DNA from: Stegostoma tigrinum
Taxonomy: Eukaryota
DNA length: 64,000 bases
Direction: 5' to 3'
NCBI RefSeq assembly: GCF_030684315.1
Contig: NC_081365.1
Location: 38,965,830-39,029,829 of the forward strand
The notes under the pieces are model-generated. The model saw only the letters and a program-made list of their open reading frames with translations. It had not been told where the DNA came from and searched no databases. Positions 1 to 64,000 of this stretch are shown here, piece after piece (position 1 is the first letter of the stretch; each line of letters begins with the position of its first letter). The translations under genes were made by a program, and so were the position numbers.

Positions 1-200
1 TCTGCACTCTCTCCAAAGCTTCCACGTCCTTCTGGTAATGTTGTGACCAAAACTACACACAGTACTCCAAATGCAGCCTAACAAGGGTCTTATATAGCTG
101 TAACATAGTTCGCCAACTCTTGTACTCCACACCCTAGCCAATTAAGGCAAGCATGCCATATACTTTCTTGATCACATTAGCCACGTAGGTTGCAATCCTA
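1..200 (-). mobile_element. CR1 ORF2 3' fragment
   Basis: The reverse strand encodes LYKTLVRLHLEYCV...[11 protein letters not shown]. Confidence 0.8.
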
Positions 201-731
201 AAATGGGATAAGTGATTTAACATCCCATTCAGTTCTTTTCTAATGAAACATCTTACTGTTACTTCCCAAGTGCATTACCATTGGAGAGAAAGATGGTGAA
301 AATATTTAACAATGTTTTCAGGTTTGCAAGAATGAGTTTGAAAAACATACCAGCCCTCAAATGGTGGAACAAACTTGATGGAATGAATGGCCTAATTCTC
401 CTCCTATTTCTTAAAGGCTTGTGGTCGTGTTAACTCTGACAGCTTTCTACCTTTCTGGAGTATTTTCAGCAAAGAGATAATCTTTGATTATTTATGCTTT
501 GATTCCCCATTCAGCATTTTCAACTTCACAGTCATATTTGACTTTTAGTCATCTCCAATGCATATAATGTTGATCATTTACTTCTTACTTTGGACATCCC
601 AGAAGACAATTGCTTTGTATATTGCATGTTATTGGACATTAAATAGGCCTTCAATCTTTTTATTGCTGAATTGTAATCAATTTTATCTTGTGCAGGAGCC
701 AATATCTTAAGTGGCACCTTCAAATTCTTCA

Positions 732-931
732 TAAAAGCCGAAATAACTGCGGATGCTGTAATTCAGGAGCAGAAACAAAGTTGCTGAAAAATCGCAGCAT
801 GTCTGGCAGTATCTTGAAGGAGGAAACAGAGTTAACATTTTGGGTCTGCTGACCCAAAATGCAAACTCTGTTCTTTACCTTCACAGATGGTGCCAGACCT
901 GCTGATCTTTTCCAGTAACTTTGTTTTTGTT
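732..931. mobile_element. Palindromic pLTR-derived insertion (family B) with 15-bp TSD
   Basis: Imperfect inverted arms flanked by CCTTCAAATTCTTCA at 717-731 and 932-946. Confidence 0.75.
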
Positions 932-2899
932 CCTTCAAATTCTTCACCACTTTTGTGGAGAAGTAACACCCTTTATTACCTGCAGTTGCACCTTCAAAAC
1001 TTAGCAGACCTTTTTTTCCAATGTATGAATACAGACGAAGGCTTCAAATTTACCTCAATATCATCTCAGTCAGTGGAGCAGTAATTTTGTAAAATCAAGG
1101 AGCTGGGATTTCACTCCTTTGAAAGAAAGCTTTCACTGTAACTGTTCAATATTTTTTGTTTCTCTGTTTGGATGGTTAATTTTCTCAGATCAGTGTCCAT
1201 ATATGCCATGCCAGCCTTTCACTGCTGTCAAGTTGAAGAGTCTTCCTGTTTCTGTCTAACAACAGACGACATTTTTCCTCAAAATACTGCTTAAATCCCC
1301 AAATTAAAATGCTATCTCCAAAAAGAGACAATAAGATGTTTTGTTAGAAACAGAACTGAATATGATCTTAAATCACTTATCCCATTTCAAGATTTTTGTT
1401 ACTGGTACATCTGTATGGAAACTGGACAAAATGCACAATGGAATTCCCAATAGACAAAAAAAATGTAAATATGGAGAAATGTATACGTTGTATTTGTCTT
1501 TACAACTTCTTCAGTTTTTAGGCATTTTGTCATATTACTTAATTCCAATACTTGAAAACAATCACCTGGTCTTTTGTGAGTGCATAACCAATCAAGTTCA
1601 ACAACTATTTTGTTTCTTTGAAAACCATCTTTTTGAAATGATCTAGCACAATTAACAGGAATAGAGATAATTCCCTCAAAATAAACTTGCTGATTTAATC
1701 TTATTATAACTCTATTCTGCCTAAAATCTCAATCAGTGTACTTAAAAGCCAAAAGCTTGAATCCCAATCTGAAATTTCTCCTCAGACCTAACGATGGGAT
1801 ACAACAGAATCAGGTTTTCCAACAAGAGAACAAGGCCAAATGCCATGTTTTCCTAAAAGGTCAAGGAATACATAACTGGTGAGAAATAGGCACCAATAAT
1901 TACCGCAGCATAGACTGGACCAATCCTGATACAGTACTGCCAAGAGACAATATAGCATGGAGAAGACATGCAGATCAACTATCGGCAATCAGAAAGTCAG
2001 CGAGACAACAATAATTGAAGATTCATAAATAACTGTGCCGAATACAGACCTGGATATACCTGAGGACAGAGCAGTAATTGGAATATGTGAAGGGGATAGT
2101 ACCTCAGTGAAGAATACCATGACATTGTACTAACCTCTGAACATTCAGTCATCTCAGGAAAAGACAATGACAGACAAACTTCCCAGTATATCTAAACAAT
2201 CAGGGATTAAAGCCGGGGGTACATGGACAACCATACAGGAATTGACATCCTCCAAAACATCTTACCGACTAACAGTTGCATATATGATTGTAAATGTCTA
2301 TGACGCAGAGGGGAGGTGCTATTATGCATTTGTATAGTATAGTAGACTGTCAAGTTGTGTCTGATCGCATGACATAGTGATGATGTCATTGGCTGCTTTG
2401 GATGGACAAACAGGTTTCTTTCACCTTGGTGCCTGTAGAGCAAGCGCCTTCAAAATGAACAGCTATCCAAAATCTACAGTTCTTTGTTTTATTTTAGCTC
2501 CATAATGAAACTCCTATTGTTTAATGTTTCAGACTCTTCATCCTTCCTAGAACTTAAAAAGGATGAAAGTGAGGTTTAAGGATGTGTGTAGAGGTAGTAT
2601 GTTCCGATTCATGGGACACAAATACCAGTATTGAGAAAAATAAGATCTGCATCAACTGGATGTTCTCCATTTCAACTGAACTCTGATTAGTGTTTTTGCA
2701 AACCATATAGTTAGGAAAGTAGAGAGGAATTTAAACCAAATAGTGGTGGTAAAGGGGTCAAATTTGGAAAGATGCAGTAAACCACAGTAGAGGGCGGAAG
2801 AGAAAGGTATTAATATGGGAAGTGATAAAGTAACAGGAAAGAATCAACTGTCAAATCAAAGTAAATCAACAGAAGACTAGAGATTATAGAAAGTAAAAG

Positions 2900-4095
2900 G
2901 TTAGAACTAAAGAATCTTTACCTGAATGCACAAAGCATTTAAAGGGAGACAGAGGAATTGAGCATGAAAATAGAAAATAAATGAGAATGATCGCCATTCC
3001 TGATGGAAAACATGGATTGAAACTTAAATATTAAAGGGTGCAGGTATTTTGGAGGGATAGGAAGCTATAGCTTTATTAGTTAATGATGGTAACAGAACAA
3101 CAGAGGAAGGATGATCCAAGTTCAGGAAACCAGGAAATAGTTCAAGTAGAGATGAAAAATGACAACTGCAAGGTATTACTTGTAGGAATAATGTACAGGC
3201 ACTTTAACAGTATCCACACAGTAGGATGGGGCACAAAGGAAGAAATATGGAACCTTGTCAGAAAGACAGAATGATAATCATTTAAGCTCTCAATTTACAG
3301 ATAGACTGAATAAATCAGAAAGGCAAGAATAGTCACAATGATTTTTTAGATTTTTTTGTGATAGTTTCTCAGAACATCATGTCTGGACTTGATATTCTGC
3401 AATGAGATTGAAGTAATTAATGATGTGACAGATAGCAGTGATTGTAATATGATTGAATTTTACATTGTTTGAAGGAGAGAGTGAATCTAACATTTTTGTT
3501 TTAAAAATTTAACTCAGGAAAATTGACAGCATGAAAGCAAAGCTGGTTAAAGTGAATTGGCAAATTAGGTTGGACATTAGGTCAGTTGGGATGCAGCGCC
3601 AGACTTTTAAGGGAAAGAACATTTACCAGACTGATTCCTGGGATAGCAGGGCTTCTGTATGAAGAAAGAATTGATTAATTTGCACTTCATTCAAGAGTAT
3701 AGAAGTATGATGGGATATCTCACAGAAATCTGTAAAATTCGAATAGGACACAGTATATACAGGAAGGATGGTCTCAGTGATTAGGAGTACAGATTAGGGA
3801 TCATACCTTAAGGATGCAGAATAGGACATTTACATTGGAATTGGGAAGAAATTTCATTGCCCAGAGAGCAACGAGCCAGTGGAATGCTGTGGCACAGAAA
3901 ACAGTTGAGAGCAAAATGTTGCACGTTTTCAGGAAGAAGTTAGATATCTTCTTAGTGCTAAAGGGATCAAGGGATATGAGGAGAAAGCAGAAACAAGAGT
4001 ATGATGTTGAACGGCTAGCCATGATGCAATGGTGGAGCAGGTTTGGAGAACTGAATGGCCCAACTCCTGCTTTTCTTTATTTCTATGTTTCTATG
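2900..4095 (+). mobile_element. Old degenerate CR1 LINE
   Basis: Remnants of the APE region and of the CR1 3' end (RNFIAQRATSQWN), ending in a TTCTATG-like tail. Confidence 0.7.
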
Positions 4096-4749
4096 GGATA
4101 TTTCCAGATACACAAATAGATGTATTCCAATGAGTAAGAACAATTCCAAAGAATGCACCCACCTAAGATTAACTAGAAAGATGAAAGCTAGTACTAAACT
4201 TTAAAAAAATATAATTGTGCAAAAATGGATGCCAGGTCTGAAGCTAGGATAGAATACAACAAACAGTTTCGAACAGTTAAAAAATTAATAAGGAAGGAAA
4301 AATTAGAGTATACAAGAGAAAGCAATCCGTAAGTATAAATATTTAAAATAAAGTTAGTGAACATTGATGTTTTGGGAAGGAAGCCTGAAGAATTATTAAC
4401 GCAAAATCAATTCATAGCAGGCCACTTGAAAAAATATTTTGCATACAAAATGAGGGTTTACTTTGTGGTAACCACAAACTTAGTGGAGAGCCAATGCGGA
4501 AAAAAATTGAAAGGACAATGTTTCACAGAAATTCTGATCAAAATCTTACTTTATTGTCTCGTTCCTCACCCTGAACTAAAGTGCGCTTTAAGAAAAAAAA
4601 AGTTTAATTTTGAAATCAATGTCTTTTTGATGGAGGCGGAAGAAAGAGGTGAAGGAGGAGGTGTACAGGAAATTTATCTATCCGCAGTGTGCATTAATCT
4701 TCTGCAAACTTTGGTGTACGAATTGTTGTATTGTTCACGAAGGGGGACA

Positions 4750-4947
4750 CATTGTTAATGCATGGCAGAAGTTAATATCCGGGTACTGATAGGGTTGGTT
4801 TTGCTGTTCCTTTCGGTCTGTGAGCAGCAGTCAATGTGGTGTGACACAGTGCTCGCTACACCCGCATCAATCTCGCTGCGACTTGAATTTCCCGCATGAT
4901 AACCAATATTTCCAAGTAACCCGTGAGGCAGCGTCATCCTCAGTAAC
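4750..4947 (+). promoter_or_regulatory. Putative proximal promoter/5' UTR of the receptor gene
   Basis: Non-repeat sequence conserved upstream of both paralogs (52742-52925, -); CCAAT near 4902, TGTGGT (RUNX-type) at 4834; lies at the start of a CpG-rich zone. Confidence 0.45.
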
Positions 4948-4984
4948 ATGGGCGCAGTTCTCAGGCTCTGGCTCTTGGTCTTAG
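4948..4984 (+). CDS. Exon 1, signal peptide [12 protein letters not shown](G)
   Basis: ATG at 4948, hydrophobic run, donor G|GTAAGG, 95-nt phase-1 intron as in Ig/TCR leader-V organisation; conserved in the paralog at 52741-52705. Confidence 0.88.
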
Positions 4985-7900
4985 GTAAGGATTCACTTTG
5001 ATTCCAGCTAGAAGTCATTACAGTTAGACTTGGATTCCGTGGAGCTAATGGTCCCATTTGTTGCCTTGTTATGTTCCAGGGCCTGTTGTCCCTCTGGAAG
5101 TGATTGAGTCTCCTCCAGTTCTCTCCCTCCTGAGAGGACAGACGGCTCGGATCGACTGTAGCCTGATACCGGGAGAGGAGCTGGCTGATTTTGTGAAATA
5201 TTATTGGTGTCGGGCAAGAGACGCTCCTGATTTGAACAGCAACATATCCAGGATCTTCGTGAAAAACAGCCCCCGTGTGTCCGTGTCTATGTCTGAGAGT
5301 TTTCTCATTATCCGGGAGCTGATGCTGAATGATTCGGACACTTACCGATGCGTGGTTCTTAGAGAGAAACCTCGGCCCTGGAAATACTTCCTGGGAAATG
5401 GAACAACATTGAACGTCCAAGGTAATTGTGAAAGATCGTAAATATTCAGCAGATTGGGTTGCATCTGGAAACAGAAACAGGTCACGGTTCAGATAAACGA
5501 CCTTTGCTGATAAACTGTTCACCAGTAAAACCTCCAGCTTCTTCCAGTTCTCACCAAAACACGCCGACCTGAGCCGTGACCTGTTTCTGTTCCCACAGAG
5601 ACTGCCTGAGTATTTCCAGCAACCGTGATATTTTGTTTCTGATTCAGTCTGGACAGACTAGACAGGGAGAGGCTATCCCATGTCCGAAACCAAGCGGTAC
5701 AGGCTGACACTGAATATCTCAAGAAGCAGAATCCACATGAGGGTTCGGTTTTAGCTCGCACTGCCGCAGAGTGTGGCGGACACAGATTCAATCGGGAATT
5801 TTAAAACAGGTTGGGACAACAACCTGAAGAGGAGCATTCCAAAGAGAAACATTTTTCAGAGTTGCCGAAAGAGCCGAGTTGCTCCGGCTCAGTATGGACA
5901 CGATGGGCCAAATCGCCTCGGTCTGTGCAGAGACCTTTCTCTGACTCGATTAAGGGAGAACGAAATAGCTCAATGTGCGAGAGAAGGAAACAGAAATAGT
6001 GCCCAGAAACACACTAATATAAACCAGACTGCGATGTTCTGTGGGATCGAATGGTTTGCCCGGGACGACCTTTAATCTGACGGTAACCCCTCACCACCTC
6101 CTTTTCTATTTAGACCCTTTCAGTCCAGATCCTTTTCAAAACTTAGTTTGAAGAAAAACGCCCAAAAGACAAAGCTCTGTAATCCGAAACCCAACAAAGT
6201 CAACTACGAAATTAAACAAAACTAATTTTGGGGAAAACGTTTATTTTTATTTATCATTTCCTGGAATATACTGCAATAAAGAAACACAACCCGAGGTTGT
6301 GTCGGAACGAAACCCCCTTTGGATCACGGGATCTCATTCTGGTTCACATTTTTCATAAAGGGTTATATTTTTCCTGGTGTCGGTCATTTGGAACTCGGTG
6401 TACCATTTATCAAATTGGTCCTGCACTGTCCCGTTGAGTATCAAAGTTGCACACAATTTTAATCGCCCCTCTCCTTGTTACCTGTATATTTCTATTGGCT
6501 ACAATGAAGTGTGATGTTTTGATGTGTTTATTTAGCGAAACCTGAAATCTCTCTGACTGCGGATCCCGAGAATGGAGATGTTGGGATTCAGACACTGACT
6601 TGTTTGGCCGCAGGATTCTTTCCGAGAGATCTGAACATTTCCTGGATTGTTGAGGGGGATGTCTCGTATCAGGAGGAGCCGGGCTCGCTGACAGTAAACA
6701 GTGACAGCAGCTACAACCTGACCTCCCGGCTGCGGATCACTGACCCTCAGCGGGAGCAGGGAGCCGCCGTCTCCTGTCTCATTGAACACAGGACATTCAA
6801 TGGGTCAGTGACAGCAAGCTTCAGCAACAGCACAGGTAGGTCCTTTAGCATTACATCCTACACTACATTATTCCAGGCTGCAGTTAGTGAGCCAGAAAAA
6901 ACAATTTCATTTTTAAACATGCAGTGTTCGAAATAGAATTACAGAAGAGTGAAATGCGCACTCTGCATTTTTAACCGTATTGCAGGAAAATGCACGCTAC
7001 ATTCCATTCAAATTGGCAAGTACCAGCGTTGTCTTCGTGTGTAATTATTGTAAATGATGGTGGTGAATGGAAATCGGCAAAAGCAAACAATCAGAGATAG
7101 TAGGAACTGCAGATGTTGGAGAATCAGAGATAACAAGGTGGAGAGCTAGATGAACACAGCAGGCCAAGCAGCATCAGAGGAGCAAGGTTTGTGAAGGAGG
7201 GTCGAAGTCCGGAAGGTCAGCTTTGCTGCTCCTTTGATGCTGCTTGGCCTGCTGTGTTCATCCAGCTCGACACCTTGTTGTCTCAAAAGCAATCAACTCG
7301 TTGGGAGCCGCAGTCGGAAATCTCAAACAAAGGAACTGACCCGGAATCAACTTCCAACATTTGTTTTCACACAGTTTAATTGTGTCAAACAGGTGGATTC
7401 GCTTCTGCCACTCTGTTAGAGCAGGGAATAACCTGGAGAAATATTAAAACGGAACGCAAGCGGTAGCCAGTTTCAACCCCCTGTTCTTACCCCGAGCGGT
7501 CTCAGAGCTGGTTTATCTCCAGCACATCCAGACGGAGTCGCTCCCTGCTTCCACACGAGGCGGCTCGGTAAAATGTGACCATTGACTAAAGAGCAATTCC
7601 GGCTTCAGGAAGAAGAGAAAAGGAATCAGAATGGGCAGCGTTTAAACGGCACGAAACAGAGGGGTAATTAACAACTTTGTAGCAAATGTCAGCAGTTCTA
7701 AATGGCACAGCAGGACCGATGCATTGCTGAGGCCGAGTGACTATGACTTCAATCTAGGCATTTCCAGAGAAAAACATTGCAGAAGCAAAGAGGGGAATGG
7801 AGTGGGAATGTTCTGTCAAACTCTCATCGCGACACCAGCAGTGAGCCGAATGGTCTGCTCCTGTGCTCCCATTTATAATTCCCGTTCTAGCCACATACCA

Positions 7901-10900
7901 TTAACCGGTTGGCAGATTTCTCACTGCGTGTACCAGCCGAGAATCGAGTGAACCTGGTGTGCTCTGTGGTCGATATATTTACATTCCTTCCGCCGCTTCG
8001 CTCTGTTCTAGCTGTGTACAGACAGCGTTCAAAGCTCCTGTTACACCACTATCACTGGCCGGGTACACACTAGACAGTCTATAAATCCCAAAAAACACGA
8101 GCTACATTGTCTCATTACCAAAGTCCGGTTGGCATTTTAGATGCAGGAATGTAACTGCAGGGAAAAGAAACGACCATCTCCATTCAATTCAATCCATCGC
8201 GTCAGACAAGCGCCTTTGCCTCGCTCCTATCCCTGCTCATTAAAGCTCAGGTAAATAAGATTATATCCCGAATTCCCAAACTTTATGTCTTTGAAAGAGA
8301 GAGAGAGAGAGAGAGGCCGACAGCGGAAAAAAAATTCCCTGGTCATTATCATCGCTTTTAAAACAAGGATTGCCAAAGAAACAGCGAGGGGACACATTGG
8401 AAACGTACAGATGGGGCGATTACCCACCGGCAGCTTTGAAAGCGGCTGAGAGCCAATCCTCAGCAGACGGCGGGACACAGCACTCCAGAACCAAAATGTT
8501 GGCAATCTGAACTGAAAGCAGAAAATGCTGGTAACACGGGTTAGGTCGTATCTCTGGAAAGCGAGTCAAACATTTCAGGTGGTGACCTTTCATTCACAAC
8601 ACCAAGGAGACAATTGGAAAGGTCCGCGGTCTCCCTCCCCGCAGATGCTGCCCATTATTTGCAGCCTTTTCTGGGGTTTTAATACATTTTTAGGACGTGG
8701 ACATTGCGGGTTAGACCAGCGTCTGCTGCTCATCCACATTTCCCCTTGAGAAGGTGGTAGGAAGATGTGCGCTTGAGTAGCCTCATCTGTCTGGAATGGG
8801 GATATTGGGAACTGCAGATGCTGGAGAATCCAAGATAACAAAGTGTGGAGCTGGATGAACACAGCAGGCCCAGCAGCATCTTAGGAGCACAAAAGCTGAC
8901 GTTTCGGTCCTCGACCCTTCATGAAAAAAGGGGGATCGGAGAGGATTCAGAAATAAATGTAGGTTGCGGATCAACTGACCTTTAAAAAAGCTGACCAACG
9001 AAAAAAACAGATAAACGTTGGTCCTAAATGTATGTCACTCATCATGAATTTAAGGTGCTAGACTGTGTTGGCTCCAAGTGGCTTGCGCTAACAATCTGTA
9101 GCTCTATCAATCACTTACAAATAAACATCAACTATGGTGATTTAGAAATTACAGAAGATGGATGTGAAAGGTTAGGGCGTGAGATTTATTTGCAGCAATA
9201 TTTATCCAGCACTTTTATTTCACTAAACTATCTTAAGGCACTTCCCAAAAGTATTATCAGTCAAAATGTGACACTGAACCACATTAAGAAAATCAAATTA
9301 AATAAACATTCCACCAACCTATTCTCTTTCCAAATCCAGGAAATTCTGTAACTGAAGCAATTAACATTCATAAACAAAAACAATTGGCATTTCACATTAA
9401 AGAATACCCTTACAATATCACTGAGGATGTAACTGCTTAGTAAGAAATGTGACCTTTGTGTTTCGTGAAGCATCAATCAGACATGCTCCAAATACCTTTT
9501 CACCAAAATGCAAATGTAAACATCTCAGAGATAGCTGATGCTGGAATAAAATGCAGCTTACTTGTCAAAAGTGACTTTGTTGGTAGGAGCCATTAAATAA
9601 ACACACCTGTACATGTGACTTTCAGAAACTTCTAAAACCTTTTATCAGTTATTCAGCTCATGGTTGGATCTAAAAAAGAATTAGAAAATTAAGCATCTGA
9701 TTCTAGTTCTGTCCTTCAACAATATTGGTCCTGACAGCCTCCAATTGCAACTTTCAAATTAGAAGATCAATCTCCAATATCGGTGAACTAGTTTAATATT
9801 TCTTTTTGAACCACAGCTGGCAGTTTATAATAATAATTGTCAGTTTGTCACATTGCTAGTTATCGTGTATGCACTGAAAACTAAAATAATGCAAATCATT
9901 TTGAAAAGGGCAGCATGGGTAACAGTACAACTGTATTTAGACAAATGTGTTGGATGAGTTCTGAAAAAGGGTCCAATAATGTTAATGTTGATTTCTCTCC
10001 ACAAATGCTGCCAGACCTGCTGAGCTTCTCCAGCAATTTTATTTTTGTTTCTGATGTCCAACCTCCACAGATTTTCTCGATTTTGTTTAATTGTATGTTG
10101 GATTGGAAAGGCACATTATGAAGTAAGTTTGAATTTGCTGATAATTTGAGCAAGGTGCTCAAATTACATGACCTATTTCAAACTTGTGTAACTACAGTAT
10201 AAGTTGAGGAGTGGGTTCAAGAAAGCTTGCTGAACATTAATTTTCTGCATGTAAATATACATAGATGATTTGTTTACTGGTGTCTGGCTGTGGTGAACGT
10301 ATTACTTATAATGAAGAGTTTAGAGAGGGGAGGCTTGGCGGGTTGACTTAGTTTTTAAAGTTACTTATAAACATCTATTATTATTCGGTGCAAAGTGAAA
10401 ATACTGTATTACCATCTCAGGCTACTGTGCACAGCTGCTTTTGTAATATAATTGCAGGATAATACAGTGAGTTGTGACCCACCCCACCACACGTAGTGCC
10501 AAAACCAGTCATGAACAATATAACGGGTGTGAGTGGCATGGATAGGGTAAATAGACATGATCTTTTCCCTGGGGTAGAGGAGTCAAAATCTAGCGGGCAT
10601 AGATTTAAGGTGAGAGGGGAAAGATTTAAAAGGGACATAAGGTGCAACATTTTCACGCATGAATGGAATGAGCTACCAGAGTAAGTGGTGGAGATAGGTA
10701 CAAGTACAATATTTAAAAATCATTTGAAAGGATATATGTATTGGAAAGGTTTAGAGGATACAGGCAAAATGCTGGCAAATGGGGCTCGATTTATCTAGGA
10801 TATCTGGTCAGCATGAATAAGTGAAGTGAAGTACCAGTTTCCGTGCTGTACATGTCTATGCTTCTATGACTCTACACCTCCAATGATTTTTGGGAGAATT

Positions 10901-13900
10901 TTTAGTAGAGATAGGATACTGCATATAAAATTACTGTTTCACAAACTGAATTAATTTTGGCGTCATTCCTTAATGGCATTCCACTGGATGAATGTATTAT
11001 GGTGGCAGAAAGGACTTTTGATGAGGACTCGTCTACTGAGGTAGTATGGGCTGAAGTTGGAAACAGGAAAGGAGAGGTCACCCTGTCGGGAGTTTTCTAT
11101 AGGCCTCCGAAAAAGGTAGCTGGGTGACTGTCAGGAAGGGGAAAGGGAATAGGCAGACAGTGCAGGGATCCCTTGTGGCCATTCCCGTCAATAACAAATA
11201 TACCATTTTGGATACTGTTGGGGGTGACGACTTACCAGGGGTGAACTATAGGGTACAAGTCTCTGGCACAGAGTCTGTCCCTGTTGCTCAGAAGGGAAGA
11301 AGGGAGAGGGGGAGAGCATTAGTCATAGGGGACTCCACAGTTAGGGGGACAGATAGAAAATTCTGTGGGAATGAGTGAGTCTCGCTTTTCGTGTGTTGCC
11401 TCCCAGGTGCCAGGGTCCATGATGTCTCGGATCGTGTTTTCGGGATCTTTAAGGGGGAGCAGGAGCAGTCCCAAGTCGTGGCCCACATAGGCACCAATGA
11501 CATAGGTAGGAAAAGGGATGAGGATGTAAGGCAGAAATTCAAGGAGCTGGGGTGGAAGCTTAGAGCTGGAACAAACAGAGTTGTTATCTCTGGTTTGTTA
11601 CCCATGCCACAGGTTAGCGAGGTGAGGAATAGGGAGAGAGAGCAGCTGAACACGTGGCCACAGGGATGGTGCAGGAGGGAGGGATTCAGATAACAGGATA
11701 ATTGGGGCTCATTCTGGGGTAGGTGGGACCTCCATAAACAGGATGGTCTACACCTGAACCAGAGGCGTACCAATATCCTGGGGGGAAAACTTGCTCATGC
11801 TCTTCAAGAGAGTTTAAACTAATTCAGCAGGGGGATGGAAACCTGAATTGTAGCTCCAGTGTACAGGAGGTTGAGAGTAGCGAGGTCATGAATAAGGTTT
11901 CAAGGTCGCAGAAGTGTGCTGACAGGCAGAACAGTGGTTTGAAGTGTGTTTACTTCAACGCCAGGAGTATCCAGAATAAGATGGGTGAACTTGCAGCATA
12001 AGTTGCTACCTGGGACTTCGATGTTGTGGCCATTTCGGAGACATGGATAGAGCAGGGGCAGGAATGGTTGCTGCAGGTTCCGGATTTGAGATGTTTCAGT
12101 AAGAGCAGAGAAGGTGGTAAAAGAGGGGCAGGTGTGGCATTGTTAGTCAGGGACAGTATTACGGTGGCAGAAAGGATGTTTGATGAGGAGTCGTCTACTG
12201 ATGTAATATGGGCTGAGGTTAGAAACAGGAAAGGAGAGGTCACCTGTTGGGAGTTTTCTACAGGCCTCTGAAAAGTTCCAGAGATGTAGAGGAAAGGATT
12301 GCAAAGATGATTCTGGATAGGAGTGCAAGTAACAGGGTCGTTATTATGGGGGACTTTAACTTTCTAAATATTCACTGGAAACGAGATAGTTTGAGTACTT
12401 TAGATGGGTCAGTTTTTGTCGAATGTGTGCAGGAGGGTTTTCTGACACAGTATGCAGATAGGCCAACAAGAGGCAAGACCACATTGGATTTGGTACTGGG
12501 TAATGAACCAGGCCAGGTGTTAGATTTGGAGATAGGTGAGCACTTTGGTGATAATGACCACAATTCGGTTACGTTTACTTTAGCAATGGAAAGGGATAGG
12601 TATATACCGCAGGGCAAGAGTTATAGCTGGGGGAAAGGCAATTATGAGGCAATTAGGCAAGAATTAGGATGCATTGGATGGGGAAGGAAACTGCTCATGC
12701 TGGGCACAAATGAAATGTGGAGCTTGTTCAAGGAACAGCTACTGCGTGTCCTTGATAAGGATGTACCTGTCAGGCAGGGAGGAAGTGCTCGAGCGAGGGA
12801 ATCGTGGTTTACTAAAGAAGTTGAATCTCTTGTCAAGAGGAAGATGGAGGCTTATGCAAAGATGAGGCAGAGACAACCCTGGTAATTATAGACCAGTGAG
12901 CCTTAGTTCGGTTGTGGGTAAAGTGTTGGAGAGGATTATAAGAGATAGGACTTATTATCATTTAGAAAGGAACAATTTGATTAGGGATAGTCAGCACGGT
13001 TTTGTGAAGAATAGGTCATGCCTCACAAACCTTATTGAGTTCTTTGAGAAGGTGACTAAACAATGCGGTTGCTTTGGTGTATATGGGTTTCAGTAAAGCG
13101 TTTGATAAGGTTCCCCACGGTAGGCTAATGCAGAAAGTACAGAGGCATGGGATTGAGGGCGATTTAACGGTTGGGATCAGAAATTGACCAGCTGTAAGAA
13201 GACAGAGGGTGGTGGTTGATGGGAAATGTTCATCCTGGAGTTCAGTTACTAGTGGTGTACTGCAAGGATCTGTTTTGGGACCACTGCTGTTTGTCATTTT
13301 TATAAATGACCTGTATGAGGGTGTAGAAGGATGGGTTAGTAAAATTGCGGATGACACTAAAGTCATGTGGATATTGCGGAAGAATGTTGCAGGTTTCACA
13401 GAGACATAGATAAGCTGCAGAGCTGGGCTGGGAGGTGGCAAATGGAGTTTAATGCAGAAACGCGTGAGGTGATTCACTTTGGAAGGAGTAACAGGAATAC
13501 AGAGTACTAGGCAAATGGTAAGATTCTTGGTAGTGTGGATGAGCAGAGAGATCTCGGTGTCCATGTGTATAGATCCCTGAAAGTTGCCACCCAGGTTGAT
13601 AGGGTTGTTAAGACGGCGTATGGGGTGTTAGATTTTATTGATAGATGGATTAAGTTTCGGAGCCATGAGGTCATGTTGCAGCTGTACAAAACTCTGGTGC
13701 GGCCACACTTGGAGTATTACGTACAGTTCTGGTCGCCGCATTATAGGAAGGATGTGGAAGCATTGGAAAGGGTGCAGAGGAGATTTACCAGGATGTTGCC
13801 TGGTATGGAGGGAAGGTCTTATGAGGAAAGGCTGAGGGACTTGAGGCTGTTTTCATTAGAGAGAAGAAGGTTAAAAGGCAACTTAGTAGAGACATACAAG

Positions 13901-16900
13901 ATGATCAGAGGATTAGATCAGGTGGACAGTGAGAGCCTTTTTCCTCGGATGGTGATGGCTAGCACAAGGGGACATAGCTCTAAATTGAGGGGTGATATAT
14001 ATAGGACAGAAGTCAGAGTTAGGTTCTTTACTCAGAGTGTAGTAAGGGTGTGGAATGCCCTGCCTGCAACAGTAGTAGACTCACCAACTTAAAGGGCATT
14101 TAAATGGTCATTGGATAAACATATGAATGATAATGGAATAGTGTAGGTTAGACGGGCTTCAGATTGGTTTCACAGGTCAGCGCAACATCAAGGGCCAAAG
14201 GGTCTGTACTGCGCTGTAACGTTCTATGTTCTATGTTCTATGAATCCTATTAATACATTTCACACAAACAAGTCAACCAAAAAATTTCAAGTGACAGACA
14301 TAAGTTTATTTCATACTTAATATGTAGTTAAAGAATATAATTGAAGATTTGAATTTAAAATTATTGCAGGCTATATAGCTTTTCTTGATCTTGTTTATAA
14401 TTAATTATTACTAATGTTTTGATTCATGTTTCAATTGTTATGTTCAGGTTTTTTCAAGTATTATTACCTTGGCCTGCTGAGTCCTGTCCTTATTGTGCCA
14501 TTTTGTCTTTGGGTCATAAGGAGTCAATGCTGTAAACTAAAGAGTGGAAAAGGTAATCAGATAAAATGTAATCTCTTTAATGGCTGAATATATTTCATTG
14601 GAAATAATGTGTAAGTGCTGCATGAAATAATTCTAACAAAAATAACCATTAAAAAATCATATTCCACAGGCAATAAGAGTTCAGGATAGCAGATAATAAG
14701 CCATCAGAAACAGGAGGAAAAGACAGAAAGTTCAGGAGCCATTGGCGTTTGTGCCACTCTCAAAATGTTGGTCAGCCTGAAGACTATTGTGAGTGATGAG
14801 TTGTCTAACTAGAGCAATGGAGCCAAATAGTAGGGATTGGGAAGATAGATCAAATGATGGGAGATATGGTAAAAGCAAGGGAAAGGACAAGGCAACAGCA
14901 TAAGCTAATAACACGGGTACTGATAAGCAGTGGGGCAGGAAGAGACAGAGCTTAAAATTTAAATTGCATCACCAAATAAGGCCAATATTTACAAAATATG
15001 ATAAAAAGAAATAATTAAAAGTTTTGTATTTGAATACATTCATAACAAAATGGATGAAATGTCATGTCATAGAGGAGTAAATATGTATGATTTGACAGCT
15101 GTTACAGAGAAATGACCACAGCATGAGCAAGACTGGAAATTAAAGCTTCACAGTACTTCAAAAGTATAGGAAATTCAGAAAAGGTGATGAGGTAGCTGTG
15201 TTAAATTAAAAATGGAATTAGTACAGCTCTAAAAGATAGCATTTGTGCTAAAGATCATGATGCAGAATTAGCTTTGGTCGAAATAATAGTAAATGTAAGA
15301 AGTGCCTTGTGGGAGTTTTTTGTAGGTCCCCTCATAGTAATTATACTGTCGGATAGAATATACAGGAACAAGTAATGGGGAATTCTGTAAAGGATACAGA
15401 CAATCAAAGATGATTTAAGTCTACATAGAAATTGAATGAATCAGATTGGCTAGGCAGCACAGAACATCAGTTCATGTAGCATTCTCAGGGCAATTTTTTA
15501 GAGCTGCATATTCTAGGGTCACCTAGAGAGACAAGTCATTCCAGAGCTCATAATGTGCAGTAACAGAACTGACTATAGTTCTGATTGTGAACGAGGCTCC
15601 AGGAAAGCAAGGTCAAAACATGATTACGTTTGGTCTTCATTTTGAGGATGAGAAGAGTGGATTGAAGACTAATGTTTTAAACTTAAATAAAACCCATTTC
15701 AGGGATATGAAGGCAGTACTGGCCAAAGTGAACTGGGAGATTCCATTAAAGGATAGGACAGTAGAGATGCAGTGGCAAACATTTAATTAGACCTTTCACC
15801 ATTATCAGCAAAGGTACATTTTAGTGAGGAAGCACCTTGGAGAAGAATGCCAAATCTGCGTAAGATGAGGAAGTTTCAGATAATATTAAATTGAAGGGAA
15901 AAGTGGACAATTTGGCAAAGATTAGTGATAAGTCAGAATTATTTGCAATATATATTAGTGACTTGGTTGTGGAAAGTGAAGGTACTGTAGTCATGTTTGC
16001 AGATGACACAAAAATAAGTGGGAAGTCAAGTGATGAGGATGACACAAAGAGCATGCAGAGGGATATAGGCAGGCTAGGTGAGTAGGTGAAAAGGTGACTA
16101 ATGAAATATAATGTGGGGAAATATGAGGTTACCAAATTTGGCAGGAGGAATAGAGAAGCTGAATATTACATAAAAGGATAAAAACTGCAGAAAGCAATGG
16201 AACAAACGGTTTGAGAGTCTTCGACTATGAACCACAGAAAGCTACCGTTCAAGTTTAGCAGGTAACAGGGAAGGCAATGAAATTTTGGCCTCTATTTTAA
16301 AGGGAATAAGGAATAAAAATAGGGAGATTTTGCTAAACCTATACAAGGCACAAGACAGATTGATTACTGTAAACAGTTTTAGTTCCCTTATCTATGGAAA
16401 GATGTATTGGCAATAGAGGTAGTTGAGGGAAGATTCACTATGTTGAAACCAAGTATGGAGGGACTGTCTTATGAAGTGAGGCTGGGTGGTTAGGGCCAGT
16501 ATTATTCATTGGAATACAGCAGAATGGGAGGTGACCTTAATGAAATATACAAGATTCTGAGGGGACCTGTCAGGGTAGATGCACAAAGGTTGTGAGAGTC
16601 TAGGACCACAAGGTATAATCTCAGAATAAAGGATCACACAGTTAAATCAGTGATATGGGGGAATTTCTTCTCTCAGAGTGTGCTGATGCTGTAGAATTCT
16701 TTGTCACCGAGGGATATATTCAAGGCTGATACAGACAGGATTTTAATTTTTTAAGGGGAGTGAATGTTGTGGGGAAATGTTAGGAGAGTTGATTTGAGGA
16801 TTAACAGAGCAGTTGTGATCTCATTGAATGGCAGAGCAGATTCATTGGTCTCCTATTCTTATGACTTCATGATCCATAATGAGATGCATTTTTAAAGCAA

Positions 16901-19900
16901 TGACTGACTAACAAAGTCTGGTTGAATTTAAAATATGTGAGAAAGCTAAATCGAAATATAAAAACAAATTGTCAGTCTTTCTATCAGTATTTGAAAAGGA
17001 AAAGAGGAAAGCGAGCATTGGTCCACTCAAGGGTGAAATGGGGGAATTAATGGGAATGAAAGAAACAATTGGAAGTGTGAAACAACATTTTATGTATGTC
17101 TTCAATGTAGAACACATAAATAGTATCTCAAGATGAGTTGAAAACCAGGAACTGAAAGGGAAGGAAGTACTTAAAACAAAGCAATTATGATCACAAGGGG
17201 AAAAGGTACTGAGAAAATGATGGCTCAGTTGTTTCACTGCTGCCTCGGAGTGCCAGGAACCCAGGTTCAATTCAAGCCTCAACACACTGTCTGTGTGGAG
17301 TTTGCATGTTCTCCCCATGTCTGTCTGGGTTTCCTTCTGATGCTCCAGTTTCCTCCCATGGCCCAATGATGTATGGTTTAGCTTGACTGGTTATGTAAAT
17401 TATCCACAGAGTCTAGGCTAGATGGATTAGCTATAGGAAATGCAGGGTAACAGGGATGGGTTGGGCCTGGGTGGGATGCTCTTCAATGGGTTGTTGTGGG
17501 CTTGATGGGCCAAATGGCCTGCTTCCCCACTGTAGGCATTCTATGAAAGCAATTAGAACTGAAAGCTATGAGGTTCCAAGTGCCCAATAGTATGGCCTTT
17601 AAAGAGGCAGCTGATGAAATAGTAGATTCACCAGTTGTAATTTTCTAAAATGTGCTATATTCTGGGAAGATTTCACAGACTGGAAAAATAGTCAACAGAG
17701 CTTATCTACAAGAAAGGAATAGAAGATGACTAAGAAGGACTACAAGGAATATATTGACACTTTGAATGCACGTACATAAAAAGACAAAGTCTTGTCAATA
17801 ATGTTGATGAGGTAAAGTGCAAGCTGTGTGAGAATTTGATGTAGTAGCAATAACAAACATTGTTTAAAAATTTTGAGGACTACGTGCAGAAAATTCAAAG
17901 ACAAAGAGTGTTCAAAAATATATGAAAAGGAGGCAAGGCAGTGGTACTGATTCGGGAAGGCATCTTACTATTGAAAACAGAGGGTTTCCTTGAAAGAATA
18001 AGGACAGAATCTACTTGCTTGGAATTCAGAAGCTGGAATTGTATGGTGTGTATAATTGTCCCAAATGACCACGATATCACTGTAATAGACTACTTTCATT
18101 GTTGAATTTCAATATATATGCTAGTGTACTTTACTATAAGACAGTTCTAACATTGATATACTTACAGATTCATCAGTCCGTGGCAATGATGTTGATGGTC
18201 AAATTATGGAAGAATCAGAATGTGTAGTAAGTAGATTGTTTTGATATATTCTTTTACTTGACATGAGCTGTGCTGTGCTGAACTAAAGCTTTTATAATAT
18301 ATTGAGAGAGAGATACTTTGTGCTCCTGAGATGCTGCTTGGCCTGCTGTGTTCATCCAGCTACACACTTTATTATCTATTATAATATATTGTCAGCTTAA
18401 TTAAATTGAATGTGAACATAATGCACTGGGAACACAAAGACAGCATCATTGTGTAAAACTAGCACCACATATCTCACAAGAGAGAAAGTTCTTAGTTATT
18501 TAAATGTCTTCCATGTTCTAATTTGCCCACCAATCCAAAGAAGTCACATAAACTTGATGAGTGCTGTAAACCTGCAAAACCTTTTTGAGATCATTATCAG
18601 AGATAATGGGAACTGCAGATGCTGGAGAATCCAAGATAATAAAATGTGAGGCTGGATGAACACAGCAGGCCAAGCAGCATCTCAGGAGCACAAAAGCTGA
18701 TGTTTCGGGCCTAGACCCTTCATCAGAGAGCTGATGAAGGGTCTAGGCCCGAAACGTCAGCTTTTGTGCTCCTGAGATGCTGCTTGGCCTGCTCTGTTCA
18801 TCCAGCCTCACATTTTATTATCTTGAGATCATTATGTTGGGTGATTTAGCTGCAGGTGGTCTGCATTTCACAGCCATAAAGCATACATCATTATGCAAAA
18901 TAAACAAACTTTGAAATGTCACTGAAGATTCATTTCATTTGCTTTTCTGTGAATTGAGCTCTCTGTCCATGCAAGGTTTGATTTTAGAAAGTTAATATGC
19001 TTATCATGATGTTTCCAACTTGATATTGTAAGACCAAAGTTGAAGCAAGATAGTTTTCAGTGACTTGAGGAAATACAAATATGGGATGGCATGGAGCGAA
19101 TGGAGAAAGATGCATATTTGCAAAGAACAGCCATTTATTTATTTCTGGCCTTCATTCATCAAACATTAGCATTGTAAAGATAGAAATAATTCTCTGAAAT
19201 AATAGTATTCAGCTGTGAAAACAATGACATTGGAATTTTGTATTGAATCTCAATCTCTCAAATAATTATCTCTAAAATGATGCACTATAGGCTTCAAGAT
19301 AACAAAGTGTGAAGCTGGATGAACACAGCAGGCCAAGCAGCGTCTCAGGTGCTCCTGAGACGCTGCTTGGCCTGCTGTGTTCATCCAGCTTCACACTTTG
19401 TTATCTTGCATTCTCCAGCATCTGCGGTTCCCACTATTTCCTTCACTATAGGCTGCAAGAAGTCTTTGCTTTATTTGGCTCCCAATGTGGTTGAGATAAA
19501 TAACAATGTGATTATTGATACTCACGTCCACAATGGTATCTACATAAAACAGAGTACATAGAACATTACAGCACAGTACAGGCCCTTCGGCCCTCGATGT
19601 TGTGCCGACCTGTCATACCGATCTCAAGCCCATCTAACCTACACTATTCCATGTACGTCCATATGCTTATCCAATGATGACTTAAATGTATCTAAAGTTA
19701 GCGAATCTACTACCGTTGCAGGCAAAGCGTTCCATTCCCTTCCTACTCTCTGAGTAAAGAAACCACCTCTGACATCTGTCCTGTATCTGTCACCCCTCAA
19801 TTTAAAGTTATGCCCCCTCGTGCTCGCCGTCACCATCCTAGGAAAAAGGCTCTCCCTTTCCACCCTATCTAACCCTCTGATTATTTTATATGTTTCAATT

Positions 19901-21568
19901 AAGTCACCTCTCAACCTTCTTCTCTCTAATGAAAACAGCTTCAAGTCCATCAGCCTTTCCTCGTAAGACCTTCCCTCCATACCAGGCAACATCCTAGTAA
20001 ATCTCTTCTGCACCCTTTCCAAAGCTTCCACATCCTTCTTATAATGCGGTGACCAGAACTGTACGCAATACTCCAAGTGCGGCCGCACCAGAGTTTTGTA
20101 CAGCTGCAGCATTAGGTTTACATTCTGGCCAGTTAATGCTCCAATTTCTTGAAGAAGATTGCAGCAATGTAATCTTGAAGAGATCAATATCTGTAGCTCA
20201 GTAATTTTTAAAAATCATTTTTTGTTCTACTACTCTTGGAAGCATTTACTAATAGCCAAATATTGTCAAATATCACAGTAGATGTCACTTGCCAGATGTG
20301 TTTTCATCAGGTGTTAGTTTAGGCATTGAAATTAAATAGGATATTGCTTGACTAAAGGGGGCATCATGACAATGTTCAATCATGCAATTGAACACATACA
20401 CACATGCACATATGCTTCAAGGCAGAATTCACTAAATATTCAAGAGTGTAAGCCTTTTTCTGCTCCTATGACAGTAGCACTTAGTTAAAATGCACGGTTT
20501 TAATTGCTACAAGCAAAAAATAAGGATATTGAAACTAAAGCCTTCCACTCAGTCTAGATGATTAAACATGGAGTGTTGCTTTATCCAGTGCCCATCACTA
20601 AATTAATTGCTAGAGAGTGCGATTGAGGTAGACTTTGCCTCTGTTGCATATTGAGCAGTTGGTGTTCTGTTTATCAGCAGCAAGCCTGACCAATTATCAT
20701 ATATTAACATTGTATGCAAGAGAAACTCAATTGCCAGGCAACATCCACGCAGAGAGAAAAAGTTTGCATTTCAAGTCAGAAGAAGGAGAATGTTGCTTGC
20801 ACGATCTGGAAGTCCAATGAGCTGGATGCCCTGTAAAGTCATCTGACAATCCTTTAAAAACAAGATTCATTTTTCAAAATTAAGGACAGTTCATTAGTGA
20901 GGCAGTAAGTGAAATGGTGTTGATTGTGCAATATAATTATGGAGGTGCAATTAAGAAATAAGAGGATTGTCTCTTCTGCCAGTGCTGAGCCCTGGCAACT
21001 TAACCAGAGGTGGTAGAGAGGGTTGATTGAATGCCGACCAATGGTTTCAGTGAAATGTAAAACAGATAGGATTGTTAAGAGGCCAATATGCCACAAGTCC
21101 ATACACCAAAATCAGAAATGTACAATTTAACTGCTTGCTTTCAGATGTTTGCTATTAGTGTTGAAATATTGGTATTTCTATGTGGTTTTGCATCATACAA
21201 CAAAAAGACAGGACTCATGCTAAAATAAAGTCAAATCAAAAATTGAAATTTCCTCATTTTTAATTGATCTTGTGTTCTTATTTCTGTTTCTTGCTCCTTT
21301 GTTACAGGATAATATTTCCCTCAGCAGTGAAACTCTTCATTATGCATCTGTTCATGTCAAAAATCCTTCAAAGAGTAAACAAAAACAGGAATTGAAAAGA
21401 CCAGAGCAGGACCAGGCAACGGAATATGCCATTCTAAAGGTCAAAGATAAAAATAATGAATTCTACAAAGAGGTGGTAGATTACTCCACCGTCAGCATTT
21501 GCCCCACATCAAACACAAGGCAAACTGTTAACTACAAAGCAACCACATATGCTTCACTTAAGAAATAA
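4948..21568 (+). CDS. Spliced Ig-superfamily inhibitory receptor (leader-VJ-C1-TM-ITIM/ITSM tail; SIRP-alpha-like architecture); join(4948..4984,5080..5421,6536..6835,14448..14552,18168..18226,21308..21568), 367 aa
   Basis: All six exons have GT/AG boundaries and compatible phases (1,1,1,1,0). They sum to 1104 nt with no internal stop, and the domains come in a coherent type I membrane receptor order. Confidence 0.88.
5080..5421 (+). CDS. Exon 2, V-set Ig domain with germline J-like G strand
   Basis: Acceptor TTCCAG|; translation contains ARIDC, YYW, DSDTYRC (DxxxYxC) and [10 protein letters not shown] (GxG J-like motif); donor G|GTAATT. Confidence 0.95.
6536..6835 (+). CDS. Exon 3, C1-set Ig domain
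   Basis: Acceptor TTTAG|; AKPEISL...[17 protein letters not shown]...[12 protein letters not shown]...VSCLIEH, typical C1-set motifs; 300-nt phase 1-1 exon, donor G|GTAGG. Confidence 0.95.
7095..7285. mobile_element. Palindromic pLTR-derived element (family A)
   Basis: GATGAACACAGCAGGCCAAGCAGCATC followed by its reverse complement. Confidence 0.75.
10525..10872 (+). mobile_element. CR1 3' fragment
   Basis: GMDRVN...[13 protein letters not shown]...WNELP; tail TCTATG...CTATGACTCT. Confidence 0.75.
10995..14242 (+). mobile_element. Near full-length CR1 LINE (ORF1 SGNH-esterase, ORF2 APE-RT), disrupted
   Basis: [19 protein letters not shown] (esterase); AISETW, GDFN (APE); [27 protein letters not shown] (RT/C-terminus); (TTCTATG)n tail at 14222-14242; the paralog has an empty site near 43380. 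Confidence 0.92.
14448..14552 (+). CDS. Exon 4, transmembrane segment
   Basis: Acceptor TTCAG|; [35 protein letters not shown] (hydrophobic stretch then basic residues); donor G|GTAATC; homologous degenerate exon at 43187-43071 (-). Confidence 0.8.
15015..16870 (+). mobile_element. Degenerate CR1 LINE (shared with paralog at about 40885-42300, -)
   Basis: MFADDTKI motif and CR1 3' region; a diverged reverse-complement counterpart lies in the other arm. Confidence 0.75.
17220..17545 (+). mobile_element. tRNA-derived SINE (HE1/V-SINE-like)
   Basis: Same head and V-domain as 29178-29500, more diverged. Confidence 0.8.
18168..18226 (+). CDS. Exon 5, cytoplasmic linker [20 protein letters not shown]
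   Basis: Acceptor CTTACAG|, consensus donor |GTAAGT; it converts phase 1 to phase 0, exactly as needed to join exon 4 to exon 6. Confidence 0.72.
18598..18822. mobile_element. Palindromic pLTR-derived element (family A), arms of about 95 bp, 13-bp TSD
   Basis: Near-perfect inverted repeat centred at 18727-18730; TTGAGATCATTAT at 18585-18597 and 18823-18835. Confidence 0.85.
18727..18762 (+). ncRNA. Minimal type I hammerhead ribozyme core (family A)
   Basis: CTGATGA-A-GGGT-CTAG-GCCC-GAAAC-GTC: intact CUGANGA and GAAA boxes, 4-bp stem II, GUC cleavage triplet. An antisense copy lies at 18699-18726. Stem I pairing is weak in this copy. Confidence 0.7.
19297..19443. mobile_element. Palindromic pLTR-derived element (family A) with TSD
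   Basis: Inverted arms; flanked by CACTATAGGCT(T/G)CAAG on both sides. Confidence 0.75.
19557..20112 (-). mobile_element. Young 5'-truncated CR1 3' fragment
   Basis: Open frame [24 protein letters not shown]...; same subfamily as 13670-14240; absent at the homologous site of the paralog. Confidence 0.9.
21308..21568 (+). CDS. Exon 6, cytoplasmic tail with LHYASV, TEYAIL, VDYSTV, TTYASL tyrosine motifs
   Basis: Long polypyrimidine tract plus TTACAG|; two canonical ITIMs (L/VxYxxV) and two TxYxxL ITSM-like motifs; the TAA stop overlaps an AATAAA (21564-21569). Confidence 0.9.
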   Translation, partial: DNISLSSETLHYASVHVKNPSKSKQKQELKRPEQDQATEYAILKVKDKNNEFYKEVVDYSTVSICPTSNTRQTVNYKATTYASLKK

Positions 21569-24500
21569 ACATTTCATATCATTTTATATGATTTGCTCTC
21601 TCAAAGGCAATTAAGGGTGCCGACAAATGCTGACCTTGCCATCAACTCTCACATCTTCCAAAATGTGGCTTGGGTGAAGTATAATTTTGCACTGCAAATG
21701 CATAAACAAGTGTAACTTTAAAGCGGCTCCAGTGTCGCAAGTTGGACGTTGACATTAATTTTTTCATTAAACTGAAATGAAACCCACTATTATTTGCTTA
21801 CATGGCTAAGATATATTGTAAATGGTGTGTCACAGAATTATTACCGATCAAACTCAAAATGGATACTATATTGCTTTTGACCATTTGTTATCCCAAAAAC
21901 CAGTCAAATATACTGTAATTCCCTAGTATGGGTCCTTCCATCCTCCTGTTCATATCTTTAAAGTTTTGAAATTTCAGGTCCTTAAGGTCCTATTGTTTTA
22001 TCCAAGAATTGAATGTTAAATGCCCCCCTTTGTGATTGATGTTGAGGTGGTATACCAGCCTTTCTACTTGTTGGCTGCCAGTGAATTAAAAGGCAAGCCA
22101 TCATATGACTTGGAGCTATCCTGTGAATAGCTGTGTCCATTCTAAATAAAAGCTCAAATTAGCCTTGTGGAAGAAATACATAAGTTTATAATTGCTTGGC
22201 AAAGGAAATGTGCTAGAGGAAAGTAAAACTTCCCCCATCGCCCATAGTTCCAGCTTTATCCTTGTGTGCGTCAGTCTTTCTACAGGGGGTGCATTGGTGT
22301 TCTAGTTCCCAGTAATGGCCCCTGCAGCCCAGACTTGGCCTCAACTGGTCCCTCAATTACAATGACAGTGGTCACAATCTTCACAGAAAGGAAGCCAGCG
22401 ATATGAGTGGGTTGTGACCATCTCCTCTAGGTCAAGAAGGGAAGCACAAAATAGGTTTGTCTGAATGCTGAGTTCACCACATTGGGTCAATCAATAAGTA
22501 GGTCACTGTTATCTGTTATTGATGTTGTGTGTAAGTGCTAAGTTTGACTCAATCTAAATGAATTCAGTCTTTGTTTCAAAGGTATGCATGGCTTTTAAAA
22601 CTTTGTGCAAAACAGTGTACATATATAAGTCAAACAATGGTTCTGACTGGTGACAGTGGAAACTGCAAGCTGCAATCCAGCTCTGTGATGATATGTTTAC
22701 ACCAGCTGACTACACAATCGGCTTTCCAATGCCAGCACGTGCCTGATGTAGCAGCATCCACAATCCCCATCCCTCCACTTGATGATTTCTTTTTCAATGC
22801 AAGCAGTGAGACTTCTCAGCTAATTAAAACAATTCAAATAAAGTTCCACATCAGTTGCCTGTTGACTCATCTTATTTGTTCATCATACCATACACAATAG
22901 AAATGTCTGCTGAAGGCTTCTGATATGCAGCCACACCCCACAAAAGTAATTTGTGTCTGAAGTTGGCCCTTTCATTGAGGCAAAAACAGAAATTGCTGGA
23001 AAGGCTCAGCATATTTGGCAACTTTGGTAGAGAGAAATCAGAGTTACCGTCTCTCCTGCTGTTTCTATTTCTGATTTTCAGCATCCACTGTTCTTTCGGT
23101 TTTTATTTTACCCTTCAATGGATATAAATGAGCATGATTCCTGAATGAATTGATGCATATCTGGTTTACTATCTGTGCCCTTTGCTGTGTTCTAAATGGC
23201 AGAGGGCAAAAATGGAGGAAGGTCTTTGGGCTGTGCCATATGGCAGCAATTTGTTTGCTGTCCCTCCTGAGTCATGTCCTGTTTCAGATGGGAAAATTCC
23301 ATCCTTGTTCTCTACTCTACCCTTTAATTCTTACTACCGTCCAATGTCAGCACTGGTCTCCTCCCCAAATTTCAGTCCACCATCATCCAGAACCAACTTA
23401 ACCCTTGGATGGATCTGCCTACATTTCTAAGCTACAGATAATATATTAATGTATTAAACAAAAGAAAAGCTTGCTTGACTTAGAGGAAGTGATGAGCAAA
23501 TTACATTAGAACAATCTGTGGTCAGATTTTGGTCATGCATTTCAGTAGAGCTATACTAACCACGCCAAAAAAATTTTCCATTCAGGCTATGACTAAGGTC
23601 ACATCATAGTAAAAGATAAACCTCATGTCAAGGAATGAGCTAGTCATTGGCTAGACTGATTGCAGTAAAAACATATCCTGTGTGTATTATAGATTGTTCA
23701 TAGACCAATCTCAAAAAAAAGGTGACAAACCGCTCAATACACGCAACAATCCTTTTTAGCTTGTGTTATGTTTAACTGCCAACTACCCCTGCAGTGACAG
23801 AGAGACTACAAACATCTTAAATGTTTAAAGGTATCCAATTTATTATGTAGAATCTATATGAGGTCTCTAGTTGGGTATAAATTTCAATTTGTTGCTAAAA
23901 TACTCAATGAGTATAGTTTTCTTTTCTTTTTAAAATTAAGTGTGATGGTGGGTAAAACAAACAGGAGGGATTTCTGTTAGGAGATGGGTTGGGATTTTAC
24001 ATTTGCTACTTACTTGTCAGATAATTACATCAGGTATTGGTGCTACATCATATTTTTTGGGCTAAAATGTTCTAAAGCCCATTGGGACCTCACAGACTCC
24101 AATATCCAGATGCCACATTTAAGAGGGACCTGGAGGGCATTTCACTCTTTGCAACCCAAAAGCATTGCTCAATTTCTGCTCTTCACTCCTCACCCACCTC
24201 TGGAGATGTCAGAGACCAGGGCAAAAGGAATGCCTTGTTTGAGCAATTCATCCTTAGAAGTTTCCCTGAAGGCTGATGGTAGAGAATGGAAGTTTTTTTC
24301 TCTATAAATGACGAGAGGCTGTGCTGAAGGCACCCAGAGGATGCTACAGAGATCTGCACATGGGAAGTTTAAGAGAAACTGACTCCAGTTGCAAGAGGAT
24401 AGGTATGTCTGACGGCTCAATTCTCATGCCCCCATGACTGTGAATTAGCATTGTAAGGTTGCCAATGCAGCGCGACGTTACACAGAAAGCTGAGTACCAG

Positions 24501-27500
24501 GCCTCCATCAAATGTCTCATGTGCAGTCAATGTTTGCAACCTGTCATTGCAGTTACCCAATGTAGCAGTACTGAAATCACAGCAGTATTGCCTTTCACAC
24601 ATCTACAAGTGTTAGCACTCAAAACATTGTAGGAGTTGTAATGCACAGCAACTCATATCAATGACTTTATGTCACACTGAGAAGAATTTACACATCTGAT
24701 AACCTTTCACCATAGGCTCGCAAGGAACAAAGACACAACCACAAAAGGTGAGCTTTTGAGTTGGGTTCCTTTAAAGTTCAGCCTTGTTTGCCTTGGCCAG
24801 GTTTGCTGAGGTCAGCCGCTCGCTGGGTGAGACTCATTTGTGCAGTCAGGCTTCACTCCCAACGCTAGGCATTAAATAATGATAAGCCTGACTGCATCTG
24901 GCAGGGACCTCTTATCAACAGGGACAAGCTCATTGCTAACACTCTGACAGTTTTCTCTAAGAAATGTTTTAGTTACAAATGAGCGAAGTAACTGAAAAGA
25001 TTTCAGTTCACTGGTGCTCAGAGGAAGAAGCCTATCCTTCTTAGTGCGCACCTCATGAGTACAGTCACATTTGTGATTACATGTGATTTCCAATTTTGGC
25101 CCAGAGTATTGTGGCCCTGAATTAAATTTGATTGAATTAAATTCCACCACTGAGGTGTGAAGGAGTCTTCATGACATTGGTTATTAATGCAGGTTCCCAG
25201 CTGTGATGTTTGGGAAAGCCAACCTCCCTGAAAAGTTTTGAGAACTTACTGGGAAGAATTCACCTTGCTGCCAGGCATCTGAATTTTCACTTCCTATACA
25301 ATTAGATTCCCCTGCACACCCTTCTAAGAGCTTTGGCTGGCCCATGGATTTGCTATATCAAGAGTAGATTTAAGGACATTCTGCTATTAGTTTAAAGAAA
25401 TGACTTTCTCAAACAATCTAATTAGTTGTGTATTTTTCTCACGTCCAGATGTGTTGTCAGGGAGGTGAGGGCTGAAACGTCTAAGCAATTATGACCTAAG
25501 GGGCCAGGAATTATGGTTAGAACTTGCTGATGTATGTATCTTGGGATTCAATGCATATATTGGGAATAAATTTATTTTAAATAATTGATAATCCTGGCAT
25601 TACATTTTCCCTTTGCAAATCTGTAGTCATTCTGAAGAAGGGTTTCAAACTGAAACGTCAGCTTTCCTGTTCCTCTGATGCTGTGTTCCTCCAGCTCCAC
25701 ACTGTGTTATCTCATCATCCAAAACCCTGCTGTGTGTGCCTTAGCTTGCACCAAGTGCCATGTACCTGTCATTCCCGAATTCACTGATCTACATTAACGC
25801 CTGGTCAACTTTAAAAATTCTCATCCTCACTTGTAAATCCCTTTGTGCCCTGAACCCTGTCCATCTCTGTAAACTTCCCATTCCTACAGCACTCTGAGAT
25901 TGCCATGCTGCTTTAATTCTGCATCTTGAGCATCCATACTTTTTATTGATCTGTCATTCGTGGCTCTGCCTTCATCTGTCACGCACGTGTATCCTGAAAC
26001 TCCCTTTCTAAACCCATATATGAGTTAGACAGATTATTGGCTGACAAGGGAGTCAAAGGTTACTGGGGACAGATAGGAAGATTATTTAAGGTCACACTAG
26101 ATCAGACATGATCTTGTTTATTGGTAGAGGAGGTTTGACGGTCCTAATTACTTTGTTTGATATGTTTTAAAATCTCCTTATGTAGCTCAGTGTCAAATTT
26201 GGACCCGTGAAATATCTTAGGACAATTTATTGAGTTAAAAGTAATTTTATGAATACAAGCTACTGTTTTTGAGTTTGTGTTAGATTCCCTTGTGTGAAAG
26301 TGCAGAACAGGTATTGTCCTTGTAATGAATTTTAAGATTAGTGTGGAATAGCTAAATGTAAAAGTTTTTAATCAAGGACAGAGGATATGGTGACAGGAAG
26401 TAGACTTTGAAGTCAACTAAATTTGCTCTATTCATTGATGACTAATAACACTGTTTCTTAGCTGTCTAGCAGCATTAAACTCTGGAACTACTCACAGTGC
26501 CTCACAATATCTGGGCTTCAGAATTAGAATTGTTATTATTGTTATGCTTGGTTTAGAATTATCTACCTTGCAGTCTAGTGGAATCTCAGTCATTAAATAA
26601 GTTCAAGACGGATAAATTTCTAATCACCAATGGCATCGAGGAATATGTGGATAGCGTAAGAATGTGTAATTAAGGTAGATGATCAGCATCATGGTAGAGG
26701 CAAGCTCAAGGGACTGGATGGCCTATACCTGCTCTTTTATTGCTTCCTGTGTTGTTCTTCTTTGCAACATCTGAGACATCTACCAATAACTCTTTCCTGA
26801 ATGCAAAGTTACGAATGTGTACTGTAATATTTTGCCAATGTAAAAACTGTGTTGTTATTTTTGTGTCTTTTTAAAACAGCAATGAGAGACAACTGTTCTT
26901 AAAAGCACAGAGTTACCAAGATGACTGTATAATTTCACAGCAAGAAATTTGATACCTATTGTGATCTCTGTTTTGTTTTTGTATGGCTGTGGGTTCCTGC
27001 AATGCGCAGACAAACAGGAGCTGAACAGTTGTTTAAAAGTGAAGCTGATTGGTTGTTAGCTAACTGAGTAAGTTGGAACTGGAAACAAATTACAGCAACA
27101 TAGACACCGAGAGCAAGAAACACACTCAAATCTGCACCGTTGTTCTCCCCAATAGTAGCTGCCTGTTCTCTGCAGCAAAACACTCCGTTTAAACTTGGGG
27201 GAAGAAAGTTACCTTATGTAACTTTTGCAACAGTATGCAAAAGTTACAGTAATCTGTGACATTTTAATCGATAAGAGACATTTTTGAAGTGAGTCAGTCA
27301 TTCTGTACTTCTGAGAAGCCAGTAAAGACTTCCAGAAAACATAACCGAATGCCAAGGGCTTAGTTCAGAGCCTATTGGATACTCCAGCTCTTGCAAAATT
27401 ACGCAGACAGTCCACATAAGATGATAGGCATGCTGGCATAATTTGCAGCATTGACATCTAGTTAGCCACAAACAGACCATAGAATTCAATCAGAAGGAAA

Positions 27501-27955
27501 CAAATTAGGAGGTGCGCTAGTTGCAAGCAGGGATCACTCAAGGGTTGCTGCATCCATCTCACATCTGCACCATGGGCCAGCAGGACTCACTGCAAACACA
27601 CGTGTATATCAAACACTTAATGGTCAAGATGTTGCTCTTTGGTAGATTGCCAGTGGAGATGCACCCCTGAGCTACCAGTTGCCTGCCACTTTAACAGACC
27701 ACCCTGTTCCCTGGCCAACATCTGCTTGCTGCAGTGTTCCAGCAAAGCTCAGTGCAAGCTGGAAGAACAACACCTCATTTTCCATTTGGGGACCCTGCAG
27801 CCCTACAGACTCAATATCAAGATCAATAATTTTAGGGCCTAAACTCTCCCATGTCCTGCTCTTCTCTCTCTTTGGGCTCTATCCTATCGTTTACTCCCTA
27901 CCCCAATTCCCCTTCCTATTTTCTGCATGTAAACCAATGATTTCCCAGCTACCAT

Positions 27956-27995
27956 CAGTTCTGAGGAAGGGTCAATGGACCCAAAACATTAACTT
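27956..27995 (+). ncRNA. Hammerhead ribozyme motif in the 5' pLTR (family B, GAAA mutated to AAAA)
   Basis: AGTT-CTGAGGA-A-GGGTC-AATG-GACCC-AAAA-CATT-AACT: stem I AGTT/AACT, stem II GGGTC/GACCC. Confidence 0.65.
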
Positions 27996-29177
27996 TAATC
28001 GTTTTCTTCACGGATGCTGCCAGACCTATTGAGCTTTCTCAGCAACTTCTGTTTTTGTTCCTGATTTAGAGCATCTGTAGTTCTTTCTGTTTTTGTTTAG
28101 TATTTAACTCACTGCCACATCTCTTCTAGGCATGCCCACCTTGAAGTAGTTCTGCTCCTCGCTCCGATGGGATTTCCGTTCTAATCCTTCTTCTTGTCCA
28201 CCAGCATTAACTTCACTGTCACTCCTGGTGTTTGACCAAGTATTTGTTAAAACTCATTTCCACAGCCACATCAAAAACATTCGCCAGTGACTGCCTCAGG
28301 CTCAGACTCACCCCAGTGGATTTCAAATGAAGTTTCATCCGTCATGTTTTGAATCCTTCCCGGATCACAGATATCTCCATGATGTTCAATATTCCACGGA
28401 CAGCTATTCTCACTGCATCCGGAGATCCACACTCAGTGCCATGCAATGCCACATACACACTCTCAAGCGCTCTCTTCAACAGCATCGCATCACACTGGCT
28501 CAGGGCTGCAACACTCCGCAGTTCCTCTTCGTCCTCCTGCTCATTCATCATGCTAACAAGAATTGTGCTCGCAAGAAACTTTTTCTTTTCCTTTCAGGCA
28601 TCAAGGCCCACAAGATGCAACAACTCAAAGATACTCATGGTCCTCTGGAACCTTCCTCTCCGCCCCTTCCCCTGACTCCATCCCCTCTCCCAACCCCACC
28701 TCCTGTCGGGTATTCATTATCCCTCCTAACGTTCTGCTCTCTGATACTGAAAGTTCTCTACTCAGCAAATGCCTCAACTTGATTACTCTGTGCCCCCACC
28801 TTGATGCATTTCGGGCACAACATGATGTCAAACTCTTCTCCTGCCATCTTCGCCTCCGTGCTCATTTCTTTGGACAAGAGTCACGTCCACGTCCCATAGA
28901 CCCCTTCACCCAACTCCAACAATCTCCCTCCACCTGGACCATTCCAAGTGGCCTTTTATCTGCACTTGATCTGTTCATTGAGAACTGTCAGTGTGATATT
29001 GGTCACCTCAGTTTCCCTGCCCCCCTCACCCAATCCTACCCATCTCACACTAAACCAACAGTACTCTCTGCACTTAGATCTAACCCTGCCTTTGTTATTA
29101 AGCCTGCCAATAAGGGTGGTGCTGTTCTAGTCTGACGTACTGACCTCTACCTTGCAGAGGCTGAGCGTCAGCTCTCA

Positions 29178-29500
29178 GGGGTGGCACGCTAGCTCAGTGA
29201 TTAGCACTGCAGCCTCACAGAGCCAGGGACCCGGGTTCGATACCTGCCTCGGGTGACTGTCTGTGTGGAGTTTGCACATTCTCCCCGTGTCTGCGTGGGT
29301 TTCCTCCGGGTGCTCCAGTTTCCTCCCACAATCCAAAGATGTGCAGGCGAGGTGGATTGACCATGCTAAATTGTCCGTAGTGTTCAGGGGTGTGTGGGTT
29401 ATAGGGGGGTGGGTCTGGGTGGGATGCTCCAAGGGACGGTGTGGACTTGTTGGGCCGAAGGGCCTGTTTCCACACTGTAGGGAATCTAATCTAATTCTAT
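29178..29500 (+). mobile_element. tRNA-derived SINE (HE1/V-SINE-like)
   Basis: A box TAGCTCAGTGATTAG, B box GGGTTCGATAC, V-domain CTGTGTGGAGTTTGCACATTCTCCCCGTGTCTGCGTGGGTTTCCTCCGGGTGCTCC, CR1-like tail and (CTAAT)n. Confidence 0.88.
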
Positions 29501-30124
29501 CCCCTGTTCCAATCCCTGCCCATGTACATCTGCGATTCCTCTATTGCTTTACGCCAGTTTCAAAACTTCCAGTTTGCAGGCTCCAGCCGCATCCTCTTTA
29601 CCATGGACATGCAATCCCTTTACAAGCCCATTCCCCACCAGGAGGGTCTTAGGGCTCTCCACTTCTTCCTGGAGCAAAGACCTGAACTAGGCCAGAGGGG
29701 TGGCCATAGGTACCTGCATGGCCCTAGTTACGACTGTCTCTTCCTGGGTTATGTGGAACATTCCTTGTTCCAATCCTATTCTGACCCACAATTCTTCCTC
29801 CGATATATCTATGGTATCATCAGTACTGCTTCCCTCATTCATTCAGAATTGGAAAAGTTCATCAATTTTGCTTCCAATTTCCACCCTGCCCTCAGTTTCA
29901 CCTGGTCTATCTCTGACTCCTCCCTTCCCTTCCTCAACATTTCTGTTTCTATTTCTGGGGATACACTGGCCACCACTATCCACTATAAACCCTTGACTCG
30001 CACAGCTACCTGGACTATACGTCCTCAAACGTGGCTTTCTGTAAAGACTCCACCCCATTCTCTCAGTTCCTCCTTCTCCATCACATATGTGCAGATGAAG
30101 CCAACTTTGACAAAGGGAGCGTCC

Positions 30125-30416
30125 AGGGCAGAAATGGCTAGCACGAGGGGTCATAGTTTTAAGCTGGTTGGTGGAAAGTATAGAGGGGATGTCAGAGGCG
30201 GGTTCTTTACGCAGAGAGTTGTGAGAGCATGGAATGCATTGCCAGCAGCAGTTGTGGAAGCAAGGTCATTGGGGTCATTTAAGAGACTGCTGGACATGTA
30301 TATGGTCACAGAAATTTGAGGGTGCATACATGAGGATCAATGGTCGGCACAACATTGTGGGCTGAAGGGCCTGTTCTGTGCTGTACTGTTCTATGTTCTA
30401 TGTTCTATGTTCTATG
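30125..30416 (+). mobile_element. CR1 3' fragment nested in the Penelope-like element
   Basis: ASTRGHSFKL...FFTQRVVRAWNALP with a (TTCTATG)4 tail. Confidence 0.88.
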
Positions 30417-31550
30417 ACTACCTTCTTCCTCAACTGACAATGCCCCAGCCCCGTTCTCAACCAGGTCCAACCCATCTCCCACAATTCTGCCCTCACCCCT
30501 TCTCTTCCCTCCCGCAACAGTGATAGGGTTCCCCTTATTCTCACCTACCATCCCACCAGCATCCACATCCAGAAGATCATCAGACACCATTTATGCCACC
30601 TCCAGCGAGATGCCACCACCAGACACATATTCCCCTCCCCTCTCTTGTCCACCTTCTGCGGGGGCCGTTCCCTCTGGTACACCCTGGTCCACTCTTCCTT
30701 CACCCCCAACACCTTCCCACAGCCCCACGGCACCTTCCCCTGTAACCAGCAAAGGTGCAACACCTGCCTATTTACCTCCTCCCTCCACACTATCCAAGGG
30801 CCTAAACAGGTGAAGCAAAATTTCACCTGCACTTCCCAGAATCTAATCTACTGCATTTGTTGTTCTCAACGTGGTCTCCTCTACATTCAGAAAATAAAGG
30901 GTAGATGACTGCTTTGCAGAGCATCTACATTCTGTTCACAAAAAAGACCCTGAACTACCTGTTGCCTGCCACTTTAACACATCACCCTGTGCCCTGGCCA
31001 ACCTCTCTGTCTCTGACTTGCTGCAGTGTTCCAGTAAAGCTGAGTGCAAGCTGGAAGATCAACGCCTCATTTTCCCCTTGGGGACCCTGCAGCCTTTGGT
31101 CTCAATATCAAGTTCAATAACATTTTAGGGCCTAAACTCTCCCACGTTCCAGCCTCCTACCTCACATGCCTGGCCTTGTTATCACATAGCCTGCCGTTAT
31201 ACACTGTCTACTGTTAGTCACCAACAGTCCCATTAACAGCTATTGACCCTCCTAGCAAGATCATTATCAACTCCTTTGTCTACCCAACTGCTCCTCTCTC
31301 TTTGGGGTCTATCCTATCGCTTACTCCCATTCCATCCCCCTCCCTATTTTCTGCATATAAACAGACGTTTCCCTAGCTACTATCAGCTCTAAGGAAGGGT
31401 CACCAGACCTGAAATGTTAACTCTGGTGTTTTTTTCACAGGTGCTGCAAGGCCTGCTGAGATTTTCCAGAAGTAGACTTCTGTTTATGTTCCACATAATC
31501 GCTGTCATTTCTCACTCTGCACATGATCTCAAGGTGGTCCACTTAAACTA

Positions 31551-31825
31551 GGGTGGCACAGTGGGTCAATGGTTAGCACTGCTCCCTGCCTCACAGTACA
31601 GAGACCTGGGTTTGATTCCAACCTCAGGTGACTGTATGGAGTTTACACATTCTCTCCATGTCTTTGTGGATTTCTTCCGGGTGCTCCGGTTTCCTTCCAA
31701 AGATGTGCAGGTGAGGTGGATAAACCATGGGAATTGCAGGGAAAAGTTAGGGGAATGGGTCTGGATGGGCTGTTCATCAGAGGGCCGGGATGGATGAAAT
31801 GGCCTGCTTCAACACTGTAGGAATA
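31551..31825 (+). mobile_element. tRNA-derived SINE (HE1/V-SINE-like)
   Basis: GGGTGGCACAGTGG head, V-domain remnant, tail ACACTGTAGG. Confidence 0.8.
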
Positions 31826-31859
31826 TTATGGTCCACTTAAAACAATTAGAGCTCTGTTT

Positions 31860-32326
31860 TGAAAATTACAAGCACTTGATTTGGTGACGAAAGTTGCCGA
31901 AGGTGGGTTTGGAAAAGTGTTGGTTCCCTCCCTCAAGCATATTGTAGGGCAAAGGCAAGTGCTGCCAAGCATAGCAGAAGTATTGGCTTTGAAGGAGTTC
32001 TCTGACCATAAAACTAAATGATAAGTTTTGTGGGATTTCTCTTGCAAGTTTGTACCAGCCTCACCAGAATAGCTGCTCTTCTGAATATCTGCTACAAATG
32101 GACACCAAGGTAGTCTGGTCAAGGGAGTGTCAAACAGCTTTTGAGAGACTGAAAGTAATTGTGATCAATGAATCAATGTTGGCTGCCCCTAATTTCATGA
32201 CTCTTCAAGGCAGCAATCGATACGAATGACTTGGAGTAGGTACAGTTCTGTCGCAATAAATTGAGTTACAAGTAGAGAAGCTTGTGGCATGCTTTTCTAA
32301 ACAGCTAAATCAACACCAAAAAAGAT
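31860..32326 (+). mobile_element. Gypsy LTR retrotransposon RT-RNase H fragment
   Basis: APNF..FKAAIDTND.GVGTVLSQ...EKLVACFSKQLNQHQKRY, read across frameshifts. Confidence 0.65.
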
Positions 32327-32328
32327 AC

Positions 32329-32360
32329 CTGAGGATGGGTCACCAGACCCGAAACATTAA
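32329..32360 (+). ncRNA. Hammerhead ribozyme core (family B solo copy)
   Basis: CTGAGGA-T-GGGTC-ACCA-GACCC-GAAA-CATT-AACT; related copies at about 31385-31425 and 37666-37702. Confidence 0.6.
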
Positions 32361-32539
32361 CTCTGTTTATTTCCTCCACAGATGCTGCCAGACCTGCTGA
32401 GCTTTTCCAGCAACTCTGTTCTTGTTCTTGATTTACAGCATCCACAGTTCTTTCAGTTTTTACCTGACATGTGTTATGACCAGACAGCTTACACTTCAGA
32501 ATACCCAGGGGCACAGTAAAGGGAAGGAAAAGACTTCTG

Positions 32540-33835
32540 GTTTAAAGTGCATTTATTTCAATGCATGAGGTCTGACTGGTAAGGCAGATGAGCTCAGAGC
32601 ATGGATAGGCTCTGGCCTGGGATATTATAGTCATGCAGAAACATGGTGGAGAGAAGGACAGCACTGGCTGCTCAATGTTCCAGGATACAGAAGCTACAGG
32701 CATGACAGAAGTACAAGTAAGCGGGGAGGGGGAGTTGCATTTTTGATAAGGGAGGACATAACAACAGTGCTTAGATAGTGTGGAGCTGGAGGAATACAGC
32801 AGGCCAGGCAGCATCAGAGGAGCAGGAAAGCTGGCAGTTCAGGTTGGGACCCATCTTCAGATTTTTGAAAAATCAACCCAAAACATCAGCTTTCCTGCTC
32901 ATCTGATGCTGCCTGGCCTGCTGTGTTCTTCCAGCTCCACACTGTGTTATCTCTGACTCCAGCATCAGCAGTTTTTACTATCTCTGAGTGCTTAGATAGA
33001 ATATTCTTAATGTGTCATCAAATGAGTCAAAATGTGTCAAAATATGATTAGAGCTTAGAAACAATAAGGGGATGGTCACTCTGTTGGAACTCAGATCCCC
33101 AAATGGCCAGCGAGTACTAAAGGAGCAGATGTGTAGAGAGATTGCAGATACCTGCAGGAATAACAGAGTAGTATTGGTTGGAGATTTACATCTCCAATGT
33201 ATTGACTGCGCCACCCAGCTTGTTGAAGGCCTGGGCGGGGTGTAATTTCTCAAATGCGTCCAAGAAAGTCTCCTAAGTCAATATGTGGAGAGCCCTACTC
33301 AGGACAGTGTAACACTGGACCTCCTGTTAGGAAACAAGGTTGAGCAAGTGACTAAAGTGTCAGTCAGTGAGCACTTTGGGTTCAGTGACCATACTCTATT
33401 AGTTTTAACATAGTTATGAAAAAAATAGAGCATGCCCACATGTTAAGGTGCTAATCTGGAGCAGGGCCAATTTTGGGGCCATTAGGTGGATCTAGCAGCG
33501 GCCAATTGGATGAGTCTGTTTGAAGGAAAAGGAATGACTGGTAAATAAGAGGCTTTTAAAAATGTGATATCAAGAGTCCAGGGAGAGTGTGTCCCTGTTA
33601 GAGTGAAGGATAAAGCTGGCAAGTGTAGGGATCCCTGGCTGATGGGGGATAATGAGGCTTTGGTCTGGAAAAAGGAGAAGGCATACATTGAGTTTAAGTC
33701 ATCGGACTCAAGTGATTCCCAAATGACTATAAAAAGCACACATAAGAGGGAAATCAGAAGAGCAAAAAGAGGATACTCCCTATAACAGATAAGGAGTAAA
33801 AGGGTGGCTTAAAGATGGCTTCCCCTTAAAGATCA
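32540..33835 (+). mobile_element. Degenerate CR1 endonuclease region, interrupted by a family A palindrome (about 32778-32985)
   Basis: Collinear similarity to 11940-12860; AGTGCTTAGATAG is duplicated around the palindrome. Confidence 0.72.
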
Positions 33836-34202
33836 ACATGACTATGAGCTGGGTGCCGTCCTTGCACAGAAAGTGTCCTTGCAGCAACTTTTCAAATCTA
33901 GTTGCTGGTGCGCCATCCAGTGCAAGTCAGCGCTTCCTAAAAATCATGAAAGTGTATCAGAGAGCTGCCATGAGCATTCTGATGTATTGGCAAAGATCAG
34001 ATGCCAATGTATGTGGACAAGGGGGTCCTGTGACTCGTGCCCAGAAATTATGCCCTGAGATAATATTTCTGGCTGAGTAGTCAGTGGCAAGGTGAAGTTA
34101 CCCAGTACCAATGCTAATTTCCATTTTAAAAATTCAAGATTGTTTGGTTCAAGATTCTAGTTTGTTTGACCTTTTTGGTAAGATAGATAGTTGCATATAA
34201 AT

Positions 34203-35280
34203 CATAGAGTCATACAGCCATACAGCACAGAAACTGACCTTTTGCCCTAACCATTCCCTGACAGCCATAATCCCAAACTAAAGTAATCCCAAATGCCTGC
34301 TCTTGGCCTATATCCTGCCAACATTTCTTATTCATATCCTTATCCAAAGATCTTTTAAATGCTGTAATTATACCTGCATCCACCGCTTCCTCTGGAAGTT
34401 CATTCCACAAACAAACCATTCTCTGTGTTATACAAAAATGTCCCTCACATCTTCTTTAAATCTATCTCCTCTCAGCTTAAAATTGTGCCCCCTAGTCTTG
34501 AATTCCCCATTCCAAGGGAAAAGACACCTGCCATTTACCTTATCCATACCCCTCATTATTTTATAAATCTCCATAAGGCCACCCCTCAAGCTCCTGTATT
34601 CCAACAAAAAATGTCCCAGTTTATCCAACCTCTCTTTATAACTTAAATCCTCCATTCCTAGCAAGCTCCCAGTAAATCTCTTCTAAATCCCCTCCAACTT
34701 AATAATATCTTTCCTGTAGCATGGCAACCAGAACCGTGCACAATACTCCAGAATAGGCCTCACCAATGTTTTGTACAATCTCAACATGCCATCCCAACTC
34801 CTACACTCAAAAGGTCTCAGCAATGAAGATAATTACGCTAAGTGCCTTCTTAACCAGCCTATCTATATGTGACAAAAACTTCAAAGAATTATGACCTCAA
34901 CCACTAGGTCTCTCTGTTCTACAACACTATCGAAGGCCCCACCTTTAACTGTATAAGTCCTGTCCTTGTTTCTTTCATCAAAATGAAATACCTCTCATTT
35001 GTCCAAATTAAACTCCATTTGCTACTCTTTAGCCCATTGACCTAATTGATCAAGATCTATTTGTAATCTTAAGTAACCTTCTTCAGTGCCCATTACACTA
35101 ACAATTTTGGTGTCAGCCACAAGCTTACTAACAATACCTTCTAAATATTCATTTAAATTTTTTATATAAATGACAAACAAAAGTGGACCCAGCACAGATC
35201 CCCGTGGAACACTGCAGGTCACAGGAGTCCAATCCAAACCGCAACCCTGCACCAACACGCTTTGTCACCTGTCATTAAGC
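34203..35280 (-). mobile_element. CR1 RT/3' fragment
   Basis: [38 protein letters not shown]. Confidence 0.85.
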
Positions 35281-38200
35281 CAATTTTTTTCAACAAGCTG
35301 AGATGTGCAATTAATAAACTATTTAACATGTAATAGTCTCTTCAACAGACATCTCATTGCTGCCAATAAATTTGCCTCGGTGCCTGACAGTTGCATCAGA
35401 AATGCAATGTGTTATTCCCAGTGTCAAGATGGGCCTCAATGAACTTCATACGTGGTTCTGCCACAAATCTGACCACAAACTGCATTGCTCAGGTCTCCGT
35501 AAGATTCCAGCACAGTTGGCTTTCCTTGTTCATAAAGGTCACAAATGGCCACTAGAAAGAATTTTTTTGGGCCTTTAACTTACAACAACATTTATACAAA
35601 AGGCCAGAGAAATTGTTTGGCAAGTACGATTTTATCATGTTACCAAGTTTATGAATACCTTCTGTAGTTAATTTCAATATGAGTTGTTGTAGATCAATAA
35701 AAATAATGCATGAATGGTATAAAGCTTGGTGATTTAGAAAAGTTGAGGAATTGAAAGGTTTACATTGACAAAATGTTAAAAGCTAACTCGAACAGCTAAG
35801 TGAAAGGCTAATGGATTCTTGCCAGATTACTATACACATATGTTATAAAATGTAACAGTGAAGCTCTGTGAAATTATAAAAAGGCTACAGCCGGCTTACT
35901 CTGTAGTTTCATATATATATAAAAACAAGAGACAATTAAGCACAGATAAAAACTAATGGCCTTACCAATAGTGCCCATATCCCATAAACAAGGAGTTTTG
36001 GAAATTTCTTTCAACAAAAAGTCACAATTTTAGTCAATCAAAAGATCACAGAATAGTACAATTTAGTATATCGCATCAAAATATTCAGACATTTTATTCA
36101 TTAATGAAAAAAATTAGCAAATATCACTGTGTACCTGAATCATTCAAGCAATTATTAGTCGATTTAATTTTCGTTTAAAGAAACAATTAATGTCATCGTC
36201 CAACTTAAGACGCTGGAGCCATTTTACAGTTACACTTGTTTATGCATTTGCAGTGCAAAATTATACTTTGCCCAAGTCGCATTTTTGGAAGATGTGCGAG
36301 TTGATGGCAAGGTCAGCATTTGTCGGCACCCTTAATTGCCTTTGAGAAAGCAAATCATATAAAATGATATGAAATGTTTATTTCTTAAGTGAAGCATATG
36401 TGGTTGCTTTGTAGTTAACTGCTTGCCTTGTGTTTGATGTGGGGAAAATGCTGACGGTGGAGTAAGCGACCACCTCTTTGCAGAATTCATTATTTTTATC
36501 TTTGACCTTTAGAATGGCATATTCCGTTGCCTGGTCCTGCTCTGGTCTTTTCAATTCCTGTTTTTGTTTACTCTTTGAAGGACTTTTGACATGAACAGAT
36601 ACATAATGAAGAGTTTCACTGCTGAGGGAAATAGTATCCTGTAACAAAGGAACAAGAAACAGAAATAAGAACATGAGGTCAATCAAAAATGAGGAAATTT
36701 CAATTTTTGATTTGACATTATTTTAGCATGAATCTCATCTTCCTGTCGTATGATGCAAAACTACACAGAAATACCAATATTTCAACACTAATAGCAAATA
36801 TCTGAAAGCAAGCAGTTAAAATTATACATTTCTGACCGGTGTATGAACAATAGTCATATTGGCCTCTTAACAATCCTATCTGTTTCACATTTCACTGAAA
36901 TCACTGTCTGGCATTCAATCGGTCCTCTCCACCCTATCTGGTTAAATTGCCAGGGCTTAGCACTGGCAAAAGAGACAATCCTCTTGTTTCTTAATTGCAC
37001 CTCTATAATTGTATTGGACAATCAACATCATGTTGCTTACCACCTCACTAATGAATTGTCCTCACTTTTGAAAAGAAAATCTTGTTTTTAAAGGATTATC
37101 AGGTGGGTGCCCAGTGTGTTGGATTTCCAACTCTTGCCAGCAGCATCCTTTTTCTTCTGACTCAAAATATTAACTCTATTTCTCCCTTCACAGTTGCTAC
37201 CAGATGTATTAAGTTTGTTCTAGTACTCTAATATAATTGATTAGACTTCCAGCTGATAAGCAAAACATCAGCTTGCCAATAACACACCAAGAAAAAGAGT
37301 TATCCCAATGACGTTGTCTTGCAATTAATTTAGTGTTAGATACTGGATAAAGCATCATCCAATGTTCAGCACCCTCTTCCATACAGATTGGAAGATTTTC
37401 ATTTAAATACCTTCATTTTTATCTGGTAGCAATTGAAGCAGTGCAGTTTAATTGTGTGTTACCATCATAGGGCCGAAAAAGGCTTGCACTCTTTAATATT
37501 TCATAGTTCTAGTGTGAAGTACTTGTCTAGATTGTATGTCCACACACTTGCCTGTTAAATAAATAATGTCATGATGTCCCCTTTGTTCAAACAATACCTC
37601 ATTTAATTTCATTGCCTAAATTAATACCTCAAGAAAATGCCATGGGCAAGTAACTTCACATCTACTGTTCTGAGGAAGGGTCAGCGGACCAAAATGTTAA
37701 CCTTGTTTATTTCCTTCACAGATGCTGACAGACCTGCTGAGCTTTTCCATCAACTTTGTTTTTGTTCCTGATTTACAGCATCCACAGTTCTTTCGGTTTT
37801 CATATTCACTGTGATATTTAGCCTTATTCTGATGCAAGTGAATGTTTCCAGGAGTAGAACAAAAACTAAGTATTAAAAATGATTGAACTACAAAGATTAG
37901 TTTGTTAGATGTTGAAAATGAACAGCCTTCTTAAAGAAATTGGACTATTATTAATGCAGCTCATAAGCCTTCAGTATCATTGTGGAAGTACAATTGTGAA
38001 ACAATGTTGTCATTTATCTCAAGCATGTAGGCAGCCAAATAAAATGAAGACATATTGAAATGTATTATTCATAATTTTACATCCAGAAATAATTCTTTGA
38101 GAGGTTGAGATTTAATGCAAAATCCAAATGCCTCTGTTTTCACAGCTGAATATTATTATTTCAGAGAATTGTTTCAGCGGATTGCTATCTTTACAATGCT

Positions 38201-38951
38201 AATGTTTGCTGATTGAAGGTCAAGAAGAAATTAATGACAGTGTGGACAAAACATGCATCTTTCTCCACTCACGCCACCCTATCCCACATTTATGTTTCCC
38301 CAAATTACTGAATTCAAGACCAATAGACTCAGTCTTGCTTCAACTTTGGAATTTACCCAAAGACACTGATAACAGGCAGTAAAAAAACACAACTTCTATC
38401 CATGACAATATACTCTTATCTCCATCTTCATCCAAGGAGCCTGGATTTTGTTTCGTCCATATTTGTAGGAATGTATGCAGTCTGTATTCAACACTTTGTC
38501 ACTAGAATGACTCCCCTATTATTCTGATGTAGCATTTCCATCAACCTTAGGTTAATTTTGCTGGAAAGATCCCAAGTCATTTCACTGAAGGTAGCCCTCT
38601 TTCACTTTATAATGTTTTTCTTACTCTTCTAAACCTTGTAGTTTCAGGATCAAATTTAGTCAAGTATTGCACCACATGCACTTTGTCCATTTAGGCTGAT
38701 TCATTCCCCTGCACCAAATCCAGTATTGCTTTGTTCCAAATTGGATAGGCAACAAACTAGTCAATGATATGCTCCTGAACATTTCTTTTCATTTTGCTCT
38801 AACTTTATCAGTTTGACATTTGAATGAATAAACTTCCCCTAATTATCACTATTAGTTCATGCATATCTACTAGAAGTCTGTAGAAAGTTTCCAGGAATGG
38901 GAGCATACCTTTTTAGCTTCTCAACTCAAACCAAATAGATTCTGTCCTTGT

Positions 38952-39166
38952 TAATAAAATGTGAGGCTGGATGAACACAGCAGGCCAAGCAGCATCTCAG
39001 GAGCACAAAAGCTGACGTTTCGGGCCTAGACCCTCTCTCTGATGAAGGGTCTAGGCCCAAAACGTCAGCTTCTGTGCTCCTGAGATGCTGCTTGGCCTGC
39101 TGTGTTCATCCAGCCTCACATTTTATTATCTTGGATTCTCCAGCATCTGCAGTTCCCATTATCACT
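38952..39166. mobile_element. Palindromic pLTR-derived element (family A), 14-bp TSD
   Basis: Inverted arms with a hammerhead-like core at 39039-39066; GATTCTGTCCTTGT at 38938-38951 and 39167-39180. Confidence 0.85.
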
Positions 39167-40279
39167 GATTCTGTCCTTGTGCCTTCAAGGAAATCTTCTG
39201 TTTCCAATTCTGAGATGTCTTCCTGAATCAGTAACATTGCTTTGACTCCCTTTCGTATATTTTTGAACACTGCATTCTCGAATTTTATGCACATAGTCCT
39301 CAAAGATTTTAAGCTGTGTTTGTTATTGCCATTACATCTAATTCTCACACAGTTGTACTTATAGTTCATCATCATTATTGACTAAAATTTATCTTTTTAT
39401 GTAATTACTTTCAAAATGTCATGGTATTCCTGGCAGTCCTTCTTAGTCATCTCCGATTCAAGATGGCAGCACATCATTCTCAATGAATGTACTTGTCTTG
39501 TTTTACCACTTGTGCATGCTGCTACCCATTTCCCCATGAATTTAATGTAAACCTACCACAACCACTATCATGTGTTTCTCTGAGAACATGGATCCAGGTA
39601 TTTGTGAAGTATGAGCTGAAACCTATTGAATAGATTCTAATATATACCCTGTGGCAGATGTTACGTCAACAGGCTGTAATCTCCTTCTTTCTTTCTCCTT
39701 CCTTTCTTGCCAGAGAAGCTTTGTTGACTATTTTTCCAATCTGTTCAGATCTTTCCAAAATCCAGCAAATTTTACATACTTACAATCAATGCTTTGATTA
39801 TTTCATCAGCCACTTCTCAGAGCCTAACATTAGGTCTTAGGGACTTTTAAGCTTTCAGTTCTAATTGTTTCCCCAGTACCTTTTCCCTAGTGAACATAAT
39901 GTCATTTAATCAATTGCATAATTGTCCTAAGTTCTTGCCTGTACTTCAGTTCCTGGTTTTCAAATATAACTGAGATGCTACTGTGTCTTCTACATTGAGG
40001 ACACACATAAAATGTTGTTTCACACCTCCAATCATTTTGTTAGTTCCCATTAATTCCCCGTTCTCTCCATTCCAGTGGAACAATGCTCACTTTCCTCTTT
40101 TCCTTTTCACATTCTGATAGAAAGTCTTACAATTTTTTCTATTTCTACTTAGCTTTCTCTTATATTCTAATTTCTCCAACATATTTTAATCATTCTTTGT
40201 TTTAAAATTCTGTTTCATCTGACACTAAAAAATCATAAGCTGCCCTTTCAGAACAAGTGGATTTGAGAATATGAGTCAA

Positions 40280-40875
40280 GACATTTTGCTGCAATTACTC
40301 AGTGCCTTGGTGAGGTCCCACCTTGAGTATTGTGTGCAGTTTGGCCTCCTAGTCTGAGGAAAGACATTCTTGCTTGTGAAAGAGTCCAGTGAAGGTTCAA
40401 AAGGCTGATTCCCGGGATGGCAGGAATGACATATAAAGGAACGTGCTTCGACTGGGCTTGTACTCACTGGAATTTAGAAGAATGAGGAGGGAGGATCTCA
40501 TAGAAATATACATAATCATGATGGGACTGAACGGGCTAGATGTAGGAAGAATGTTTCTGATATCATAAAAGTCCAGAACTAAGGGTCATAGTATAAGAGT
40601 AAGTTGTAAACCATTCAGGACTGAGATGAGGAAGAATTTCTTCACTCAGACAGTTGGGAATCTGAGGAATTTCCTATCATAGAAAGCTGTTGGGGCCAGT
40701 TCATTAGATATATTCAAGAGATAGCTGGACATGACCATCGTGACTAATAGGCTCAAAGGGTATGGAGAGAAAGCAGGAATGGGATACTGGAATTACATGA
40801 TCAGCCATGATCATATTGAATGGTGGTGCAGACTCAAAAAGCCAAATGTTTATTCCCGCACTTATTTTCTATTTA
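40280..40875 (+). mobile_element. CR1 3' fragment
   Basis: [13 protein letters not shown]-like region and CR1 3' end. Confidence 0.75.
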
Positions 40876-43800
40876 TTTTTACAAGACATGGGAGCAGAAG
40901 TAGGCTATTCATCTCGATGAATCTGTTCTGCCATTCAATGACATCACGACTGGTCTGGTAATCCTCAAATCTACTTTCTTACCTTTTTGCTGTAACCCTC
41001 AATTCCTTTGCTAATTAAAAATCTGTCTACCACCAGCTTGAATTTATTTAACAACACATTCTTGACATCCTTCTGTGACAAATAATCCTACAGCTTCACT
41101 CCCATCTGGGAGAAGAAATTCATCCTCATCTCTGACTTAACTGTGTGATCCTTTTGGCCTCCTGATCCTAGACTTTCTCACAACCTTTTTATGCCTACCC
41201 TATCAAGTTCCCTCAGAATCTTATATTTTTAAATAAAGTCAATTTTTATTCATCTTTATTCCAATGAGTAATGGTCCAAATTATTGAGCCTTGCTTCGTA
41301 AGGCAATTCTTCCATAGCACAATTGGTATTAGTCTGGTGGACATTCTCTGAACTACCTCATGTGTTTGTACATCTGAGATAAGGGACCCAAAACTGCTCA
41401 TAATATTTCCTATGTGGTCTGATGTGTGCCTTGTTTAGTTTTACCAAAACCTTTCTACTTTTATTCCTCATCCCCTTTAAAATAGAGGCCAAAATTCCAT
41501 CTGCCTTCCCTATTACCTGCTAACCTTGAGTGGTAGCTATCTCTGATTCATGGGCATGGACTCTCAAAACCTCTGTTGCATAGCTTTCTACAGTTTTTGT
41601 CCATTTAAATATCTCTTCTATTCTTCCTGCCAAAGTGGATAATGTTGCATTTCCTCACATTATATTCCATTAGCCAACTTTTCACCTACTCACCTAACCT
41701 GCCTAAAACCTTCTGCAGGCTTTTTGTGTCATCCTCGCCACTCTCCTTCCCATCTATATTTGCATCATCAGCGAACTTGACTATAGTACATTCACTTTCC
41801 ACAATCAGATCGCTAATAGATATTGTAAATGATTCTGGACTTACCATTAATCTTTGCAGAAGTGTGCACTTTTTCTTTCAATTTAATATTATCTTAAACT
41901 TCCTTAGCTATTCACAGATTGTGCATTCTTCTCCTAGATCCTCTCTCACTGGAGTGTATCTTTGCTGATAATGACAAAATATCCCATTAAATGCCTGTGA
42001 CCTCACCGCTACTGTCCTATTATATAACATAATCTCCCAATTCACTTCATTGCCTTCATACCCTTGTAATGACCTTTAGTTAAGTTTCAAACATTAGTCT
42101 TCGACCCACTTTTCTCATCCTCTAAATGAAGGGAAAATTTGATCATGCTCTGACCTTGGCTTCCTGGAGCCTTCCTCACAATGAGAACATTAGTCGGTCT
42201 TGTCATTGCACCTTATGAGTTTTGGAATGACATCTCTCTCTGGCTGACTCTAGAATACACAGCCCTTAGAATTTGTCCTGAGAAGATTGCTTGAACTGAT
42301 ATTTCATGCAACTTTTGCCAATTTCTGTAATTTTAATCATCTTTGATTGATCTCTTTATCCAGATTAAACTCTGTCTGCCATTCCTCCACTCACATCTGC
42401 GACTGATCTATATCCCACTGTATCTTTTGATAACCCTCTACACTTTCCAAAACATCATCAATCTTTGTATCGTCAGCAAACTTACTAACCCACCATCTGC
42501 ATTTTCATCCAAGTCATTTATACATATCACAAACAGCGGAGGTTCCAGTATAGATCCCTGAGGAACACCACTAGTCACGCAGCTCCAGCCTGAAAAACAC
42601 CCTTATACCACTACCTCCTTTGTTCTAAGAGCAAGCCAATTCTGAATTTATGTGGCCAGGTCATCATGGATCTATGCACCTTAATCTTCTGGATGAACCT
42701 ACCATTAGAGACTTTGTTGAAAGCCTCACTAAAGCCTTCTCCTCTCCCTTGCATTTACTATATCTCCTTGTCTTCCCAATCCCCACTGTTTGGCTCCACT
42801 GCTCTAGTTAGACAACTCACCACTTGTAACAGTCTTTGTGCTGACTAACAGCTTGAAAGAGGCACAAACACTGATGATTCCTGTACTTTCTGTTATTTCC
42901 AACTCTTCCAGATGGCTAACTACCTGCTATCCTGAATTCTTACAGCCTGTGGAACATGACTTTTTCTAATGATTATTTTTGTTTGAATTATTTCATGCAA
43001 CACCTACGCATTGTTTTCAATGCAATATATTTAGTTCAGCCATAAAAGAAACTTGTATTTTATCCAGTTTCTTTTTCCATTGTTCAGTTTACAGCACTGA
43101 CTCTTAACGATTCAAAGACAAAATGGCACAACTAGATGCAATAAGGATACGACTTTGCAGGCCAAGGACATAATAATTAGAAAAAACCTTCAAATTGCAA
43201 TGGAAGTATGAATCAAACAGTTAGTAATACTTAATTGTAAAAGAATTGTTACACAATACTCAATAATCTTAAATTCAGGCCTTCAGATATATTAGTTGAA
43301 CTACATATTAAATCAGAAATATACTTATTCTGTCACTTGAATGTTTGAATTGAGTTCTTTGTGAGAAATGTATGATTAGAACACCATTAAGGGCCAATGC
43401 TAAATTACTTCAATTTGTGTAATGAGAATGTTACATGCATTATCCCATTTCTACCAAAATTTCCCAAAGAAGTGTAGCAGTTATGTAACAGTTGAAGGAC
43501 TAACTCCATGGCATCATCAAGTATATCATAACGGTTATATTATTCAGATATTGTTTTGTCATTGCCTGAAGGGAAGTCACACCTCATTGTGTCAGCATAT
43601 TGAATTGCGTTACTGAGACAAATTATGACTTTTCATTGAAAAACATCCTTTAATTTTATGGTCTTACAATATTTTCACTTTGCACTGAATAACCATACAG
43701 GTACTTAGAACTAACTTTAAAGCCAAAGATATTCTGCTGTATTTATATTCTCAAAATCCTTCATGATGAGTACCACTTTTACCACTGCCACTCAGGAGTA

Positions 43801-46800
43801 AGCAAATTATCCATGTACACGTGAATGCAGAAAACCAAGGCACTGCCATCCCTTTACTGAAATCACGCCTCCATTTCTACTGCAGTTACACAGGCTTAAA
43901 GTCGGCATTGTAACCTGAGCTCCCTATTCAAATTATTAGGAATGTCAAACTTAATTTAAAATGAATCTCCATTATTCTCTTTCCCAAACCCTCATCCAAT
44001 GCGTTTTTTGAACTACAGCTGTACTGTTACCAAAGGTACCTTTGAAAATAATTTGTATTATTTTTGATTTTCAACGCAGAAGCGACAGTTATTCATGTTC
44101 CAAGTTGACAGTTATTATTATAAACTGCCAGCTGTGGCTCAAAAAGAAGACAAACTAGTTCACCAAACATGGGCATTGTCAGCACAATTGTATCTAACTT
44201 GAAAGTTGGAATTGAAGACTGTCCAGACCGACATTGTTGAAAATAAATTTTATGCCTTCACATCATCTTCTGTAAATTCTAAAACGCCCTTGTTGCTGTC
44301 TGTTTGCAGTTGATGGATAATGCTATAGATTGTGATAACAAGCCTCTTCTTACCCCATACATTCAGACATCTTAACTGCATGAGCGGGTGACATTTTTAG
44401 GACAATCGTTTAACTCATTTTCTGTTAATCAGCCTTTTCATAGTGTTTTGGCCTGGCAGCATAAAATAGCAAATTTTTTAGCAAGATTGGTTTCAAACTG
44501 CAGAGTCTGAGACATTGAGGCAGCCGGCAAAAGGAAATAATTTGCTACAGCCATATCAAAATATTCTGTACGTCCTCCATTCCAAACTGCTAATCCCAAT
44601 AAAGGCAGTGTAGGCATGCTCTCATGAGAGAGATATGACTGGGGGTAGATTAATCTGAGGGGTCACCATGCCTCATATGAAAGGTGAGATTGAGGAGAGG
44701 GGATTTCCCACTGTCCTCAGCCTGTTTGGGAATCGAATCCAAGCTGTTGGTGTTACTCTGTACTAGAGACCTGCCAACTGAGCTAAACAACTCCAATTCC
44801 GCACAGACTACCGCCGTTCAAAAGGACGTCTCAACAGCACCTTCTCAAGGGGAAATGTGGATGAACAGCAGACGCTGGTCTAACCCACAATGTCCATGTC
44901 CAAACTTACTTCATAATGTGCCTTTCCAATCCCACATACAATTAAACAAAATCTAGAAAATCTGTGGAGGTTGGACATCAGAAACAAAAATAAAATTGCT
45001 GGAGAAGCTCAGCAGGTCTGGCAGCATTTGTGGAGAGAAATCAGCGTTAACATTATTGGACCCTTTTTCAGAACTCATCCAACACATTTGTCTAAATACA
45101 GTTGTACTGTTACCCATGCTGCCCTTTTCAAAATGATTTGCATTATTTTAGTTTTCAGTGCATACACGATAACTAGCAATGTGACAAACTGACAATTATT
45201 ATTATAAACTGCCAGTTGTGGTTCAAAAAGAAATATTAAACTAGTTCACCGATATTGGAGATTGATCTTCTAATTTGAAAGTTGCAATTGGAGGCTGTCA
45301 GGACCAATATTGTTGAAGGACAGAACTAGAATCAGATGCTTAATTTTCTAATTCTTTTTTAGATCCAACCATGAGCTGAATAACTGATAAAAGGTTTTAG
45401 AAGTTTCTGAAAGTCACATGTACAGGTGTGTTTATTTAATGGCTCCTACCAACAAAGTCACTTTTGACAAGTAAGCTGCATTTGATTCCAGCATCAGCTA
45501 TCTCTGAGATGTTTACATTTGCATTTTGGTGAAAAGGTATTTGGAGCATGTCTGATTGATGCTTCACGAAACACAAAGGCCACATTTCTTACTAAGCAGT
45601 TACATCCTCAGTGATATTGTAAGGGTATTCCTTAATGTGAAATGCCAATTGTTTTTGTTTATGAATGTTAATTGCTTCAGTTACAGAAGTTCCTGGATTT
45701 GGAAAGAGAATAGGTTGGTGGAATGTTTATTTAATTTGATTTTCTTAATGTGGTTCAGTGTCACATTTTGACTGATAATACTTTTGGGAAGTGCCTTAAG
45801 ATAGTTTAGTGAAATAAAAGTGCTGGATAAATATTGCTGCAAATAAATCTCACGCCCTAACCCTTCACATCCATCTTCTGTAATTTCTAAATCACCATAG
45901 TTGATGTTTATTTGTAAGTGATTGATAGAGCTACAGATTGTTAGCGCAAGCCACTTGGGGCCAACGCAGTCTAGCACCTTAAATTCATGATGAGTGACAT
46001 ACATTTAGGACCAACGTTTATCTGTTTTTTTCGTTGGTCAGCTTTTTTAAAGATCAGTTGATCCGCAACCTATATTTATTTCAGAATCCTCTCCGATCCC
46101 CCTTTTTTCATGAAGGGTCGAGGACCGAAACGTCAGCTTTTGTGCTCCTAAGATGCTGCTGGGCCTGCTGTGTTCATCCAGCTCCACACTTTGTTATCTT
46201 GGATTCTCCAGCATCTGCAGTTCTCAATATCCACATTCCAGACAGATGAGGCTACTCAAGCGCACATCTTCCTACCACCTTCTCAAGGGGAAATGTGGAT
46301 GAGCAGCAGACGCTGGTCTAACCCGCAATGTCCACGTCCTAAAAATGTATTAAAACCCCAGAAAAGGCTGCAAATAATGGGCAGCATCTGCGGGGAGGGA
46401 GACCGCGGACCTTTCCAATTGTCTCCTTGGTGTTGTGAATGAAAGGTCACCACCTGAAATGTTTGACTCGCTTTCCAGAGATACGACCTAACCCGTGTTA
46501 CCAGCATTTTCTGCTTTCAGTTCAGATTGCCAACATTTTGGTTCTGGAGTGCTGTGTCCCGCCGTCTGCTGAGGATTGGCTCTCAGCCGCTTTCAAAGCT
46601 GCCGGTGGGTAATCGCCCCATCTGTACGTTTCCAATGTGTCCCCTCGCTGTTTCTTTGGCAATCCTTGTTTTAAAAGCGATGATAATGACCAGGGAATTT
46701 TTTTTCCGCTGTCGGCCTCTCTATCTCTCTCTCTCTTTCAAAGACATAAAGTTTGGGAATTCGGGATATAATCTTATTTACCTGAGCTTTAATGAGCAGG

Positions 46801-47816
46801 GATAGGAGCGAGGCAAAGGCGCTTGTCTGACGCGATGGATTGAATTGAATGGAGATGGTCGTTTCTTTTCCCTGCAGTTACATTCCTGCATCTAAAATGC
46901 CAACCGGACTTTGGTAATGAGACAATGTAGCTCGTGTTTTTTGGGATTTATAGACTGTCTAGTGTGTACCCGGCCAGTGATAGTGGTGTAACAGGAGCTT
47001 TGAACGCTGTCTGTACACAGCTAGAACAGAGCGAAGCGGCGGAAGGAATGTAAATATATCGACCACAGAGCACACCAGGTTCACTCGATTCTCGGCTGGT
47101 ACACGCAGTGAGAAATCTGCCAACCGGTTAATGGTATGTGGCTAGAACGGGAATTATAAATGGGAGCACAGGAGCAGACCATTCGGCTCACTGCTGGTGT
47201 CGCGATGAGAGTTTGACAGAACATTCCCACTCCATTCCCCTCTTTGCTTCTGCAATGTTTTTCTCTGGAAATGCCTAGATTGAAGTCATAGTCACTCGGC
47301 CTCAGCAATGCATCGGTCCTGCTGTGCCATTTAGAACTGCTGACATTTGCTACAAAGTTGTTAATTACCCCTCTGTTTCGTGCCGTTTAAACGCTGCCCA
47401 TTCTGATTCCTTTTCTCTTCTTCCTGAAGCCGGAATTGCTCTTTAGTCAATGGTCACATTTTACCGAGCCGCCTCGTGTGGAAGCAGGGAGCGACTCCGT
47501 CTGGATGTGCTGGAGATAAACCAGCTCTGAGACCGCTCGGGGTAAGAACAGGGGGTTGAAACTGGCTACCGCTTGCGTTCCGTTTTAATATTTCTCCAGG
47601 TTATTCCCTGCTCTAACAGAGTGGCAGAAGCGAATCCCACCTGTTTGACACAATTAAACTGTGTGAAAACAAATGTTGGAAGTTGATTCCGGGTCAGTTC
47701 CTTTGTTTGAGATTTCCGACTGCGGCTCCCAACGAGTTGATTGCTTTTGAGACAACAAGGTGTCGAGCTGGATGAACACAGCAGGCCAAGCAGCATCAAA
47801 GGAGCAGGAAAGCTGA

Positions 47817-50521
47817 TTTTGGAACACTCCGGGAAGTGCCTTTTCTGAGTCCTTACATCGCTCGCCGATGTTTGTGTATTCTCTAGCATCACCACGGACC
47901 AAGGACCAGGTGATACTGGTGTTATATGAGGCTGGTTGTTATCGTCATTATCAGCGGGGCCCTACTGATGTTATTGGCTTTGTAAGGATTATGTGGACCT
48001 GCTTCTGTCTCGGTGGAGGACCTTACCTCACCGTTTGCGGTTTTTGCTCACTTGTCACTGAAGAGTTGTAAAAGTTAGAGTGTCAGTGACAGAGCGAGTC
48101 TTGATGTCTTTTGGGCGAAAGTATCGTATCTCTCGATGCCGAGGAATTTCATGAGGCGGTTATTCACATCCAGCCACTTGCCTCGTGCGCCCATCACAAA
48201 GCCAAAGTATCTGGGCACCACGCCTCCCGTCAATTCCATGACCTCGGCATTCAGGTGTTTATACTTTTCCTGTTTCTCTCGCCATGCTGTTTCCAGTGCT
48301 TTACTGTCATTCTCGTACCGCACTGTGACATCTACAACCGCGATCTTCTGGTCTTTTCTAAATTTGAGATCGGGTTTCCATAGGGAGCCGTTTTCGTCAA
48401 ACAGTCTGGGCTCCACGTACGATGTCCAGCCCTACTTACTGACATGTTTCTGCAACTGGTCAGCGATCTTGTTATGGCGTTTTATCCGAGCATTTTTTAT
48501 GAATGGGCAGCATCCTGAGATGTGTGATATGGTTTCGTTTGCCATCTCACACCTTCGGCATAATTTGTTTCGGTTTGGCCTACCTCTAGATAATGTGGTT
48601 CTTGTCGGGTATAGATTACACCACAAGAGCACGCTGTTAATAAATCTAGAGGATTTTTGCTGTACTCCGGCCTTTGTCCAAGATTTAGAGATTTTGTCGT
48701 CTCTAAAGTACTGGATGCCTGCCCCTTGACATTCCAGCTTTTGCCATTTTTCGAATTCCCACTCTCTCCAGCCTGCATACCTATTGGGTGGTTTTGGTCG
48801 TCCCGCGTTTGCCTTTTCGAGTGCCGGCATCATGCCTTGGATGGTGGTCATCAGGTCGATTTTCCCCTCGCCACTGCTGCAGCTACTGGGTTGGAAATTT
48901 TCAATTTCCTTGAGGACCTTGAGCTCGCGCAGTCCCGCAACGGTCTCTGTGTTGCTCTCTCCTTTATATTGAAAGGAGGCCCAAATGGCCACATCACTGG
49001 ACATGTCTAGTGCCTCGCGTTTGCAAACAATCGTGGATGGGATTTGCACTTCTAGTTTTGGGACGCCTAGACCGCCGTTCTTGTTGCTAGCGTATAGCAT
49101 TCCGTCTGCTGTATGAGGTGGTAGGTGTAGGAATTCTTTGGTGGCGTTGCGGATTATCTGGTCCAGCTTTATGAGAGTAACCTGTGATGCTTCTGTCAGG
49201 ATCAGATGGAAGTACAATCCGGGGATGACATGTGCTTTTAGGATCACCAGCCGTTGTCGTGGTCGGAGAGATGCTGCCTGTATTCCCTTAACCCAGGACT
49301 TAAGCTTCTCCTCCCACTCCCCTTCTGCCACACCTGCCCATGGATTGATGCGGGCACCCAGGTATTTCTCTGTGTCACCTGGGGGTATGTAGGCTATGGA
49401 TTCGTCCCTCAGATTTCAGTTTGCGAAGTGATTGTACAAGAAGTTTTCCTTTTAAACGTGAAGTGGAATCCCTTCGTCTTCGCTGTGTTTATACTGAGGC
49501 CTGTATGGTCACAGTATGCCTGGAGTAGCTTCAGGTTCCTAGCCATACCGGTGTGTGAGTCACTTAGAAGGGCGATGTTATCCACGAAGGCCAAAGTCGA
49601 GCAGTTGACTCTTCTGCTGCCCAGGGGCATGGAGACCCCTGAGTTGGCCCTCTCCAGAGAGCACACCAATGGATCCAAAGCAATGTTAAATAGTATTGGT
49701 GAGAGTGGGTCGCCCTGCTTTACGCCCCTCTCAATGGTTATTGGGGTGGTAAAGTTTCTGTTCCCTCCCACCACTGTTGTGTTGCCAGTGTATAGGTCTT
49801 CAATGAGACTTACAAAGGCTTTGGGTAGTTTCATTCTTTGCAGAGATTTGATAAATAGTTTGTGCCCAACCGAGTCGAATGCTTTCGCTAGATCGACAAA
49901 GACAACTGCGAGGTCCTTATGATTGTATTTTGCTCCCTTGATGATATTTTCGAGGTCAACAATGTTTTCATTGCATCTGGGAGTGGCTGCTAGAAAACCC
50001 TTTTGCCTGGGGTTTATTTCGACTGTTTCACTTAGGCATTTTGCCATTATTTTCATGAATAGCCGGAGCAGCATTGGACCGATGGTTATTGGTCGCCAGT
50101 TATCAGTGCTTTTCAAGCGTTCCTTATCCTCACACTTAGGAATCAGGACCGTTCGACTCTTTTTTAGTGAATCGGGGATCGTGCTTGACTTTAGCCATGA
50201 GGAGAGGAGGCGGGGTAGACGAGTTTCCTCCTGCTCATGGAGTGTTCTTATGTCCTGCAGTTTCAGGCCGTCTGGTCCAGCGGCACTGTTCTCATCTATC
50301 CCCTTGATGGCCGCTTCAACCTCCTCTACCTCTATGGTTTTCATCAAGGACCCGTCATCGACTTTGCCAGTGTATGGCGCACACTTATTTATGTTCGATT
50401 TCTTGTTTGGTGCTGACAGTTTCTCACGGAAATGTCTCCAATTCCTCTTTTGAGAGAGGACAAGTGGATGAGGTCAGCGCCCCCATGATCTCGCGAGCTA
50501 GTTGACGCCGGTTGGATTTGT
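47817..50521 (-). mobile_element. 5'-truncated R2-clade non-LTR retrotransposon (RT + CCHC + restriction-like endonuclease), disrupted ORF
   Basis: WRPITI, INPRQKGF, FVDLAKAFDSV, GVKQGDPLSPILFN, LAFVDN (for FADD), GGLG, CRRC...ETISHISGCC, RHNKI, KPDL, VVDVTVRYE, GARGKW; 3' UTR of about 260 bp ending AAAA. Junctions were defined against the uninterrupted paralog. Confidence 0.92.
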
Positions 50522-51582
50522 AGGGTCAGTGATCCGCAGCCGGGAGGTCAGGTTGTAGCTGCTGTCACTGTTTACTGTCAGCGAGCCCGGCTCCTCCTGA
50601 TACGAGACATCCCCCTCAACAATCCAGGAAATGTTCAGATCTCTCGGAGAGAATCCTGCGGCCAAACAAGTCAGTGTCTGAATCCCAACATCTCCATTCT
50701 CGGGATCCGCAGTCAGAGAGATTTCAGGTTTCGCTAAATAAACACATCAAAACATCACACTTCATTGTAGCCAATAGAAATATACAGGTAACAAGGAGAG
50801 GGGCGATTAAAATTGTGTGCAACTTTGATACTCAACGGGACAGTGCAGGACCAATTTGATAAATGGTACACCGAGTTCCAAATGACCGACACCAGGAAAA
50901 ATATAACCCTTTATGAAAAATGTGAACCAGAATGAGATCCCGTGATCCAAAATCAGTTTCGTTCCGACACAACCTCGGGTTGTGTTTCTTTATTGCAGTA
51001 TATTCCAGGAAATGATAAATAAAAATAAACATTTTCCCCAAAATTAGTTTTGTTTAATTTCGTAGTTGACTTTGTTGGGTTTCGGATTACAGAGCTTTGT
51101 CTTTTGGCGTTTTTCTTCAGACTATGTTTTGAAAAGATAACAAAGTGTGAAGCTGGATGAACACAGCAGGCCAAGAAGCATCTTAGGAGCACAAAAGCTG
51201 ACTTTTCGGGCCTAGACCCTTTGAAAAGGATCTGGACTGAGAGGATCTAATAGAAAAGGAGGTGGTGAGTGGTTACCGTCAGATTAAAGCTATCTCGGGC
51301 AAACCATCTGATCCCACAGAACATCCCAGTCTGGTTTATATCACTGTGTTACTGGGCAGTATTTCTATTTCTTTCTCTCGCTTGTTGAGCTATTTTGCTC
51401 TCCCTTAATATAGCCAAAGAAAGTTCACTGCACAGAACGAGGCGATTTGGCCCATCGCATCCATTCTGAGCCAGAGCAACTCGGATGGTTAAACCATTTA
51501 TCCACAAGCATCTGACCCGTGACTTCTTTCTCCTTCCAGAACCAGCCCTTCCTGCTGAATATTTCTGATTTTTAACAATTAC

Positions 51583-51639
51583 CTTGGACATTTAATGTTG
51601 TTCCATTTCCCAGGTAGTAATTCCAGCGCCAAGGTTTCT
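51583..51639 (-). other. Orphan FG-loop+J-like segment (E)[18 protein letters not shown](G), possible 57-nt phase 1-1 cassette exon
   Basis: The minus strand reads TGTCCATTTCTCCCTTCATAG|AGAAACCTTGGCGCTGGAATTACTACCTGGGAAATGGAACAACATTAAATGTCCAAG|GTAATT, homologous to the 3' end of the V exon. Confidence 0.75.
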
Positions 51640-54600
51640 CTATGAAGGGAGAAATGGACATGGTACAGATATAGTAGGAACTGCAAATGCTGGAGAATCT
51701 GAGATAATAAGGTGTAGAGCTCGATGAAGACAGCAGGCCAAGCAGCATCAGAGGAGCAGGTAAGCTGACCCTTCGGGGCTAGAACCGGTACAGATAATCG
51801 ACGTTGCTGATAAACTGTTCAACAATTAAACCTCCAACTTCTTGTTCAGACCAAAAGGCGCTGGCCTGAACTGTAACCTGTTTCTTTCTCCAGATACAGC
51901 CCTTCATCCTGAATATTTAGGATCTTTCACAATTACCTTGGACGTTCTGTTTTGTTCCATTTCCCAGGAAATATTTCTCTCTCAGAACCACACATCCGTA
52001 AGGGTAAGAACCATTCAGCTTCAGCTCCCGGATAATGAGAAAACTCTCAGACATAAACACGGACACACAGATAGCAAGAGCTGCAGATGCTGGAGTAAGA
52101 GTTAATACAGCTGGACCTCTCCAGCACATTCTGAAGCAAACCTGTTACTACGTCCACAGCTCCTTTCTCAGTACCTGCTCACTGCAGCAGGCACATCCCC
52201 TAAGGACTCCAAACAACATTCAGTCCATCCCAATTTGGACCAAACCACCACAATGGTTATCTACAACATCCTGAGCCCCCAGAAAAGCTCTCAGCCATGG
52301 GCAGGCGTTTTCTTTCACTACAGTCAGCCTTATTCCAGCTCAAAGCCTCTTTTTCCCAGACCTGCAAAGGACCTCTACTGTTTTTCATTCTGCACAGGAT
52401 CTACACTGAAACACTGGGGGCTGTTTTTCATGAAGTTCCTGGGTCTGTTGCCTCTGAAGTCAGAAATTTCTCTTGCCTGACACCAACATTTTTGCCCCAA
52501 CTCGACCCTCTCCTCTCCCAATATCAGGCTACAGTTGATCCGAGCTGTCTGTCCTCTCAGGAGGGAGAGAACTGGAGGAGACTCAATCACTTTCAGAGGG
52601 ACAACAGGCCCTGGAACATAACAAGACAACAAATGAGACAACCAGCTCCACAGAACTGAGCCTAACTGCAATAGCTGCTAATTGGAATCAAAGTGAATCC
52701 TTACCTAAGGCCAAGAGCCAGCGCCTGAGAACTGCACCCATGTTACTGGGGACGATGCTGCCTCACTGGTTACTTGGAAATATTGGTTAATATGCAGGAA
52801 ATTCAGTGAGAATGATGCAGGTGTAGTGAGCACTGAGTCATATCACATTGACTGCTACTCACAGATCAAATGGAACAGCAAAACTAACCCTATTAGTGCC
52901 ATTGTATTAACTTCTGCCATGCAATAACAGTCTATGTTCCCCTTCATGTGCAATCCTATACCAAAGTTTATAAAAGATTAATGCAGTAGCATTTTGTTTT
53001 AAATTAACTGGTAGAATCACTTCAGCTTAACACAGCAAATTTCCTGGAACATTTGAAACACATACACCCATGAACCACATGAATTTCAAAGAATGGATCT
53101 TGCCCAGAATTCAAGTAATACTGAGACAATATGCAGTTAGTTCATGAAAGTTGTGATTTGTTAGTGATGAATATCAAGCCTGAATATGAACCTTGGTTGG
53201 TATATGCAGGTTCTAATTTTACAACTAAGCAGCCTGCAGTTTTGTGACATTGACAAAGTGATGGAAAGTCACCATCTTTAACTGCTGATGTTTCGGGCCT
53301 AGACCCTTTGGAAACGTCAGCTTTCCTGCTCCTAAGATGCAGCTGGGCCTGCTGTGTTCATCCAGCTCTACACCTTGTTCTCTTGGATTCTCCAGCATCT
53401 GCCGTTCCTATTATCTTTAACTGCTGCAGTCATTGGAGAGTAGCTACACGCAAGTTGGGAAAGGACTTTCGCCCAGTGACAGTGAAGGAATGGTGGGATA
53501 ATTTCAAGTCAGGTGGTGTGTGGCTTAGAGGGGAATTTGCAGGAGATGCTGTTGTGCAACCACTGGCTGTGTTCTATTTGATATAAATTATGGATTTAGA
53601 AGTCATGACCTAAGAACCAAAGTAAGTTATTCCAATATATCTTGTCAATGCTGCTGCTGTGGTGGAATGTTTAGGTTGGGGGTGGCTTCCCAATGAAGTG
53701 AGCAGCTTTTTCCTAGATGGTATTGAGCCAAATGTGTTTTGTTAGCATTGCACCCACCTAAGTAGTGGGCAGGCTTTAGGGAGTCAGCAGATGAGTTATT
53801 TCCTGCAGGCTTTTCTGCCTCCAACCTGTTCTGTAGCTACAGCATTTAGATGGTGGGTCCAGTTCAGTTTTTGGACAATGGTAACTTCACATAATGTCAA
53901 TGCTACTCCAATCTCTATGAGGCCAATACTCTGAAAGACATGAACTACGAGATGACCCCGACAAAACAAGTCAATGGACAAGGTTTCATTTTAGATCTTT
54001 AACTGTAATGACCAAATTAAAATTAATAGTTTCAGTGGGAAATAAGGCATGGTGGTCAATTATAAATAAATTCTTCAGAAAATATCAGCTATAACACCAA
54101 TAAGTCCACTTCAGGTATAGCACTAATTTGAACCATCAAGAACCTCAAAGTACGGAATCATATCAAATTGATTTCCAGCTCCCTTTGTTTCTAGCATTTT
54201 GTATGATCTCCAGTTGATAGCAGATCCAAACCAATTGGAGTTCAATGAGTATAATACTGAACAAAATGGTTCACGTCTGTATAAACACTTCAACTCTGCT
54301 TATAATGGCCTTGACAGTGTGGATCTATCAATATTAGCTTCAAGTAAAAGGAACAGCTGCAAAAACTGCCAGTTTCCCTATCCCAATTCCTGAGTCCAGC
54401 CTCCCTCTCCTTTAGCACTTCTGAAGTCAGCATTTGAGCTCAGCTGTGCCTTGGCCCCATTATTTGCTTATATCCGTTTTTAGTTTTTCTCAAAACCTTG
54501 GGTTTTGATTTCTATCCTCTTTTTCATCTGGTTTGCCTGGAAACCAGAAAGTTCAGTTTTTTTTCAGTTTGGTTTGTCACAAAAACCCCTCAAATTCTTG

Positions 54601-55045
54601 GGTTCCCTTGCACTCTTCAGATATCAAATTGCCTGCTCCTATCCTCACCTTCAGTTCCTCCCTATTCTTCTGCCTCCTTCAAAAAGACATTGATTTCAAA
54701 ATTAAACTTATTCTTCTTTTAAAGAGAACATGAGATTAAAACAAGGAGGAGAAGTGTAATCAAAAACAAAAATGTAGAAACTTGGGGCAGGAGCCGGCCA
54801 TTTGGCCTTCAAACCATTCAATAGCATCATGGCTGGTCACTCAACTTTGTCACCTGTTCCTGCTTTTTCCACAGAGCCCTTGAACCCTTTAGCTCGAAGA
54901 ACTATTCTAACTCCATCCTGAAAACATTCAATATTTTGTTCTCACCTGCTTTCTGTGTCACAGAATTCCACAGGCTCACCACTCTGTGAAAAAACTTCTC
55001 CCCACCTCAAACCTGAATGGCTGACTCAGTATCCTTAAAAATGAC

Positions 55046-55474
55046 AAGATAACAAGGTGTAGAGCTGGATGAACACAGCAGGCCAAGCAGCATCAGAGGA
55101 GCAGGAAAGCTGACGTTTTGGGCCAAGACCCTTCATCAGAAATGGGGGAGGGGAAGGAGGTTCTGAAATAAATAGGGAGAGAGGGGGAGATGGATAGAGG
55201 ATGGATAGAGGAGAAGATAGGTGGAGAGGAGACTGACAGGTCACAGAGGCAGGGATGGAGCCAGTAAAGGTGAGTGTAGGTGGGGAGTTCAGGAGGAGAT
55301 TGGTCAGTCCAGGGACGACGGACACGTCAAGGGGGTGGGATGAGGCTGGTAGGTAGAAGAAGGTTCTAGGCCTGAAATGTCAGCCTTCCTGCTCCTCTGA
55401 TGCTGCTTGGCCTGCTGTGTTCATCCAGCTCTACACCTTGTCATCTCAGATTCTCCAGCATCTGCAGTTCCTAC
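55046..55474. mobile_element. Penelope-like 3' fragment with inverted pLTR ends, 16-bp TSD
   Basis: Family A arms around a purine-rich spacer; TATCCTTAAAAATGAC at 55030-55045 and 55475-55490; hammerhead-like core on - at about 55110-55139. Confidence 0.8.
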
Positions 55475-56294
55475 TATCCTTAAAAATGACCCTTGATTCA
55501 ATACTTCCCAGTCACTGGGATCATGCTTCTTGCATTTACCATGTGTATCCTGTTAGAATTTTACTGATTTCTGTGAGATACCCCTTCATTCATCTATATT
55601 ACAGTGAATACAATCCTAATTGATCAAGGCTCTCTTCATACTTAAGTCCTGCCATTCCAGGAATTAGTCTGGTGAACGTTTGTTATATTTCCTCCAAAAA
55701 TCATTCCCTATAAAACTCTGGCACTGCACAACAACAGATCTAATATTTAATCTAAATTTGCCAATTCACTTTAACCAGCCCTGCTTTCAAGCCCTCAACA
55801 GGCCTTACTTAAGTTTTAAAAACATCTCAGATCCAGTCTCTCCTGTAAAAAATGTAAAGTTCTCTCAAATGATCACTGTTATCTACTATATCATTAATAA
55901 TCAATCTCACTGAATAACATCAACTCCAGAACATGATGCTCTAATTAATTATCACAAAAGAATGTGCTATGGATTCTTCGAGGCTATCTTTGCCTTTTAT
56001 TGACTGGAAATTCAGAACTCCCATGATTATAATTGTGCCTTTCTGAGAAGCTCACATTATTTCCTCCTTTATACCCCAACCTACAGTGTGGATATGATTA
56101 ACATGTACGTAAACCACTTTCCCAACTTCTTGCCATTATCACGTTTAACTCGACTTGAACCATTTCCACATCCTGGTTTCCTGAACTTGGGTCATTCTTC
56201 TTCAATTTTTCTACGATCACCATTAACTGACAAACCACCTTGCGTCCTGTCCTTCCAAAATTCCGTACGTCTTTAGTATTTGGATTTCCCTGTC

Positions 56295-59200
56295 AGGGGT
56301 CGGCAGTGGCCTAGTTGTATTATTACTAGACTATTAATCTAGAAACTCAGCTATGTCATGGGGACCTGGGTTCAAATCTGACTATGGCAGTTGGTGGAGT
56401 TCAAATTTTATTTTTAAAATAAATCTGGAATTAATAATCTACTGATGACTGTGAAATGATTGTTGGAAAAACACATTTGGTTCACTAATATCCTTCAGGG
56501 AAGGAAATCTACCATCCTCACCTGGTTTGGCCTACATGCGACTCCAGACACACAGCAATGTGGTTGACTGTCAACTGCCCTCTGAAATGGCCCAGCAAGC
56601 CATTCAGATGTACCAATCACTACAAAGTCTCAAAGAAATGAAACTGGGCAGATTACCTGGCATTGGCCTAGGCACTGGAAAAGACAACGGCAGAAACAGC
56701 CCTGTCAACCCTGCAGAGTCCTCTTTATTAACATTTGGGGGCAAGTGCCAAATTTGGAGAGCTGTCTCACAGACGAGTCAAGCAACAGCCTGACATAGTC
56801 ATACTCACAGAATCATACCTTACTAACAAAGTCCCAGACACCACCCGCACCATTCCTGGATACATACTGTACCACTGGCAGGACAGACCCAGCAGGGGTT
56901 GTGGCACTGTGGTAAACAGTCGAGAGGGAGTTGCCCTGGGAGTCCTCAATATTGACACCGTACCCCATGAAATCATGTGGCTTCAGGTTAAACACTGGCA
57001 AAGAAACCTTCTGTTGATTACTATGTCCCATCCTCCATCAGTTGATGAATCAGCATTCTTCCATGTTGATCAACACTTAGAGGAAGTACTGAGGATGCCT
57101 AGGCCTCAAAATGTACTCTGGGTGGGGGATTTCAATGTCCACCACCTAGAGTGGCTCGGCAGCAGTACTAATGTTTGAGCCGGTCAGGTCCTACAGGATA
57201 TAGCTGCTAGACTGGGTCTGTGACTGGTGGTGAGGGAACAAAAGAAAAAAGCACACTTTAACTCATCCTTGCCAATCTTCCAGCTGCAGCTACATCTGTT
57301 CATGGCAGTATCAGTAAGAGTGATAACCATACAGTCCTTGTGGAGATGAAGTCCCACCTTCACGTTGAAAATAACTTGCATTGTGTTGCGTGACACTATC
57401 ATTGTGTTAAATGGGACAGGCTTCAAACAGGTTTAGCAACTCAAGACCTGGGGATCCATGAGATGCTGTGGGTCATCAACAGCAGCAGAATAGTACTCCA
57501 GCACAATCTGTAACCTCATGGCCTGTCATAACCCCCACTCAACCATTGCCATCAAGCCAGGGGATCAACTGTGGTTCAATGGAGATTGCAGAAGGGCATA
57601 GCAGAAGCAGCACCAGGCATCTCTGAAGGTGGGGTGTCAATCTGTTGAAGCGACCAAACAGGACTACTTGCATGCCAAACAGCAGAAACAGCAAGTGATA
57701 GACAGAACTAAGCGATTCCACAACTCACAGATCAGATCTAAGCTCTGCAGTCCTGATACATCCAGTCATGAATGGTGGTGGCCAATTGAACAACTTACTG
57801 GAGAATGAGGGTCCACAAATATTCCCATCCTCAATGTTGGAAGAGCCCAGCACATCAGAGCAAAAGATAAGGCTGAAGCATTCACCACAATCTTAAGCCA
57901 GATACGCCTCCTCCAGTGGTCCCCAGCAATACAGGTACCAGTCTTCAGCCAATTTGATTCACTCCGTGTGGCATCAAGAAACTGGATACTGCAAATGCTA
58001 TTGGCCCTGACAACATTCCAGCAGTAGTACTGAACACTTGTGCTCCAGAACTTGCTGCTCCCCTAGCCAAGCTGTTCCATTACAGTTTCAACACTACTAT
58101 GTACCTGACAATATGGAAAATTGCCTAAGTATGTCCTGTACATAAAAAGCAGAACAAATCTACACCAGCCAGTTACTGCCCCGTCAGTTTACCCTTGAAC
58201 TTCAACAAAGTGATGGAAGATGTCACCAACAAGCAGCTATCAAGCAGCACCTGGTCAGCAATGATCTGTTCAGTGATGCCCAGTTTGTGTCCCACCAGGG
58301 CCACTCAGCTCATGATATCATTACAGCTTTGGTTCAAACATGGAAAAAAGAGCTGAATTCCAGAGGTGAGATGACCGTGACAGCCCTTGACATCAAGGCT
58401 GTATTCGATCGAGTGTGGCATCAAAGAGCCCTGGCAAAACTGGAATTAATGGGGTATTAGGTGGAAAACTCTCCAGTGGTTGGAGTCTTACCTGACTTTT
58501 AGGAAGACGGTCGTGGTTGTTGGAGGTGAATCATCTCAGCTCCAGCATATCTCTGCAGGAGTTCCTTAGGGAAGTGTCCTAGATCCAACACTTTCAGCTG
58601 CTTCATCAATGTCCTTCCTTCCATCATCAGGTCAGAAGTGGGGATATTCATCAATGATTTCACAATGTTTAGCACCATTGACAACTCCTCAGATACTGAA
58701 GCAGTCCATGTTCAAATGCAACAAGATCTGGACAATATCCAGGCTTGAGCTGACAAATGGCAAGTGACATTAGCACCACACAAATGCCTGGCTATGCCCA
58801 TCACCAGTAAGAAATAATCTAACCACCACCCCTTGGCATTCAACAGTGTTACCAACACTTAATCCCCACTAACAACATCCTGGGGGTTACCATCGATCAA
58901 AAACTCAACTGGACTCACCACATAAATAGAATGGCTACAAGAGCAGGTCAGGAGCTAGGAATACTGCAGCTGCTAACTCCTCAAAGCTTGTCCATGTTCT
59001 ACAAGGCACAGGTCAGGAGTGTGATGGAATACTCCCCACTTGCCTGGATGAATGCAGCTGCAACAACACTCAAGAATATTGACACCATCCAGGGCAAAGC
59101 AGCCCACTTGATAGGCATTACATCCACAAGCATCCACTCTCTCCACCACCGATGCTCAGTATCTACAAGACACACTGCAAAAATTCACTCAGGATCCTCA

Positions 59201-59600
59201 ACACCTTCTAAACCCACTCAGAGATAGTAAGTACTGGAGTCAGAAATAACACAATGTGGAGCTGGAGGAGCACTGCAGGTCAGGCAGCATCAGAGGAGTC
59301 TTCTGAATCCTCTACCACTTTCATCTAGAAGGACAAGGGCAGCAGACATAGGGGGACACCACCACATTCAAGCTCCCCTCCAAGCCACTCACCATCCTGA
59401 CGTGAAACTATGTCACCAAGCCTTCACTTCCTCTGAGTCAAAATCCTGGAATTCCTTCCCGACAACATTTTGGGTCAACCCACAGCAAGTGGACAGCAAT
59501 GGGGTTCAAGAAGGCAACTCACCACCACCTTCTCAAAGCCACGAGGGATGGGCAATAAAGGCTGGCCAGCCAGCACCACGCACATCCCAAAAATGAAGAG
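56295..59600 (+). mobile_element. Decayed APE-RT LINE (CR1/L2 group, distinct from the other CR1s) with a tRNA-like 5' head
   Basis: PDIVILTESYL, VGDFNVHH, LDIKAVFDRVWH-like, GVP..SVL, YKAQVRSVMEYS; 5' A/B-box-like AGTGGCCTAGT and GGGTTCAAATC; 3' end GGATGGGCAATAAA...CACATCCC. Confidence 0.8.
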
Positions 59601-61232
59601 AAAAAAGTCCTTGCTATCCTGCAGGATTGGTGACCAGATCACACTCATTTATTTCTACTTTCACACTCAATTTCTCTGTTTCACCTTAAATGCTTTATGC
59701 CTTCAGGTAAAGAGCCTTTAATTCTACCTTTTTATTTTTCATAATCTCTAATCTTCTGTTGATTTACTTTGATTTGTTATTTGATCCTTGCCTGTCAGTC
59801 TTTTTTCATTTCTTATATTTATACCTTTCTCTTTTGCCTCATCACTAACGTTTGGTTCACTACACTGTCCCAAAATAAGTCCTTACTATCACTACTTAGT
59901 TTAAATTCCTCTCTACTTCCCTGAATATATGGTTCAAAAAAACACCAATCCAAGTCTGACTGAAGTGGAGAACATCCAAATAGATACAGATCTCATTTTT
60001 CCCAATACTGGTGTCGGTGTCCCATGAACCAGAACACACTATCTGCACATAAGCCTTTAAACCACATATCCATGTTTGTTAAGTTCCAAGAAGGACAAGG
60101 AATATGGAGGATTAGACAGCAGGCGCTTCATTATGGAGCCAAAATAAGACAAAGAACTGCAGACGATGGAGAACTGTTTGTTTTGAAGGTTCTCACCGTA
60201 CAGGTAGCATGTTTAGAGAAAATTGCTTGTCCACATAAAATGGCCAATGACAACACCATTATCTTATGTGATTGTACTCTTCATGTGACAGTCCACATAT
60301 GGATCGCTTACAGTCCATTCATTTGACAACGGTAATCTAGAGAGTCCAAAAGCTTTCCCATGTAGTTGAATAGCTGCTACTTAATTGTATAAGTGTAAGC
60401 TGATAACAACAATACCCATATTCACATCCAGCTCATTGCAAGAGAAGGCATTGCTGCTTGAGTCCCAAATGTTATTCTCTCTGGTCTGTGGTCTGTTAGT
60501 AGATTAAGTCCTATCCATACATGAATCATTTAATACCAAAAATGATTTCTAGACCTTCATTCTCTTTCCTTGCTTGTTAATTTCTGCTCTGTTTAACAAT
60601 CAATGCTGAGGATACTTAGCATCTGCACCATTGGGATTGCATACACCTGAAGAGTGCTGGGATAGGTGTTCTAGCAAGCAGCATAACTGGAGAGTCGAGA
60701 CAAGTGATAATAAAGGCAAGAATTCATTTATGGAAGTGATTTATATACAACGCCTAACTAAAGCAACGTGGCAGGGCAGAATTTAAAGCAAGGTACAGCA
60801 ATAATCATGGGTGATTTTACTTTATGTGCAGATTTGAAAATTCAGATAAGCAATGTTAGTTTTGATGTGGAGTCCATACAATGCTTTCAGGATAATTTCT
60901 CAGAACAGTATACTTTACAGCCAACAAGAGTGCGGACTGTAGTAAACTTGATATTATGCAAAGAGATAAGATTAATTAATGACCTCATAGCAAAAGCACC
61001 AACTAGGTAACAGCAACAGAATATGATTGAATTTTACATTCAGTTTGAGGGAGAGAAGGGTAGGTTCATAAATAATATTATAAACTTAAATGAAGGCAAT
61101 TATGAAGGCATAGAGGCAGAGTGGAAACTGGCAAATTAAGTTAAGAAATGAAGTAGCAGACATTTAACGGCTTATTTCAGAAAGAACAAAGTAAATACTT
61201 TCAAACAAGGAAGAAAAACTCAGGAAGGCACT

Positions 61233-62055
61233 CATAGAGTTAGTTATACAGCACAGAAAGAAATTCTCCAATCCAATCACCCATGCCAACCAGGCACCCC
61301 AACCTGCTCTAGTCCCATTTGCCAGTACTTGGCCCATGTCACTCTTAACCCTTCCTATTCATATAACTATCCAGATTCATTTTAAATGTTGTAATTGTAC
61401 CCACTTCCATCGCTTCCTCTAACAACTTGTTCCAGATATGCACCATCAACTGCGTGAAAAAAAAATGAGCCTCAGGCCCTTTTTAAATCTTTCCCCTCTC
61501 ACTTTAAACCTATGTTCTGTGGTTTTGGACTCCTCCACACTGGAAAAAAGACATTGCTGTTCACCCTATCCGAGCCCCTCATGATTTTATAAACCTCCAT
61601 AAGGTCACCACCCAGCCTTCAATTCTCCAGGGGAAAATCCCCAGCCTATTCAGCCTCTCCCTCTAGCTCACACCCTCCAGTCGCAGCATCATCTTTGCAA
61701 ATCTTTTTTGCAACCTCTTTAGCTTAACCAACATCTTTCCTATAAAAGGGCAAACAGAACTGTACACAGTATTCCAAAAGGAGCTGCAACATGACATCCC
61801 AACTCCTATACTCAATGTGCTGACCAAAGAAGGCAAACGTGCCTAATGTCTTCTTTGCCACCTTGTCTACATGTGATTCCACTTTGAAGGAACTGTGCAC
61901 TCGCACTCCTAGGTCTCTTCATTCAGCAGCACTCCCCAGGGCCCTACCATTAAGTGTAAAAGTCCTGCTCTGGTTTGCCTTACCAAAATGTAACACCTTA
62001 TACTTAATAAATTAAACTCCATCGGCCACTCCCGGGCCTATTCGCCCAACTGATC
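61233..62055 (-). mobile_element. CR1 3' fragment nested in an older + strand CR1 relic (about 60700-64000)
   Basis: RVHSSFKVESHVDKV...DVMLQL..EYCVQF; the flanks resemble the decayed CR1 at 2900-4350. Confidence 0.75.
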
Positions 62056-64000
62056 AAGGCCATCATCCATGATTAACTAAAGATGGTGAAGTGAGCATCA
62101 CACTTAAAGAAAAAGCATATAATTGTGCAAAGGTAAGTGGCAGATCAGAAAATTATACAGAATACAATAAAGTAGCAAAGAATGACTAAAATTAATAAGG
62201 GAAACATTAACAGTTTGAGAGAGCTAGCTAGAAGTATTAAGTCAGATGTTGAGAGTTTCTTTAGATGTTTAATAATGAAAGAGTTGAGTGCTGGTCCAAT
62301 AGAAAGTGAGACTGGAGAATTAACAAGACTTTTCTACGAAGGATAAAAGTCAAAACACAGAATTGGCAGTAAATCAGAATATGGAAGAAAGGAACACAAA
62401 AAAATTACAATTTATCTTGGAGGTAGTACCAAGCAAATCTTTGGAGTTGTAGGCTCACAGTCCCTGGGTCTTGATAGACATAATTCTGGAGTCTTAAAAG
62501 AAGTAAGATGTGAGTTAGTTGACATATTGGTTTTAATTATGCAATCTTCTCAAGATTCAGGGAAGGTACTGTTAGATTTGAACATAGTAAATGTAACACC
62601 TTTTTTCACAAACAGACGGAGTCAAAAATTAAGAAACTATAGTTAGCCTACATCTGCCATAGAGAAAATGGTAGAAGCTACTATTAATGACACTATAGCA
62701 AAGCACTAGAGGCGATTAAACAGAGTCAACATCAGACTGTGCAAGGAAATTATGTTTAACTAATTTATTTGAAGTATTTTTAAGACTTTACATCTGCTGT
62801 GTGCAAAGGTGAATTGTTCAAAGTACTGTATTTAGATTTTGGGAGGATATTTTGTAAGGTCGCATCTCTAAGATTGTTTTGGAAAATAAAGTTTATAGTG
62901 TGAGGGGTAACATAAAAGGTGTGGATAGAAGATTGATTAGCTAACATGAACCATACAGTAGTCATAAATAGATTTTTTTGTGTAAGCTGTAATGAGCGGT
63001 ATACGACAGAGGCCATTGCCTGAACCTTAACTGTTTACAATTTGTTTTACTGATTTGGACGATGGTGTGGTTACATTTCATAATGACCCAAAAGATGTTT
63101 GGAAAGTGAGTTTTTAGGTGAAATTAATTAGGTTACAAAGAGATATATAGAAAGTGGGTAATAATTCGGCAAAGTATAATGTGGGAAAATGTGAAATTGT
63201 CCATCTTCGCAGGAATAATAAAGATGGATCTGATATAGAATCATACTGGGTCCAAAGTGTTAACTCTTTTTTTTCTCCATAGATGCAGCCAGACCTGCTG
63301 AGTTTCTCAAGCACTGTTTTGCTGTTTATATTAAAACTGGATATTGTCTAACTAATGAGAAATTTCAAAGCTCTGAGATAAAAAGTGTTTTGAGTGTCCT
63401 AGAACATTAGTATGCTCTATGTAATTAAAAAAACAAACACTGTTATTGTTTATTGTAAGGGGAATTGAATGCAAATTTAGGTGGCTATGCTTCAGTTATA
63501 TAGGGTATTGGTGAAACCGCATTGCAGTACAGTGTACAGTATTAATCTCCTTATTTAAGGATGGACGTAAATGCGTTGAAAGAATTCGGACATTAAATGA
63601 ACTCATCCTGAAATGGGCAGGTTGCTTTCAATTAGAGGTTCAATAGATGAAATTTATATTCTCTGGAATTTAGAAGCATAAGATGTGATGTTCTTGAAAC
63701 ATTGGTCCTGATAGGATGGATGTGGAAAAGATGTTCCTTCTTGTGGCAGAATCCACAACCGGGGGCCATTGTTTCAAAATAAGGAGTCACTCTTTTAGAG
63801 GCAGAGATTAAGAAAAATACTTTCTCACAAAGGGTCATGAGTCTTTGCAATTCTCCTCATCAGCAGATGGTGGAAGTAGATTCTTTGAATGTTTTAAATG
63901 CAGATATAACTAAATTCTTGAAAGGCAAGGGAATGAAAAGTTATCAGTGTAGGTATGCTGGCAGAGTAATCAGATCGGCCATAATCTTATTGAATGGCAG

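Follow-up and report, generated by a model that had tools for sequence, protein, structure and literature searches.

A decayed R2 copy outside rDNA in Stegostoma tigrinum and the 28S-like target signature of its dispersed family

Lineage-A R2 proteins are under development for gene insertion. The engineered and structural background of these elements is available (PMC11371274, PMC12180492), and off-target insertions of R2Tg in human cells have been described as matching 28S over 4–5 nt downstream and at −25 to −19 upstream (PMC12222951), with little identity beyond the downstream pairing at engineered off-targets according to the other account (PMC11371274). In Drosophila, off-target sites of R1 (118 cases) show 4–9 bp of 28S identity, often lie in repeats and carry a 28S leader, and R2 strays are frequently incomplete and 1–2% divergent (PMC2718515). 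The flatworm elements R2NS-1_SMed and R2NS-1_CSi are listed as non-specific and R8 and R9 as retargeted, all of them outside the canonical 28S site (PMC5035012). A 2026 review holds, in the part drawn on here, that labelling R2 elements as specific or non-specific is probably too simple, that specificity is a range, and that loss rates differ inside and outside rDNA (PMC13580325). Shark R2 elements flanked by 28S are known (PMC13188248, PMC5035012); dispersed shark copies are unmentioned in the portion of the former account used here. The literature searched, of partial coverage, contained no account of R2 scattering on a large scale in sharks.

The stretch analysed here, referred to as the window, comprises 64,000 nucleotides of Stegostoma tigrinum DNA (contig NC_081365.1, positions 38,965,830 to 39,029,829) and contains one decayed R2 copy. 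The family to which it belongs shares with the vertebrate lineage-A R2 elements of known structure (9nl2, 9nl3, 9dou) the three zinc fingers, Myb, reverse transcriptase (RT) and restriction-like endonuclease (RLE), the canonical 28S site and a 28S leader of about 28 nt. It differs from them in being located mostly outside rDNA in this assembly (59 of the 73 matches for its 3'-end pattern). Unlike R2NS-1_SMed, R2NS-1_CSi, R8 and R9, which have lost or changed their target, the shark family retains both its 28S residence and a 28S-like signature at the dispersed sites. The natural strays display the same downstream and −25 to −19 upstream features as the R2Tg off-targets; however, the latter are engineered, somatic and make up at most 1% of events, whereas the shark insertions are fixed and recur 19 times at one LINE site. 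Whereas the Drosophila R2 strays are incomplete and 1–2% divergent, most of those in the shark are full-length, and their ladder extends over about 17% divergence.

The R2 copy in the window and its relatives in 28S units

The window contains an old inverted duplication (blocks 70–88% identical) that includes two blocks near 99%. One arm carries an intact Ig C1-set exon (6536..6835, plus strand; Pfam C1-set E=5.5e-13, exon limits read from AG/GT; best PDB match UrIg2, 9dmx) of a V-C1 immunoglobulin-superfamily gene, the V-like frame of which was read by eye at 4690–5290. In a self-BLAST, 6132–6747 matches 51136–50522 at 98.5% (9 differing columns in 616 bp) and 7217–10131 matches 47816–44901 at 99.3% (20 differences in 2,916 bp). 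Between these blocks, 47817..50521 (2,705 bp, minus strand) stands where the paralog has 6748..7216 (469 bp, plus strand). This segment, present only in the empty paralog, includes the last 88 bp of the C1 exon, the splice donor, the intron and the left arm of a palindrome, and ends GGAAGG at the empty site. The exon of the other paralog is accordingly truncated (50522..50733, minus strand), without the second cysteine and without the splice donor. The self-BLAST and the motif positions given below thus confirm what the first-pass annotation had read from the sequence, namely that an element with R2 motifs and no target-site duplication replaces the equivalent of 6748–7216. Its further statement that the insertion deleted 469 bp stands only in part: the segment is absent, and its deletion is something we infer from a paralog that acquired its 99% identity after the insertion.

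The copy is a 5'-truncated, decayed lineage-A R2 representing the 3' 2.7 kb of an element of ~4.25 kb. Its 3' UTR (47817..48074, minus strand) finishes at ..GTGTTCCAAAA, the precise 3' end of the family, which is the same in dispersed copies; this end, ..GTTCCAAAA, adjoins TCAGCTTTCCTGCTCC. At the opposite, 5' junction, 1 nt of microhomology is present. The ORF remnant (48075..50519, minus strand; stop codon at 48077–48075) covers the RT, a CCHC knuckle and the RLE, and is broken by two frameshifts and by stops: comparison with the intact rDNA ORF (tblastn) yields three pieces in frames 3/1/3, and codon projection counts 3 stops. The RT active-site motif reads FVDN, as against FADD in the intact copy. 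The motifs KPDL, VVDVTVRYE and GARGKW start at 48377, 48338 and 48191, and the CCHC motif, read from the translation, lies at about 48560–48507, the knuckle and the RLE both being present at the C terminus. Apart from one sub-threshold match, Pfam searches with 12 window ORFs recovered nothing beyond the C1 exon and two fragments of the endonuclease.

The best solved-structure matches of the C-terminal frame are the vertebrate R2 proteins 9nl2, 9nl3 and 9dou. In the protein tree, which has no rows for R8, R9, NeSL or Utopia, the window RT frame is sister to the intact R2 from rDNA (support 100/100), and the two are nested in a shark plus coelacanth clade (98/94); the supported placement extends no deeper than these nodes. 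This tree places the element with rDNA R2, and together with the structure matches it upholds the identification as an R2 located outside rDNA. The window itself was likewise correctly described as free of rDNA, with 0 Rfam matches to it and no BLAST match to Stegostoma tigrinum 28S. Taken by itself the copy is ordinary: a dead insertion that truncated one Ig-superfamily paralog.

The assembly (3.2 Gb, 835 contigs) contains 143 exact empty 28S sites, the 100 listed all being on small contigs. At 40 sites the base preceding downstream 28S is something other than G; small contigs account for 25 of these. Twenty such loci in rDNA were fetched at length. Ten hold a lineage-A R2 at AAGG|TAGCC, six a deleted derivative, three a second R2 lineage and one a short 3' stub. 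The ten lineage-A copies match the window copy over its whole length at 87.4–87.8% identity; the inspection of 28S units that had been recommended has thus turned up an 88% relative at the canonical site. Open frames of these copies measure 1,092–1,317 aa, the intact ORFs 1,297–1,317 aa. An intact protein (P0001) possesses three N-terminal zinc fingers, Myb, RT and RLE; the fingers and Myb are absent from the truncated window copy. P0001 aligns to 9nl2 from residue 176, and its Myb domain is assigned from that alignment, with no Pfam hit. Its bit scores are 731 to 9nl2, 297 to 8gh6 and 110 to L1. The nearest proteins to the rDNA R2 come from catshark and bamboo shark. Two catshark R2 proteins (P0002 and P0005) are encoded on scaffolds of 255 kb and 487 kb, a placement that hints at strays in other sharks.

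Other elements share these 28S units. The deleted derivative is a non-autonomous, internally deleted R2 of ~800 bp (L098, L099, L108, L111, L114, L115), and 11 short elements resembling it occur among the strays. Another intact R2 (L101:2299-5832), representing a second lineage, has two zinc-finger motifs and is 28% identical to the first. Two 28S-tailed inserts with other 3' ends (L080 and L078) are possibly further extinct R2 families.

Dispersed copies and their target sites

A search with the 3' UTR gave 201 candidates, of which 40 were scored; its query was the window copy, which favours that copy's own cluster, and the 77 loci of the family analysed below are a partial fetch relative to those 201 first-look candidates. 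The 3'-end pattern has 73 exact matches, 59 on contigs C1–C64 and 14 on small contigs; all 10 examined of the latter are 28S insertions. The family is consequently not a set of 28S residents with a single off-target event, one of the outcomes envisaged in the first-pass annotation: copies in 28S do exist, yet 59 of the 73 matches lie outside rDNA. Eighty-one chromosomal loci were examined, the window included, and 77 belong to this lineage: 59 have the precise 3' end, 13 a 28S tail and 5 are truncated at the 3' end. Left uncounted were four loci without a match to the lineage (L223–L226), the five 3'-truncated copies and five near-identical rearranged R2 pieces on a single contig, C56 (L017–L020, L025), which are likely segmental duplicates.

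The 5' end of the element is reached by 51 of the 59 precise strays. Full-length strays begin at −28 or further downstream, usually with part of the 28S leader still in front of the element; among the first 20 long loci retrieved, 15 have such −28 leader remnants (9–26 nt of 28S identity), and pairing of the leader with the element's 5' terminus scores z=−5.2. One full-length stray (L063, contig C20) has more than 80 nt of upstream 28S, tandem leader repeats and a non-28S TCAGC flank downstream. The 13 tailed strays continue into 13–758 nt of downstream 28S and do not end at the R2 3' end; they look like the outcome of a process different from that behind the precise strays. Two of them (L174 and L190) are of the window copy's own subfamily, which points to masters in rDNA.

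On either side of the nick, the flanks of the dispersed copies still resemble 28S. Downstream, the flanks of the 40 precise copies outside the CR1-like site described below begin with T in 37, TA in 31, TAG in 22 and TCAGC in 3. Upstream of the leader, GGGAGTA, a 28S motif near −25 to −19, occurs at 6/7 or better in 17 of 27 strays, compared with 20 of 457 control windows; this count leaves out L171 (no upstream flank), L063 (28S upstream) and copies in which no leader was detected. The 3' flanks, tabulated as suggested in the first-pass annotation, are thus non-random and 28S-like.

One site accounts for 19 of the 59 precise copies. It is located in a LINE that we take to be CR1-like from motifs of its reading frame. 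The empty form of this site has 4,959 matches and already possesses GGGAGTA 26–20 nt upstream and TAG downstream. Copies at this site (13 of 46 tips) are not clustered in the tree (11 label changes against 11.6 when shuffled, P=0.43) and thus represent separate insertions, not a new lineage; a self-propagating CR1-resident sub-lineage was rejected on this basis. All 18 measurable insertions at the site lost 0–11 bp. The idea that an abundant repeat serves as a second target was therefore sound with respect to a different repeat from the one proposed: the CR1-like site received 19 of the 59 precise copies, and the hammerhead-motif repeat at which the window copy lies received 1. Three strays (L171, L173, L216) approximately share another position in CR1-like LINEs, close to a DLGVQ motif, which makes it a possible second hot spot.

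The second R2 lineage of the rDNA, that with two zinc fingers, has 18 chromosomal matches (L232–L253), 3 with 28S tails; 14 of the 15 others are followed by TAGC. Since this lineage scatters too, leakage is not peculiar to one lineage. One of its strays (L247) is 99.3% identical to the rDNA copy, and leakage is therefore recent.

In a tree of 61 copies, the dispersed copies form a ladder along a trunk that ends in the present rDNA copies, those farther from the latter having longer tips (Spearman 0.59, n=54). Purifying selection is evident along the trunk (dN/dS 0.17), and changes private to single copies are close to neutral (0.80 pooled, 0.81 for the window copy); a pooled tip value of 0.41, calculated against the majority, was set aside for having included shared master variants. 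The master lineage has accumulated 0.171 substitutions per site versus 0.028 in the dead copy, being about six times faster. The window copy falls in the oldest dense cluster, which takes in about 40 of the tree's 54 copies from outside rDNA. The dispersed family is thus a natural off-target record together with a ladder of extinct masters.

Origin of the window copy

The 3' junction adjoins the remaining arm of a repeat (47748..47816, minus strand) that begins TCAGC at the junction. A CUGAUGA..GAAA core and a GUC site are seen directly in this repeat, and beyond that motif we take it to be a hammerhead, Penelope-like pLTR. Rfam gave no match to it in the window, and its fold energy (z=0.85) lends no support from energy alone. 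Elsewhere in the window, copies of the repeat read GAAACG|TCAGC at the point equivalent to the junction, which falls 2 nt short of the end of GTC, in agreement with the earlier report of a junction near the cleavage motif. The GAAACG|TC site then proposed holds for those other copies and not for the empty paralog, which reads GGAAGG|TCAGC. The paralog is the only one of 18 regex matches in the window with AAGG at this position, and it has AAGG|T in common with the 28S target of Stegostoma tigrinum (AAGG|TAGCC).

The window copy is very probably an off-target insertion by an R2 of lineage A resident in rDNA, and reflects neither lost specificity nor retargeting to a ribozyme. Lost specificity, one of two explanations offered in the first-pass annotation, is contradicted by the intact relative with three zinc fingers at the canonical 28S site and by the 28S-like flanks of the strays; a non-specific R2 of the R2NS type was rejected on account of this sequence preference and rDNA residence. 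Under the off-target reading, RNA from an rDNA-resident master would have been released from the 28S co-transcript by its own ribozyme, cutting about 28 nt ahead of the element, and would have carried a UAGC.. 28S tail at its 3' end. The R2 protein would then have reverse-transcribed this RNA at a chromosomal sequence similar to the 28S target. In the window that sequence is AAGG|TCAGC, part of a hammerhead repeat that has decayed, and the tail could pair there around one bulged base; the 5' end would have been joined with 1 nt of microhomology. The 469 bp may have been lost by resection during 5' joining, or by one later deletion across the 5' junction that also removed the 5' 1.5 kb of the element; such a deletion would account for both the loss and the truncation and would be indistinguishable from resection. 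The copy would subsequently have decayed neutrally, its flanks likely being re-homogenised by gene conversion. It would thereby be one of at least 59 precise strays at sites with GGGAGTA (near −25 to −19) and TAG, the CR1-like hot spot among them.

Several observations weigh against this reading. The window site is a weak mimic of 28S: its empty form matches at 11 of 25 upstream positions and at 4 of 7 in the motif, is without T−20, and has a TCAGC that needs a bulge to pair. The sole evidence for the empty site is a paralog that was homogenised later than the insertion, and the 469-bp loss is atypical in comparison with the 0–11 bp at CR1-site insertions. Furthermore, no rDNA copy of the exact subfamily of the window copy occurs among the 20 rDNA loci examined, so we infer the rDNA residence of its master from the 28S tails and the tree.

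The flanks also appear younger than the insertion. They are 0.7% apart, whereas the window R2 has 2.7% private decay, with a CpG excess (9.3% versus 2.0%) like that of neighbouring copies in the tree; conversion on both sides of the insertion must therefore be assumed. Young flanks around an old R2 are most simply reconciled by gene conversion that afterwards reached both junctions. The flank 44901..47816 (minus strand) is likely a recent gene-conversion block inside the older inverted duplication, and 50522..51136 (minus strand) likely another such block. The whole 99% block (6132–10131/44901–51136) is bounded by heterologies, and its exon region has only two copies in the assembly. Among sequencing-run contigs over 47300–51000 from four runs, none listed bridges either junction, contigs of this kind dropping rare variants. 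In two runs of one sample a flank contig continues past 50522 with non-matching sequence, which is for the same reason uninformative on insertion polymorphism. In two further organisms R2-like contigs extend along the whole element, with the flanks unresolved.

An alternative that we consider unlikely is that a sub-lineage with temporarily relaxed specificity, or dispersed full-length masters that kept the ribozyme leader, spread partly independently of rDNA, and that the window copy was part of this burst. The dense cluster, the high proportion of strays reaching the 5' end and two CR1-site sister pairs (support 97 and 100) would fit it, as would the differences between burst-era and present proteins at 8 of 100 zinc-finger, 3 of 56 Myb and 16 of 177 knuckle/endonuclease positions. 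However, copies of the subfamily carry 28S tails (L174, L190) or upstream 28S (L063), the CR1-site copies as a whole are unclustered, and younger copies and the second R2 lineage leak alike; higher activity explains the cluster equally well, and the query favoured it. Less probable still is a recent paste at the DNA level from an older R2 that was already dead, through templated break repair or by ectopic conversion between homologous hammerhead repeats. This would explain the contrast between the young flanks and the decayed, CpG-rich changes of the R2, and the atypical 469-bp loss, but the 3' end is precise and no donor was found, the best identity to the window copy being 95.6% among fetched copies and 96% among the 40 scored of 201 candidates from the 3' UTR search.

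The retargeting of an R2 lineage to the hammerhead/pLTR repeat near its cleavage site, the other explanation first offered, hardly survives: the intact junction motif has 147,123 exact genomic matches, yet the window copy alone among the 59 precise copies has its junction inside the repeat. Per site, insertions are about 560-fold rarer than at the CR1-like site, the repeat lies within 60 bp downstream of 2 of the 59 precise copies as against 13 of 408 background windows (p=0.56), and the other two TCAGC junctions are outside it. Landing in the hammerhead repeat is thus at chance level and the location incidental, for all that the junction is 2 nt from the GTC motif. The remaining point in favour of retargeting comes from the 28S-tailed strays, 6 of 13 of which are situated within 60 bp of a hammerhead palindrome (expected about 6%, p=7e-5), although these copies look like a different process. 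They are L174, L179, L180, L194, L196 and L203, to which L202 may be added by eye; L196 is placed between two inverted arms. This association suggests that Penelope-like machinery may capture R2–28S RNA.

What the dispersed copies record

The feature in the window is real, and off-target R2 insertion is as a kind already known. The result at the level of the family outweighs the single copy: natural insertions reproduce the off-target motif of R2Tg and reveal a repeated decoy site. The shark strays preserve a ladder of extinct masters and, with it, a record of how an R2 relevant to gene therapy misses its target. More tentatively, and in our estimate with a minority chance of being correct as a whole, shark genomes may keep a time-ordered series of rDNA R2 elements that is normally erased by rDNA turnover, with an episode of relaxed specificity, a 5,000-copy CR1 decoy drawing a third of the insertions, and Penelope-like capture of R2–28S read-through RNA. 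If this were so, the protein changes along the ladder, set against the site preferences, would constitute a natural map of the determinants of R2 specificity.
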